A stretch of 64,000 bases of DNA, taken from the NCBI GenBank assembly GCA_014905635.1, contig JABVCE010000030.1, positions 186,001 to 250,000 on the forward strand. Direction: 5' to 3'. The notes under the pieces are model-generated. The model did no database searches, was not told where the DNA came from, and saw only the letters and a list, made by a program, of their open reading frames with translations. Both the position numbers and the translations under genes were made by a program. Numbering within the stretch: position 1 is the first letter of the stretch; every line of letters starts with the position of its first letter. The stretch is from Scenedesmus sp. PABB004 (lineage: Eukaryota). Of the stretch, positions 1-64,000 are shown in pieces.

Positions 1-1506
1 AAACGCGAGCCCCGCGCCGGCGGGCGTCGCCGCCGCGGGCGCGGGCTGCAGCTGCGCAGGGAACGCGTAGCCGGCGCTGCTGCCGCCAAAGTCGTCGGAG
101 CCTGCGGGGCGCCGCGGGCACGGGAGACGCGGCGGCGGGCGATCGGCGGGGGTGGGGCCGGGCGGCGGCGCCGGGCGGCGGCGCCGGGTGGCGGATGCGA
201 GCGAGGGGCGCCACGCACCCAGCAGCGACTGCGCCCAGCTCGGCGCGGGGCCGTGCCCGCCGTCCAGCGCGGCGGCGCCGCTCTTGGTGCCCGCCACGCC
301 GCCGACGGGCCGCCCCGTGCTGCTGCGCAGGTCGCGGCTCGAGCGCAGGCCGACCGGCGCGGCCGCGCCGCCGCCGCCGCCAACACCGCCGCCGCTGAGG
401 CCGCTGGCGCCGGCGCTCGGCGGCGGCGCGGGCGGGTCCTTGGGCGCCGCGATGGGCGCCCCCGAGCGCTGCATCTCATCCAGAGCGTTCTGCAGCACGT
501 GGCGCGTCAGGTCCTGGCCGTCAGACAGCTGGCTCCAGCGCCGCGTTAGCGGCTCCGACGCGGCGCCGGCGGCGTCCAGCAGCGAGCCCCCCGCCGCGGC
601 AGCGGCGGCTGAGGCGGCGCCGCCGCTCGGCGGCGGCGACGCTGCAGCCGGCGGCGGCGGCGACGCTGCAGCCGGCGGCGGCGGCGACGCTGCGCGCGCC
701 GCGCCCGGCGGCGCGGCCGCGCCCCAGGCCGGCGGCGCGCCGGCGGCGGGCACGGCGCCGCCGGGCGCCGCCGGGCGGGGCGGCGCCACCGGCGCCGTCG
801 CCGTCGCCGTCGCACCACGGCTGGCCTCCGGCGGCGCGCCCGTTGTGCCCAGGGCGGCCTTGGCCGCCGCCAGCACCTCGGTCTGCCGCGGGCGGCGCGG
901 CGGGCGCGCGTCAGGCGCGGCCGCCGCGCGCGCGGCCCCGGCGACCCCGCGCCGCCGCCGCTGCTGCTGCCCGGCCGCTGCTGCCCGCTCACCGCGCGGC
1001 TGATGATCTCCTGCGCACGCGCGGTCGGGTCGGCCTCGCTCGCCGCGCTCGCGAGGCCGAGCGTGGCCGCCAGGTCGCCGCCGCTGCTGCCGCCCACGTC
1101 CAGCGACGACGCGGTGCCGCCGGGGCTGGTGCCGCTCGGCGGCGAGGGCGCCTCGCCGTCGCTGTCCGACTGCGGCGGGCGCGCGGCGGCGGCGGCGGCG
1201 GTCGGCGGCGGTCGGCAGCGGTCGGCGGCTGCCGCGCGACCCGTCCGCCCCGGCCCGCCTGGCGCCGCGTGCGCTGCCGCGTGCGCCGCCGCGTGCGCCG
1301 CCGGGGCGGCCGCACCTCGAACGCAATCAGCTCCGACAGGAACTTGCTGCCCTCGCCGCGTCGCTTCTCGTCGCTCGCCGCCGCGGCGCACGCGCAGCTG
1401 CCGCGGCGGCGGCGCAGCGGCGCCGCCGCGCCCCGCCCGCGCCGCGGGAGCGCGGCGGGCGCGTGCCCCCCGGCGCCGCGTGCGCCCGGGCCGGCGGGGG
1501 CTCCAT
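1..1506 (-). CDS. Partial spliced gene, low-complexity Ala/Gly/Pro-rich protein of unknown function, running off the window start
   Basis: Protein-like segments ARAQEIISR (followed by a GTGAG donor near 991) and RRWSQLSDGQDLTRHVLQNALDEMQRSG. No recognisable domain. Confidence 0.35.
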
Positions 1507-2596
1507 GCCTGCGGGAGGGCGGGGCCGGCGGGGCGGCTCAGGGTGGGCTCCCCTCGCGCCGCACGCGCCGCTCCGGCGCAGCGCGCCGCTGCTGCCGCCG
1601 CAACTGCCGCCCCCGCGCCGCCCCGGCCGATCCGCGGCCAGCCCTGCGGCATCCGACACCACCCCACGGTGCCGGGGCCGGGGGTGTCGAGCCGGCGCGG
1701 GCCTCGCTGCGCGCACCTGCCGCCCGCCAGTCGCGCCGCGCAGCGCATGGCACCAGCGGGGTGCCGGGTTGATGCCACGTGTGGTGGTCAGGCCGCCGGC
1801 GTCCGTGACTGGGACGCTGCGGCGCCCGCGAGCGCGTTTGCTCGGGCAGTCGGGGTCCACGATTCTGTGCCAGCGCGGCACACCTCCTGTGTCGCCGCCC
1901 TTCCCCGCTGCCGCAGAGTCTGCGCCCCTGCCTTCGCCACACCCCGCGCCACACCGGGACAGCCCGCGCCCGCCGCGGCGCCACCGCCGTCTACTGCGTC
2001 GCCGCCGCCCGGTGCCGCGAGCAATGTCCGCCTTCGCTGCTGCAGCGGCGCAGGCGCCCTGGCCGGAGTCGGCGTCGCCACGAGCCAGCGGCAGCAGCAG
2101 CGGCAGCTTCAGCAGCAGCAGCAGCAGCGCCGCGCCGCCGCCGCTGCCGCGCGCGCCCTCGCCGCCGCGCGGCGCGGCGGCAATCAGCAGCGCGGACCCC
2201 GCGGCGGCCGAGTTCCTGCTGCTCTCGCTGGCGCTGGAGGGCCGGACAGGAGGCGTGATGCAGGAGGCGTGACGCGGGAGCTCGGGGATAGCTGTGTGTC
2301 GCTGAGGAGGAGCGAACTGCACTCGCACTGGCAGCATGGCGGGCGGCTGCGGCTGCGGCAGGGATCTGGGTCTGAGCGCTGCGAGCCCTCTGTTCGCGCG
2401 TCCGCGCGCGCGTTTGCGGGGCCCTGGGCGTTGCAACGCGCGCCGTGCCGGATGCGCCGTGCCCGCGCTCACGGCTCCTCACAACCGGGACGCAGCCACA
2501 GCCGCAGCCGTCGCCGTCGCCGCCCGCGCAGCCGCCGCTCAGCCGCCCGCGTCCGGCCGCCGCGTGCCGCGCACCGCCCGCGCCGGCGGCGCGTTG

Positions 2597-4234
2597 ATGC
2601 TGCTGCGCCTGGCCCCGGCCCCGGCGCGCGCACTGCTCCGCGCTCAGGGCGCGCAGCCCGCGCTCGTGGGGCCCGGCTGCAGGGCAATCAGCAGCAGCCG
2701 CCGCGGCCTGCCGCTGGCTCGTGCCGAGATGTCGCGGCGAATCGGGTTCATGGGCAGCGGCCAGATGGCGGAGGCGCTGGCCCGGGGGCTTATAGAGCGC
2801 TCGGTCGTGGCTCCGTCGGCCATCTGTTGCTCCGACCCCGCTCAGGCGCGCAAGGAGCTGTTCAGGGGCCTCGGCGCCACTCCGTACGACACCAACCTCG
2901 AGGCGCGACATCTGCGCCAGCGCGCGCAGCCCACGGCGACGCCCCGGCGCGCCGCTGCCGCGCGGCGCCGTGCCCGCGCCGGCCGCCGCCGACGCCGCTT
3001 GCGCCGCGCATCCCGCCAGGTGGCCAAGAACAGCGACGTGCTGTTTGTGTCGGTCAAGCCGCAGTACGTGCACGCGGTGCTGTCGGAGGCGCGGCCGGTG
3101 CTGCAGGTGCGCACGTCGCGGCGCGGGGACCCGGCGCGGGGCGGGGCCTCGACCCGCCGCACGGCCCCCGCGCGCCGCAGGAGCACACGCTGGTCATCAG
3201 CATCGCCGCCGGCATCACCGTGGCGCAGCTGCTCGAGGCGGCGGGGCCGACCGCGCGCGTGTGCCGCGTGATGCCCAACACGCCCTGCCTCGTCGGCGAG
3301 ACCGCGGCGGCGATGTGCCTCGGCGGCCGGGTGCGGCCGCGCAGGGCGCACGCGCACGCGCACACGCCGCCGCGCCCGCGCAGCAGCCGCCGCGCCTTCC
3401 CTCCCTCCCACGCGCCCGCCCGCCCACCCACCCGCTCACACCCTCCCACACCCACCCCCACCCACGCACGCCCACTCATCCCCCCGCCCGCCCGCCCGCC
3501 GCCGCGGCCGTCGCGCCAGGCGACGCCCGAGGACGGCGAGGTCGTGGTGAGCCTCTTCAGCGCGGTGGGCAAGATCTACCAGCTCGACGAGAAGCTCCTC
3601 GCCGCGGTGACCGGCCTCAGCGGCAGCGGCCCCGCGTACGTCTACATGATGATCGAGGCCCTCGCAGACGGCGGCGTGCGCGCGGGTGCGGCGCCGCGCC
3701 GCGCCGCGCGGCCGCTCGCCTGCGGGGCGGCCGGGCGGGGTGTTTGTGTGTTTGGGGGGGGGGTGCTTGTGCGGGTGCGGCGGCGGCCGTGCCCACGCCG
3801 CCGCGGGCGCCCGCCGCGCCCGCCGCGCAGGCCTGCCGCGCGACGTCGCGCAGGGCCTCGCCGCGCAGACGGTGCTCGGCAGCGCCAAGATGGTGCTCGA
3901 GACGGGGCGGTGCGGCCCGCGCCGCTTGCCGCGCAGCGCCGCGCCGCGCAGCCTGCCGCGCCGACGCGCAGCATGCACGCGCGCAGGCGTGCAGCCGCCG
4001 ACGCGCCGCCGCGCCCCCCCCCCCCCCACACCCACCCACCCACCCACCCACCCACCCACCCACCCACACACGCCCGCCAGGCACCCGGGCGCGCTGAAGG
4101 ACATGGTCACCAGCCCCGGCGGCACCACGATCGCAGGCGTGCACGAGCTCGAGAAGGCCGGCCTGCGCGCGGCGTGCATGAACGCGGTGCTCGCCGCCAC
4201 CGCGCGCGCGCACGAGCTCTCCAAGCCCACCTGA
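2597..4234 (+). CDS. P5CR: Pyrroline-5-carboxylate reductase with N-terminal organellar presequence, 6 exons
   Basis: [13 protein letters not shown] (Rossmann), [54 protein letters not shown]. Introns 2903-3019 (GC-AG), 3107-3180, 3331-3519, 3686-3830, 3910-4080. Confidence 0.96.
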
Positions 4235-4977
4235 GCGTGCGCGGGCGCGCGCCCGGGGCGGCCGACGGAGGCAGGGCGGCCCCTGACCTTGTGCCGCGCG
4301 CGCGGCCCCTGATCGTGCCGCGCTGGGCGTGTGCGGCGCGTGCTGCCGTGCCGCGCGCGTGCGTGGGGGGCCAGGCGCCGGAGCCCCAGCTGGGCAGGCG
4401 TTTGAGCAGAGGGAGGCGCACTGCCGCAGGACCGTTCTGCCACAAGACTTTGGCAGTGCCGCGCTAGGCCCAGGACTTGGCTGCGCCGCGAGCTGCGCTG
4501 AGAGAGCCGGCGCAAGCGTGTGATCACGCTTTTTCACGCTTCGGCGCTGCTGGAGTTGCAACTCCGGCTCCCACGCGACTCCGCCCCTCGCGCGGTCCTA
4601 AACTAGGCGCATCACACACACCACCAGCGCTGCCTCTGCGGCAGCGCGCGGGCGCCAGCAGCAGCAGCAGCCCGCTGCGCACGGGCGCGTCCCGGGGCAA
4701 CGCCTCCCCCCCCCCTGCGGCAACCAATCAATCGCAGCGTCTCAGCGCCCCGCCCGCGCGCCAGCCTCGGCGCGGCGCCCCGGCAACCGCTGGCCCCCGC
4801 AGCGCCTCGTTCTGCGTCCCCGCCCCCACCAGCGCCCTGGCAAGCGCGCGGCCACCTCCTCCTACACCCCCCTCCTCCCCCCCAAAAACGCGCCGCCGCG
4901 CCCGCCGCGCCCGCCGCGCCGCGCCCGCGCCCGCGCCGCTGCGCCGCGGCGCCGCCCGTCCCGCCGCGCCGCGCCGG

Positions 4978-5251
4978 TCAGTGCTGCTTCGCGCGGCTGG
5001 TGCGGCGTATGCCCCAGTAGGTCGCGGCGAGCAGCAGCGCAAAGTATGCGAGCAGGATTGCCACGTAGGCCCCGAACGAGTGCCGGCCGTCGAGGTACAT
5101 CCCCAGCACCGCGTCGCCGCTCGCGACGCAGCCGGGGCCGAGGCTGTTCACGCGCGCCTTGATCGTCGCGAGCGTCGGCGGCTTGCTGGGGAGCAGGTCT
5201 GCGGCGTGCGGGTGTGCGTGTGTGCGTGCGTGCGTGCGTGCGTGTGTTTGT

Positions 5252-5282
<31 letters not shown>

Positions 5283-8188
5283 CAACGTGATGCCGCGGGC
5301 GCCGGCGGCGCCCGCCTCGCGGCCTGCCACAGCCCCCAGACCCCTCCCGCCACGCCCCCCCCCCCCCTCCGCGCGCGGCGCGCCGCGCACCTGTGATGAG
5401 CCCCAGCGCGCGCAGGCCGGAGCCCTGCGCGCAGTCAAAGCCGCGGCCCTCAAACTCAAGCTGCGCGAGCGCCTGCCACGCAAAGTTGCCGGGGCTCACG
5501 TAGCGCAGCCAGGAGATGCCCCAGCCGAGGGAGTAGCTCTGGAAGCGCAGCATGAACGGCGACACCCACCTGGGAGAGGGTTCAGGGTGTAGGGTTTAGG
5601 GTTTGGGCCCCGTGCGTTCCGGTGTGAGCTCGGGCGGGCGAGCATGTGCCGCGTGCGGCGGGCGCACGGCAGCGCGCGGGGCCGGCGGGTGCGGGGCCGG
5701 CGCGCCGCACATGTTTGGCAGCGTCCACGCGATCGCAAACACAAACGCGAGGTCCAGGCTCGACGCGAGCACGGCGCAGCAGTAGAGCGCCTGCGCGCGG
5801 CGCGCGCGCGCGGGCGCGCGGCGGGCACGCGGCGGGCGGGGGCGCGCGTCAGCGCGCGGCGCGGGCCCCGCCCGTCCCCGCGTCCCCGCCCGTCCCCGCC
5901 CGTCCCCGCCCGTCCCGCGCCGTGCAGCACCGAGCCCGGGGGGCCGCGCCTGCATGCCAATGAGCCCCATGAGCACGCCCACGAGCGCGGCGCGCGCCAT
6001 GACGGCGGGCCCGTGGCGCATGCCGGCCATGCCGTAGTACATGAGCTGGAACACCACGCTCAGCAGCGCGTTGAAGGGGACAAACAGCGTCAGCTGCGTG
6101 GTCGCGGGCGGTTGGTTGCGCGGGGCGCGGGGCGCGGGGCGCGGGGCGGCGACGAGGGCCAGACGGCGGCGGCGCGGGCGCGCGCGGCGCGGTGAGGCAG
6201 AGGCAGTGCGCGCGCGCGGACGGGACGTGCGGCGGCGGCGCGCGCGCGCCTGAACCCTCGGCGGCGGCGGAGCGCGCGCCTCAACCCTCGGCGGCGGCGG
6301 TGCGCGCCCAAACCCTCGGCGGCGCAGCAGCGGCTTGCCTTTGCCGCAAAGTACTGTGCCGGGTGGTAGAGGCGGCCCGCGGTGTCGAGGGCGAAGAGCG
6401 CCTTATCGCCGGTGAAGAGGGACATGGAGACGTAGGGCAGGAGCAGGTAGAACGCGACAGTCACAAAGCACACCTGGGTTAAGGGTTTGAGTGTTTGGGT
6501 GTTGGGGTGTTTAAAAGGGGGCGAGGGACGACGGGGGTTTGGCGCGGCGGGCGGTCAGCCCGGGTGGGCGGCGGCGAGCAGGCAGGGCGGGCGCGGGCGC
6601 GGCGGCGCGGGGCGCGCGGCGGCGCGGGGGCGCGGGGCGCGCGGGGCGGCGCACCAGCATGCGGTCCTGGATGGAGTCTGCGTCGCCCGGGAGGTTGAAA
6701 TTGACGAGGCCCCACAGCAGGGCGAGGTAGGTGAAGGTCAGCAGGCGGCCGCCCACGTCCAGCGGGTTGCTGGGCGGAGGGGCGGCGGCGGCGGCGTGCG
6801 GCGGCGTGAGTTGCCCGGCGGCGGCGGCGAGGAGGCGGGCGGCGGCGAGGCGGGCGTGCGACGCAGCCCGGGCGCATTGTGCGCGGCATCTCAAGGGTGG
6901 CGGCGGGGCGCGCGCCGCACCGCGTCGTGACGAGCAGCTCGCGCCACAGCAGCGCCTTGTACTTGCCCCACGGCGTCGCGCCGTGGCTGCCGCCGAGCGC
7001 GGCCGCCGCCGCGTCGGGCGCGCCCCCCGGCGCGGCCTTGCCGGCGGGCGCCGCGCCCGCCGCGCTGCCGGCGCGGCTGCCGCGGCGGCTGCCCTGCGCC
7101 GCGGGCGCGGGCGCCACAAAGAGCCCCGGCTGCGCCTTGGCCAGGTGCGCGCGGAACGCGTCCGCCGCGGCCGCCAGCTCCTCCGGCGTGGTCATCACCT
7201 CGCCCTGCCCCGGCCCGCTGCCGACGCGCCGCGTCGGCGACCGGGGCGACCGGGGCGTCCCGGGGCCGTCGCCCGGCGCGGGGATGGCAGCGGGCGCGCC
7301 CGCGCTGGCGGTGCTGCCGCCCGTGCTGCCGCCGGTGCCGGCCGCCGCCGGCTGCAGCGCCGGCTTGCCGCCGCCGGCGTCGGCGCCCACGCTGTCGGCG
7401 CCGCGGCTGCGCCGGGCGCGGCCCGCGCCCTTGTCAAAGCCCAGTGACACCAGGTCCAGCGCCCAGTCGGCGACCAGGCCCTGCGCACGCGCGCGCGGGG
7501 CGGCGCGCGGCTCGGACGCGGCAGCAGCGACGGCGGCGGCGGCGGCGGCGGCGCGGCGGCCCCGCGCGGGAGCGCCGCGCGGGAGCGCCCGCGGCGTCCG
7601 CGGCGCGCACCTGGACCTCGGGCGAGTAGGGGTAGCCGAGGCTGCCAAACCACGGCACCAGGCCGCCCGCCGCGCCCGTGTACATCAGCCGCCCGCTCGC
7701 CAGCAGCGTGACCTGCGCGCGCAGGCCACGCGCGTGCGCGTGAGCGGCGCCCGCCCCGCCCCGCCCCGCCCCGCCCCGCCCCGCCCCGCCCCGCCCCGCC
7801 CCGCCCCGCCCCGCCCCGCCCCGCCCCGCCCTGCCTCGCCCTGCCCCGCCCCGCCCCGCCCCGCCCCGCCCCGCCCTGCCTCGCCCTGCCCCGCCCCGCC
7901 CCGCCCCGCCCCGCCCCGCCCCGCCGCCACCGCCGCACACGCGCACGCGCGCGCGCGCGCGCGCGCGCGCGCTTGCCTGGTCAAGCTGCGCCCAAATGAC
8001 GGCGCGCGGCTGGTGCATCGACGCGAGCAGCGTCGCGCCCTCGTGGCGGGCCATGTCTTTGAGGTACATCACGATGTTCAGCGCGGAGCACGAGTCCAGC
8101 CCCGTGGTCGGCTCGTCCAGGAACACGAGGCTCGCGCCTGCCAGCAGGTGCGGCGCACGGCGCAGTGGGGCGGCGGCGAGGCGCGTGT

Positions 8189-8231
<43 letters not shown>

Positions 8232-9390
8232 ACGCGGCGCGGCGCCTGCGCGGCGGCGCGCACCCGCGACGACGCCGCACGCGATGTGCAGCTGCTTGCG
8301 CTCGCTGCCGCTCATGCCGGGCAGCACCAGCCCGCCCGGCAGCGGCCCGCCCACCTGCGCGCACGCGCCGCCGCGGGCGCCGCGAGTGAGCCGCACCACG
8401 GCCGCCGCCGCCGCCGCTGCCCTGCCGCCGCCGCCGCCGCGCGCGCTGCGAACACAGTGCTCTGCCCCGCCTGGGTCCCCGCCAGCGGCCCCCTCCCCGG
8501 GAGGCGCACCAACATGTCGGCCTGGTCCGCGAGGCCCATGATGCGCAGGACCTTGGCGCAGCGCGCGGCGCGCGCGGCGCGGCGCACGCTCGGCGGCAGC
8601 TGGATCGCGGCGGCAAAGCCGACCGCCTCGCGCGCGGTGAGCACGGGCACGAGGCTGTCGTGCTGCGGCACGTACACCGACAGCGCGCCGAGCTCGCGGC
8701 GCCCCGAGAGCGCGTGGCCGTTGACGGCGAGCGACCCGGCCGCGCCGCTGTGCTCGAGGCGCAGCGTGAGCAGGTCGAGCAGCGTCGACTTGCCCGCGCC
8801 GCTCGGGCCCAGCAGGCCGTGCAGCTCGCGCGGCCGCGCGCAGCCCCACACGCCCTGCGGCGGCGGGCGCGGCGGCGGGCGACTCGGCCGCGTGCGCGCT
8901 CGCGGCGCGCGCCGCGCAGCGGCGCTCGGCGCGCGGCAGCGAGCGGCGCGGCCGCGCCCCTCTGCCCGCTCACCTGCAGGATGGCGCGGCTGCCGGTCGC
9001 GGTCTTGACCGTGCAGCCCATGCCGCGCCACTCAAACATCACGGGCGGGCGCTGCTGCAGCTCCTCCTCGGCCGCCGCCGCGCCCGGCGGCGCGGCGCTG
9101 CTGTCGCTGCCGCCGCTGTCGTCGCACGCCGGCAGCTGGCTGCTGCTTGGCGCGCGGCTCGCGGCGCGGCTGCCGGGGCGGCTGGCGGCGATGCGGATGG
9201 CCTCCGAGACCTGCGCGACGCGGTAGGCCACGCTCGGCAGCGCCGCCAGGAAGGCCTTGACCACCCAGAAGCCGGCAAAGAGGTTGGCGAGCACAAACAC
9301 CGTGCCCCACAGCCAGGGCAGCTGCCCAGACGGCTCGATCACGAGCCCGTGCTCCGCCGCCGCTGCGAGCGTGGCGGCGCTGGCGGCCAT
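4978..9390 (-). CDS. ABCG (white-like) half transporter, multi-exon
   Basis: Walker A GPSGAGKST, Q-loop YVPQHD, signature-like MSGSERKQLHIA, Walker B/D-loop VFLDEPTTGLDS, H-loop SMHQP, then ABC2-type membrane domain (KALLWRELL, WLRYVSP, CVASGDAVL). Confidence 0.92.
5577..5606. repeat. Degenerate interstitial telomere-like repeat in an ABCG intron
   Basis: AGGG TTCAGGG TGTAGGG TTTAGGG TTTGG read directly; TTTAGGG is the plant-type telomere unit. Confidence 0.55.
6240..6326. repeat. Intronic minisatellite, ~30-bp unit x3 with core AACCCTCGGCGGCG
   Basis: Three successive aaccctcggcggcg units at ~6253, ~6283 and ~6311. Confidence 0.75.
7750..7925. repeat. (CCCCG)n pentanucleotide array in an ABCG intron
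   Basis: Roughly 30 near-perfect ccccg units, read directly. Confidence 0.95.
8193..8230. repeat. (GA)n microsatellite, intronic
   Basis: Read directly. Confidence 0.95.
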
Positions 9391-9907
9391 GGCTGCTGCT
9401 GCCGCTGGCGGGCCGGCGGCGCCGCTGCCGGCTCAGGCTCTCGCCGCGCCGCGGCCGTCGCCGCCGCTGCTGCCGGCGGGTGCCTGCCGGCGGGCCTGCC
9501 CAACGCCGCAGATGCGGCCCTGGACAGCCTGGCAATCGTGCTGGCACGCGTGAGACCGCACGGCTAGCGGGAGCAGGCGCGCGGCCCGGCTGCCTCCAGC
9601 TCTCCGAATGAAAGCGAGCCGAAACGGGCTGCGCGCAGCGCGCTGGCGGCCCGGCGCGCGGGCGTCGACGCTGGATGCGATCTCAGGAAGCCCCTCGCAA
9701 CGTGCGGGCGGGAACCGGCCGCACGAGCCGGCCAATCGAGGGCGGTTGCTGCCCGGCACGGCCGCGCTGCTCGGCGTGGGCGCGCGTCGTGACGGAGCGG
9801 TCGACCGTCGCAATCGGGGTGAAGGCCCGGCACCGGGCGTCAACGCCGCCGCCGCCGCCGGCGCTCGCAGGGCGCAAGCCGCTGCGCCCCGCAGCGCGCG
9901 GCTCGCT

Positions 9908-10459
9908 TCATCGCGCCGCGGCCTGGCGCTGCTGCTGCTCCGCCAGGCCTGCCGGCTCCTGGAGCTGCTGCTGCCGCTGCTGCCCGCACGGCTGCTGCTG
10001 CCGCTGCGGCGCGTGGCCGCCCGCCAGCGCGCCGGCGGCCGCCGCCCGCGCCGCGCCCTCGGCGTCGCCGGCCTCGCCGGCTGCCGCCTGCGCCGGCTCG
10101 CCCTCCTCTTCGCCCGCGGCGCTGGCGTCGCCAGCCGCGCCGGCCGCCGCTCCGCCCGACTTTTCGCCCGCGCCGTCGGCGCCCGTTCGGCGCTTCTTGT
10201 TGGCGCGCCCGCTGGCCTGCTCGCCCTCGCTGTCGGAGCTGCTGCTGGAGCTGCTGCTGGAGCTGCTGCTGCTGGAGCTGCTGCTGGTGCTGGCGCTGAG
10301 GCAGGCGCCCGCGGCGTCGAGCGCGTCCGCCGTCGCCGCGAGGTCGGGCCGCTCCGCGCGCAGCGCCGCCAGCCAGCGCGCGCTCATCTTGGGGCGGCCC
10401 TTGCGCGCGTGCCGCCACACGGCCGGGAAGTTGGTGGTGCTCACGTAGCTGCGACGTAC

Positions 10460-10494
<35 letters not shown>

Positions 10495-12053
10495 ACGCTC
10501 AGTGCGGCAGCGCGCCGAGGACGCAGACGCGCGCCGCCGCAGCGCGCGCGCGCCTCGCTCACTTGTGCGTCACCGCGATGGTGAGGTCCAGGTTGAGTAC
10601 CGCGTGCCACCAGCCGTGCGGCACAAACACGGTCTCGCCCGGGCGCTGGATGATGGTGAGCGGCGCCGCCGACGCGGGCCAGCCCGGCGACCGCGTGCGC
10701 GGCCACACGCGGCTGAACCAGCTCACCGCCTCGCGCTCCAGGCCGGGCTCGCGCGGCAGCACCAGCTGCGGCCGCGGGCGGGCGCGCCGCCGTGCGTGCG
10801 CGGTCGGCGCGCCGCCGGCCGGCGCGCGGTGCCGCGACCCCTGCGCCTGCCCCTGCAGCGGCGCACGGCGCTGCGCGCACCTCGCGCGGCGTGCCCGGCG
10901 GGAAGAGCGCCCAGCGCTTGTGCCCCGCGAGCAGCGCGTTCCACGCGCTCGTGGCGAGCGGGTCGACGTGAAGGCCCGTGCCGCTGCGCGCGGGGCCCAT
11001 CACAAACCACCTGGCGGGCGCGGCGCGCGGCGCGCGGGGCGCGGGGCGTGTGTGCAGCGCGGTGGGCGCGTTGCGCGCCGCGCCGCGAGCCGCAGCGCGG
11101 CGCGGCGGCAGCGCCGCGCACGCCGCCGCGCTGCTGCGCGCCGCGCACTTGTAGGGCGGCCGCCGGCGCTCGCCAGCGAGCGCAAAGAGGTCCTCCGCAA
11201 AGAGCGGCGGCGGGGCGTAGTGGCTCGCCATGTCGGCGCTGCCGCGGCGCCTGTCGGCAAAGGAGCCGTCAAAGATATAGAGCGGGCTGTCGTCGCCGGC
11301 CGCGGTGCCGCCGTGCGCGCAGTAGCGCAGGAAGTGGTGCAGGCGCAGCCGCACGGCGTAGCCGTCGTCGTCCGAGCCGACCTGCGGCGCGGCGCGGCGC
11401 GGCGCAGCGCCGGGCGGGGCCATGAGGCCGGCGCCGGCGAGCAGCGTCGGAGCGCGGCGGCTGCCCCGCGCCGCGCCGTGCCTTGAAGCGGTGATCGCTC
11501 AGCGCCGCGAGCAGCTTGGCCGGCGCCCAGGCCTCGCGCGCCGCCCAGGCGTCAGTCAGGCCCGTGATCACCACCGGCCGGCGCGGCGCCTCGTAGCGCT
11601 CGACAAAGGCCGCGGGCGTGAGGTCCTGCGTCGCGGGGCCGGACGGCGCGGCGCGCGGGCGCTGGTCGGCGGGCGGCGCAGGCCGGCGGCGGGCGCCCGC
11701 AGCCCGCAGCGCCGCGGCCGCGCGCGCGGCGCCGCCGGCCCGCGCGGGCCGCGCACCGCGGCGGCGACGCGCGGCACGTCGTCCACCAGGCCCTCCGTGC
11801 TCAGCACGTTGCTGGCCGCGTAGCCGTGCTTCGCCCACTCGCCCCCGCTCACGCTCAGCTCGCTGCGCGCCGCGCGCTTGGCGGAGCGGATCTTGTGCTG
11901 CACGTAGCTGCGGGGCGCGGCGCGGCGGCGGTCGTGGGGCGCGCGCCGCGGCGCGCGCGGCTGGCGGGGTGGAGCGCCGCGCGCCGCCGCCGCGCACTCG
12001 TCCTCCTCCGCCGTCAGGGGCGGCAGCAGGGCCGCCAGGGCGGCCGCGTCCAT
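9908..12053 (-). CDS. JMJD6: JmjC 2-oxoglutarate/Fe oxygenase, JMJD6/PSR orthologue
   Basis: HKIRSAKRAARSEL, FKVGSDDDGYAVRL, DDSPLYIFDGSF, WFVMGPARSGTGLHVDPLATSAWN, GHKRWALFPP, QRPGETVFVPHGWWHAVLNLD, RKGRPK, poly-Ser tail. Confidence 0.92.
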
Positions 12054-12542
12054 CCGCGACGCTCTGCGGCTCTGTCACGGCGGTGCTGCCGCCACTGTGG
12101 CTCTCGCGGGCGTCACTGCGGCCGCCGCTGCTGCTGCTGCGACCGTCGGCGGGCGCTCGGGGCCTGCGCGCCTCCCGCGGTTGCTGTATGTATGTGTGGA
12201 GGTATCGTGGGCGCGGCTGCACGCTCTCGAGTCGTCGCGTCGCCGAGCGCTGCAGCGGCGCCGCGTGCGCCTTCGAAGTCTCAGCGCCGGCGCTCGCGCG
12301 ACGGCGGCGCAGCCGCGGTGGCGGCGACCGTGCTGCCGATCTGCTCAATTGCCTGGGCTGCTCAATTGCTTCAAAAACGCCACCCGCGTGACGCCGCTGA
12401 ACCCCCGCCGCCCGCACGATCAACGCCTCGTCAAAACTCGCGGCCGCCAACACACGCCCGCGCAAGTGCTCGCACACGCCTCCGCCGCTCCCCGCACCCG
12501 CCCGCGCCCCCGCGTGGCCGCCCGCGCCCCCGCGTGCCCGCC

Positions 12543-14048
12543 TCACATGCGCGGCGCGCCGGTGAGGGTGACGATGTGGTCGTAGCAGAGCGTGGTGAGA
12601 AAGTCGGAGTACTCCCGCCCGCTCACCGTGCCCGCCAGCAGGCGCTTGGCGAGGCCAAACTTGCTGCGCCCGAAGCGCGCCTCGCCCAGCGAGCTGGCGG
12701 CGGCGGGCGGCGGCGGCGGGCGGCGGGCCGGGCGGGCGTCGGGGCGCCGCCCCGCAGCGGCCGTGCGCAGCTGGCGCGGGCCTGCGGGCGCGCGGCGCCG
12801 CAGCCGCAGCCCTCCCTCTGCCCCCCCCCCCCTCCAAACACACACCCACGCACGCACCTGCGGAACTTGTCGGTCTCCTCGTCCAGCAGCTGCGACACCC
12901 ACGCCGCGGTCACGGGCCGGCCGTCGGCGGTGCGCGCCGCGTGGCGGACCCACTGCCAGACCTGGCTGCGGCTGATCTCGGCCGTCGCGGCGTCCTCCAT
13001 CAGGTTGTGCAGCGGCACGCAGCCCACGCCGCTGCGGGCCGCGGCGGCGCGGCGGCGTCAGCCGGCGCCGCCGCGGGGCCGTCGGCCGCGGCGGCAGGCG
13101 CGGCGCGGGCCCAGGCGCGCGGGGCGCGGCGCGGCGCGGCGCGGCGGTGGCGGCGGCGCGCGCCTGAGCCAGCTCTCCATGTAGGCGAGCGCGACGCTGA
13201 GGTTGCCGCGCAGGCCGTCCTCGGTGATGGAGCCGGGGAAGTTGATGTTCAGCAGGTCGGCCGCGGTCACCTGCGCGCGGAGCGCGGCGCACGCAGCAGC
13301 ACGCCGGCGGCGCGGGCGGCGGCGGCGTCAGCGCCCCGCCCCGGGCGGCGGCGCGGCGGCGCGGCCGGCGGAGGGCCCGCGTGCGGGCGGCAGGCGGCCG
13401 CCTCACGTGCACGTCGTCGCGGCGCCGGAAGATCTGGTTGCACTGCGGCATGTACTCGTTGTACTGCTCCATCGCGATCTGGGGAGGCAGTACAAGTGGG
13501 TTGGCGCGGCTGCGCGGCGGCGCGCGTCGTGCCTGTCTCCTCGCGCGCCGGCCGGCGCGCAGCGCGGCGCGCACCTGCACAAGCGCGGGGTGCGCGACCC
13601 AGGAGCCGTCGTGCCCGGCGAGCACCTCGCGCTGCTTGTCCGCGCGCACCTGCGGCGCACGGGCGCCGCGGCGGCGGCGCGGCGTGTGCGCCGGGCGCGG
13701 CAGCGCGGCGGCGCACGGCGCGCCCCCACGCGGCCGGGCGCGCCCCCGCGCGCCCGCCGGCCGCGCGCGGCGCATGCGGCGCGCCTTTGCGAGCGCGGCC
13801 TCGTTGGCGGCGGGGTCGCCCTTGATGGGGATCTGCGCGGCCATGCCGCCCATCGCGTGCACGCCGCGGCGGTGGCAGGTCTTGATGAGCAGCCGCACGT
13901 ACGCGTCCATGAACGGCGCCGTCATGCCCACATCACCGCTGCGGCGGAGGGCGGCCGGCGGGCTCGGCGCTCGGCGGTGCGCCCCCGCCGCCGCGCCCCC
14001 GCGCCCTGCCCCCGACTGGCGCTCCAAGGCCAGCCTCCCTCCTTCTTT

Positions 14049-14085
<37 letters not shown>

Positions 14086-15699
14086 CCTCTGCCCCACGCG
14101 CGCACCGGTTGGGCAGGACCATGCCCGGGTGGTTCCTGAACTTCTTGATGAAGCTAAAGATGTAGTCCCACCGCCCGCAGTTGAGCCCCGCGCTGTGCGG
14201 GCGCAGCTCGTAGATGATCTCGTCCATCTCAAACGCGGCGGTGATCGTCTCGATCAGCACCGTCGCGCGGATCGTGCCGCGCGGCACGCACAGCATGTCT
14301 GCGGGCGCGGACGCCGGCGGCGGCGCGCGGCGGCGTGGGCGCGCGCGGGCGCCGCGTCCGGCCGCGCGACCGGTCACGCGGCCGGCCGCCGCCGCAGACA
14401 CCAACGCGCTGCCGCCGCGCCCGTGGCCCCAGCAGGCGCCGCCGCGCCCGGCCCCGCGGGCGCCGCACCCTGCGCGAGGTTGAACGCGTCGTTCCAGAGC
14501 CGCGCCTCGAGGTGGCTCTCCATCTTGGGCAGGTAGAAGTAGGGCCCGCCGCCCGCCGTGGCGCTGAGGGCGGCGTTGTGGAAGAAATAGAGCCCAAAGT
14601 CAAAGAGGCTCGCCGACACGGGCGCCCCGTCGACGAGGAAGTGGGCCTCGTCGAGGTGCCACCCGCGCGGGCGCACGAGCAGCGTCGCGAGCTCGGCCGC
14701 CGGGCGCAGCCTGCCGCGGCGCGGCGGCGGGGTGGCGCGGGCGGGTGGGGCCGGGCCGCGGCGGCGGCGGCGCGGCGGCGGCGCTGCGAGCGCAGGCGGC
14801 GACGGCGCGCGCGTGCGCACCGGTACGTCTTGCCGCCGGGCGCGGTGAACGCGATGGTGCGGCGGTTGGCGTCGCGCAGGTTGACCTGGCCGTCGATGTT
14901 GTTGGCCCAGGTGGGCGCGTTGGAGTCTGCGGCGCGGGCGGGCCGGCGGCGCTCGTCGGCCGGCTGGCCGGCGCCGGCCAGCCGGCCTGGCCGCCGCGCC
15001 GCGCGGCGGCGGCCGCCGCCGCGGCCGGCGCGGCGCCCGCGCTGCCGCCCGCGCGGTCTCCTGAGCTGGTGGGGCCGCCCCGGCGCCCCCTGGCGCCTCT
15101 GCGCGGCCGAGTGAGTTGCGGTTGCTGGCGTCAGCCAGTCCGCGCACCCTCAAAGTCGGCCATGAACTGCGTGGCGCCGCTGTTGAGCGCGTTGATCACC
15201 ATCTTGCGGTCCACCGGGCCCGTGATCTCCACGCGGCGGTCCACCAGGCCGGGCGCGGGCGGCGCGCCCTGCCAGGTCGGGTCGGCGCGGATGCCGGCCG
15301 TCTCGGGCAGGAAGTCTGCGCGCAGCGCGCGTGGCGGGGCGTGACCTACCGCCCGCGCCGTGCGGCGCGGTCTGGCGACGCCCCCGCGCGCCGCGCCGCG
15401 CTGGCAGCAGCATGCCGCGCGTCGCGGGCGCCTGGCGCGCGTGCGCGCCCCGGTCCCGCCGGCGCGCCCGCCCGGGCGGCGTCCGACACGCATGCCTGTC
15501 CCCCCGCCTCACCGGGCAGCACGCCGGCGTCGATTTCATACTGCCGGGTCACCCGGCGGTGCAGCAGCTCCTTGCGGCGCGCGTCGAAGCAGCGGTGCAG
15601 CGTCGCGACGAAGCGCTGCGCCTCGACGCTGAGGATGTCGGCCTGCTCCGGCGCGACGTGGCCCAGCACCTGCACGCCGGGCGCGGTCTGCACGGGCAT
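12543..15699 (-). CDS. MS: Malate synthase (glyoxylate cycle), multi-exon
   Basis: [114 protein letters not shown]. Ends PRM*. Confidence 0.97.
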
Positions 15700-15822
15700 G
15701 GCGTTCACGGCGCGGGAACGGGCGGGCGGGGCGCGTGACGGAGCGAGGCCGCGATCGGGGCGAGCGCGGAGGAGTGGCGGCGGCCGCGCGCGCGCGCCGG
15801 CTGAGTTTTTTTTTTTAACGCG

Positions 15823-15838
15823 CGTCACCCGTCGTCGC
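15823..15838. repeat. Direct repeat copy 1 (candidate target-site duplication)
   Basis: Exact match to 16819-16834. Confidence 0.8.
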
Positions 15839-16015
15839 TCCCCGGCGTGCTCCCCGGCCTCGCTACCGCCGTGGGAGCGCCGGCCGGTGGTCTCAACACC
15901 GGCGGCTGGGGGGATGGGGGCTGCCGGGGCGCCCCGAGGGGCGTCCCGGCGCCGCGGGCGCGCGGCGCGCGTGCGCGGCGCTGCCACCGCCGCGCGCGCG
16001 CGCCGCCGCCGCCAA

Positions 16016-16262
16016 CACCGACCATGGGCATCCTCTGATCGCCGGCCGCCTGAAACAGGCCACTGCGGCGCGAGGCATAACGGTTTGGGACCGGCCCGCA
16101 GGTCGGTGCCCCCCGCGAGGGGGTCCCCCCCCCCCCCCCCGGAACGGGTGACCATGCGAGAAGCACACGCGCACACGCCTGACCTAACCTGGCAACACAC
16201 AACAGCAAGAGGCCTTTTAACGTCCTGCCCAGGACGGAGAGCGCAGCGCAGGCACACGCCGC
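16016..16262 (-). ncRNA. Candidate Fanzor omega-RNA scaffold region (hairpin-rich)
   Basis: Immediately 3' of the Fanzor stop, with several stems visible. RNA identity is inference. Confidence 0.3.
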
Positions 16263-16818
16263 TCACGCCGGGGGGTCCACCGCGGCGGCGGCCGCCTGCC
16301 GGAACGCGCCGGCGAGGCGCGCGCCGCCCGCCGTGCCGCGGCCGCCGCGCAGCAACTCGTGCAGCGTGAGCGCGCAGATGTTGCGCGCCGCGTTGTCGTC
16401 GCGCGGCGCGACGACCGTGCACCCGGGGCACTGCATCAGACCATAGATTCCCCGCAGCTTTTCCATGCGCGCCCCGCAAACAGAGCAGGTGATGCTGGTC
16501 CGGTGCTCGTCCATGAGCACCGCGGCGACGCGCCGGCGCGCGTAGTACGTGCGCAGCAGCGCCAGCAGCGCCTGCCGCGGCGGCCCCGGCCCGCCGCGGC
16601 GGCCCCGGCCCCGAGATGCAGCCGCCCATGCCCAGGCTGGCGTCCCCGATGCCCAGCACCACCGCGGGCAGGTCGGCGGGCAGGCGCACGTGCGGCCGGA
16701 CGCGCCCGCGCACAAAGACCCGGCCGTATGCAGTCAAATGAATCGCCGCATGCAGCGCGCGCTGCTTCAGCCCGTGCTTCCGCAGCCGCCACGCACACTC
16801 GTCGTTGTAACGCGCACC
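16263..16818 (-). pseudogene. Fanzor/TnpB-family RNA-guided nuclease, C-terminal fragment, frameshifted
   Basis: Bridge-helix-like WRLRKHGLKQRALH, VVLGIGDASLG, MDEHRTSITCSVCG (RuvC-II Glu plus CxxC), QCPGC, RDDNAARNI (RuvC-III). No N-terminal half, no introns. Confidence 0.88.
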
Positions 16819-16834
16819 CGTCACCCGTCGTCGC
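16819..16834. repeat. Direct repeat copy 2 (candidate target-site duplication)
   Basis: Exact match to 15823-15838. Confidence 0.8.
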
Positions 16835-16893
16835 ACGTCACTGCGCCCGGAATTGAGGCCTCTCTCCCTGCCTGCCGCCAGCGTCTTGTGGCG

Positions 16894-18261
16894 CTATAGC
16901 CGCGGCGCCGGAGTGCCGCCGGCGAGGCGCGCCGCCGCCGCGCGGAGGGGCGCGTGCGCGGCGTCGTACGTTGCCGCGCCGACGGCGGCGCGCACGCGCG
17001 CCATCCAGGCGCGGACCTCCGGGTGCGGCGCCAGCAGCTGCTCCATCTGGGGCGCCGACGGCTCGGCGGCGAGCAGCCTGCGGCGCGGCGGCGGGGCGCG
17101 TGACGCGGGCGGGGCGCGTGACGCGCGCGCGCGAGACACGTGCGCCCTCGCCCCGCGAGGCTTTCCCGCGGGGCGCGGGACCAATGGGCGCGAGCCTGTG
17201 GTGTAACTGTCTTTGTCTTTGTCTTTTTCCCGCGCCCGCCCGGCGCGGCCCGCGCCTCGCCTGAGCTGCTCGAGCTCGCAGACGCAGAGCAGGTCGGGCG
17301 CGGAGGCGTGCTGCCCGGTCATGAACGGCCGGCCGGCGAGCCAGTAGGCCTCGAGGTCCTTCAGCGCCGCCGCGAGCACCGCCGCGCCGTGCGCCGCGAC
17401 CTCCTTGGACGCGGGGGCCTTGAACACGCGCGGGCCTGCCGCGCCGCGCGCACGGGCGCGCGTGCGCGCGTGAGCGCCGCGCGCGTCGCGCACACTCGCG
17501 GCGGGCGGGCGGCGGCGCCCCACCAAGCACGGTGTGCCCGACGAGGCGAGTGCCGCCCAGGCGCACGGTGAGGTGCTGCCAGTGCAGCGCAGATTCAAAC
17601 GCCGCCGCCGCCGCCGCGTCGGCGCCGGCGCAGCCGCGCGCCGGGTGCCACGCCGCCGGCAGGCCGTACTTGTCTGCGGTGCCCCGGCCCCGGCGGCGGC
17701 GGCCGCTCGCGCCCGGGCGCACCGCCCGCTTCGCGCGCGCCCCCTCGCGCCCGGGGGCCCCGCGCGCCGCCGGCGCACCGACCTGCGAGGTAGGTCAGGA
17801 TCGCCGCGCTCTCGGGCAGGCGCAGCGCGCCGTCGACCAGGAACGGCACCTGCGGGCCGAGAGGGAGGGGAGGGGCGTGAGCACGGCGCGGCGGTCGCGC
17901 GTGAGCACACGCCGCGGCCGCGGGGCGGCGGCGGCGGCGTGCCGGCATCGCTTCGCACCTTGGCGAGCGGGTTGAGCGCGGTGAAGGCGGGCAGGCGCTG
18001 CTCGCCGCGGTCGAGGCGCAGCAGGCGGACCTCCACCGGCAGCGCGTGCACCCTGCAGGGCGGCCGCGCGCGCGGCGGGCGCCAGGGCTCGCGCGCGGCG
18101 GCGCGCGGGAGTTTGGGCGGCGCCGCGCGCCAGACCCCGCGGCCGGCGCACTTGACCAGGATCCAGGCCGCGCGGCTGGGCTGGCTGATGAGGTCGACGT
18201 AGAGCACCGGCGCGGCGCCCCCGGGCGGCGCCGGCGCGGCCATCGGCGCCGGCGCGGCCAT
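16894..18261 (-). CDS. GSTT: Glutathione S-transferase, theta class
   Basis: LYVDLISQPSRA (theta catalytic Ser), NPLAKVPFLVDG, LPESAAILTYLA, SAPDLLCVCELEQL, HPEVRAWMARV. Ends PRL*. Confidence 0.9.
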   Translation of the reverse strand: MAAPAPMAAPAPPGGAAPVLYVDLISQPSRAAWILVKCAGRGVWRAAPPKLPRAAAREPWRPPRARPPCRVHALPVEVRLLRLDRGEQRLPAFTALNPLAKVRSDAGTPPPPPRGRGVCSRATAAPCSRPSPPSRPAGAVPGRRRAAPARERGDPDLPRRSVRRRRAGPPGARGRARSGRCARARAAAAAGAGAPQTSTACRRRGTRRAAAPAPTRRRRRRLNLRCTGSTSPCAWAALASSGTPCLVGRRRPPAASVRDARGAHARTRARARGAAGPRVFKAPASKEVAAHGAAVLAAALKDLEAYWLAGRPFMTGQHASAPDLLCVCELEQLRRGAGRAGRAREKDKDKDSYTTGSRPLVPRPAGKPRGARAHVSRARASRAPPASRAPPPRRRLLAAEPSAPQMEQLLAPHPEVRAWMARVRAAVGAATYDAAHAPLRAAAARLAGGTPAPRL

Positions 18262-18737
18262 CGCAGCAGCGAGAGAGAGCGGCGGCGGCCGGGCGGCAGG
18301 GGCGCGCGCTGCGGCCGCCGGCTGCGCAGCCGCCGGGCGCTGCTGCCCAGCCGGCGGGTGCTGCCGACGGCGCCCGGGTGCTGGCGGCGCGGCGGGCGCA
18401 GGCGGCGCGGCGGCGCGCGAGCAGTGGCGGCGCGCGAGCAGCGGCGGCGCGGCGGCGGGCGCGGTGGTGCGGCGGGGGGGGGGGGGTCGTGTGCAGCTCC
18501 CTGGAGCAGCCACGGGACGAGCAGCGCGACCCGTCATTGACGAAAGTGACCAGACCGCGATCGCGACCGCTGGGCGCCCGTCGTGTCCCGCCTGCCTCGC
18601 GTGCGGGCAATCCGCGATCTCCCGCGTCCTCCTGGCCCGCGTCCGCGCGCGTTCGGCCAGCATCTGCGCCCGCGCGCCACGCTGTCCTGGCCTGCGCGCG
18701 CGCCCGTCGCGCATTCGGGCGGTCCCGGGCCCGCAGC

Positions 18738-20070
18738 ATGCAGGCGCTGCGCTCACAGGCGGCGCGGGCGCGCGCGGGGCGGTGCGGCGCCGCGGCGCGC
18801 GCCGGCAGCAGCGCCCGCGCGCCGCTGCGCGTGCGGGCGGCGGCGGGCGCCGGCGCGCCCCGCGTGGTCGTCACCCGCGAGGCGGGCAAGAACGGCAAGC
18901 TCGTGGCGGCGCTGGCGCGGCACGGCGTGGAGTGCGTGGAGCTGCCGCTGATCTGCCACGCGCCCGGGCCCGACAGGCGCGGGAGCGGCGCGCCGCAGCG
19001 CGGCGGCGACCGCGGCGGCCGCGGCGCGCGCGCACACACGCGCCTGACGCCGCTGCCGTCGCGCACGGCGCGCAGGGACGCGCTGCCGGGCCTGCTGCAG
19101 GCGGGCGGCTTTGACTGGGTCGCCTGCACGTCGCCGGAGAGCGCGGCCGTGTTCATCGAGGGCTGGCGCGCGGCCGGCAAGCCCAAGGTGCGTGGGGGCG
19201 CGTGCTTCGCCGCACACGGCGCCGCTCCGGCCGCAGCGCAGCGCCGCGCTGGCGGGGCCCCCGCAGCGCGCGACCGACCCGGCCCGCGCTCGCCGCGGCG
19301 TGCGCGCGCCGCAGGTGCGCGTGGCGGTCGTGGGCGGCGGCACGGGCGAGGTGCTCGAGGCGGCGGGCGTGCAGCCAGAGTTCACCGCAACCAAGGTGCG
19401 TGCGCGCGTGGTCGCACGGTGGGGGGAAGGGGCCGCGGCCGCCGCCGCTCCGGCCGACCGCCGCTGCTGCCGCCGGCGGCCGCGCCGCGCGCGGCCGCAG
19501 GCGCTGGGCAAGGTGATGGGGTCGGAGCTGCCGCACGTGCCCGGCGGCAGCGGCGTGGTGCTGTACCCGGCGAGCGTGAAGGCCTCGACCGACCTGCAGG
19601 ACAGCCTCGCGGCCGCGGGCTTCACCGTGCGCCGCATCAACACATACAACACGGTGGGCCCGCCGCCGCGCCCTAGGGGCGGGCCGCAGCACGCACCACG
19701 CGCGCGCAGCGACGGCGGCAGCGCAGCGCCGCGCCGAGCGCGGGGCGCCACACGCCGCCGGCGCGCGCAGGTGGGCGTCGACGCGGGCAGCGTGGCCCCC
19801 GACCTGCTGGCGGCGGCGCTCGCGGCCGACGCGGTGACGTTTGGCTCGCCCTCCGCCGTCAAGGCCTGGGTCGCGCTGGTGGGGCTCGACGCGGCGGCGG
19901 CCAAGCTCTCGGTCTGCATCGGCTCCACCTCGGCGCGCGCGTGCGACTCAGCGGGGCTGCCGGCCGATCGCGTCGTCTTCCCCGACGCGCCGGGCATCGA
20001 CGCGTGGGCGGGCTGCGTGCTGAGCGCGCTGCGCTCGATCGACCGGCTGCCCGCCGCCAGCGTCGCATGA
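18738..20070 (+). CDS. UROS: Uroporphyrinogen-III synthase with plastid transit peptide
   Basis: VVVTREAGKNGKL, FDWVACTSPESAAVF, VAVVGGGT, VLYPASVKAS, RINTYNT, TFGSPSAVKAW, CIGSTSARA. Confidence 0.92.
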
Positions 20071-20377
20071 GCGGCGGCACGGGCAGCGCGCGCGCGCACG
20101 CGCGCGTGCGTGTTGGGGGGAGCAGAGGGCCAGCAGCAGCAGCAGCAGCAGCAGCAGGGGCGCAAACCCAACCAAAGCAGGGCGAGAGTAACGCTTCTCG
20201 TGTGCGCCTTCCTCCCAACCACAGCGGCCGCGCGGCTGCCGGCGCTCAGCGGCCCTGGCGCGCACAAACCTGCGGGCGGCGGCAGGCGGGGGCGGGGGTC
20301 AGCGGCGCCGCGGCGGCGCGAGCACAATGTGCTCGATCACTCGCGACACGCGCACACACACGCACGCACGCCGCGCG

Positions 20378-20456
20378 TGGCCTCGGAAGCTAGGTCTCGG
20401 CAAGCCCGAGGGCTTACGGTGGTTGATCCTAATGTTTAGCAGTTCATCACTGGCCA
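20378..20456 (-). ncRNA. Box C/D snoRNA candidate with guide to the 5' end of 18S rRNA
   Basis: Terminal stem TGGCC/GGCCA, box C GTGATGA, variant D box CCGA, internal hairpin AAGCCC-TC-GGGCTT, antisense AGGATCAACCA complementary to 18S UGGUUGAUCCU. Confidence 0.7.
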
Positions 20457-20517
20457 GGCATGCACGCACGCACGCATCAGCGGCACGCAGCGGCACGCAG
20501 CGCAGCAGCGGCAGCCG

Positions 20518-20609
20518 CGCGGCTCAGGTTGTCAGAGGTGTTTGTTTCTACAAGGGCCGCGAGCGGCCGCTTCAGTAGAACGAAAGTTTGTTCGATCATC
20601 TCGGCCGCG
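20518..20609 (-). ncRNA. Box C/D snoRNA, U59/snR54-like, double guide to 18S rRNA
   Basis: Terminal stem CGCGGC/GCCGCG, C-like GAGATGA, D' CTGA preceded by AACTTTCGTTCT (18[13 protein letters not shown]), D CTGA preceded by CACCTCTGACAA (18S UUGUCAGAGGUG). Confidence 0.88.
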
Positions 20610-21127
20610 GCGGCGACGCGGCGGCGCCAGGCGCGCGCACACGAGAGCGGGCTGCTGCTGCTCCAGCCGCCGGCGGCCGCCCCGCGCCGCCGCGCACCTG
20701 TGGGTTCAGCAGCGCTGCGTTCGGGGGTCGGCCGCCCGGTGGCACGCGGAGGGCGGGCCGGGCGCGCCCTGTGGCGTCGCGGGCGGCGCTGGCGGGCGGG
20801 CGGCATCCTGCCCCCGTGGCGGCTGGGGTTGGCGCGGCCGCCGGGCGGGCCGGAGGGGCGCTGCTCGGGCGGCCACAGGTGCGGGGAACTGGCAGCGGGG
20901 GGAGCAGCGGATGAGCCGCGGGGGACGAACTGTCAATGACGCAAGCCCGCCAGGCGCCTGCGCCGCCTGATCAGGCCCACAGCGCAGCCACCCGCCCGCC
21001 AGCGTCGACGCCCCCGGCCGCGAGCCGCAGCAGCAGCAGCAGCAGCAGCAGCAGCACACCGCGCAAGCCCCAGGCGCCCCAGAGGCTGTGACCGCGCGCG
21101 CCCCTGATCACGCCCTGCGCCACCACC

Positions 21128-22112
21128 ATGCTGCCGGCGCTGGCGGCGTGCGCGGCGCCGGCGGCGCGGCGCGGCGCCGCCGGCCTGGCAGCGGCGGCGA
21201 CCGCGGCGCGCGGCAGCTGGCTGTGCAGCGGGCGCGGCGTCGCGACGGGTGGGCCGGGATCGCGCCCGGGCCGCGCCCGCGCGCGCATGCGGCCGGGCGC
21301 AGTTTGGCGCGTGGGCGCCCACGGAGCGCCGTCGCCGCGGCGGCCCCCGCGCGCAGACGCGTCGCCGGTGCACGAGGTCGCGAGCAGCGCCGAGTTTGAC
21401 GGCATCATGCAGCAACTCAAGGGTGCGCGCGCGTTCCGCGCCCGCTGCCGGGCGGCGCCGAGCAGCAGCCGCGCGGCGGGGCGGCTCGCCGCGCGCCGCC
21501 GCCGAAGCCCTGCGTGCGGGCCTCGGCGCGTGTTCGCCGCCCCGTGGCCGGCGCCGCAGACGCCAACGGCGTGGGCATCATCGACTTCACCGCCAAGTGG
21601 TGCGGCCCCTGTGAGTGCGCGCCGGCCGGGCGCCCCGTGGCGCCGCGGGCGCGCGCGGCGCCGTCTCCCGCAGCGGCGGCCACCGCCGCGGCGCTGTGAC
21701 TGCCGCGCCGCCACCGCCGCCGCCGCCGCGGCCGCGGGGTCGGCGCAGGCAAGGCGATCGCGCCGGTGTTTGAGCAGCTCGCGCGGCAGTACCCGGGCGT
21801 GCGCTTCCTGAAGGTCGACATCGACAACGACGCGCTCGCCACGGTGGTGCAGGACCATGGCATCACCGGCGTGGTGCGACGCCGCCGCCGCGCGGCCGGC
21901 GCGGCGGGGACGCGCGCACGGCGGCGCGCGCCGCGCCGGTCGTTTGTGTGAGTGAGTGGGGCGAGCGTTGACTGACGGGCGCCGCGCCGCGCGTTGCCGC
22001 CGCCGCCGCCGCGCAGCCGACGTTCTCGCTCTACAAGGGCGCGCGCAAGGTGGAGAACTTCACGGGCGCGCGGCTGGACCTGCTCAAGGCGGTGCTGCAG
22101 AAGCACGGCTGA
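21128..22112 (+). CDS. Thioredoxin, probably mitochondrial o-type
   Basis: IIDFTAKWCGPC|KAIAPVFEQL, FLKVDID, ITGV|PTFSLYKG. Arg/Ala-rich presequence. Confidence 0.92.
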
Positions 22113-22297
22113 CCGTGGGGCGGGGCGCAGGGTGTGACCGCACGACCGCGAGCCCTGGCCGCCGCAGCACACAGCCCGCCGCCGCAGCGCGCGCCCTTGC
22201 GTCGGCCGGTCCAGAGCCCCGCTCGTTCACCGCTCGATCTGTTGGAGCGCTCGCCCGGGCTTGAGCGGGCAGGGCCGCAGCAGCGGCGGTTGCGGCG

Positions 22298-23238
22298 ATG
22301 CTCGCCCTGGCCGGGCAGCGCAGCGCAGGCTCGACCCCGCGCAGCCCCCCTGGCGCACGGCTCTGCCGCGATGTTGCTCTCAGACCGCGCGCTGGAGCTG
22401 TCGCGGCCCGCTGCAGCAGCAGCAGCAGCAGCGGCAGCAGCGCCGGCGGCGCGGCCGAGCGCGAGCAGCTGCATCAGCTGCTGCGCGGCCGGCGTGTGGC
22501 GTGCTTGTGGGACCTGGACAACCTCTCTCCGGCCTCGCTGGCGCTGGACCTGCTGCCGGCCATCGGGGAGCTCCAGGCGGTCGTCGCTGCACTCGGCGGG
22601 CGAGCCGAGTGCGTGCGCGTCTATGCGAACCCGGCGACGCGCGGCCGCCTGGGTGCGTGGTGCACCGCCAGACGGCCATGCTGACCGTCTGTGCTGGCGC
22701 CACCAACAACGCGCCGCGCCCACGCCGCGCAGGTGCGCCGCTGTGCGCCGTGCTCGAGGCGGCGGGCACGCGCGTCGTGGGCGTGCCGCGGCGCAGCCAG
22801 GCCGCCGACGTGCAGCTCACGGCGGACGCCTGCGCGTTCGCCCTCGCACATGGCGCGCGCGGCGCCATCGTGTGTGCGTCAAACGACACAGGCTTTGCCC
22901 CCATGCTCGCGTACGCTGGCAGCCAAGAGACCGCAGCCCTGACGCTGGCCGCCTTCCCCTCACGCCGGGCGCAGCTGGGGCTGCTCCCCGACCTGCGCCG
23001 CCACCCGCTGGCGTGCGTCTGCCACGCTGCGCTGTCGTGGCGGCCCGGCGCGGGCGCGGCGGCGCGGCGCCTCGGCAGCGACGCGGCCGCCGGTGCCGCG
23101 CCGGGCGCTGGCGGCAGGGCCTCGTGGTCAGGGAGCCCGGGCTGGGTGCAGCTGGGCGCCGCTGCCGCCGCTGGCGGCCCCGCAGCCCGAGGCTTCATCG
23201 AGGCGTTGTGGCTCAACCCTGCCAAGCCTTTGGGCTGA
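22298..23238 (+). CDS. NYN (PIN-like/LabA-DUF88) domain protein, 2 exons
   Basis: VACLWDLDN, RVYAN, SQAADVQL and IVCASNDTGFAPML match the NYN acidic motifs; joined by intron 22653-22732. Confidence 0.75.
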
Positions 23239-25278
23239 TGATCGAACATCGATATCGGACCGGCTCAGGCGCTGGCGGCCCGGGACCAGCCCGCACGCTC
23301 CCACGCGTCCCGCGCACTCGGCCAGGGTGCGCCAGCCCTCGGCCAGCTGTGGCTGCTGCTGAGGGCGCCTGTGGTGCGCCGGCTCACGGCGCCCGCGCGC
23401 GCCCCCGCCGCCCCGCAGGCGCCCGGCACCGCAGGCGCCAGCCAGCCGACCGCGGCGGCCGTTTTGTACCCGCGGCGAGCGCCAGCGGCTCCTCGCACGC
23501 GGCGGCGCGATGCGCGTGAAGCGTTGCTGTGCCTCGCGCGTCGTGTGATCCACAGAGCACACAGAGCGCCCGGCGTGCCGGGCGGCGGGCGGGTGGTCGA
23601 TGGCGGTCAGCGGCGCGGTACCAGCTCCGAGCATTGAAGTGCCCGGCCGATGGGCGCGGGCGAATGGGTAGCTCGTGGCGTACTGTGTGGCGCCGCCCGC
23701 GCCTGCAAAGGAGCGGCCGTCGCCGGTTTCGTCTGTGTTGGTCGCGAGGTCTTTGCCCCCGCCGTTCTCTGCAATGCCGCCTCCCCCGCGCCGCCGGCCC
23801 TGCAGGACCATTCACGCCTCCACCAGGTGCCTCAACGCACACCACCCAGGCCTCCGCAGCGTGCGCTGCGCCATGCTTCCCCTGGTGTTCTCGCGCGCTC
23901 TACGCGCGTGACCGCGCGCCGCCGCGTCGATCGGGCGCATCATGCGTGCGCACAAGCACAAGCACGCGCTGGCGCTCTGGCTGGCGGCGCTCTGTGAGTT
24001 GGGCCGCGCTTCGCCCGGCCCGAAAGCGCCGCGGCGCCGCCCCGCGGGCACGCCCAGGGACCGCGCAGGCCCGGCTCACGCCTCACGCCGCCCGCGCCGC
24101 CCCGCAGGCGCCCTGACCGCCGTGCCCAGCGGGGTGCATGCCGGCGCGTCGCGCGCAGGCCGGTCCCTGAGCTGCCTCCGCGAGCTCGGGCCGGCGCGCG
24201 AGGGCGCGCCGCCCGGTCGGGTGCAGCTGGGCGCCGCTGGCGGCCCCGCAGCCCGAGGCTTCATCGAGGCGTTGTGGCTCAACCCTGCCAAGCCTTTGGG
24301 CTGATGATCGAACATCGATATCGGACCGGCTCAGGCGCTGGCGGCCCGGGACCAGCCCGCACGCTCCCACGCGTCCCGCGCACTCGGCCAGGGTGCGCCA
24401 GCCCTCGGCCAGCTGTGGCTGCTGCTGAGGGCGCCTGTGGTGCGCCGGCTCACGGCGCCCGCGCGCGCCCCCGCCGCCCCGCAGGCGCCCGGCACCGCAG
24501 GCGCCAGCCAGCCGACCGCGGCGGCCGTTTTGTACCCGCGGCGAGCGCCAGCGGCTCCTCGCACGCGGCGGCGCGATGCGCGTGAAGCGTTGCTGTGCCT
24601 CGCGCGTCGTGTGATCCACAGAGCACACAGAGCGCCCGGCGTGCCGGGCGGCGGGCGGGTGGTCGATGGCGGTCAGCGGCGCGGTACCAGCTCCGAGCAT
24701 TGAAGTGCCCGGCCGATGGGCGCGGGCGAATGGGTAGCTCGTGGCGTACTGTGTGGCGCCGCCCGCGCCTGCAAAGGAGCGGCCGTCGCCGGTTTCGTCT
24801 GTGTTGGTCGCGAGGTCTTTGCCCCCGCCGTTCTCTGCAATGCCGCCTCCCCCGCGCCGCCGGCCCTGCAGGACCATTCACGCCTCCACCAGGTGCCTCA
24901 ACGCACACCACCCAGGCCTCCGCAGCGTGCGCTGCGCCATGCTTCCCCTGGTGTTCTCGCGCGCTCTACGCGCGTGACCGCGCGCCGCCGCGTCGATCGG
25001 GCGCATCATGCGTGCGCACAAGCACAAGCACGCGCTGGCGCTCTGGCTGGCGGCGCTCTGTGAGTTGGGCCGCGCTTCGCCCGGCCCGAAAGCGCCGCGG
25101 CGCCGCCCCGCGGGCACGCCCAGGGACCGCGCAGGCCCGGCTCACGCCTCACGCCGCCCGCGCCGCCCCGCAGGCGCCCTGACCGCCGTGCCCAGCGGGG
25201 TGCATGCCGGCGCGTCGCGCGCAGGCCGGTCCCTGAGCTGCCTCCGCGAGCTCGGGCCGGCGCGCGAGGGCGCGCCGC
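23144..25278. repeat. Tandem duplication of ~1.07 kb (23144-24212 and 24219-25278)
   Basis: Identical ORF sets offset by 1066 bp; 9-bp indel near the start; 6-nt junction. Confidence 0.95.
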
Positions 25279-28200
25279 GTGGCCGCGCCTGCGCCCAGGC
25301 CACCCCGGCGGTGGCCACGGTGCGCAGCGCGCAGGCGTCACCGCCGCCCAACGAGCTGCTGCTAGCGGTGCGCGACCGCCGCCGCCCCGCCTGCCGGCGC
25401 CGGCGGCCCCGCGCGCTTCTCCACGCCCCCCTCCCTGACCCGCCGCACCGCCGCGCCGCCACACCGGCAGGCGGCCGCTGCTGACGCCGCCGACGCCGAC
25501 GGCGGCGCGGGCGTCGCGTCGGTGGTCATCTCGGGCGGCGCGCCCGAGTTCAACCCGCTGCTCGACCGCTCGCCCTTCCCGCTGTGGGGCCAGATCCGGG
25601 CGTTCCACATCGAGCCCGCGGTCGTGCAGCTCATCGCCGAGGAGCGCACGAGCCTGGCGGTGCTCGAGGACAAGCTGCTCACCGCGGGCGCCGGCGTGGG
25701 CTTTGACGACGTGTTCGGCCCGCTCACCCAGATCCGGCTGCGCCTCGATTCGGTTTACAACCAGATAGACAACCTGCTGGTGCGCGGGGCGCGCGGGCGC
25801 GGGGGGCGCGGGGCGCGGGCGGCGGCGTGGCGCGGGCCCGCCGCGGCGCGCGCCCGGGGCCGCAGCCGACCGCCCGGCGCGGCCCCGCCCCGCCCCGCCC
25901 GCGGCCGCCCGCAGTACGTGATGGAGACGCAGGACGTTAGTGATGCCGTGGACGCAATAACACCGCAGCGCGTGAAGTTTGACCAGGTGCTGAAGCAGAG
26001 CCGCCCCATCTACGACGCGCTCACCGCGCTCGCGACGGGCCCTGCCTGGGGCGGCCTCACGCCGCAGCAGCAGCGGCTCGTGACGCTCACGCTCGCTGAG
26101 ATGCGGGCGGCCGGCGCGGGGCTGAGCGACGCCGACAAGGCGGCGCTGTCCGACATTGAGAGCCGCATCGAGATGACCCAGAATGCGTGGAACGACAACC
26201 TGCTGGAATCACTCGACGTGAGCACCCCAGGAACAGCAGCGGCACGCGGCGGCGGCGGCAGCGGCGGCAGCAGCAGCGGCAGGCGCCCCCGCTCACTGCC
26301 CCCCCTCCCACGCCCACCCCGCCGCGGCGCAGTCGTTTGAGCTCGTGGTGACCAACCGGCGCGACCTGGACGGCCTGCCGGCCTCCGCGATCATGGCCGC
26401 GCTCGCCAACGCGCGGAAAAAGGGCCGCCGCGCGACGTGGCGCACGGGGCCCTGGGTGCTCCGCTTTGACGGCGCGACGGCCGACTACGTGGAGCAGTTT
26501 GCGAGCAACCGCACGCTGCGGCGCATCGTGTATGAGGCCTCCACCAGCCTCGCGTCGTCGGGGCAGCTCGACAACACGCCCCTCATGCTCAAGCTCCTGG
26601 AGCTGCGCCTGCGCAAGGCGCAGCTGCTCGGCTACAAGAGCTTTGCCGAGATGCGCAGCGCGCGCATGGTGCGCGCAGCGCGCCGCGGCCGCGCGCCGCC
26701 GCGCCGCGGGGCGCCTCTCCGCGCCGCGCGCCGCCGCGCCGCCGCCGACGCCCCGCGCCCGCGCTGCGCGCGCCGCGCAGAGCGCGTCCCTGGCCGACGT
26801 CAACTCCCTGCTGGGGCAGCTGCTGCCCGTGGCCAAGGCCAAGGCGGCGCAGGAGAACGCGGACGTCGCGGCGTGGGCGGCGGCGGTCGACCCGCGCGAC
26901 GGCGTCGACCTGGGGCCGTCCGACTGGAAGTACTGGCGCACGCGCTACCAGCGCGCGCAGCTCAACGTGAGCGAGGACGAGGTGCGCCAGTACCTCACCG
27001 TCAGCACCTTCCGCTCCTACCTCGCCGACCTGGCGTGGCGCCTGTACGGCGTCAACGTCGTGCGCGCGGGCGGCAGCACGTTCTGCCCGTCCGAGGGCCC
27101 CGGGCTGCAGACGTGGCACCCGAGCGTGGAGGCGTACTGCCTGTTCCGCCCCTCCGACCCCTCCACCGTGGTGGGACTCATCTACCTCGACCTCTTTGCC
27201 CGTCCCCAAAAGTCGACCGGCGGCTGGAGCCAGCCCATCCTCGAGCCGGCGCGCTACTACCGCGCCCCGAGCCCCGCCGCGTCGCGGCCGCCGAGCTCGA
27301 GCGGCAAGAAGAGCACCGGCGGCCCGTCGGCGTCGAGCGACGAGCTCGCGACGTGGCTCGCGGCTGCGCCGGCGCAGGTGCCGTCGGTCGTGATCGTGAG
27401 CGACCAGGACCCGCCGCCGCGCAACGCGAGCTACGGCGGCCTCATGTGGCGCGACGACGTCGCGGGCCTGCTCCACGAGTTTGGCCACGCGATGCAGCAC
27501 TTGCTCAGCACGACAGACCTCGGCCTCATGGCGGGCCTCAGGTGCGTGCCCGCGCCGCCGCCCGCACGCGACCCGCCCCCGCGCGTCCGCCGCAGGCCCG
27601 CCGTCGCGCTGCGCGCCTGTGCTCACGCTGTGCCGTGCTGACGCGCGGTCGCAGGGGCACGGAGGAGGACTCGGCCGAGGTCGTGGCGCTGATGCACGAG
27701 AAGTGGGCGGGCGACCCCAGCACGCTCACCGCGCTCGGCCGGCACTGGCGCAGCGCGGCGCCGCTGCCGCTCGCGACGGTGCAGCAGGTGGTCGACCTGC
27801 AGTCATGGGGCCAAGGTGCGCCCGCGCCGCGCCCGCGCCGTGCCCGCCGCCGCGCCCGCCGCCGCGCGCCCGCCGCGCCCGCCGCGGCGCTCACCACCGC
27901 CCGCCCGCCCCGCCGCGCCCGCCAGGCGTGTACATGGCCGAGCAGCTCGCGCTCACGCTGGCCGACCTGCGCATCCACTCCGACTTTGTGCCGGGCGTGA
28001 CCAACCCGCACGCGGTCTACGCCGACGTGTACGCGCAGGCCATGGTGCGGCGCCCGCCGCCGGGCTCCCAGCCCTTTCGCGCCGGCCGGCACCGCGCCGC
28101 TGCGACCACGCCGCCGCCGCGGTCGCTCACCGCCGCCCGCCCGCGGCGCGCCGCGCCGCACGTTGCGCCGCGCAGCCCGACGGCACCGTGCTGCTGCCGA

Positions 28201-28623
28201 GCGCGCGGCGGCTGAACTACTTTGACCACATCTTCTTCTTCGGCTACGAGGCGGCCTACTACAGGTGCGGCTGCGGCGCGGCACCTGTGCGCCGCACGCA
28301 ATTCCTGGCCGCGGCCGCGGTCGCGGGCCGCGCTTGCCTGGTGCGCGGCGCCGCGTGCGCGGCGCCGACGCCCGCCCGCCCGCCCGCCGCCCGGTCGCAG
28401 CTACATCTGGTCCGACGTGTCGGCGGCCGACCTCTTTGCCACGTTCAGCGGCGCGGGGCTCGCGAACGACAGCGCGATGGCCGACCTGGGCGGCCGGTTC
28501 GAGGACAGCGTGCTCGCCCCCGCCGGCTCCGCGCCGATGGGGCAGCTCTTTGCCGGCTTCATGGGCCGGCCGCCGCGCCTCGACGCGCTGCTGGCATACT
28601 ACGGCCTCGACGGCCGGCGCTGA
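25008..28623 (+). CDS. M3A metallopeptidase (oligopeptidase A-like) with predicted signal peptide
   Basis: FNPLL, NRTLRRIVYEA, KAQLLGYKSFAE, YLDLFARPQKSTGGW, LLHEFGHAMQHLL (HEXXH), FDHIFFFGYEAAYY|SYIWS, FMGRPP. Confidence 0.9.
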
Positions 28624-30143
28624 GCGCGCTGCGCGCGCTGGGCAGTGCTGCGCGCGCTGAGCGGCGGCGCCGGGCGCGCGCGCGCATGCGCGCCGGCGCC
28701 GGCCGCGGGCGCTGCAGGCGGCCGCCGGCGGCGCCGGCCAGCACCAGAGGGGGGATCGGGGCGGGGCGGGCCCGCTGCGCGCCCCCGGGCGCCCCAGCCC
28801 GCCTTGACCGGGCGTGAGGTGGGGGATGTGTGCCTGTGGTGGTGTGTGTGGCGGTCCTGCTTTGACGGAGTGCGGCGGCAGCCGTGTTATTACAGCGCGC
28901 GCGGCGCTGCGCGCGCCCCGTGCAACACCGGCCGCCAGCTGCGGCGGTGGGGGGCGCGCGCGCGCGCGGCGCGCTGGGTCTTGCGGCAGTCGCCTGCCTG
29001 CGAGGGGTGTTGGCGTGCTGAGGCGCGCCCTGCGTGCGGATCGCCGTTGCCCCGGGCTCTCGCGCCGCGGGGCGTTGTAGAGGGCGAGCTGTGCGGGTCT
29101 CTGGGCTTCCCCTCTCTCTGGGCTTCCCCTCTCTCGCGCACACTCACCAAACCCAACCCTACCGCGGTGCCGCGCAGCGGCGGCCACCGCGCCGCCGCGG
29201 GCCGGGCCCGCCTGACGGCGTGCGCGCGCGTGCGGCCCGCCCGCCGTGCGTGCGTGCTGCACGAGCACGCGTGCTCGCGGGCGGGCCGCCGCCCCCGCGC
29301 CTGATCAAACCCGCCGGCGTCTCCCACCCCCGCCTGACCAGACCAAAATCAACGCGCGCCGCCGCCGCGCGACCGCGGCGCGCGCACGGTCGTCGCCGTC
29401 GTGCCTGACTGTTTGTCTCTGACCTGACCTGACGCGCGTCTGAGTTTGTGCGAGGTCGCCGCGCGCGCGGCCTGCTGCGACGCAGGCCTTGTCGCCGGCA
29501 CTGAGAATCCAACGCACGGCTCGCGCGTGCGCACCTGTGCAGCGGCACTCTGTCCAGGCTGTCCAGGCTGTGCAGGCTGCGCGCACCACGCAGCGGAAGT
29601 GGGTGCGCGGCGTGGCGCACCCGCCGCTGCCGGGCGTGTAACGAGCGCGTCTGCGGCACGACGTCGGCGAGCGGCGACGTGCAGCCCACCGGTCGCGACT
29701 GTCGGAAGACTGCTGCTCCCGCTCCCGGGTGCCACGCCGCCCCCGCTGCGCCGCGCTGTCAGAACGGCACTGAAACGCAACCGCAAAGCTCACCGAGACA
29801 CCGCCGCGGCCAGCGCTCGCTCCTGTCCGGCACTTCCGCGGAGCACGCCGCTGCGGCACGGCTCGAGGTCAGCCCCGCCGGGCACAGCGGGCTGCGCACC
29901 GCGCGCAGCTGACAATCTCGTCCGCGCGGCGCGCACCCGCGCGGGGCAGGCGGGCCCGTCACCGGAGACCTCCGGCATCCTCTTGCGCCCGCCAGGGGCA
30001 GCGCCCCGCCCAGGCGCCGCGCAGACGCGGCAGCTGGAGCAGCAGCAGCACCGGCGACTCGGCGCCGGCGCCGGCGCGCGTGTGGCACCGACGGCCGCTG
30101 CCGCCGCTGCCGCTGCTGCCGCGCGTTCGGTGCAAGCTGCGCC

Positions 30144-32170
30144 ATGGGCCGCGGGGAGAAGGCCCTGGAGCCGGTGGGCCTGCCCATGAAACAGCGCTGC
30201 TACAATAAGGGCTTCCGCGACGCCGTGCAGCAGCTGGAGCGCCAGCTGCACTGCCTGCAGGTGGCCGAGGCCCAGATCAACGCCACGCGTGTCACCGAGC
30301 AGGTGCGCGCGCGCCGGAGTGGGGGGCTGGCCGTGCGCGCGCCGCGGGCCGGCCGCCGCGGGCGCCGACACCAGCTGCCCTCTCTGCTCACGCCGCGCAG
30401 GTGCTGCTGGACATGATCGTGTGGACGGAGGTCATGCAGCGCATGCGGCAGCGCCACGAGGACCAGCTCGTCTGCGAGCTGCTGCGCCCGCCGTGCGCCG
30501 GCGCGCCGCCGCCGCCGCGCGCCGGCGAGGAGGAGAGCGGTGGCACGTGGATGGCGGGCCTGCTGGCGCGCGCGACGCCGCAGCAGCTGTACGAGGTGCT
30601 GTCGATGTCGGCCGACGACTGGACGCGCTACCTCAACGCGCTCTTCAACAAGCTGCTGCTGCTGCTCGAGCTGCTCTCACGCGAGGAGCCGGCGCCGCCG
30701 CCGGGCGCGGGCGCCATGCCCGCCGCAACGCAGCTGCGCGCCGAGGTGTCGGTGCTGGTGGACGACTTTGTGCGGCGTGTCGTGACGTCGTGCATGCACT
30801 GGGGGTGAGCCCCGCGCGCACCGCGCGCCGCGCGCCGCGACCCCCGTACCCGGCCCGCGCCGCCCCTGCCCCAACCGTCCGCCCGCCCGCCCGCCTGCCC
30901 ACGCCCCACGCAGCTACGACCACAGCTTCATCAAGGCCGTGGCCTGCAACCTGGGTGAGCCGCGGGCGGGGCTGGGCCGGGGACCCAGCTGCAGCTGGCA
31001 CAGCCTGGCGGCGAGCGCGCGGCGCGCGGCGCGCCCACGCCGCCGGCCGCGCCGCCCCCGCGCGCCGCGCAGGCACGGGCGAGGTCGCGGCGGCGCCGCC
31101 GCGGCACTTCCAGCACGCGGTCGGGCGCATGTGCCTCACGCCGTCGCAGCGCGTGCACATGCGCGCCATCACGGCGCAGCACAAGCGCATGAACCGCGCA
31201 GTCGCAGCGCACGACGCGGGCGGCATGGAGGCCGCCGCCAGCCTCAACCTGATGGTCGCCCTCGCCACCACCGGCTCGCCCACGAGCTCGGGCGGGCCCG
31301 ACGGCGCCGCGTGCGCCGGCGGCGGCAGCGGCAGCGGCGACGTCGGCTCGGCCGTCGCCGCCGCCGCGGCGGCCGCGGCGGCGGGCATGGACGCGGCGCT
31401 GAACAACGCCGGCGGCGACGGCGAGCCGGGCGCGGCGGCCCCGACTGACAAATTCCAAGCGCTCGAGGCATACCTGTCCCGCTGCCGCGCGCCGATCATC
31501 GTCACGGGCATGCAGGTGGGTGTGTGGGAGAGGGGCCGGGCCTGCCGCCCGGCGCGGCGCCCCGGGCCGGCCGCGCGGCGCCGCGTTGGCCGCCGCTGCA
31601 GGGGTGTGCCGTGGCACAACGCGCCGCCGCCCGCCCGCCCGCCGCGCCGCGCCGCGCCCGCGCCGCCCCCCCCCCCCCCCCAGAGCCTCATGACCAGCAC
31701 CAAGCTGCAGGTGCGCGGCGCGGCGGGCGGCAGGCGCAGCGGGAGGGGGGCGCGGCGGCGGCGGCGGCCGTGCGGCCGCGCGGCGCGGAGCGCACGCCAG
31801 TTGCTGAGGGGGCCGTGTCGAGCTGCCCGCGGGCGCGCCGCGCGCCGCGCCGCAGATCGCGCAGTCCATCTGCTCCTGCTGGCCATTCTTCCCCAACGCC
31901 TGCGCCCTCGCCGAGGCGTGCGAGGCCGGCGACGGCTGCGCCGCGCCGCCGCACGCGGGCGGCGCCGGCGCCGCCGAGCCGGGCCCGGCGCCGGGCGGCC
32001 TGGCCGCGCTGTTCAGCGACGACGCGGCGCGGCACATGCAGCGCCGCGAGGCGCGGCTGGTGCACCAGCTCGCGCGCTGGAGCCAGCTGCTGCAGGCGGG
32101 CCTGTCGGCCAACGACGCCATCACACAGCTCGCGGTGGAGCTCGAGAGCGCTGCGTGCCCGGCGCACTGA
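30144..32170 (+). CDS. Chlorophyte-type protein with degenerate bZIP-like N-terminus and helical C-terminal domain
   Basis: KQRCYNKGFRDAVQQLERQL heptads; consistently spliced exons with NL|GTGE, LTPSQR, KLQ|IAQSICSCWPFFP. Family call is tentative. Confidence 0.6.
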
Positions 32171-32989
32171 CCGGCACTGACCGGCGGCGGCGGCGGCGAG
32201 GCCGGCGGCGGGCAAGCTGCGGGCAACTCCATTCGATGTTTGTTTGCGTGTGTCACCTTGGAATGGAACGCTTACCTTACCGACGCGTCAGTCAATTGGT
32301 TGTCAAACGGGGACGGACCCCCCTCCAACGCCCTGGACCGCACTGCCGCGGGGCCCGGTGCCTTGACAGGCGCGGGCGACCGGTCAACGAACTTTGTTAT
32401 GGATTCATCCTGTCGCCGCAGCATGGTGGCGTGTGCCGGGCGGCGTGGCGCAGCGGCCCGCCTGCCTGCGCGCCCAGCCGCCGCTGAGCGCAGAACGCAC
32501 GCCGCGCCGCGCGCTGGCGCATCCTAGCGCACGGCACACACTGACATTGGGGGCGACCGCCCTGCGCTGCACTGCGCGGCCGGAGCACTGCGTTTGAGCT
32601 TTGGGGGGCGGCGCAGCGGGGCTGCCTTGTGGCGCGTGCCTGTCGTGCCGCGGGCACGTGCGCGTCTGTCGGGTCCGTCGCGGCAACAGCATCGTTGCCG
32701 CGTGCGTTGGTTGCTGCTTCTTATCGGGGGGTGCCGGCGCCTCGACACGCCGGTCAGCCAGACGTCTGGCTGACGGACTGGTTGGGGATCTAGGTGAGCG
32801 CCGGCGTCGCGCGGGTCGGCGCCACAGGCGCGTGCGTGGCGCAAGACGCAGCTGCTTGCTCCTTGCATGCGCCGCCGGGAGGGGGCGCACTGGAGTTCGT
32901 CTGACGACGCGCGCATGCACACACGGGCACGGGGTCGTCGCGTGACGCGCTCGCGGGTCGGGTGGCACGCCGCGCGCCCTGCGTTTTAT

Positions 32990-32994
32990 TTACA
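32990..32994 (-). promoter_or_regulatory. Chlorophyte polyadenylation signal TGTAA
   Basis: About 140 nt downstream of the stop at 33131. Confidence 0.55.
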
Positions 32995-33130
32995 GGCCGG
33001 CGCGCGCCGGCCTTGCGTGCGCGTGCAACAAACAAACAACGCACCATCCTGCCTCCTGCCAAACCACCTAGCCCTGCTCGCTCAGCCCGCGCCCGCGCGC
33101 TCCGCCGGCCGCGTTGCCGGCAGCTGCAGC

Positions 33131-35668
33131 TCAGCGGCCGCTCGGCGCGGCCGCGCCGCCGCCGGCGCTGGCGTCGGCGTCGGCGTAGGCCCCGAACGGC
33201 AGCTGCACGGTGCCGAGGTAAAAGGCGGGCAGCCCCCCGCCGGGGTGGTACATGCCGCCCGCGCAGTAGGCGCCGGCCGGGTCGGCCATGGCCTCGTCGC
33301 CCTCCTCGGCCTCCTGCTTGACCTCCTGCTTCACCTCCTGCTTGACCTCCTGCTTGACCTTGGCGCCCCGCTGCTTGGCGGGCGCGCGCGCCTTGGCCGC
33401 GCGGCGCGCGCGCTTGGGCACGGGCGCCTCGTCTGCGGGCGCGAGCCGCGGCGCGGCGCGGCGGCCAGGTGAGCGCCGCCGCGGCGCTGGGCGCCTGCCA
33501 GTCCCCGGCCGGCGGGCGCGGCGTCGGCTGCCGGCGCGCTCATGAGCTGGGCTGCGCTGGGATGGGCTGGGCCCGGCGCGCGATCAGCGGGGGGCCCCCG
33601 CAGGCGCGCGGCCCGCACCCTCGTCGTCGTCAGAGTCGGCGCCCTCGCCGCCGTCGCGCGCGGCGGCCACAGCGGCGCGCACGCCCGCGGCGGCCCTGGT
33701 GCGCAGGCTGCGGCGCGGGCCGTTCTTCTCGGGCGTCACCGGCGCTGCGCGGCGGACGGGGGCGCCAGGCGGCGGCCGGGCAGCGCGTCAGCGGCCGTCC
33801 TGGCTCCCGGCGGCGGCTGGCTGCCGCTAGCGGCCGCACGCGGCGCGCGCGCCCCACCTGCTGCCGCCTCCTCGTCCGCCTCGTCGTCGTCGCTGCTGGC
33901 GGCGGCGGCGGCGGCCTTCTTGCGCGGCGCGGCGCGCTTGCGGCTGGCGGTGGCGGCCGCGCCACCGCCTGCCGCCTGGGTGGCCTCGCGCTCGGCGGCC
34001 TTCTTGGCCTGCGGGCTCGGCGGCGGCAGCGGCGGCGGCGGGCTCGCAGGTGCGCGAGGCGCGTGGCGGCGGCAGCGCGCAGCGCGTGCGCCGCAGGGCG
34101 GGCCCGCGGGGGCACGCGGCGGCGGCGCGCCTTCTCCTCGTCCTTGGCCGCCTTGGCCGCCGCGCGCTTCTCCTTGGCGGCGGCCTGCAGGCGCGCCGGG
34201 AGGAGGGGCGGGCGCGCGCGGGCAGCAGGCGGGCGGCGGCTCACGGGCCGCCAGGCGCGTCACGGCGCAGACGGCGGCGGGGCCCTGCGGTCGGCGGTCC
34301 CGGCACCCAGGGCCGGCCGCCCTCACCCTGCCCCCCCCCCCAAAACACACACACAGACCTGCGCCAGGTCCTTGGCCTCCTTGGCCGCCTCGCGCGCCTC
34401 CGCGCGCGCCCGCGCCTTGGCCGCCTTGGCCGCGTCCTCAGCCTCGAGCTGCGGCGCACGGCGAGCAGCGCAGCACGCGCAGCGCGCGGCTCGCGGCGCG
34501 CGGAGCCGGGCGCGGCGCGCGGCGCGCGGCGCGGCCGCACCTTCCTGAGCGCCGCCTGGGAGGCGGCGGCGCTGACGCGCCGGGCGCGCTTGGGCGCCTG
34601 CGGCGCGCGGCGCGCGGCGCGCGGCGCGTGGGGCGTGGAGCGCGCGCCCGCGGACCCGGCTGGTCCGGACCAGCCCGCCGCCGCGGTCCGGACGCGCGCG
34701 CGTGCGTATGGGACTGGACCCCTCTCGCGTGCGCGCGCGCGCACCGCGCCGGGCGTGCAGGGCTGGTCCGCGTCCTCGCCGTCGCTCGCAAATTCGTTGC
34801 CCTCGAACGGCTCCACCTCGCCGCGCACGAGCGCGAGGCGCACGCGCTGCTGCGCGGCGGCGGCGGCACGCGGGGGCTCGGCGCGCGCGGGCCGTGGTTG
34901 GGCGCGGGCCGCGGCGGGGCGCAGGCGCGCGCGCGGGCCCCGCGTGCCCCTGCGGCGCGCGCGGCGCGCCTGGTCCTGCGGCGTCAGCTTGTCGAAGCCC
35001 TTGAGCATGGGCAGGCCGCCGCCGGCGTTGACGTTGGCGATGACCTTGGGGGTGAGGCAGCGCCTGCGCCGTGCACGCGGGGGCGCGTTCGTAAAGGGCG
35101 CGAGCGGGCGGGCGGGCGGGCGGGCGCAGCGGCGCAGCGCGGCTCGCCAGTGGCGCCAGCTCGTGAAGTCGCCGTGGTTGGTGTGGGCGTGGGACCCGAA
35201 GCGCAGCTCGCCCTTCTCGATGAGCCGGTCGGGCGTCCACCTGGGCGCGGGGTGGCGCGGCGGCGGCCGTTGCGGCGCGCGGCGCGCGGCGCGCGGCGCG
35301 CGGCACAGCGGCGGCGGCGCTGCTGTGCTGCGCCGGCCGCGGTGCGCCGCCGCGCACGTGCGGCATGGGCCCTGGGGCCCCTTGCAGCCTGCGCGGCCGC
35401 TCCTGCGCGCGCGCGGGGCGGGCTCGGCGGGGCCGGCGGCGCCGGCGGCGCCGGCGCGCTGCGCGCGCGCAGCAGCGGCGCTGCTCGCCGCCCGCTCGGC
35501 GCGTGCGGGGGCTTTTGGCAGCAGCGCGAGAGCCCTCGCGAGCGCTTACGGGTCGTACTGGACCTCATAGACCACGTGCTCGCCCTCCGCGCGGCCCGGA
35601 ATGCGAAATTGCTCGTCGCTCCCCCCGCCGCCGGGCCCGAAGAGCGAGGCGAGCGCGGCCAGGTCCAT
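33131..35668 (-). CDS. PARP-type zinc-finger protein with Lys/Ala/Glu-rich tail (paralogue B)
   Basis: Spliced VYEVQYDP|SGRAGCKGPQGPCRT|WTPDRLIEKGELRFG...SWRHW|RCLTPKVIAN...LKGFDKLTPQDQ|QRVR. Confidence 0.8.
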
Positions 35669-35989
35669 TTGCAGCCGCGTGAAGTCGAGGCGGAGCCGCG
35701 GGAGTCGCGCGCGGAGTGGCGGAGCGGCCGCGGCGTGCGCCACGCACGGCGGTGACCGGCGCGCCGTTACTGCCGCCCACGCCCACACACATGCAGACAC
35801 GCGCGCGCCGCCGGGCACGGCAGCGGCGCGGGGCGGCGCTGGCCGGCAGCGCGCCCGGCCCGCCGTGCACGCGGCGGCGCCATACCAAACGGCGCGTCGG
35901 GCTCGGCACGCGGCGCGCCGCGCCGCGCCGGGGAGCGGCGGCGCGGGGCGCCGCGCGCCAGCCCGTCGCGCGCGCGCGCGCGTGCGCGC

Positions 35990-37948
35990 TCACGCCTCCG
36001 CCTCGCCCTCCGCCATCTCCTCGTCGTCGTCGCCGTCGTCCTCGCCCTCGTCCTCCTCGTCCTCCTCCTCCTCCTCGGGCTCCGGCTTCTTGGCCGCGGC
36101 CTTCTTGGGCGCGGCCTTCTTGGGCGCGGCCTTCTTCTTGGGCGCCTCCTCCTCCTCTGCGGCCGCGGCGGCGCGCGGGGTGGGCGCGGCGGCGGCGGCG
36201 CGCGGGGCGGGCGCAGCTGAGCACCGGGGCGGCGAGCGCGCGGGGCGGCGAGCGCGCGGGGGCGCGGCGGGGGCGCGGCGGGAGCGCGGCGGGGGCGCGG
36301 GGGGGCGCCGCGCGGCGCGCGCACGCACCCTCGTCGGGCTCCTCAGTCGTGTCCTCCTTGCCGGCCGCGGCGGCGGCCGCGGCGCGCACGCCCTCGGCGG
36401 CCTTGGTGCGCTTGCTGGCGCGCGTGGGCTCCGCCGCGGGGGCTGCGGCGTGGGCCGCAGCGCCCGGCGTCGGCAGAGAGAGAGAGAGAGGCGGCGGCGC
36501 GCGCGGCGCCCGGGCGGCGCGGCAGCGGCCTGCCCGCGCCCGCCCGCGCGCGCGCGCGCGCGCACCAGCGTCGCCCTCGCCCTCGCTGTCGTCGTCGCTG
36601 CCGGCCGCCTTCTTGCGCGGCGCGGCGCGCTTGCGGCCGCCGCCCGCCGCGCGCTTGGCCTCCGCCTCGGCCGCCTTGGCCTTCTTAGCGGCCTCGCGCT
36701 CGGCGGCCTTCTTGGCCTGCGGGCGCGGGCGCGGGCGCGGCGCGGCGCGGCGTCGGCGGCCCACGCGCGAGGCGCGCGGCAGCAGCCCTGCAGCGCGCGC
36801 CGCGCCACGGCGGCGGCGGCGGCGGCGGCGGCGACGCGCCTTCTCCGCGTCCTTGGCCGCCTTGGCCGCGGCCTTCTCCTCGGCCTTGGCCTTCTTCTCG
36901 GCCTCCTTGGCCGCCTTGGCGGCCGCCTTCTCGGCCTCCTTGGCCGCCTTGGCCGCGGCCTGGCGGCGCCGCGCCGCGGGCGGGGGTTGTGGGGGCAGTG
37001 AGCTCGGCGCGCGCCGTGCGCGCAGCGCGCCGCACGCTCAGCGCCCCGCCCCGCGCCGCGCGCCGCACCTTGTCGTCGCCGCCGGCGGCGGCCTTCTTGC
37101 GGCCCTTGGCCTTGGGCGCCTCCTCCTCCTCCTCGCCCTCCTCGCCGGCGTCCACCTCGTCGCCGCCCTCCACCTCCACCTCCACCTCGCCGCGCTCCAG
37201 CGCCGCGCGCACGCGCTCCTGCGCGGGCGGCGGCGGGCACGCGGTGGGCGGGCGCGCGGCCGGCGCCGGCGCGGGGCCACGGCGCCGCCGGCCTCGCGTG
37301 GCGGGGCCCGGCGCGGGCGCGTCGCCGGCAGCACGCCCTGGCGCGCCGCGCGCCCCCACCTGGTCCTCCGCCGTCAGGGTGTCCAGGCCGACCAGGGCCT
37401 CCGCGCCGCCGGCCTTGTTCACGTTGGCAATCACCTTGGCGGTCAGGCAGCGCCTGCGCGGCGCGCGCACGGGCGCGCTCGCTGGGCCGGCGGGCGCGGC
37501 GGGGCGCAGCGTGCGGCGGCGCGCGGCGGGCGGCCGCGCCGCACCAGTGGCGCCAGGCGACGATGGGCGGGCCGTCGCCCTTCTGGCTCTCGGAGGCGAA
37601 GCGCAGCTCGCCTGCGGCGGCCGGCGCAGCATGGCGCGTCGACGGCAGTCGGCACGCCGCGCGCGGCCCGGCGGCGGCAGAGGCGGAGCGCCGCCGAGCA
37701 GCGCGCGCGCACCGTCCGCAATCTTGCGGTCGCCGTGCTTGAGGCACTCCTTCTCGGGGCCCTTGCACTGAGCGCGGCCGCTCCTGCGGCGGCGGGGCGG
37801 GGCGGCGATCACGCGGCGGGCGGCGGCGCGCGGGCGGGGCCGCGGAAGGCGCCGGCGCGGGCGGCGGCGGCGCGGGCGGCCGGCGGGCGCCGCGCGCGCC
37901 CCCGCGCGCGCACTTGGCGTACTCCACTTTGTAGATCGTCTCAGACAT
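35990..37948 (-). CDS. PARP-type zinc-finger protein with H1-like basic and acidic tail (paralogue A)
   Basis: MSETIYKVEYAK|..SGRAQCKGPEKEC..KIAD|GELRF..AWRHW|RCLTAKVIAN..GLDTLTAEDQ|ERVR; tail APKKKAAPKKAAPKKAAAKK then poly-E/D. Confidence 0.85.
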   Translation of the reverse strand: MSETIYKVEYAKCARGGARGARRPPAPPPPAPAPSAAPPARRRPPRDRRPAPPPQERPRSVQGPREGVPQARRPQDCGRCARAARRRSASAAAGPRAACRLPSTRHAAPAAAGELRFASESQKGDGPPIVAWRHWCGAAARRAPPHAAPRRARRPSERARARAAQALPDRQGDCQREQGRRRGGPGRPGHPDGGGPGGGARRARACCRRRARAGPRHARPAAPWPRAGAGRAPAHRVPAAARAGARARGAGARRGGGGGGGRRRGGRRRGGRGGGGGAQGQGPQEGRRRRRRQGAARGAGRGAERAARCAHGARRAHCPHNPRPRRGAARPRPRRPRRPRRRPPRRPRRPRRRPRPRRRPRPRRPRTRRRRVAAAAAAAAVARRALQGCCRAPRAWAADAAPRRARARARRPRRPPSARPLRRPRRPRRRPSARRAAAASAPRRARRRPAATTTARARATLVRARARAGGRGQAAAAPPGRRARRRLSLSLCRRRALRPTPQPPRRSPRAPASAPRPPRACAPRPPPRPARRTRLRSPTRVRARAARRPPAPPPRSRRAPAAPPRARRPARSPPRCSAAPAPRAAAAAPTPRAAAAAEEEEAPKKKAAPKKAAPKKAAAKKPEPEEEEEDEEDEGEDDGDDDEEMAEGEAEA

Positions 37949-38622
37949 GGCTGCGGAGCTCGGGGGCGGTCCTGCGCGGCGACCGGCGGCGCCCGATCGG
38001 CGGCCGATCCGGCGGCGCGGGCCGCTGCTCGCGCGCGAAGCGCCGCCGCCGCCGGCCCGGACCCCGGCCCGCGGCGCCCGCGCGCGCGATCGCCACGATC
38101 CGGCGGAGCTCCGGAGGGACGCGCCCGCGGCGGCGCCCCGCGCGCCGCGCCGCCGGCGCGGCGGGGCCCGCCGCCGCTGCCGCTGCTCCGGCGACGCGTC
38201 GGAGGCCCCCCGGCGCACCTGGCGGCGGGGCCGCGGCGGGTGTCCCGGATCGGGGAAGCCGGAACCTTGGCGGCGTCGCGCCGCGAGCGGCTGCGAACGG
38301 CGGCTGCCGCGCGGCGGCGAGCGCGAGGAGCGGCGCGCGGCACTGCGGGCGGGCGGCGGGCGCGCGTGGCGGGCGTGTGTCGGTGCTGCGGCGGCGCGTG
38401 CGCTGCGGGCGCAAACGCTGCCGCGCCTTGCCCCGCGGCCAGGCGAGCGGGCGGAGTAACACTCCGTCGTCCGGCCGTGGAAGGGCCCGCGCCGCCGGCA
38501 GCGCCGCCCTCTCCGCCCGCGCCGACGCCCGACGCATCACCACGCGCCCCCAGACGCGGCAGCAGCGCACGCCGGCGCGCCGCGCCTCGCCGCTCCCCGC
38601 CCGCGCCTCCCGGGCCCCGGCC

Positions 38623-41600
38623 ATGCGCTCCCTCTACAGAAACGCGCCGCCCGCCAGGGTGGCGGCCGGCCGGCGCCTCGCGGCGCCGGCGCGGCCGCTG
38701 CCGGCGCGCGTCGCGCTCCCCGCGCGCCAGCGCGCGTCCCCTGGCCGCCTGTGCGCTCCGATGGCGGCGGCGGCGGCACTGGTGAGCCCGAGACGCCGCG
38801 ACGCGCGCCGCGACCGCCGCGCCCGCGAGCGCGGCGCGGCCGGGCGCGCGCGCCATGCGTCGCGCCGGCGGCGCCGCACGGGGCCGCCCCGCGGTCCCCC
38901 GGCGTCGCCAGGGCGCGGCGGGTCGGCCCTCGGCGCCACCGCGCCCGCCGCGGCGCGCCCGCGGCGCCAGGGCGCGCCGCTATTGCGGCCGGCGGCGTGT
39001 GGCGGCGTGTGGCGCACAAGCCGGCGTCGCCGCGCCCGCGCCGTCGGCCGCTGGCGGCCGGCCCGCAGCAGCCGCGCCCGCGCCGCCGGCCCGGCCACAG
39101 CGCACAGCCCCCGCCGCACGCCCGCATGCCCGCACGGCCGACGCCCGCGCCGCCGCTGCTCTCCGCCCGCCGCTGCTCTCACGCCCGCGGCAGGCCGACC
39201 CGCCGCAGCCCGAGGCGAGCTTTGCGTCGCTCATGGACGACGAGGACGAGTACGAGCTCGAGGAGGGGGACGAGTTTGAGACCGACAGCGACGGCCTCGC
39301 GCTGAGCGGCGCGGAGACGGACGTCGACGAGACGCTGCTGGTCGACAACCTCGGCCTCTCGCCCGAGACCGCGGCCGCGCTGAAGCGGCGCGGCATCGAG
39401 GCGGTGTTCCCCATCCAGCGCCAGGTGCTCGCGCCCGCGATGGAGGGCCGCGACCTCATCGGCCGCGCCAAGACGGGGAGCGGCAAGACGCTCGCGTTTG
39501 CGCTGCCCGTCGTCGAGTCGCTCATCGCGGAGGACGCCGCGCGCGGCGGGCGCAAGGCGCCCGGCCGCTCCCCGAGGTGCGCGCCAGCGGGGGCGCGGCG
39601 GGGGCGCGACGGGCGCGCGCGGCCCGCGCGGCGGCGGCGCGCGCAGCAGCCGGGGCGGGCCGCTTGCCCGGCCCGGCCCGGCCGCCCGGCCGCCCACCAC
39701 GGCCGCCCGGCGCCGCAGGTGCCTCATCCTCGCGCCGACGCGCGAGCTGGCCAAGCAGGTGGCGTCCGAGTTCAACAGCGTGTGCCCGGGCCTCACCGTC
39801 GCGAGCTTCTACGGCGGCACGAGCATCACCGCCCAGATCGACGCGCTGCGCCGCGGCGTCGACGTCGTCGTCGGCACGCCGGGGCGGCTCATGGACCTGC
39901 TTGAGCGCAAGAAGCTGCACGGCGACAAGGCGCGCCGCGCGCGCCGCTGCTGCGCCCCGCCCGCCGCCGCGCCGGCGCAGCAGCACCCGCGCCGCGGCGT
40001 GCGCGGCCCGTGCCGCGCGGCGCGCTCAGCCGCGCCGCCGCCGCCCCCGCGTCAACCGCGTCCGCCGGCGCGCAGGTGCGGTTTGTGGTGCTGGACGAGG
40101 CGGACCAGATGCTCGACATGGGCTTTGAGGAGGACATGGAGGTCATACTGCAGCAGATGCCGCCGGAGCGGCAGACGATGCTGTTCAGCGCGACGCTGCC
40201 GGGGTGGGTGGCCAAGGTCGCGAAGCGCTACCAGCGCGACCCGCTCACGATCGACCTCGTCGGCGAGGACCAGACGGGCAAGCTCAACGAGGACGTGACG
40301 CTCAACGTCATGCAGGTGCGTGTGTTGTGTGTGGGTGTTTTGTGGGCGTGTGTTGTGGGCGTGTGCAAGCATGTGCGCGCGCGTGTGTGGGCTTGGATGC
40401 GTGTGTGGGCGTGCGGCAGCGAGCGCGCGGGCGGGGCCGGCGCCGGCCCCCGACGCGCGCGTGCCCACCGCCGCCGCGCCGCCGCGCGCCGCCGCCGCGC
40501 AGACGTCGCTGGCGGAGAAGCGGCAGGTGCTGGTGGACCTGCTGAGCGTGTACGCCGCGGGCGGCAAGGCGATCGTGTTCACGCGCACCAAGCTCGGCGC
40601 CGACGAGGTCGCCGCCGCGATCAGCCAGCAGCAGCCGTGCGAGGCGCTGCACGGCGACATCGCGCAGGCGCAGCGCGAGAAGACGCTCGCGCGCTTCCGC
40701 GGCTCCGAGGTCACCGTGCTCATCGCGACCGACGTCGCCGCGCGCGGCCTCGACATCCCCAACGTCGACCTCGTCGTCCACTACGACATCCCCCAGGTCA
40801 GCCCGCCGCCGGGGGGCGAACCCGCGCGCCATTCCGCGCGGCGGCGCCGCCCCTGCGCGGCCCCGCACGCGGCCGGCTGGTCGGCCGGCGTGCGCCGGCG
40901 CCGGCGGCGCGCGCTCACGCGGCCGCGCCGCGCTGCGCCCTGCCGCCTCGCGCCCTGCAGGACTCTGAGTCGTTCCTGCACCGCAGCGGCCGCACCGGGC
41001 GCGCGGGCAACAAGGGCCGCGCCATCGTGATGCACACGCCCGGCGAGGCGCGGCAGCTCGGGCTCATCCTCCAGCAGGTGCGCGGCGGCGGCAGCGCGGC
41101 GCCGCGGCCGGCGGCGTGCGCAGGCTCGCTGGCGGCGGCGGCGGCGGCGCAGGGCGGCAGCGCGCGCGCCCTGCGGCGGCCCACGCCCGTCGCCGCGCGC
41201 CGCCGCCGCAGGTGCGGCTGGCCGGCGGTGAGGTCATCGGCGCGCCCGGCCCCGCCGACGTCATGGCGAGCGCGAGCCGCACCGTGCTGAGCAAGCTGGA
41301 CCGCGTCGAGGGCGGCGTGATCGGTGAGCCCCGGGGGCCCTTGCAGCCGCAGAGCGCCGCAGAGGGCCTTGAGCTCGGAGCAGGGCCGCGCGGTGCGCGC
41401 CGCTCACCTGCCGCGCCCGCGCCGCCCCGCGTGCCGCCAGACTTTTTCATGCCCGCCGCGCAGCGCCTGCTCGCGAGCCCGCAGCCCGAGCGCGTGCTCG
41501 CCGCGGCGCTGGCGAGCATGTCTGGCTTCCGGTGCGCCACGCGGCGCGGCGCTCGCGCGCCGCGGCAGCCGCGGCGGCGGCAGCCCCTCCCGCGCGCGCC

Positions 41601-42474
41601 CCGCGCGCGCCGACGCGCCCGCCGCCGGCGCCGCGCAGGTCTGTCGCGCAGGAGCGCAGCCTGCTGACCGGCGAGGTGGGCATGGTCACGCTCAAGCTGG
41701 AGGCCCAGGCGGGCCGCCTGGACGGCTTCAACTCGACCTCGCAGCTCCTCGAGCGGGTGAGCACCGCATGGCGCGCGCGGGGGCCGGCGCGCTGCGGGCC
41801 TGCCGCCTGCGCGCATGCGCCGCACGCTGCCCCAGCTGACCCGCTCCGCGCGTCGCGCCGCCGCGCAGCTGGTCGGCGGGGCCGTGGGATCGCAGATCGG
41901 CCGCCTCCGCATCCTGCCCGCCGGCGCCGACGGCGCCGGCGGCGTCGCGGTGGACCTGCCCGCTCGCACCGCGGCCGCGGTGCTCGCCGCCGGCGACGCC
42001 GCGGCCGCGGCGGGCGTGAGCGTGAGCAAGCCGACGGGCCTGCCGCTGGACATCAAGGATATGGTCCTGGGCCGCCGCGGTGGCCGGCCGCCCAAGGCCG
42101 ACCGCGGCCTGGGCTCGCGCGGCGGCTCGTTCCGCGGCGGCGGCCGCCGCGACGGGTACGGCGGCGGCGGCGGCGGCCGGCGCGACGGGTACGGGGGCGG
42201 CGGCGGCGGCGGCGGCGGCCGCCGCGACGGCGGCGGCTACGGCGCGCGCAGCGGCCGCGACCGCGACGGCGGCGGCTACGGCGCCCGCGACGGCGGCTAC
42301 GGCGGCCGCGACGGCGGCTACGGCGGTCGCGACGGCGGCTACGGCGGCCGCGACGGCGGCGGCGGCGGCCGGCGCAGCGGCGGCGGCGGCGGCGGCGGCT
42401 GGGGCGACGGCGGCGGCTGGGGCGGCGGCGGCAGCGGCGGCGGCGGCGGCGGCAAGGGCAAGGGCATCTGGTAG
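38623..42474 (+). CDS. DEAD-box RNA helicase, RH3/DDX21 family, organellar transit peptide, Gly/Arg-rich tail
   Basis: [69 protein letters not shown], (RDGGYGG)n. Confidence 0.95.
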
Positions 42475-42751
42475 GCAGCGGCTGGTGGTCGTGTGGGTGG
42501 GGTGCAGGATGGTGCTGCGTGTCGCGTTGCTGTGCTGAGGCGTCTGCCTGCCTGGTGTCCACGCGCCACGAACTGTGGGCGCGCGCAACGCGCCCTGGTC
42601 GTCTGGGGCTGATGGAGAGGGTGTCCCCGGCGCGCCGGCCGCATTTGGCGGCGCGCCGGCGGGGGAATGAAGGCGAGCGGACGCCGCGCGTTGTGGCGGC
42701 GCCACAGGGCGCCGCGCCGCATGAATGTGGCCACGGCCGCGCTCCCCGCCG

Positions 42752-42756
42752 TGTAA
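42752..42756 (+). promoter_or_regulatory. Chlorophyte polyadenylation signal TGTAA
   Basis: About 280 nt after the helicase stop. Confidence 0.5.
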
Positions 42757-42831
42757 ATCTCTGGCTCCAGCACCCGCCACTCAACCGCCCGCGCACAGCC
42801 CCTCTTCTCGCACCGCCGACCGCACGCAGCG

Positions 42832-43937
42832 ATGGCCGTCCTCGCGCGCGCCTCCCCCGCCACCGGCCTCGCGCGCCTCGCCGGCGGGCGTCGCGTGCCT
42901 GCCGTGCGCGCGTCCGTGCGCTCGTCGGTCCGCGCGCGCGCTGCGCAGGACCAGCAGGAGGCCGAGGGCGCCGCGGTGAGCTCGCGCGCTAGCGCCCGCA
43001 CAACACGCGAGCGCGGGCCGCCGGGGAGCTCGCGTTTGGACGCGCCAGGCGTCCCACACCAGCTGCAGCGGCGCAGCTGCGGCCGGCGCCGGCGCGGGCG
43101 CCGTGTGGCTGGCGGCGGCGCAGCAGCGCCGCGGCGCGCGCGCGCCCACGCCGCCCGCCAACGCCGCAGGTGCAGTCCACGCTCTCTGTACTCGACTCGC
43201 TGCTGCCGGTGCAGCCCGAGCCGTCGACGAGCGCGCCCGCGCCGCCGTCGAGCGCTGGCGGCGCCAGCGCGCCCGCGCCGGTCGCGCAGCCGGCGGCGGC
43301 CGCCCGCCCCCAGGCGGCGCGGCCTGGCAAGCCCCTGAGCTTCGAGCAGGTCATGGCCTTCGAGGGGGTGGCTCCAGAGGTCGTGAACGGCCGTGCAGCC
43401 AGTGCGTGCCCGCGACGCGCGCGCTGCGGCCGCGCCCAGCGCCCGCCGCCGTGCTCACGCCTCCCCCCTGCCTCGCCCCCTCCCCGCAGTGCTGGGCTTT
43501 GTCGCGGCGGTTTCGGCAGAGGTTCACGGCGACAGCCTGTTCTCGCAGCTCCTCGCCGGCGGCGGCGTGTCGGCGCTCGCGGTGATCGCGGCGGTGACGC
43601 TCGCGTCGTTTGCGCCCGCCGTGCGCTCCGTGCCGCTGGCCGACGTCTTCAACAAGGGCGCCGGCGCGCCCAAGAGCTTCGGACCCTTCACGCCCGCCGC
43701 CGAGCTCATCAACGGCCGGTGCGCGCGCGCTGCCGGCGGCGGCGGCGTGCACGCCGCCGCCACGTGCTGGCCTCGCAGCAGCCAGTGCGGCGGCAATGGC
43801 GCGGCGCCGCCGAGTGCGCGCCCGCGCGCGCGCCGCTCACGCGCCGCCACCGCCGCACGCTGCGCAGCGCGGCGATGCTGGGGCTGATGGCCCTGGTGTT
43901 CATCGAGGGCACGGGACAGCAGCCCTTCTTCCTCTGA
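42832..43937 (+). CDS. ELIP: Early light-inducible protein (three-helix LHC-like)
   Basis: MAFEGVAPEVVNGRAAMLGFVAA and FTPAAELINGRAAMLGL chlorophyll-binding motifs; transit peptide. Confidence 0.92.
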
Positions 43938-44393
43938 GCTGCCGGAGCGAGCCGCAGGCGGGGCAAGCGTGACTGAGTGGGCGAGACTGAGTGAGGCTGA
44001 GTGAGGCTGAGTGAGACCAAGTGAGCGAGCGCGAGAGCGGGAGGGCCTGCGCGCACGGCGGCTGGGCACGATGGGGCAGCAAGGAACCAAAGCTAACCGG
44101 CGATCCACGTTCTCCACAACCGTCGTGCACCCTCGGCCCCCACGTCGAGCCGCGGCGCGCGCATGCGTTGGCGGCGGCTCCAGTCGGAGCCGCCGCAGCT
44201 ATCGCGCCGGCCCCTCGGTGCGAGCAGCAAAGAAGGCGCACGTGTCGGCCCTGGCCTCGGTGGGCCCGTGCGTTTGGCCGCGCGGCGCCGCGGCGGCGCG
44301 CGCCACGCTGTCGCAGCGCCCAGCAGCACGTTCAGCGCAGTGCCCACCGCCCAGCACTCCCCCCGGCTGCCCGCGTTTCTGCCCCACATCACC

Positions 44394-45455
44394 TCAGACG
44401 GCGTTGGGCCCCGTCGCCGCCGGCGTGGCGCCCGCGTGGGGCGCGCTGGTCGGGTAGCCGGGCGCCGGCGACCACTGCTGCTGCTGCGGCGGCGCGGCGC
44501 CCTGGGGCGGGTAGCCGGCCGGCGCGCCGGCGCCCTGGGGCGGGTACCCGGCGGGCGCGCCGCCGTAGCCGCCACCCATCGGGGCCATCTGCACGCCGCT
44601 CACGGGCATCGCCGTGAGGTGCTGCTGCCTGCGGGCGGGCGGGCGGGCGGGGGCGTGGTCCCCGCTCGGACCGCGCTCGGCGGGCGGCGCCGCTCGCGCC
44701 CCGCCGCCGCGTGCGCCGCCGCCGCCGCCGCACATCTGCTGCGCCGCGGCCTTGTACGCCTTGCCCAGGCGCTTGATGAGGACCATGTTTGTCGCCAGGA
44801 GCGCGAGGAAGCCGGCGGCCGAGATCCAGCACAGCGCGACGACCGCGTTGCGCGCGCCGGCCTGGGGCACGCCCGCCGCGTTGGCCTCGCCCGCGCGCAC
44901 GCCGAGCGTTATCGCGCCCGCGACCCACCAACAGAACGCTGCCGCGTCGAAGCCCGCCTCGATCGCGCGGCCCATGCCGCAGCAGTCCTGCGCGGCCGCG
45001 CGGCGCGGGTGGGCGCGCGCGGCACGGGCGCGCGCGGCGCGGGTGGGCGCGCGCGGCACGGGCGCGCGCGGCGCGGGTGGGCGCGCGCGGCACGGGCGCG
45101 CGCGGCGCGGGTGGGCGCGCGCGGCACGGGCGCGCGCGGCGCGGGCACGCGCCGCGGGCGCGCCACGGGCGCGGCGGCGGTCGCCGGCGCACCATGGTGA
45201 GGCACTGCATCAAGCTCAATATAAAACAGAAGAAGATGCTCACGCTCGCGAGGGAGTAGGCGTACCTGCGCGCCGGCGCGGCGGCGCGTCGCGGCGGCGC
45301 GCGTCGCGGCGGCGCGCGTTGCGGCGGCGGGGCTCGGCAGCGTGGGCCGCAGCGTGCGCGGGCCGCGCCACGCACTCGCAGGTCCCCGGGAACGCGGCCG
45401 TCGCGGCGAAGCAGTCAAAGTCGAACGCGGCGATGCCGGCCTTGGTGCCTGCGCC

Positions 45456-45492
<37 letters not shown>

Positions 45493-46216
45493 GCGTCGGG
45501 CGGGCCGCGCGCGCCGCCGGGGCGCCGGGGCGCGGCGCCGTGCCGCCCCGCGCCGCCGCGTCGGTGCCGCGGGCTCACGGTCTGCGCTGATGCGCGTGAG
45601 GCTGTTGCGGACGAGCAGGATGATGGCCAGCGCGCTCATGAGCTGCACCAGCGTCGCCGCAAAGTTGATCCACTGCATCTTGCGGATCTTCCGCGCGTCG
45701 TCGGGGCTGCGCGCGCGGGGCGCGGGGCGCGGCGCATGGCGGCGCCGCGTGAGGCGGCGCGCGGCGCGGCGGCGCGGCGGCCCGCGCGGCGGCGCGGCGG
45801 CGGCGGCGGCGGCGCTGGCCGGCGGCGCGGCGCAGGAGGCACCTGATGATGGAGACGAGCGGCGGCCGGCCCTCGACCACGCCGCCGCCATTGGGGTGGT
45901 GCGCGGCGTAGTAGTTGGGCGGCGCCGCGCCGTAGGGCGCGGGCGGCGGCGCACCGTAGGGCGCCGCGGGCGGCGGCGCGCCGGCGTAGGGCGCAGGCGG
46001 CGGGCCGCCGCCGAAGGGCGCGGGCGCGCCGCCGTAGCCCGCCGACGGGGCGGGCGCGCCGGGGTAACCAGCGGGAGGCGCGCCGGGGTAGCCGGCGGGC
46101 GGCGCGGGCGCGGCGCCGCCGGCGGCGTGCGGGTAGCCCGACGCGCCCGCCCCGGCGGCGCCGTCCGCGGCGGCGGCGGCGGCCGAGGGCCCCGCGCCGG
46201 CGGGGTCGTTGCCCAT
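44394..46216 (-). CDS. Four-TM MARVEL/CASP-like membrane protein with Pro/Gly/Tyr-rich termini
   Basis: Four hydrophobic helices (WINFAATLVQLMSALAIILLV; YSLASVSIFFCFILSLM; FDAAAFCWWVAGAITLG; ARNAVVALCWISAAGFLALL) and GYP repeats. Confidence 0.7.
44998..45145. repeat. 34-bp intronic minisatellite, ~4.3 copies
   Basis: gggtggg recurs at 45007, 45041, 45075 and 45109. Confidence 0.9.
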
Positions 46217-46849
46217 GGCGGTGAGAGGGGGGGCTGTCACGGCGGCGGCCGACCGCGCGCGCTGCGGGCGGCGGGCGGAGGGGGGTGAGCGGACGGCGCC
46301 TCAGCCGCCAGCGCCGCGTGGCCGGCCCGAGCCCACGGGCGGTCGAGTGAGGTGGAGCGCCCGGCCTGGGCACACCGCAGGCGCACAGCGGGCGCCTTGG
46401 CGGGGGATGCCCGCTGCTGCTGCTGCTGCCAAACGAACGGCAGCTGCCGCGGGGCCGCCTGCCCTGGCGGTGCGTCAGGGGGCGATCGGGATCGTGTCAC
46501 GGCGGCCGCTCGCAGCGCGCGGCATCACCTGGAGGAGGCTTCGAAGCCGAATTCGGGACGCAGGCGATCGGCAGCGCCTCGCTGCGGTGTGTGCGGTGTC
46601 TGCGCGAGAGGGGCGGACTGCTGCGGCGGCGGCGCGGGCGGCAGCACGCGCGGCGCGGCGGCGCACGCACGGCGGCGCAAGCGGCAAAATCGCGCGCGCG
46701 TAACAATCCAGCCGCCCCAAGCAGCCCTCTCCCCGTCGCCCTGTGTATTTAGAGGGCGCAGTGCCGCCGACGCCCGCTGCGCGCCGCTCGCTTTCGCCCG
46801 CTCCGCAATGTACAGGCCGCGCGCGATCAGGCGCGCGGCTGGGGGAGCC

Positions 46850-48576
46850 TCAGTCCTGCTGGCCGTGTGCCGCCGCGCCCCCGCCGCTGGCGGGGCTGGC
46901 CGCGGGGCTGTCGCCGCCGACGCCGCGCGGCGAGCGCGGCGCCCCCGGCGGCGCCGCGCCGCTGGAGCTCGCGCGGCCGCCGGCCGCGCTCGTGAAGCTG
47001 CCCCACGCCGCCAGCGCCGCCGAGGCGTCCCCGGCGAGGCTGCTCGTGTTGCTCAGCGTCCGCAGGCTCTGCCAGGAGAGCTGCTCCTGCTCCTCCTGCC
47101 GCGCGGCGAGTGCGCGCGCCGCGGCGAGCGCGAGCAGGCCAGGCTGCGGGCCCGCCGCCGCGCCCGGCGGCGCCGCCGCGCCGCCCGCCGCCGCGCCGCC
47201 GGCGGCCGGCAGCAGCGGCGCGCACGGCCCGTCCGCCTCCACGCCCTGGGGCTGCCCAAGGTCCGAGGCGAGGGGCAGCCGCTGCGTCGCCGCCGTCGAC
47301 GCGCCAGCGCCGCCCGGCGGCTCGCCCGCCGGCGCGGGCCGGCGGCCGCCGGCAGCAGCGGCGGCAGCGGCGCGCCGCACGACGAGCAGGTGTGCAGCGC
47401 GCCGGGCGGCGAGCCGGTGGGCGAGCCGCCCGTTGCGTCATGCCCGCCGCCGAGGCCGCCGCCAGGCGCCGGTGGCTGCTTGCACGCCGCAGCGGCCGCG
47501 GCTGCCGCCGCGGGCCCGCCCAGCGCCGCCGCTGCGGCTTGGGGCGACGCCACGCGGACCGCCTCGCCCCCGGCGCCCTGCGCGACCGCGTGGGGCGTGT
47601 CGCAGACGCGGCAGGCAACGACGCCGGCCGTCGCGCCGCCGCCCGCGCCGCTGGCCGCGGCGTCCTCGAGCCAGGCGGCAGCTGCCGCGGCCGCCGCCGC
47701 GTTCAGTGCCGCGCGCTCGCTCGCGGCCGCGCCGCCGCCGCCGCCGCCGCCGGCCGCGGCGGCGGTGACGCTGCCGCCGGCCGAGGGCAGGGCCGGCGGC
47801 GCCAGGAAGCTCCCCTTGGGCGTGGAGCAGGCTGTGGAGCCGGGCGTCTCGGAGGTCACGACAAACCGCCCGCGCTTGCTCACCGTCCTGATCGGCGCCA
47901 GTGCGGGCGCCCCTGCGGCGCCCGCGGCGCCGCCGCGGCCCGCCGCCTCCAGCGCCTGCGCGCTCGCCGCCGACGCCATGCTGCTTGCGCTCGGGTGCGC
48001 CCGCAGCGCGCTGGGCGCCGGGCACTGCTGCTGCTGCTGCTGCGGCGGCGGCGGCGGCGACGGCGGCGGCGACTGCAGCGCTCGGGCCGCGGCCGCGGCG
48101 GCCGCGCTGGCGCCGCCCTGCCCGTGCGCCGGCGCCGCGCCGGCGGCGGCGGCGGACACGGCGAGGCTCCGGCCCGACCCCAGGTGGCTCAGCTGGCCCT
48201 GCGGCGCCGAGTGGTGCTCGCCGCGCGGGCTGCCCGACCGGCTGGCCGCGCAGCTGCCAGGGCGGCTCCCCTGCTGTGTCACTGTGAAGCGGCCCAGGCG
48301 CTTCACGCTGAGCGCCTCTCCGGCAGCCGCCGCCGCCGCGCCCGGCGCCGTGTCGCCGGCCGACGCTGGCGCGCCCGCGGTGCCGGCGCGCCCCGTTGCC
48401 GGCGTCCTGCTGGCGGCGCGGGCCATCAGCAGTGGGCTGCTGCTCGCACTGCCGGGCCTGCCCGCGCCCGGCGCGGCAGGCCGGGGTGGCGGCGGCGCCA
48501 GCGGCGGCGGTGATGAGCAGCTTGCGACGACGCCCGCCCACGTTATGCTGTGCTGCTGCTGCGGCGACGTCGGCGC

Positions 48577-48640
<64 letters not shown>

Positions 48641-49027
48641 GGCTGCTGCTGCTGCTGCTGGTGCTGCTGCAGTTGCTCCGCACACACAGCCGCCCCGCTG
48701 CCGCCGCTGGCGCCCACCGCCGCGGGGTGGCCAGCGGCAAGCTCGCGGCGCCCGCGGCGCGGTGCGGCTGCAGCGGCCCCACCAGCGGGCTCTCGTGGAC
48801 CTGGAAGCGGCCCCTGGCATAGTCACGCGCCTTGGGCCGCGGGCTGGGGCAGGGCGTCGCGCCAGGGCTCGGCGTCGCGCTGGGCGTCCTGCACTGCCCC
48901 CGGTGCGGCACAACTGGCGGCTTGCCGCTCACCGGGCCGCAGCGCGGTGACAAGCACGCGGGGCTGCTGCCCACCGTGCTGGCGGTGCGGCTCGCGCACG
49001 GCGCCGACGCCTGCTGCTGCAAGAGCG

Positions 49028-49085
<58 letters not shown>

Positions 49086-51868
49086 CTGGTGCTGGTGCTG
49101 CTGCTGCTGCTGCAGCGGCGCCGGCACGCGCACCGGCGGCGGCGGCGCCAGAAGCGCGACGTGCCCGAGGGTGTGCGGTGACGCCCCCGGCTGCACGTGC
49201 AGCTGCGGCTCCGCTGCCCTCCCGGGCGACAGCGGCAGGACGCCCGCCGCCGCGGGCCACGCGTGCGAGGCGCTGCCGCCGTCGCTGCAGGGCGGGGACA
49301 GCTGCTGCAGCAGCCCCGCCTCCGGCGCCGAGTGCGGCAGGCTGCCGCAGCTCGCAGACGCGTGCATGCCGCCCGCCAGCTGCGGGCCCGCCGCCTCGGC
49401 GTGCTGCATGTGCACCTGGAAGCGGCCGGTGCGGTAGCAGAGCCCCGCTCCAGCAGACAGGTGGCCGGACAGCTGCTGCGTCAGCGACGGCTGCGCCGCC
49501 GCGCCGGGCGAGCTGCTGCCACGCGGCCGCCAGCCCTGCTGCGCAGCCGGGCCGCCGGCGGCGGCGGCGGCGGCGCCGCCGCCGCTCGACTGCTGCGCCA
49601 GCGGCAGCGGCGCGGAGGCCTCGCCCTGACGGATGGCCCCGGAGCCCCAGAAGCCCTTGGGCGTGAGGCCGCGCCCCGCCTCGCCCTCGGCGGCGCCGCC
49701 CGCCAGGTCGGGCAGCGCCGGCGCGCTCAGCGTCACCGTCAGCCGCGCGGGCAGCGGCTGCTGCAGCCGCGCGCCGCCGGCGCCCTGCGCCGCCGCGGCC
49801 GGGGCTGCCGCGCCGAGCGGCAGCGGCGCGCTGGCCGCGCCAGGCACCGGCGGCAGGTCGGCCAGCTCGCTCAGCAACGCAGAGCCCGGCGAGGCGAACG
49901 CCGACATCAGCTGCAGGCTCGCGTCCGCGCCAAAGGTGGCCGCGGCCGTCGCCGCCGCGGACGCCCCGCCCGCGAGCGCGCCGCCGTGCAGCTGCGGCTG
50001 CGACTGCGAGTGCAGCAGGTTTGCCGGCAGCGACCGCGGCGCGGGCGGCTCGGCGCCGAGCAGCCGGCCGCTCGACTTGCTGCGGGCCTTGGCGCCGTCG
50101 TGGCGGGGCGACGCGTCGGTGCTGCCGACGCTGCTCGTCGAGACCATGAAGCGGCCCCGCTGGTAGCTGGTGCCGCCCGCTGCGCCGGCGGCCGCCGCAG
50201 CCGCGGCGCGCAGGACGGAGCCGTCGCAGCTCACGCTGCCGCCGACCCCGCCGCGCGCCGCGTCGGCGGGCGCTGCGGCCGCCGGGTGCGCCAGGGCCGG
50301 CGCCTGCTGCTGCGCCGCGCCGCTCGCCTGGGGCGCCGAGAGCGGTCGCTCCCGCCGGCTGCCTGGCGAGGCGGCGGCGACGGCTGCGGCGGCGGCGGGG
50401 CTGGGCAGCCCCCCGCTGCGGGCGGGCGCCGGCAGCACATCGTCGCCGCCGAGCGGCGTCGCATCGCTGCCACCGTCCTCGCTGGCGCTGCGCGGCGCCA
50501 GCGCGCACGTCGCTGGGCTGGGCGCGCGCAGGGACGCCTGCTTCCCAGCCGCCAGCTGCTTGCCCGCCCCCGGCGACGCCGGCCCGGCCGCGGCGCGCCC
50601 CTTGCGCCGGTCGGCGCCGGGCGAGCCCGCGCCGTGCAGCAGCTGCGGCAGGTCGTTCAGCTGCCCCGCCCGCGCGGCGTCCTGCAGCGCCGCCGCCGCA
50701 GCGGGCGACGGCTCCGGCGCCGCGATCACTGGCCACATCACAAACGCGGGCGCGTGCTCGTCCTCCAGCTCCGGCGCCTGCCCCCCGGCGCTGGTGCCGC
50801 TGCGCACGCGCGCGGCGCTGGCGGGGCCGCTGCCGCCGTCGCAGGCACCGGCGTCAGTGCCGCGTCGGCTGGTGCCCGCTGAAGGAGCACTGAAGGAGCC
50901 GAGCGATGCGTCGGTCGTCATTGACGGCCAGAGGCTGTGCGTCGCTGACGGCTGGTCCGACGGCAGCAGCGCCGCGCTGCTGCCGCCCACCGACGGGGGC
51001 CCTGTCGCGTCCAGCAGCGCGCGCCAGCCAGCCTGCGCGGCGCCCGCCGGCGCCGACGCGGGGGCGCCGGGCCAGGCCGGGGGCTGCGGCACCGCCGCCG
51101 CCGCCAGCAGCTCCGCCGAGGCGGAGGGCGAGGGCCCGGCGGCGGCGCCCCGCTGCCGTCGCCGCTGCCGCCGCTCGCCGCTGGCCAGGCGCCGCCGCCG
51201 CTCAGCGCCCTGCCCGCCTTGCCCGCTGCCCCCTGCTGCTGCTCTGCCCCGGCCGCCTGGCCGACTTTTATGGGCGTTGCGAGGCACTGGGGCCCGGGCA
51301 GAACAGCAGCGGCGCCGTGGGCGAGTCGGCCGCCGGCGACAGGCGAGGCGCGGTCTCCGAGCACGGCCCGGCCGCAGCGCCGCCGCCACCCCAGGCTCCC
51401 CCGCGGGGACGCCGTGGCTGCCGGGCCCGGCCGCCGCGCCGCTTGCGACGCTGGCGGTGCTGACGCTGGGCAGCTCCGAGCTGCTGCCGCTCGTGCTGCT
51501 GCTGCCGCGCGCGCCGCGCGCTGCCCCCGCCGGCGCGGCGCTGCTGCCGGGGCCTCGGCGCCGTCCGCGACGCTGCGCACCGACTCCACAGACCAGGGCG
51601 CCAGGTTTGCGGCATCGCCAAAAGGCGACGCCCACGCGCCCGGCGCCGCGCCACCGCCCGCCGGCCGCGGCTGCTGCGCCTCCTGCGCCGCCGCGTCCTG
51701 CTGCTCGGCGTCGCCCGCGAACGAGACGCGGTGCCTGCACTGCTTGCCTGGCCGCGCCTGCTCAGCGCTGCCCTCACAGTGCTGCTGCTCCCGCTGCCGC
51801 TGCGCCGGCTGCTGCTGTGCCTGCTGCTGGTGCAGCGCCTGCTGCTCCTGCTGATGCACCGCCTGCTG

Positions 51869-51914
<46 letters not shown>

Positions 51915-53128
51915 AGCAGCAGCTGCTCCTGCTGGTGCAGCGCCTGCTGCTCCTGCTGCTGCAGCTGCTCCTGCTGGTGCAGCGCCTGCTGCTGCCGCTC
52001 GTGCCGCTCCTGCTGGCACCACTCGCGGGCGATGGTGTGCTGCAGCACTGCGTGCTGCTCGCAGGCGCTGCCCGCGCCGCCATCCGGAGCCGGCGGCGGC
52101 GCCGCGCTCGCGTGCTGCTGCGGCTCCTGCGGCTGCGCCGCCGCCGCCGGCGCGCCGCCCGGCGCCGGCAGCGCCGGCAGCGCGGGCACCGGCGTCGGCG
52201 GCAGCAGCGGCGTCGCGTGCACGCCCCAGCCGGGCGGGCCGTAGTTGGCGTCCAGCGCGGCCGAGATCTGGGGGAAGGTCGGCCGCGCGGCCGGGTCGCG
52301 CGCGAGGCAGCGCCGGCAGAGCATGAGCAGGAAGGGGTCGGCCGCCTCGGCCGGCAGCGGCAGCTCCGCGTCCCTGAAGCCGACCATGGCCACCACCTGG
52401 CGCGCGGTCCCGCGCGCGGCGGCGGCGGCGGCGGCGGCGGCGGTGGGCGCGCGCGCGCGGGCGAGGGCCGGGCCTGGGGCGGGACCGCGGCGGCGCCGCC
52501 GCCGCCCGCCGCGCCGCCGCCCCGCCGCGCCGCGCTGCGCGCCGCGCCGTGCCTGCATGGGGTTGAAGCTCTCCCACGGCGCCGCGCCGGTGATGATCTC
52601 CCACAGCACCACGCCGTAGCTGCGGCGCGCGGGCGGGCGCGGCGGGCGCGGTGAGCGGGCGCGGCGGCGGCCCGCGCGCGCGCGGCCCGGGGCGGCGCGG
52701 GCGCGGCACCTGTACACGTCGGCCGGCTCCGCAACCGCCTCGCAGCGGAGCACCTCGGGCGCCATCCACTCCGGGGTGCCGCCCTGCGCGCAGGGGGCCG
52801 GCGTGCTCCGCCCCGGACGCGCCCGCGCGCCCCGCCGCGCCGCCGCGCCGAGCCCCGCCGCGCCGCCGCGCCGAGCCCCGCCGCGCCCGCGCGCCCGCCG
52901 CGCCGCAGCGCCGAGCCCCGCGCCGCCGCGCGCGCCGCGCGCGCCGCACCGCCGCGCTGGAGGACACAAACGTGCGCTGCCGCGAGCGCGAGAGACCAAA
53001 GTCGGTGATCTTGACGCGCCAGCGGTCGTCGACCAGGATGTTGGGGCTCTTGAGGTCCTGCGGGCCCCGCGCGGTTCAGGGCTCAGACGGCGCGCAACGC
53101 GGGCGCAGGACGGGCTGGCGGGCGTGTG

Positions 53129-53184
<56 letters not shown>

Positions 53185-54330
53185 CGCGCGCACCAGGTGC
53201 AGGATGGGCGGGCTGCGCGTGTGGAGGTAGGCCATGCCACGCGCGACGCTGACCGCCACGAGGCGCTGCAGCTTGGGCTCGAGCGGCCCGCCGGGCGCCG
53301 CCTCGCCCGGCTCGGCCCCGCCCGCCGCCGGCGCCGCGCCGCCGCCGCCGCCGCGCGCGTCGGCGCGCCGCGGCGCGTGCAGCACCGAGAAGAGGCTGCC
53401 GCGGCTCATCCACTCGCTGACGATGCAGAGCTCGGGCGCGGTGCAGTAGCCCATGAAGAGGATGAGGTTTGGGTGCCGCAGCCGCGCGAGCAGGCGCACC
53501 TCGCTCACAAAGCGCGCGATTGTCTCGCCGTCCGACGTGAGCAGGCGCTTCACCGCCACCGCCGTGCCCTGCGCGCGGTGCGGCGCGGCGTGTCAGCGCG
53601 GCGGCGCACGGCCGGCGCAGGCCGTGCTGCACCTCGGGTCAGCTCAGTTCGGCTCAGGTGAGCCCGCGCACCTCGTAACGTCCCAAAAAGACCTCCGCAA
53701 AGCCTCCGACAGCGAGCCGACGCCCTACCATGACCTTGCGAGGGTCCAGCTGCCATTCGCACGTCGGCGTGAACCCGCCGCCGCCCGGGACGCGCCGCGG
53801 AGCGCTGGCGCCCGCTCCGCGCGCCAGCAGCGCGCCCTGGCCGCCCGGCGCGGCGCCGGGCGCGGGCGCGCCGGGCGCGGCGCCGCCTTGCTGCCCTGCC
53901 TTCCAGGGCACGAGCCAGGGGCCGGCGAGCGTGCCGGTGGGGCCGGCCGCGGCCGCGCCCTGCTCCGCGCCCGGCGCGGCGCCGCCCGCGCCGCTGAGCG
54001 GCACGTAACCGGCGGGGCGCTGGATGATATGCAGGTCCATGGCGCTCAGCGGCGCGCCCGCCGGGCCGCCGCCATCATCGGCGGCCCCCTGCTGTGCCGC
54101 AGCTGCTGCTGGCGCGCCTGCCTGCTGCCGCGTGTCGCCGCCGGCCGAGCCGCCGCTGGCCGAGCCGCTGCCGCTGGCGCTGCTGCTCGCGCTGCTCCCG
54201 CTGCTGGGCCGTTCGGCCCACCACTGCGGCGCGCCCGCAGGCTCCGCCAAGCTCTCCGCCTCCTGGTGCCGCCGGTGGCCGTGCGGCGCAGCGTCTGGCG
54301 GATACTCGACCACCACGCGCTGCGCCGGCG

Positions 54331-54365
<35 letters not shown>

Positions 54366-56963
54366 GCCGCGCCTGCAGCCGCCAGGCGCTCGCCGGGCAG
54401 GCTGAACGGCGCCAGGTCGCCACCGGCCGCCCCAAATGGCGACGCCGCAAACGGCGACGCCGCGAACGGCGAAGGCCTTGCCGCCGCCGGCTGCGCCTGC
54501 TGGAACGGCGAGGCGCCGCCCGCCGCGGCCGCCGCCGCCACCGCCGCGCCCTCCAGCGAGGAGGGCTGCGAGCCGCCGCCGACGCTGCTCGCCGCGCCGC
54601 CGAGTGCGCTGCCCGTGTCCTCGGTGTCGGTGCCGCTGGGGTCGTGCTCGTGGACGATGCAGTGCGTGGAGCGCTTGATGCCCAGCTGCGCGAGCCGGCC
54701 GCTCTCGCCCTCCTCGAGCTCCGTGCACTGGCAGCCCTGCCCGTCGTCGCCCTCGTCCGCGGCCGCAGGCTGCCCGTGGCGGCCGTGGTGCGCGTGGTGC
54801 GCGGGCGGCGGCGGCGGCCGCGCCAGCAGCGCCGGCTCGCCGCGCCCCCGCCCGGCCGCCGGCCGCGGCGGCTGCGCCGACAGCACCCGCTGCGCCTGCT
54901 CCTGCACGCTCTGGGCCTGCGCCTGCGCCTGCGCCTGCGCCTGCGCCTGCGCCTGCGCCTGCGCCTGCGCCTGCGCCTGCGGCTGCGGCCGCTGCTGCAG
55001 CAGCGCCGCCTGCTGCCGCGCCGCCGCGACCTCCTGGCGCAGCTGCTCGATGGGCTGGCCGTAGCTGGCGCGGAAGCTGTGCACGATGCGCACGTCCACG
55101 CTGCGCTCGTCGACCTGGTGCACCTCCAGCACGGGGCCCTGCACGTGGCTGACCGCGCGCGGCGCGACGGGGAGCGCCGCGATCGTGTCGGCGATGAGCG
55201 CCGCCGACAGCGCCGCCTTGTCCGCGAGCGGCAGGTTCAGGCACGCGCCGCCGTCGTCGTCATCGCCGCCGGCGCCCGGCGCCGGCGGGGCGCCGCGCTG
55301 CGCGAGCGGCGCCGAGCCCGCGCGGTCGAGCGCGCGCACGCACGCGAGCTGTGTCGGCGGCGGCGCCGCCGCGGGCACCGCGGCGCCCGCGGCCGGCGGC
55401 ACGTCTGCCGAGCCGTGCACCATCGCGCCCGCCGCCTCAGCAGGGCCGCCGCTCGCCTGCGGCGGGCGGTGCGAGCAGGGCGCGCGCTCTCAGCGGGGAC
55501 AGCCTGGCATCGCGGCGCCGCGCTGCGCCGGCGCGCCGGCGCCGCGCTGCGCGCCACCCCGCACCCGGCATGCGGTCCTCCCACGTGTGGGTGTGGGTGT
55601 GTCGGGGGCGCCACGCAGGCCCGCCGCCGCGCGCCGGCAGCCTGCGCCGGCGCGAGCAGCAGCGTGCTGGTGTGGGAGCGGCTGCGGCGCGCTGCGCCCG
55701 CCGCCAGGCGGCACGCGGCACGGGCGAGACCGCCTGCATCGCCTGGTGGTCGCGCCGCGGCCCCCTGGGCTCGCACGGCGCGGTGGGCGCCCGCCATTGC
55801 TGCTCAGAGTACCCCCCGCGCTCACCCGGTGGCCATGCCGCGCAGGACCGCACAGAAAGACTCCGCGCGCAGCAAGGTGTCGCTGAGTCGCTGCGGCAGG
55901 CCGGTTCGGGGAAGCTGCTGATGCCGAGCCAGGGCGCGCTCTCCTCGCCCTGCCCGCCCGCCGCGGCCGGTCCGATCGCGCGTCGCGTGTGCGGAGGCGC
56001 GGTGGCGAGCACTGGGACGAGCGCCAGGAGCCGGGGCGGCGCGCTTGCGCCGCCGCCGGCGCCCGCCCGAGCGCCGAGGTGCGCCGCGCGGCGGCCTCGA
56101 CCCCGGCGGCCGGTTTCCCCACGCCGCCGCCCCCACACAAGTGCGTGTGCACATCATCCCCCTCGCAGTCCCGCCTGCCGCCCGTGCGCCAGCCGTGCGC
56201 TCGTGCCACCCGCCTGCTCAGAGCCCGGCCGCCGGCGCCCGCCCGCCCGCTCAGCCGCCCGCCTTGGCCTTCTGCACCAGCATGCGGTACAGCCTGCGGC
56301 GGCGGCGGGCGCCGACGCGCCGTCAGCGCCGCAGGCCCCGCTCCTCACCGCACCCTGGTCCTTGCCTCGCCCGCCTCGCCTGCCCGCGCCCGCACAGCCG
56401 CGTACCGCCGCGTCGCCGCCCGCGTGCCGCCGCAGCAGCCGCGCCGCGTCGCGTCGCACCGTGAGTATACGTTGTAGTAGTGGCCGCGGTTGTGGTAGGG
56501 GATGACGCCGGTGTGCTCCATGTCGTCGAGCACGGCGGAGAGGTTGAGCATGTCGCGGAGTATGAGCAGGTAGTCGTCGTCGTGCAGCAGCGCGTGCGCG
56601 CGCGGGTACATGTCGGCGGGCACGATGCCCGGCGCGACGGGGCGCAGCAGCTCGCCGCGCACGTCGGAGGGCGCGCCGAAGAAGGAGAGGTGCTCGCGGC
56701 GCTGGCGGATGTAGTTGTTGATCTCGCTCAGGTAGGGCTCCTGCACAAACCTGTGGGCGTGTGGTGTGTGGCCGTGTGGGGTGTGGGCGGGCGCGGGCGG
56801 TGGGCGGGTGTGGTGGGCGTGGGCGGGCGTGGGGGAGTGTGGGCGCGCAGGCGGGCAGGGGCCAGGCAGGCGGCCGGGCCAGGCGAGGCGCGCACCTGAA
56901 CTCCATGCCCGGGGCGCAGTCATCGGCCGGCGGGTGGGACTTGGGCCGCCAGCACAGGCACAT
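46850..56963 (-). CDS. Raf-like (TKL; CTR1/EDR1-like) protein kinase; kinase domain ~52240-53770 with long low-complexity flanks, outer limits uncertain
   Basis: WQLDP..AVGGFAEV, VAVKRL, FVSEV, LRHPNLILFMG, GMAYLH, HL|DLKSPNILV, TDFGLS, GTPEWMAPE, DVY|SYGVVLWE, DPAARPTF. Confidence 0.85.
53135..53180. repeat. (CA)n microsatellite, intronic
   Basis: Read directly. Confidence 0.95.
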
Positions 56964-57728
56964 CCATCCCACGCGCGGCGCGGCGCCCCGGCGGGGCTCG
57001 GCGGCGGCGCGGCGCGCGCGCGGCGACGCGCGGCGACGCGGCGCGGCGGCGCGGCGGCTGCTCCGGGCGGCGGCCGCGCGGCGGCGGCGGCGCGGCCGCG
57101 CTGCTCCCGGCCGGCTGCGCTCCGGGCGCGCCGCGGCTGCCTGCCGGCGTGGCGGCCGCTGGCCCGGCCTCGCGGCGCTGGCGGCGCCGGCACCTGCGGC
57201 GCGGGCGGCGGCGATCGCGGCGCGCGGGCGGAGCAGCAGCAGCGCCGGCGCGGGCGGGCGGCGGGCGGCGGCGTGAGCGCCTGGCGGCCGCCGGCGGCAG
57301 CTCCCGGCAGCGGCGCGGGCTCCTGGCCAGGGCACGGCGGTGGCGCGGGCCGCTGTCGGGGGCTGGCTGCGCCGGGGCCGGCAGCGGCATCTGCCGGCGA
57401 GCGAGTTGTCGCGCTGCGCGCGCCCGCGCCCTGCCGGCCCGCTGGCAATCACGGGCGCTTTCGCGCACCTAACGCCGCCGTGCGCTGCCGCGATCGTCCT
57501 CTGGAGCTGACCCTTCGCAAACGCTAGTGCACGCGGCCCGCCTCGAACGCCGGGGGTGCGTGTGAACAGCGGTGGCGATGTGAACTGCGCGCGATGATGG
57601 GCCAGGGCAGCGACGACGGCGGCGCGCGAGCGGCGGGGCGCAGCGGCGGGCCCTGGCGCGGGCGGACGCCGAGCGCGGGGCGTGTTTTGCAACGCCGGTG
57701 TCCCCACAGAGTCGCTCGCTCCCTGGCG

Positions 57729-60700
57729 CTACCTGCTGCCGCTGCTGCGCAGCGCCGCGCCGCCGTTGCCCCCGACGCTGCCGCCCTGCTTGACGGCGCC
57801 CGGCGCCGCGCCGAGCGCGACCACGACTGCCGGGAGCCCGGCGAGCGCGCCGGCGGCGCCCGGCGCCGCCGCGGGCTCCGCCTCCTCCTGCAGCGTGACC
57901 GAGACCTGCTCCGCCGACATGAGCTGGCTGATCGCGCCGCCGCCGTCGCCGCTGCCGCCGCTGCCCGTGAGCTGCGGCGCGCGGAGCAGGTCGAGCAGCG
58001 ACGCGTCGACCTGGCCGCCCAGCGGCTCCGGGGGGTGAGCCCCGCCGTCGCCGTCGCCGACGCTGTCCCACGCGGGCGGGTTGCTGTCCTCGGTGACGAG
58101 CGGCAGGCCGGGGCCGTGGAAGCGGCCGCCGGGCGAGGCCAGCACGCCCGGCGGCGGCGCGGGCGACGCGCGCGCCGGCGACGCGGCACCCGCGCTGCCC
58201 GGCGCGGGCGCGCCCGCGCCGCCCGTCGCGATCGGCGCGAGGCCCCACGGCGGCTGCAGCAGCGCGGCGACGCCGGCGGGGCCGCCGGCGCGGTGCTCGC
58301 CCGCGCCGCCGCCGCCGAGCGGGCTCGTGCCGCGCGGGCTCGCGCCGGCGGGGCCGGGGCTGCCGCCGCCGCCGGCGTGGCGCCGGAACTCGCCCTCGCT
58401 CATGAAGACGTGCGACGTGGCAAAGTCGAGGAAGCGGCGCGCGTAGTGTTTGGGCGGCGCGACGCTGATCGCGCCCTTGTCGTGCGCGACGCCCTTGACC
58501 GCACGCTCAAGCACCTTGCGCGCCGAGTAGTCCTGTCGCGGCAGCGGCGGCAGGGCGGCGGCAGGGCGCCGCAGCGGCGCGGTCAGCCGCGCGGCACGTC
58601 CGGAGCCGCGGGCGGCGCGCGGCCAGGCGTGGTGTGTCCGGAGCCGTGCGCGCGGCGCGCGCCTGCAGGATGTCGATGATGCCGAAGCAGAGCACCACCT
58701 CCTCCGCACCGCGCGCGTCCATGCCGCCGCCGGCCGTGCCGCCGCCGGCGCCGGCACCGTCGCCCGGCGGCGTGACGGGCACCGCGAGCGCGGGCACGTT
58801 GACGCCGAGCTGCAGGCCGCCGCCGAAGAGCCCGCCCGCGCCGGAGCCGCCCGCGGCGGGCGCCTTGGGGTCGGGCAGGCCGAGCGCCATGGGTGTGTCC
58901 ACCACCTCCTCGTCCTCCTCAAACGGCACGCCCAGCCCCGTGAACGCGCCGCGCAGGCTCGTGAGGTGGCTCAGCGTCGGCACGTGCGCCCGGCCGAGCG
59001 CGCCTGCACAGCGGCCGGCGCGGCGGGTGAGGGGCGCGCTGGCTGCAGCACGCGCTGCGACGCGCGCGCCGCGCCGCGCGCTGCGCCGCGCCGCGCGCTG
59101 CGCCGCGCCGCGCGCTGCGCCGCGCCGCCGCCCCGTGCTGCGCGGGGCGTGCCGCGCACCCGCCGCCGTGGGGCTCGTGGGCTGCAGCCCCGCGTGGCCC
59201 TCGCCGCCGGCGCCGCCCTCCTCCTGGCGCTGCTGCTGCATCGCCTGCAGCACCGCCGACGGCGGCTCCTTGCGCGCCGCGCTCCTCTTGAGCTTGCTGC
59301 CCAGGATCTTCAGCCGCGCCAGCTCGGCCACGTCCTGCGCGGGCGCCGCACGGCGGGCGTCAGCGGGGCCACGGCGGCGCTGCGCGGCGCCGCGGCGGGC
59401 GGTGTGCCGGGGAGGTGCCGGCCGGCGCGCACCTTCATGCGCTCCTCGCTGAAACCCATGCCCTGCATGCGCTCCACCACCAGCCGCAGCCGCTCCTCCT
59501 GCTCCGCCGCCGCGCTATAGAGCTCCCAGTTGCGCGCGCCCGCGCCGCTCGCGCTCGGGCCGCCGCTCAGCGCGCCGGCGCCGCCGCCGACGCTGCCCGC
59601 CGCCGAGTACGGCCCGGCCGCGCTGCCGGCGCCAGACGGGCCGCCGCCCGCGGCCGCGGCGGCCGCCGCGGCGTACGCGGCCAGGTGCGGGGGGAGCTGC
59701 GCGTCCTCGCTGGTCGTGCTGCGCCCCACGCCCAGCTGCACGCGCGGCAGGTGCGCCGCGGCGCCGCCGCCGGGCTCCGACCCGGCGCCGCCGCCCGCGT
59801 CCTGCTGCGCCGCCAGCAGCTGCTGCTGCAGCAGCGCCTGCTGCGCCGCCAGGCGCTGCAGGTGCTGCGGCGGTGGCTGCACGTCGTCGTCGGACGCCGT
59901 GGAGCGCGCGTGCTGCTGCTGCTGCTGCTGCTGCAGCCCGCCGCCGCTCGCGCCGCCCGTGCTCAGCGGCTCCGCAAAGAGGCCCGCCGCCGGCGGCCCC
60001 CCGCCGGGCAGCGGGCTGGCCTGCTGCGCCGGCAGCAGGCCGTCGAGCGAGGGCGCGTGGTCGAGCGACACGCGCGTGAAGTTGCGGCCAGGGAAGTGCA
60101 CGCCCAGCAGCAGCGAGTAGTCCATGACGCCGACGGACCTGCGCCGCGCCGCGCCGCGCGCGGCGGCTCGACGACGCGGCGCGCGCCCGGCCGGCGGCGG
60201 CCGCTGCTGCGCGCCTGCGCGCGCACGCGAGCACACACGGCGGTCACCTGAGCAGGTCGCAGTCTGCCGCGAGCTGCGCCATGAGCGCGTCGTACGCCGG
60301 CTGCTCCAGCACGATGCGCATGTCGATGTCCAGGTCCTTGCAGATCACGCCGGGGTCGCCCTCCGCAGCGCTGCGGCCGGGCGGCGCCGCGTGCGCGCGC
60401 GCGCGCGCGCGCGCGGGCGGGCGGGCGTGGATCACAGCCTAAAGGTGCCGCAGGGCGCGGCGCGGCGGGCGTGGCGGGAGGGGCAGGGAGCCGGGCGCGC
60501 GCGCACCGCGCGCGGCCCTCGGGCCCGACGGTGCGGCCGTCGGTGGAGCCCTTGATGTCGAAGCGGCGGTGGATCTGCAGGTCTGTGATGAAGATGTTGG
60601 CCATCACAACAAAGCGCACCTGGCGGCACACCACGCAACGCGGCGCCGGCGGCGGCGGCGGCGGCGGCGGGGTGAGGCCGCGCGGCCGCCGAGCCGGCGG

Positions 60701-63449
60701 CGCGGCGCGGCGCGGCGGCGCGGCGCGGCGCTGCGCGGCGCGCACCGAGCGGCCGTGCAGGGGCGTGACCTTGTGCAGGCCAAAGAAGCGCGTGATGAGC
60801 GAGGCGGGGTGCTCCGCCATGTGCGCGGCGTACGCGCGCAGCATGCCCAGCAGCGTGCCGACCTCGCTCTTGCGCATCGTCTTGACCAGGAACCGCTCGT
60901 CCTCTGCGGCGAGCGCGGTCGGCGCGGTGGGCACGTGCGTTCGGCACGTCGCGCAGGCGAGCGCGCGGGGCGCGGCGCGCGGCGCGGGCGCGTGCGCGTG
61001 CGCGGGCGCCAGCCCTCTCCGCGGCCGGCACGGGGCGGTGCGCCGCACGCGCACCGCTGAGCAGGAACATGCTGCCGCTCTTGCCGGGGCTGTTGAGCTG
61101 CCGCAGCGCCTGGCTGCCGGCGAGCGAGATCATGTAGTCCGCCTCGTCGATGCCCGCCGCGCCGCGCAGGCGGCGGAACACGTGCGGCGCGTAGTCCTTC
61201 CAGCGAAAGTCGGTGGACGGGTGCGCCGGCGTGGTGGAGCTGCGGCGGCGGCGACGCGCGCGGCGCGGCGCGGCGCGGCGCGGGCGGCGTGCTGGGCCGG
61301 CGGTCGTGGTCGCGGTCGCGCGCGCGGCGTGCCCAGCGCCAGCACGGCGCCAGCACAGAGCGCCAGGGCGCACCTGCCGGCGCTGGGGAAATACACGGTC
61401 AGCTGCTCCCGAAAGTCCGACTCCAGCAGCTCGCCGCCGCCGGTGTCGCCCGCCAGCACTGCCTCCAGCCGCGCCGCGGCGTCGCTGTCGAGGCTGCCCT
61501 GGCTGCCGCAGGCCTCGGCGGCGGCGGCGGCGCCGCCGCCGTCGCCAGCCGCGGGCGGGGCCGACAGCGCGCGCCGGTCGGCGCCGCCGGCGGCGCCGGC
61601 GGCGTCGCTCTCGTGCTTGACGGCGCCGCCTGAGAAGCAGCTCAGCCCGCTGCCGAGCCCACCGTGCCCGCGCCGCGCGGCGGCGTGGCTTGTGCTGCCC
61701 CACCACGGCCGCAGCACGCCCGAGAGCCCGAGCGAGCTCCTGAGCAGCGCCGACGACGCGCTGCCCTCCGCGCCGCGCGGGCGCAGGGACTTGCCGAGGC
61801 TGTAGCGGATGCCCAGCTGCAGCTCGAGCATGAGGCTGTAGCTGTAGTGCCCCTTGTACACGACCTCGCCGAGCTTGCGCTGCATGCGCGGCCCGCGGCG
61901 CAGCACGCGCTGCATGCGCCGCCGAACCTGCGCGCCGAGGCGGGGCGGCGCGCGCGGCCGCCTTCGCGCGCGCGCGCAGGCGCGCGCCGCTTCACGCCCG
62001 CCCCGGCCCGCCCCGACCCCGCCGCGCCCCCGGCCCCGCCGCCCCGCGGGCGCCGCGCCTTGTTGGCCTTGGGCCAGAGGAAGCCGAAGATCATTTTGAT
62101 CTCCTCCGCCGTCAGCGGGTACTCGCGCAGCAGGCGGCCGACATCATACTCGCGCACGAACAGCTTCAGCGGCGCCGGCGCGCCGCCGTCGCCGCCGATG
62201 ACGCCGCCGGGCGCGGGCGGGCCCGGCGCCGGCGACGGCGCGGCGGCCGAGATGGCCGCCAGCAGCGCCGCCTGCTGCTCCGAGAGCGCGGCGGCGGCGG
62301 CGGCCGCGCCTGGGGCCGCCTCCACCGCCTGCGCCGCCGCCGGCGCGTCCGCCGGCGCGCCGTCCGGGCCCGGCAGCGCGGGTCTGGGCGGCTGCTGCGG
62401 CTGCTGCGGCTGCTGCTGCTGCTGCGGCTGCTGCTGCTGCTGCTGCGGCTGCTGCTGCGGCTGCTGCTGCGGCTGCTGCGGCTGCTGCTGCTCCTGATGC
62501 TGCTGCGGCTGCTGCTGCACCGCCTGCTGCTCTCGGCCTTCCTGCTCCTGCTCCCCGCGCGGCGACGCCTCGGCCTGCTGCGGGGCCTCCTGCAGCGGCG
62601 GCAGCGGCGCCGGCTGCAGCGGCAGCCGGCCGGGCGGCAGCAGCTCCGACGGCTCGCTATTCAGCGCGACCGCGGCCTCCTCGAGCCGCGACTTGCGCCG
62701 CCGCGGCGCGTGCTCGGCCGGCGCCGGCGCCGGCGCGGCCGCGTGCCCGTTGGCCGCGCCGCCGCCGTCGGGGGCGGCCGCGCCGCCCGCGGCCGCCGCT
62801 GCCGCGGCCTCCTGCGCCTCCGCCGCCGCCGCCATGTCGGCGAGCACGTGCGTGCTCTCCACGTGCTGCAGCGCCGTCAGGTGCGCCATGGAGTGCGTCG
62901 CGGAGGCGCGCTCGCCAAGCGCCTCCTCCACCAGCCCGCCGCCGCTCGCGCCCGGCTGCGCGGCGCCCGCGTGCCAGGCGTGTGCGGTGCTGTGCCGGCG
63001 GCTGCTCGGCTCCTCGGGCGCGGGCCGGAACACGCCGAGCCCGTGCTTCTTGCCGCCGCGCCAGAAGCCGTCGTACATGGAGCCGTCGACGTAGGTCTTT
63101 ATGCCGATGCCGTCGCGCCGGCCGTCCTGCGAGCGCGCGCGGCGGCCGCGTCGGCGCGGCGCGACGCGGAGCGGCGCGGCGCGACGCGGAGCGGCGCGGC
63201 GCGGCGCGGCGCGGGAGTCCTCGCGCTCGCACACCGTACCTTCCACTCGCCGTCGTAGCGCTGCCCGTTGTGCCAGACGTAGGTGCCGAAGCCGTGCATG
63301 ACGCCGTCGCGCCACTCGCCGTCGTAGTGGCACTGGTTTGGCCAGATGCAGGTGCCGAGGCCCGACGGCACGCCGCTGCGCAGCGTGCCGTAGTAGCGCG
63401 AGCCATCGGAGCCCACGAACGTGTCCACCACAAAGTCAAGGCCCGCCAT
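57729..63449 (-). CDS. PIP5K: Phosphatidylinositol-4-phosphate 5-kinase with N-terminal MORN repeats
   Basis: [99 protein letters not shown]. Confidence 0.95.
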
Positions 63450-64000
63450 GGCCGCCGGCCGGGCGGCCCGCCGCGGGCGGCCGGTCAGGCGCGCCGCCGC
63501 CGGCGGAGCAGCGCCGCCGCGCCGCGCGCCGCGCCGCCCGCCGGCGCCCGCCCGCCTGCAGCGGGCGTGGCGCTGGCTGGGAGAGGGGGGCGGGGCGGCG
63601 GCGCCCCTAGGGCCGTCGTCGGGACCTGGCGGGCGCGGGAGCGGGGGCGCAGCAGCGAGACAACACATCAGCGGCCTGCCGCGGCGCGGCTGGGGGCCCG
63701 GCGCTTGCAGCGCGGGGCCAGGGCGGTCCGTGGCGATCCCGGCACCCCAACACCCCCGCCAGATGGTCGGTCAGCCGCCGCTCGCGCACCTGGCGCGCAG
63801 CTCGCCTGTTCGGCCGCGCGCTCCGGCGCAGCGCCGCTCCGTCAGCCGGCCGTGCGCTGCTCCAGGCCACCGTCACACGATTGCACGTCTCTCAGCGCGT
63901 CCACGCGTCGCTGCCGCCGCGCGCGCGCGCGCCCCGCTGCTCGCCGGCGCGCCGCCGTCTGCTGTGGTCGCGCCCCGCGCGCTGCCGTGTGGTCGCTGCC

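Follow-up and report, generated by a model that had tools for sequence, protein, structure and literature searches.

What is the short piece of coding sequence that lies, broken into two reading frames, between two genes of the green alga Scenedesmus sp. PABB004, how did it come there, and can it still do anything? A first-pass annotation, made from the sequence alone, described it as an inactive remnant of a Fanzor. Within the RNA-guided nucleases of the TnpB/Cas12 group, Fanzors form the branch that occurs in eukaryotes and giant viruses. We have followed up this description in the 64-kb stretch of DNA which contains the fragment (here called the window), and all coordinates and frames are given on the numbering of that window. 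The reading that best explains the locus is that the fragment is a Fanzor pseudogene, composed of the last quarter to third of the gene together with about 420 bp of downstream non-coding DNA. We put the probability of this reading, taken as a whole, at roughly 0.88.

Layout of the locus

Both peptide strings quoted in the first-pass annotation are present on the minus strand, in two frames. The downstream frame (frame A) keeps the native C-terminus. The upstream frame (frame B) overlaps it at the break and, in the overlap, both frames encode G-P-G-P-P-R. The features of the locus, in order of coordinate, are:

15514-15700, minus strand: first coding exon of malate synthase, downstream flank (Pfam MS_N, 52.1 bits)
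15813-15838, no strand: copy 1 of the direct repeat (26 nt), bordering the apparent insert on its low-coordinate side (local alignment)
15839-16262, minus strand: 3' non-coding part of the apparently inserted unit, downstream of the stop (metagenome contig cover)
16263-16265, minus strand: TGA stop of frame A
16266-16592, minus strand: frame A, C-terminal part (about 109 amino acids) of a Fanzor/TnpB nuclease (Pfam, custom HMM, PDB alignment, AF2 and Foldseek)
16398-16400, minus strand: RuvC-III Asp codon, frame A
16485-16487, 16476-16478, 16428-16430 and 16419-16421, minus strand: zinc-ribbon Cys codons, frame A
16506-16508, minus strand: relocated (alternative) catalytic Glu codon, frame A
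16574-16611, no strand: perfect 19-bp tandem duplication (16574-16592 identical to 16593-16611), shifting the frame by one base (copies compared directly)
16612-16800, minus strand: frame B, upstream part of the fragment (ORF listing; copy boundary in runs X1, X2 and X3)
16645-16647, minus strand: Gly codon of the V-V-L-G-I-G-D-A-S strand, frame B
16805-16834, no strand: copy 2 of the direct repeat (30 nt), bordering the apparent insert on its high-coordinate side (local alignment)
16894-18533, minus strand: 3' part of the upstream host gene, tentatively a glutathione S-transferase (ORF listing; GST_N below threshold)

The fragment had been drawn as far as 16818. It is real, but its similarity to other copies ends at 16800, and the positions from 16805 onwards belong to the flanking direct repeat. 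In the ORF listing, the minus-strand ORF that holds frame B is open up to 16893. This open frame is 515 codons long (15346-16893, minus strand) and passes from the fragment through the non-coding part of the insert and into malate synthase exon 1, all in the same frame. It is most likely due to chance, stops being rare at about 80% GC, although it could misguide gene predictors into proposing a fusion.

Identification of frame A as a Fanzor C-terminus

Frame A is the C-terminal part of a TnpB/Fanzor nuclease, far beyond chance. The Pfam family PF07282 (Cas12f1-like TNB) matches it at 41.7 bits (cut-off 26.3, E 1.3e-10) and, together with the four cysteines, marks the zinc-ribbon (TNB) domain. 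The TnpB models of NCBIfam give weak, partial matches of 23-25 bits, for which the cut-offs are 100-450 bits. A search of a representative library (1.84 billion sequences) with frame A returned 53 proteins at E <= 0.001, none of them below 1e-10. The best, P0001 (632 amino acids), is 48% identical over 63 residues, which is also the highest identity to any full-length relative.

All 53 relatives were scanned by motif pattern and 17 of them were inspected at full length. To obtain a more specific profile, 13 Fanzor-like relatives were picked by eye on the basis of a Gly-bearing strand followed, after a further 30-40 residues or so, by V-D-E-aromatic-x-T-S and then by the ribbon, and a custom HMM was built from these with no window sequence included. 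Among the remaining relatives are TnpBs of the prokaryotic type, whose RuvC-II motif is acidic (P0018 and P0033 are examples). The custom HMM scores 86 bits (E 1e-25) against the frame-A ORF. This was the sole match above the HMMER inclusion threshold among the 724 six-frame ORFs of the window (the runner-up had E 0.047), so that no further Fanzor piece was detected there.

The arrangement of the catalytic and metal-binding residues is that of a Fanzor. In an alignment of 16 sequences, ten columns are invariant in all 16 (E29, T32, C39, C55, C58, R64, D65, N67, A68 and N71), and C36, C39, C55 and C58, as well as the R-D-x-N-A-x-x-N motif, fall in conserved columns. The closest solved relative by sequence is the mimivirus TnpB-like protein L79, a Fanzor2 (PDB 9b0l; E 3e-4). 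In the alignment with 9b0l_P, the window Glu pairs with E467 of ApmFNuc, and the RuvC-III Asp of the R-D-x-N-A-A-x-N-I motif, which occupies one of the invariant columns, is likewise paired. According to the passages of Jiang et al. (2023; PMC10530073) that treat this point, the canonical RuvC-II Glu is replaced in Fanzors by Gly or Pro, and an alternative conserved Glu lies some 45 residues further on; E467 is the required alternative glutamate of ApmFNuc and its replacement (E467A) abolishes cleavage. In the nearest relatives of the fragment, the strand equivalent to RuvC-II does indeed bear a Gly and not a Glu.

The structural comparison agrees. An AF2 model of frame A has a mean pLDDT of 77, and its top PDB match in Foldseek is the Fanzor1 PpFz of Parasitella parasitica (9cf0; probability 0.98, E 0.046), spanning the whole 109-residue model in 111 alignment columns. 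Ranks 1-15 are occupied by Fanzor, Cas12f, TranC or TnpB structures. The Foldseek E-values are weak throughout, 0.046 being the best, as is to be expected because the model has only 109 residues. In the ESM Atlas, the clusters that look like P0001 carry PF07282 and come mostly from Nucleocytoviricota, with some from Chlorophyta.

Profile and structure searches had been proposed in the first-pass annotation as the check on its reading, and they returned TnpB/Fanzor RuvC-zinc-ribbon matches (Pfam, custom HMM, PDB and Foldseek). Its description of a Fanzor-type TnpB homologue is borne out by the Pfam and custom HMM scores, the E467 alignment and the fold match. The E467 alignment and the conserved columns also uphold the detail of this description, a Glu moved to DExxTS ahead of a CxxC..CxxC ribbon and followed by RDxNAAxNI.

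Other copies of the fragment

The only close database relative is P0054, the hypothetical protein HT031_003426 of Scenedesmus sp. PABB004, which is 98% identical to frame A over all 109 residues. No other annotated protein resembling frame A was found among those of 59-191 or of 192-2000 amino acids. P0054 starts with M-G-G-C-I-S-G-P-G-P-P-R-Q and continues straight into the frame-A sequence. Its residues 1-115 are Fanzor remnant and are joined via a predicted splice to an Ssb-like OB-fold (residues 150-239, 125 bits). Since this OB-fold has no counterpart in the window, a second locus must exist. In both loci the fragment sits just upstream of a host gene and in the same orientation. The annotated model of P0054 has its start within the fragment, and a longer Fanzor frame is not seen in it. 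It is probably a chimera, caused by the location of the element just upstream of the OB-fold gene. This should serve as a warning to annotators, as P0054 is the single database protein built on the element.

The fragment is also found in metagenome contigs. In those of runs X1, X2 and X3, which come from two studies, the match to the window ends at precisely 16800, where unrelated sequence takes over. The T>C differences that the metagenome contigs show at 16436 and 16466 match the two Met-to-Val differences of P0054; these contigs may therefore represent the P0054-type locus. JGI metagenome contigs contained no close relative but two distant loci, one (L001) with a prokaryote-type TnpB and the other (L002) with a split Fanzor-like gene. 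IMG/VR likewise gave no close viral relative and a single distant locus, at 39% identity. The suggestion that the alga harbours an uncharacterised Fanzor family does not gain from these searches: one other copy was found, with a gene model that starts inside the fragment, and the contigs match only as far as 16800.

Origin of the frame break

The duplication of 19 bp is by itself sufficient to explain the shift between frames A and B, since 19 leaves a remainder of one when divided by three. It is missing from P0054 and also from the freshwater-metagenome contigs of runs X1 and X3, in which 19 bases are left out at 16574. Because these undisrupted natural copies read straight through, the joined two-frame reading is the ancestral one and not a construct; the joining of the two frames in the first-pass annotation was thus justified. 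The duplication is taken from the assembled sequence and could in principle be an assembly error, as none of the sequencing runs contains the organism of the window itself (best share of words 0.23). A late tandem duplication by slippage would have broken the frame in the window copy only.

The upstream frame and the RuvC-II position

Frame B is a more difficult case. Taken alone, it gives no match to Pfam and no significant score with the custom HMM; BLASTP against P0001 is not significant (E 0.41), and hhalign against the 16-sequence alignment gives a probability of 0.2%. No protein of 176-2000 amino acids sharing frame B was found. The best pairwise hint is a weak BLASTP match to the same strand of P0004 (E 0.018). 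If an X is placed at the break so as to join the two frames, HMMER sets V-V-L-G-I-G-D-A-S on the Gly-bearing strand of the family, though this does not raise the score. By manual count, 40 residues separate the Gly from the Glu.

How far the remnant reaches past the break is thus judged from this colinearity, from the weak match to P0004 and from the fact that the stretch is common to the other copies up to 16800, because frame B has no independent support. For the same reasons, only part of the earlier claim of a Gly at the canonical RuvC-II position can be retained: the residue is colinear with the Gly strand of the relatives and suitably spaced, but frame B is not significant in its own right. 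We regard this placing of the Gly as plausible on sequence grounds.

Boundaries of the apparent insert and host flanks

Two direct repeats enclose the fragment, copy 2 being equal to copy 1 except for one mismatch and a 4-nt insertion. Between them lie 966 bp (15839-16804) with a GC content of 76%; the window ranges from 75 to 84% in 2-kb bins and the alga has about 80%. An exact 15-mer core of the repeat occurs at only two sites in the 64-kb window, one in repeat copy 1 and the other at 16820-16834. With up to two mismatches there are three matches in the window, compared with 0.5 expected by chance. The 966 bp look like an insert with a duplicated target site. The point at which the metagenome contigs diverge (16800) is 4 nt before repeat copy 2. 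The contigs of runs X1 and X2 have the same 30 loose letters after 16800, and these continue frame B without a stop (a hand translation, and weak evidence).

Both flanks are intron-split eukaryotic genes. Directly downstream of the insert, and in the same orientation as the fragment, is the gene for malate synthase, of which a TIM-barrel exon further downstream scores 105 bits. The stop codon of the gene upstream (16894-16896) is separated from repeat copy 2 by about 60 nt, and this gene is probably a glutathione S-transferase. This attribution is tentative (GST_N on one exon, 17.6 bits against a cut-off of 20.9). A short tandem repeat (17090-17133; unit type G-G-C-G-G-G-G-C-G-C-G-T-G-A-C-G-C) lies within this upstream gene, apparently in an intron, and a related stretch is present at 15725-15768.

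The fragment is an incomplete member of its family. It keeps approximately the last 180 residues, where the closest full-length relatives have 632 and 735, and lacks the RuvC-I Asp, WED and REC. The flanking repeat and the stop of the next gene (16894) adjoin the fragment, leaving no space in which these could lie. That RuvC-I and REC/WED are missing had been noted from the first, and it fits with the end of the copy similarity at 16800, this lack of room and the search of the window for further pieces.

The course of events that we propose is the following. The 3' end of a Fanzor gene would have entered the short spacer that separates the two host genes, forming an insert of 966 bp, and the 26/30-nt direct repeat at its edges would, by its look, be the duplicated target site. 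Decay would have proceeded by 5' truncation and then by the 19-bp slippage duplication. If this order is correct, the locus offers a clean case of the decay of a Fanzor gene.

The 3' non-coding part and the mode of arrival

The 3' non-coding part of the unit is shared with other copies: over 15845-16300 the metagenome contigs are 90-100% identical to the window, and they show indels at 16109-16125. A run of 16 C residues lies at 16125-16140 (plus strand) inside the insert, and among the metagenome copies small indels are found just ahead of it. Contigs from an RNA-library run (X8) cover 15977-16222, which is no proof of transcription. ORFs in this part contain no Pfam families, and an Rfam scan of 15000-17500 gave nothing. 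The 3' part folds better than shuffled sequences (z -3.4), as does the other strand (z -4.0), and an excess present on both strands gives no indication of an RNA on one or the other. Neither the Rfam scan nor the folding of the 3' part thus yielded a guide RNA.

Recognisable element ends were not seen either. The score for terminal inverted repeats, 29, is within the range of shuffled sequences (mean 20.4, maximum 33), and inspection showed no ends of the Helitron type. Protein searches and the custom HMM scan of the window found no intact copy and no transposase. A run of 11 T residues (15806-15816) overlaps the first four bases of repeat copy 1. We considered retroposition by target-primed reverse transcription in this connection and rejected it on inspection, because the T11/A11 run is situated beyond the repeat-flanked insert and on the wrong side for a poly-A tail. 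The unit could derive from a longer element elsewhere, of which it would be a truncated copy, or it could be a short repeat unit copied as such.

Decay and activity

The coding part of the window copy differs from the metagenome copies by 11 substitutions, of which seven are non-synonymous and four synonymous. These appear to carry no sign of purifying selection, a statement to be read with the reservation that 11 substitutions are too few for a real test. At eight of the 11 differing sites (16343-16738) the window has A or T where the metagenome copies have G or C. This excess could reflect a deamination-type decay of the window copy, or else GC-biased conversion in the others.

The fragment is frameshifted and 5'-truncated, and the stop of the next gene follows about 60 nt beyond the flanking repeat, all of which agrees with its initial description as inactive. 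We infer that the window copy is unable to act as a nuclease and that it is drifting neutrally. As it stands it has no value as an editing tool, and would be of consequence only if the complete genome contains an intact relative to which it could lead.

Alternative explanations

Several other explanations of the locus have to be considered. The 966-bp unit might be mobile but non-autonomous, an element that descends from a Fanzor transposon, has kept the 3' end of the gene and a guide-RNA region and is either copied, or supplies a guide RNA, with the help in trans of an intact paralogue. The window and the contigs of runs X1-X3 have the same end at 16800 in two loci, P0054 (maybe the same second locus) has a different neighbour gene, a repeat resembling a target duplication surrounds the insert, the 3' non-coding part is retained in the other copies at high identity and folds better than its shuffles and, in the part of PMC10530073 dealing with the guide RNA, this maps near the right end of TnpB/Fanzor elements. 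Against this, just two loci are known, the folding excess is not strand-specific, Rfam matches and terminal inverted repeats are both lacking, and the searches turned up neither an intact Fanzor nor a transposase. In addition, the boundary at 16800 is equally well explained by a longer source copy at the other locus, and the loose letters, translated by hand, extend frame B. We consider such an element unlikely. The same holds for its more far-reaching version, to which we also give little credence, in which the unit of about 1 kb is still mobile as an offshoot of an undescribed scenedesmacean Fanzor lineage and is served in trans by an intact nuclease less than 50% identical to anything in current protein collections. 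An equally small chance attaches to the proposal that the fragment is what remains of the insertion of a giant virus (Nucleocytoviricota) rather than of a cellular transposon. Giant viruses carry Fanzors, as stated in passages of PMC10530073 and PMC12633428, the best solved sequence relative is a mimivirus protein, and the look-alike clusters of P0001 are mostly from Nucleocytoviricota. However, the insert is just 966 bp long with host genes on both sides and a GC content in line with that of the window, the only viral locus retrieved (IMG/VR) is distant, and the custom HMM found no other Fanzor-related ORF in the 64 kb.

It is very improbable that the zinc-ribbon ORF has been domesticated, whether to encode a small protein in its own right or to serve the downstream gene as a 5' exon, by analogy with the P0054 model which starts from M-G-G-C-I-S. 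That model joins the fragment to an Ssb-like OB-fold gene, and the position of the fragment, just upstream of a host gene and in its orientation, is the same in both loci. The fusion nevertheless has the appearance of a gene-prediction artefact, the window copy is frameshifted, most of the substitutions (7/11) are non-synonymous, and no other annotated protein of 59-191 or 192-2000 amino acids is alike. Least probable of all, to the point that we dismiss them, are a bacterial TnpB acquired by contamination or recent horizontal transfer and a chance ORF in GC-rich DNA. The weak NCBIfam TnpB matches and the frequency of long chance ORFs at 80% GC might suggest these, but the NCBIfam scores are far under their cut-offs, the arrangement of the Glu and the closest relatives are of the Fanzor type, the intron-split eukaryotic flanks speak against bacterial contamination, and a profile E-value of 1e-25 excludes chance. 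As far as such tests reach, the PF07282 score, the E467 alignment and the custom HMM together rule out both. The truncated and frameshifted Fanzor pseudogene remains our preferred reading.

Comparison with known systems

The Fanzor1 proteins PpFz (9cf0) and SpuFz of Spizellomyces punctatus (8gkh) present the same order of elements as the fragment: a helix, a Glu before T-S, a CxxC...CxxC ribbon and a helix with R-D-x-N-A-A-x-N. PpFz is the top fold match and also shares a eukaryotic host. Unlike these proteins, the fragment consists of the last 180 residues or so, with a shifted frame and devoid of RuvC-I, WED and REC, and neither transposon ends nor a guide RNA were found for it. With the Fanzor2 L79 (ApmFNuc, 9b0l) the Glu, on the catalytic E467, the ribbon and the RuvC-III motif all align, but the match spans 53 residues only. 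The hints as to clade are in conflict, the best PDB match being a Fanzor2 by sequence and a Fanzor1 by fold. Fanzor2 is tied to IS607-type elements; none was seen at the fragment.

Prokaryotic TnpBs (IS200/IS605, IS607) have the TNB zinc ribbon (PF07282) and the RuvC-III motif in common with the fragment and, as described in the relevant part of PMC10530073, a TnpB2 subset (for example, TvTnpB) has a relocated Glu as in the fragment. The fragment differs from them in its eukaryotic host and flanks and in its closest relatives, which are of the Gly type and of Fanzor length. Nearest of all is P0054, with its 98% identical frame A, which differs from the fragment in its locus, its OB-fold fusion and its freedom from the 19-bp duplication.

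Fanzors in green algae have already been published (PMC12633428), and the passages of PMC10530073 concerned with these organisms include KnFNuc of Klebsormidium nitens and Fanzor1c of Chlamydomonas reinhardtii, the latter on Helitron2. Among the matches listed in a full-text literature search for Fanzor and Scenedesmus, the Fanzor passages of the main text are not on Scenedesmus. With the fragment, the known occurrence of Fanzors, which is patchy, extends to a further lineage of green algae.

A further gene of this kind was encountered in L002, a metagenome contig of 4.5 kb. Between positions 893 and 1742 this contains a Fanzor-like gene split over several frames, with a RuvC-I-like G-M-D-P-G stretch and a strand with G-K-G followed by V-R-V-V-M. 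It looks like an intron-bearing Fanzor of a eukaryote or a giant virus, distantly akin to the fragment in the window.
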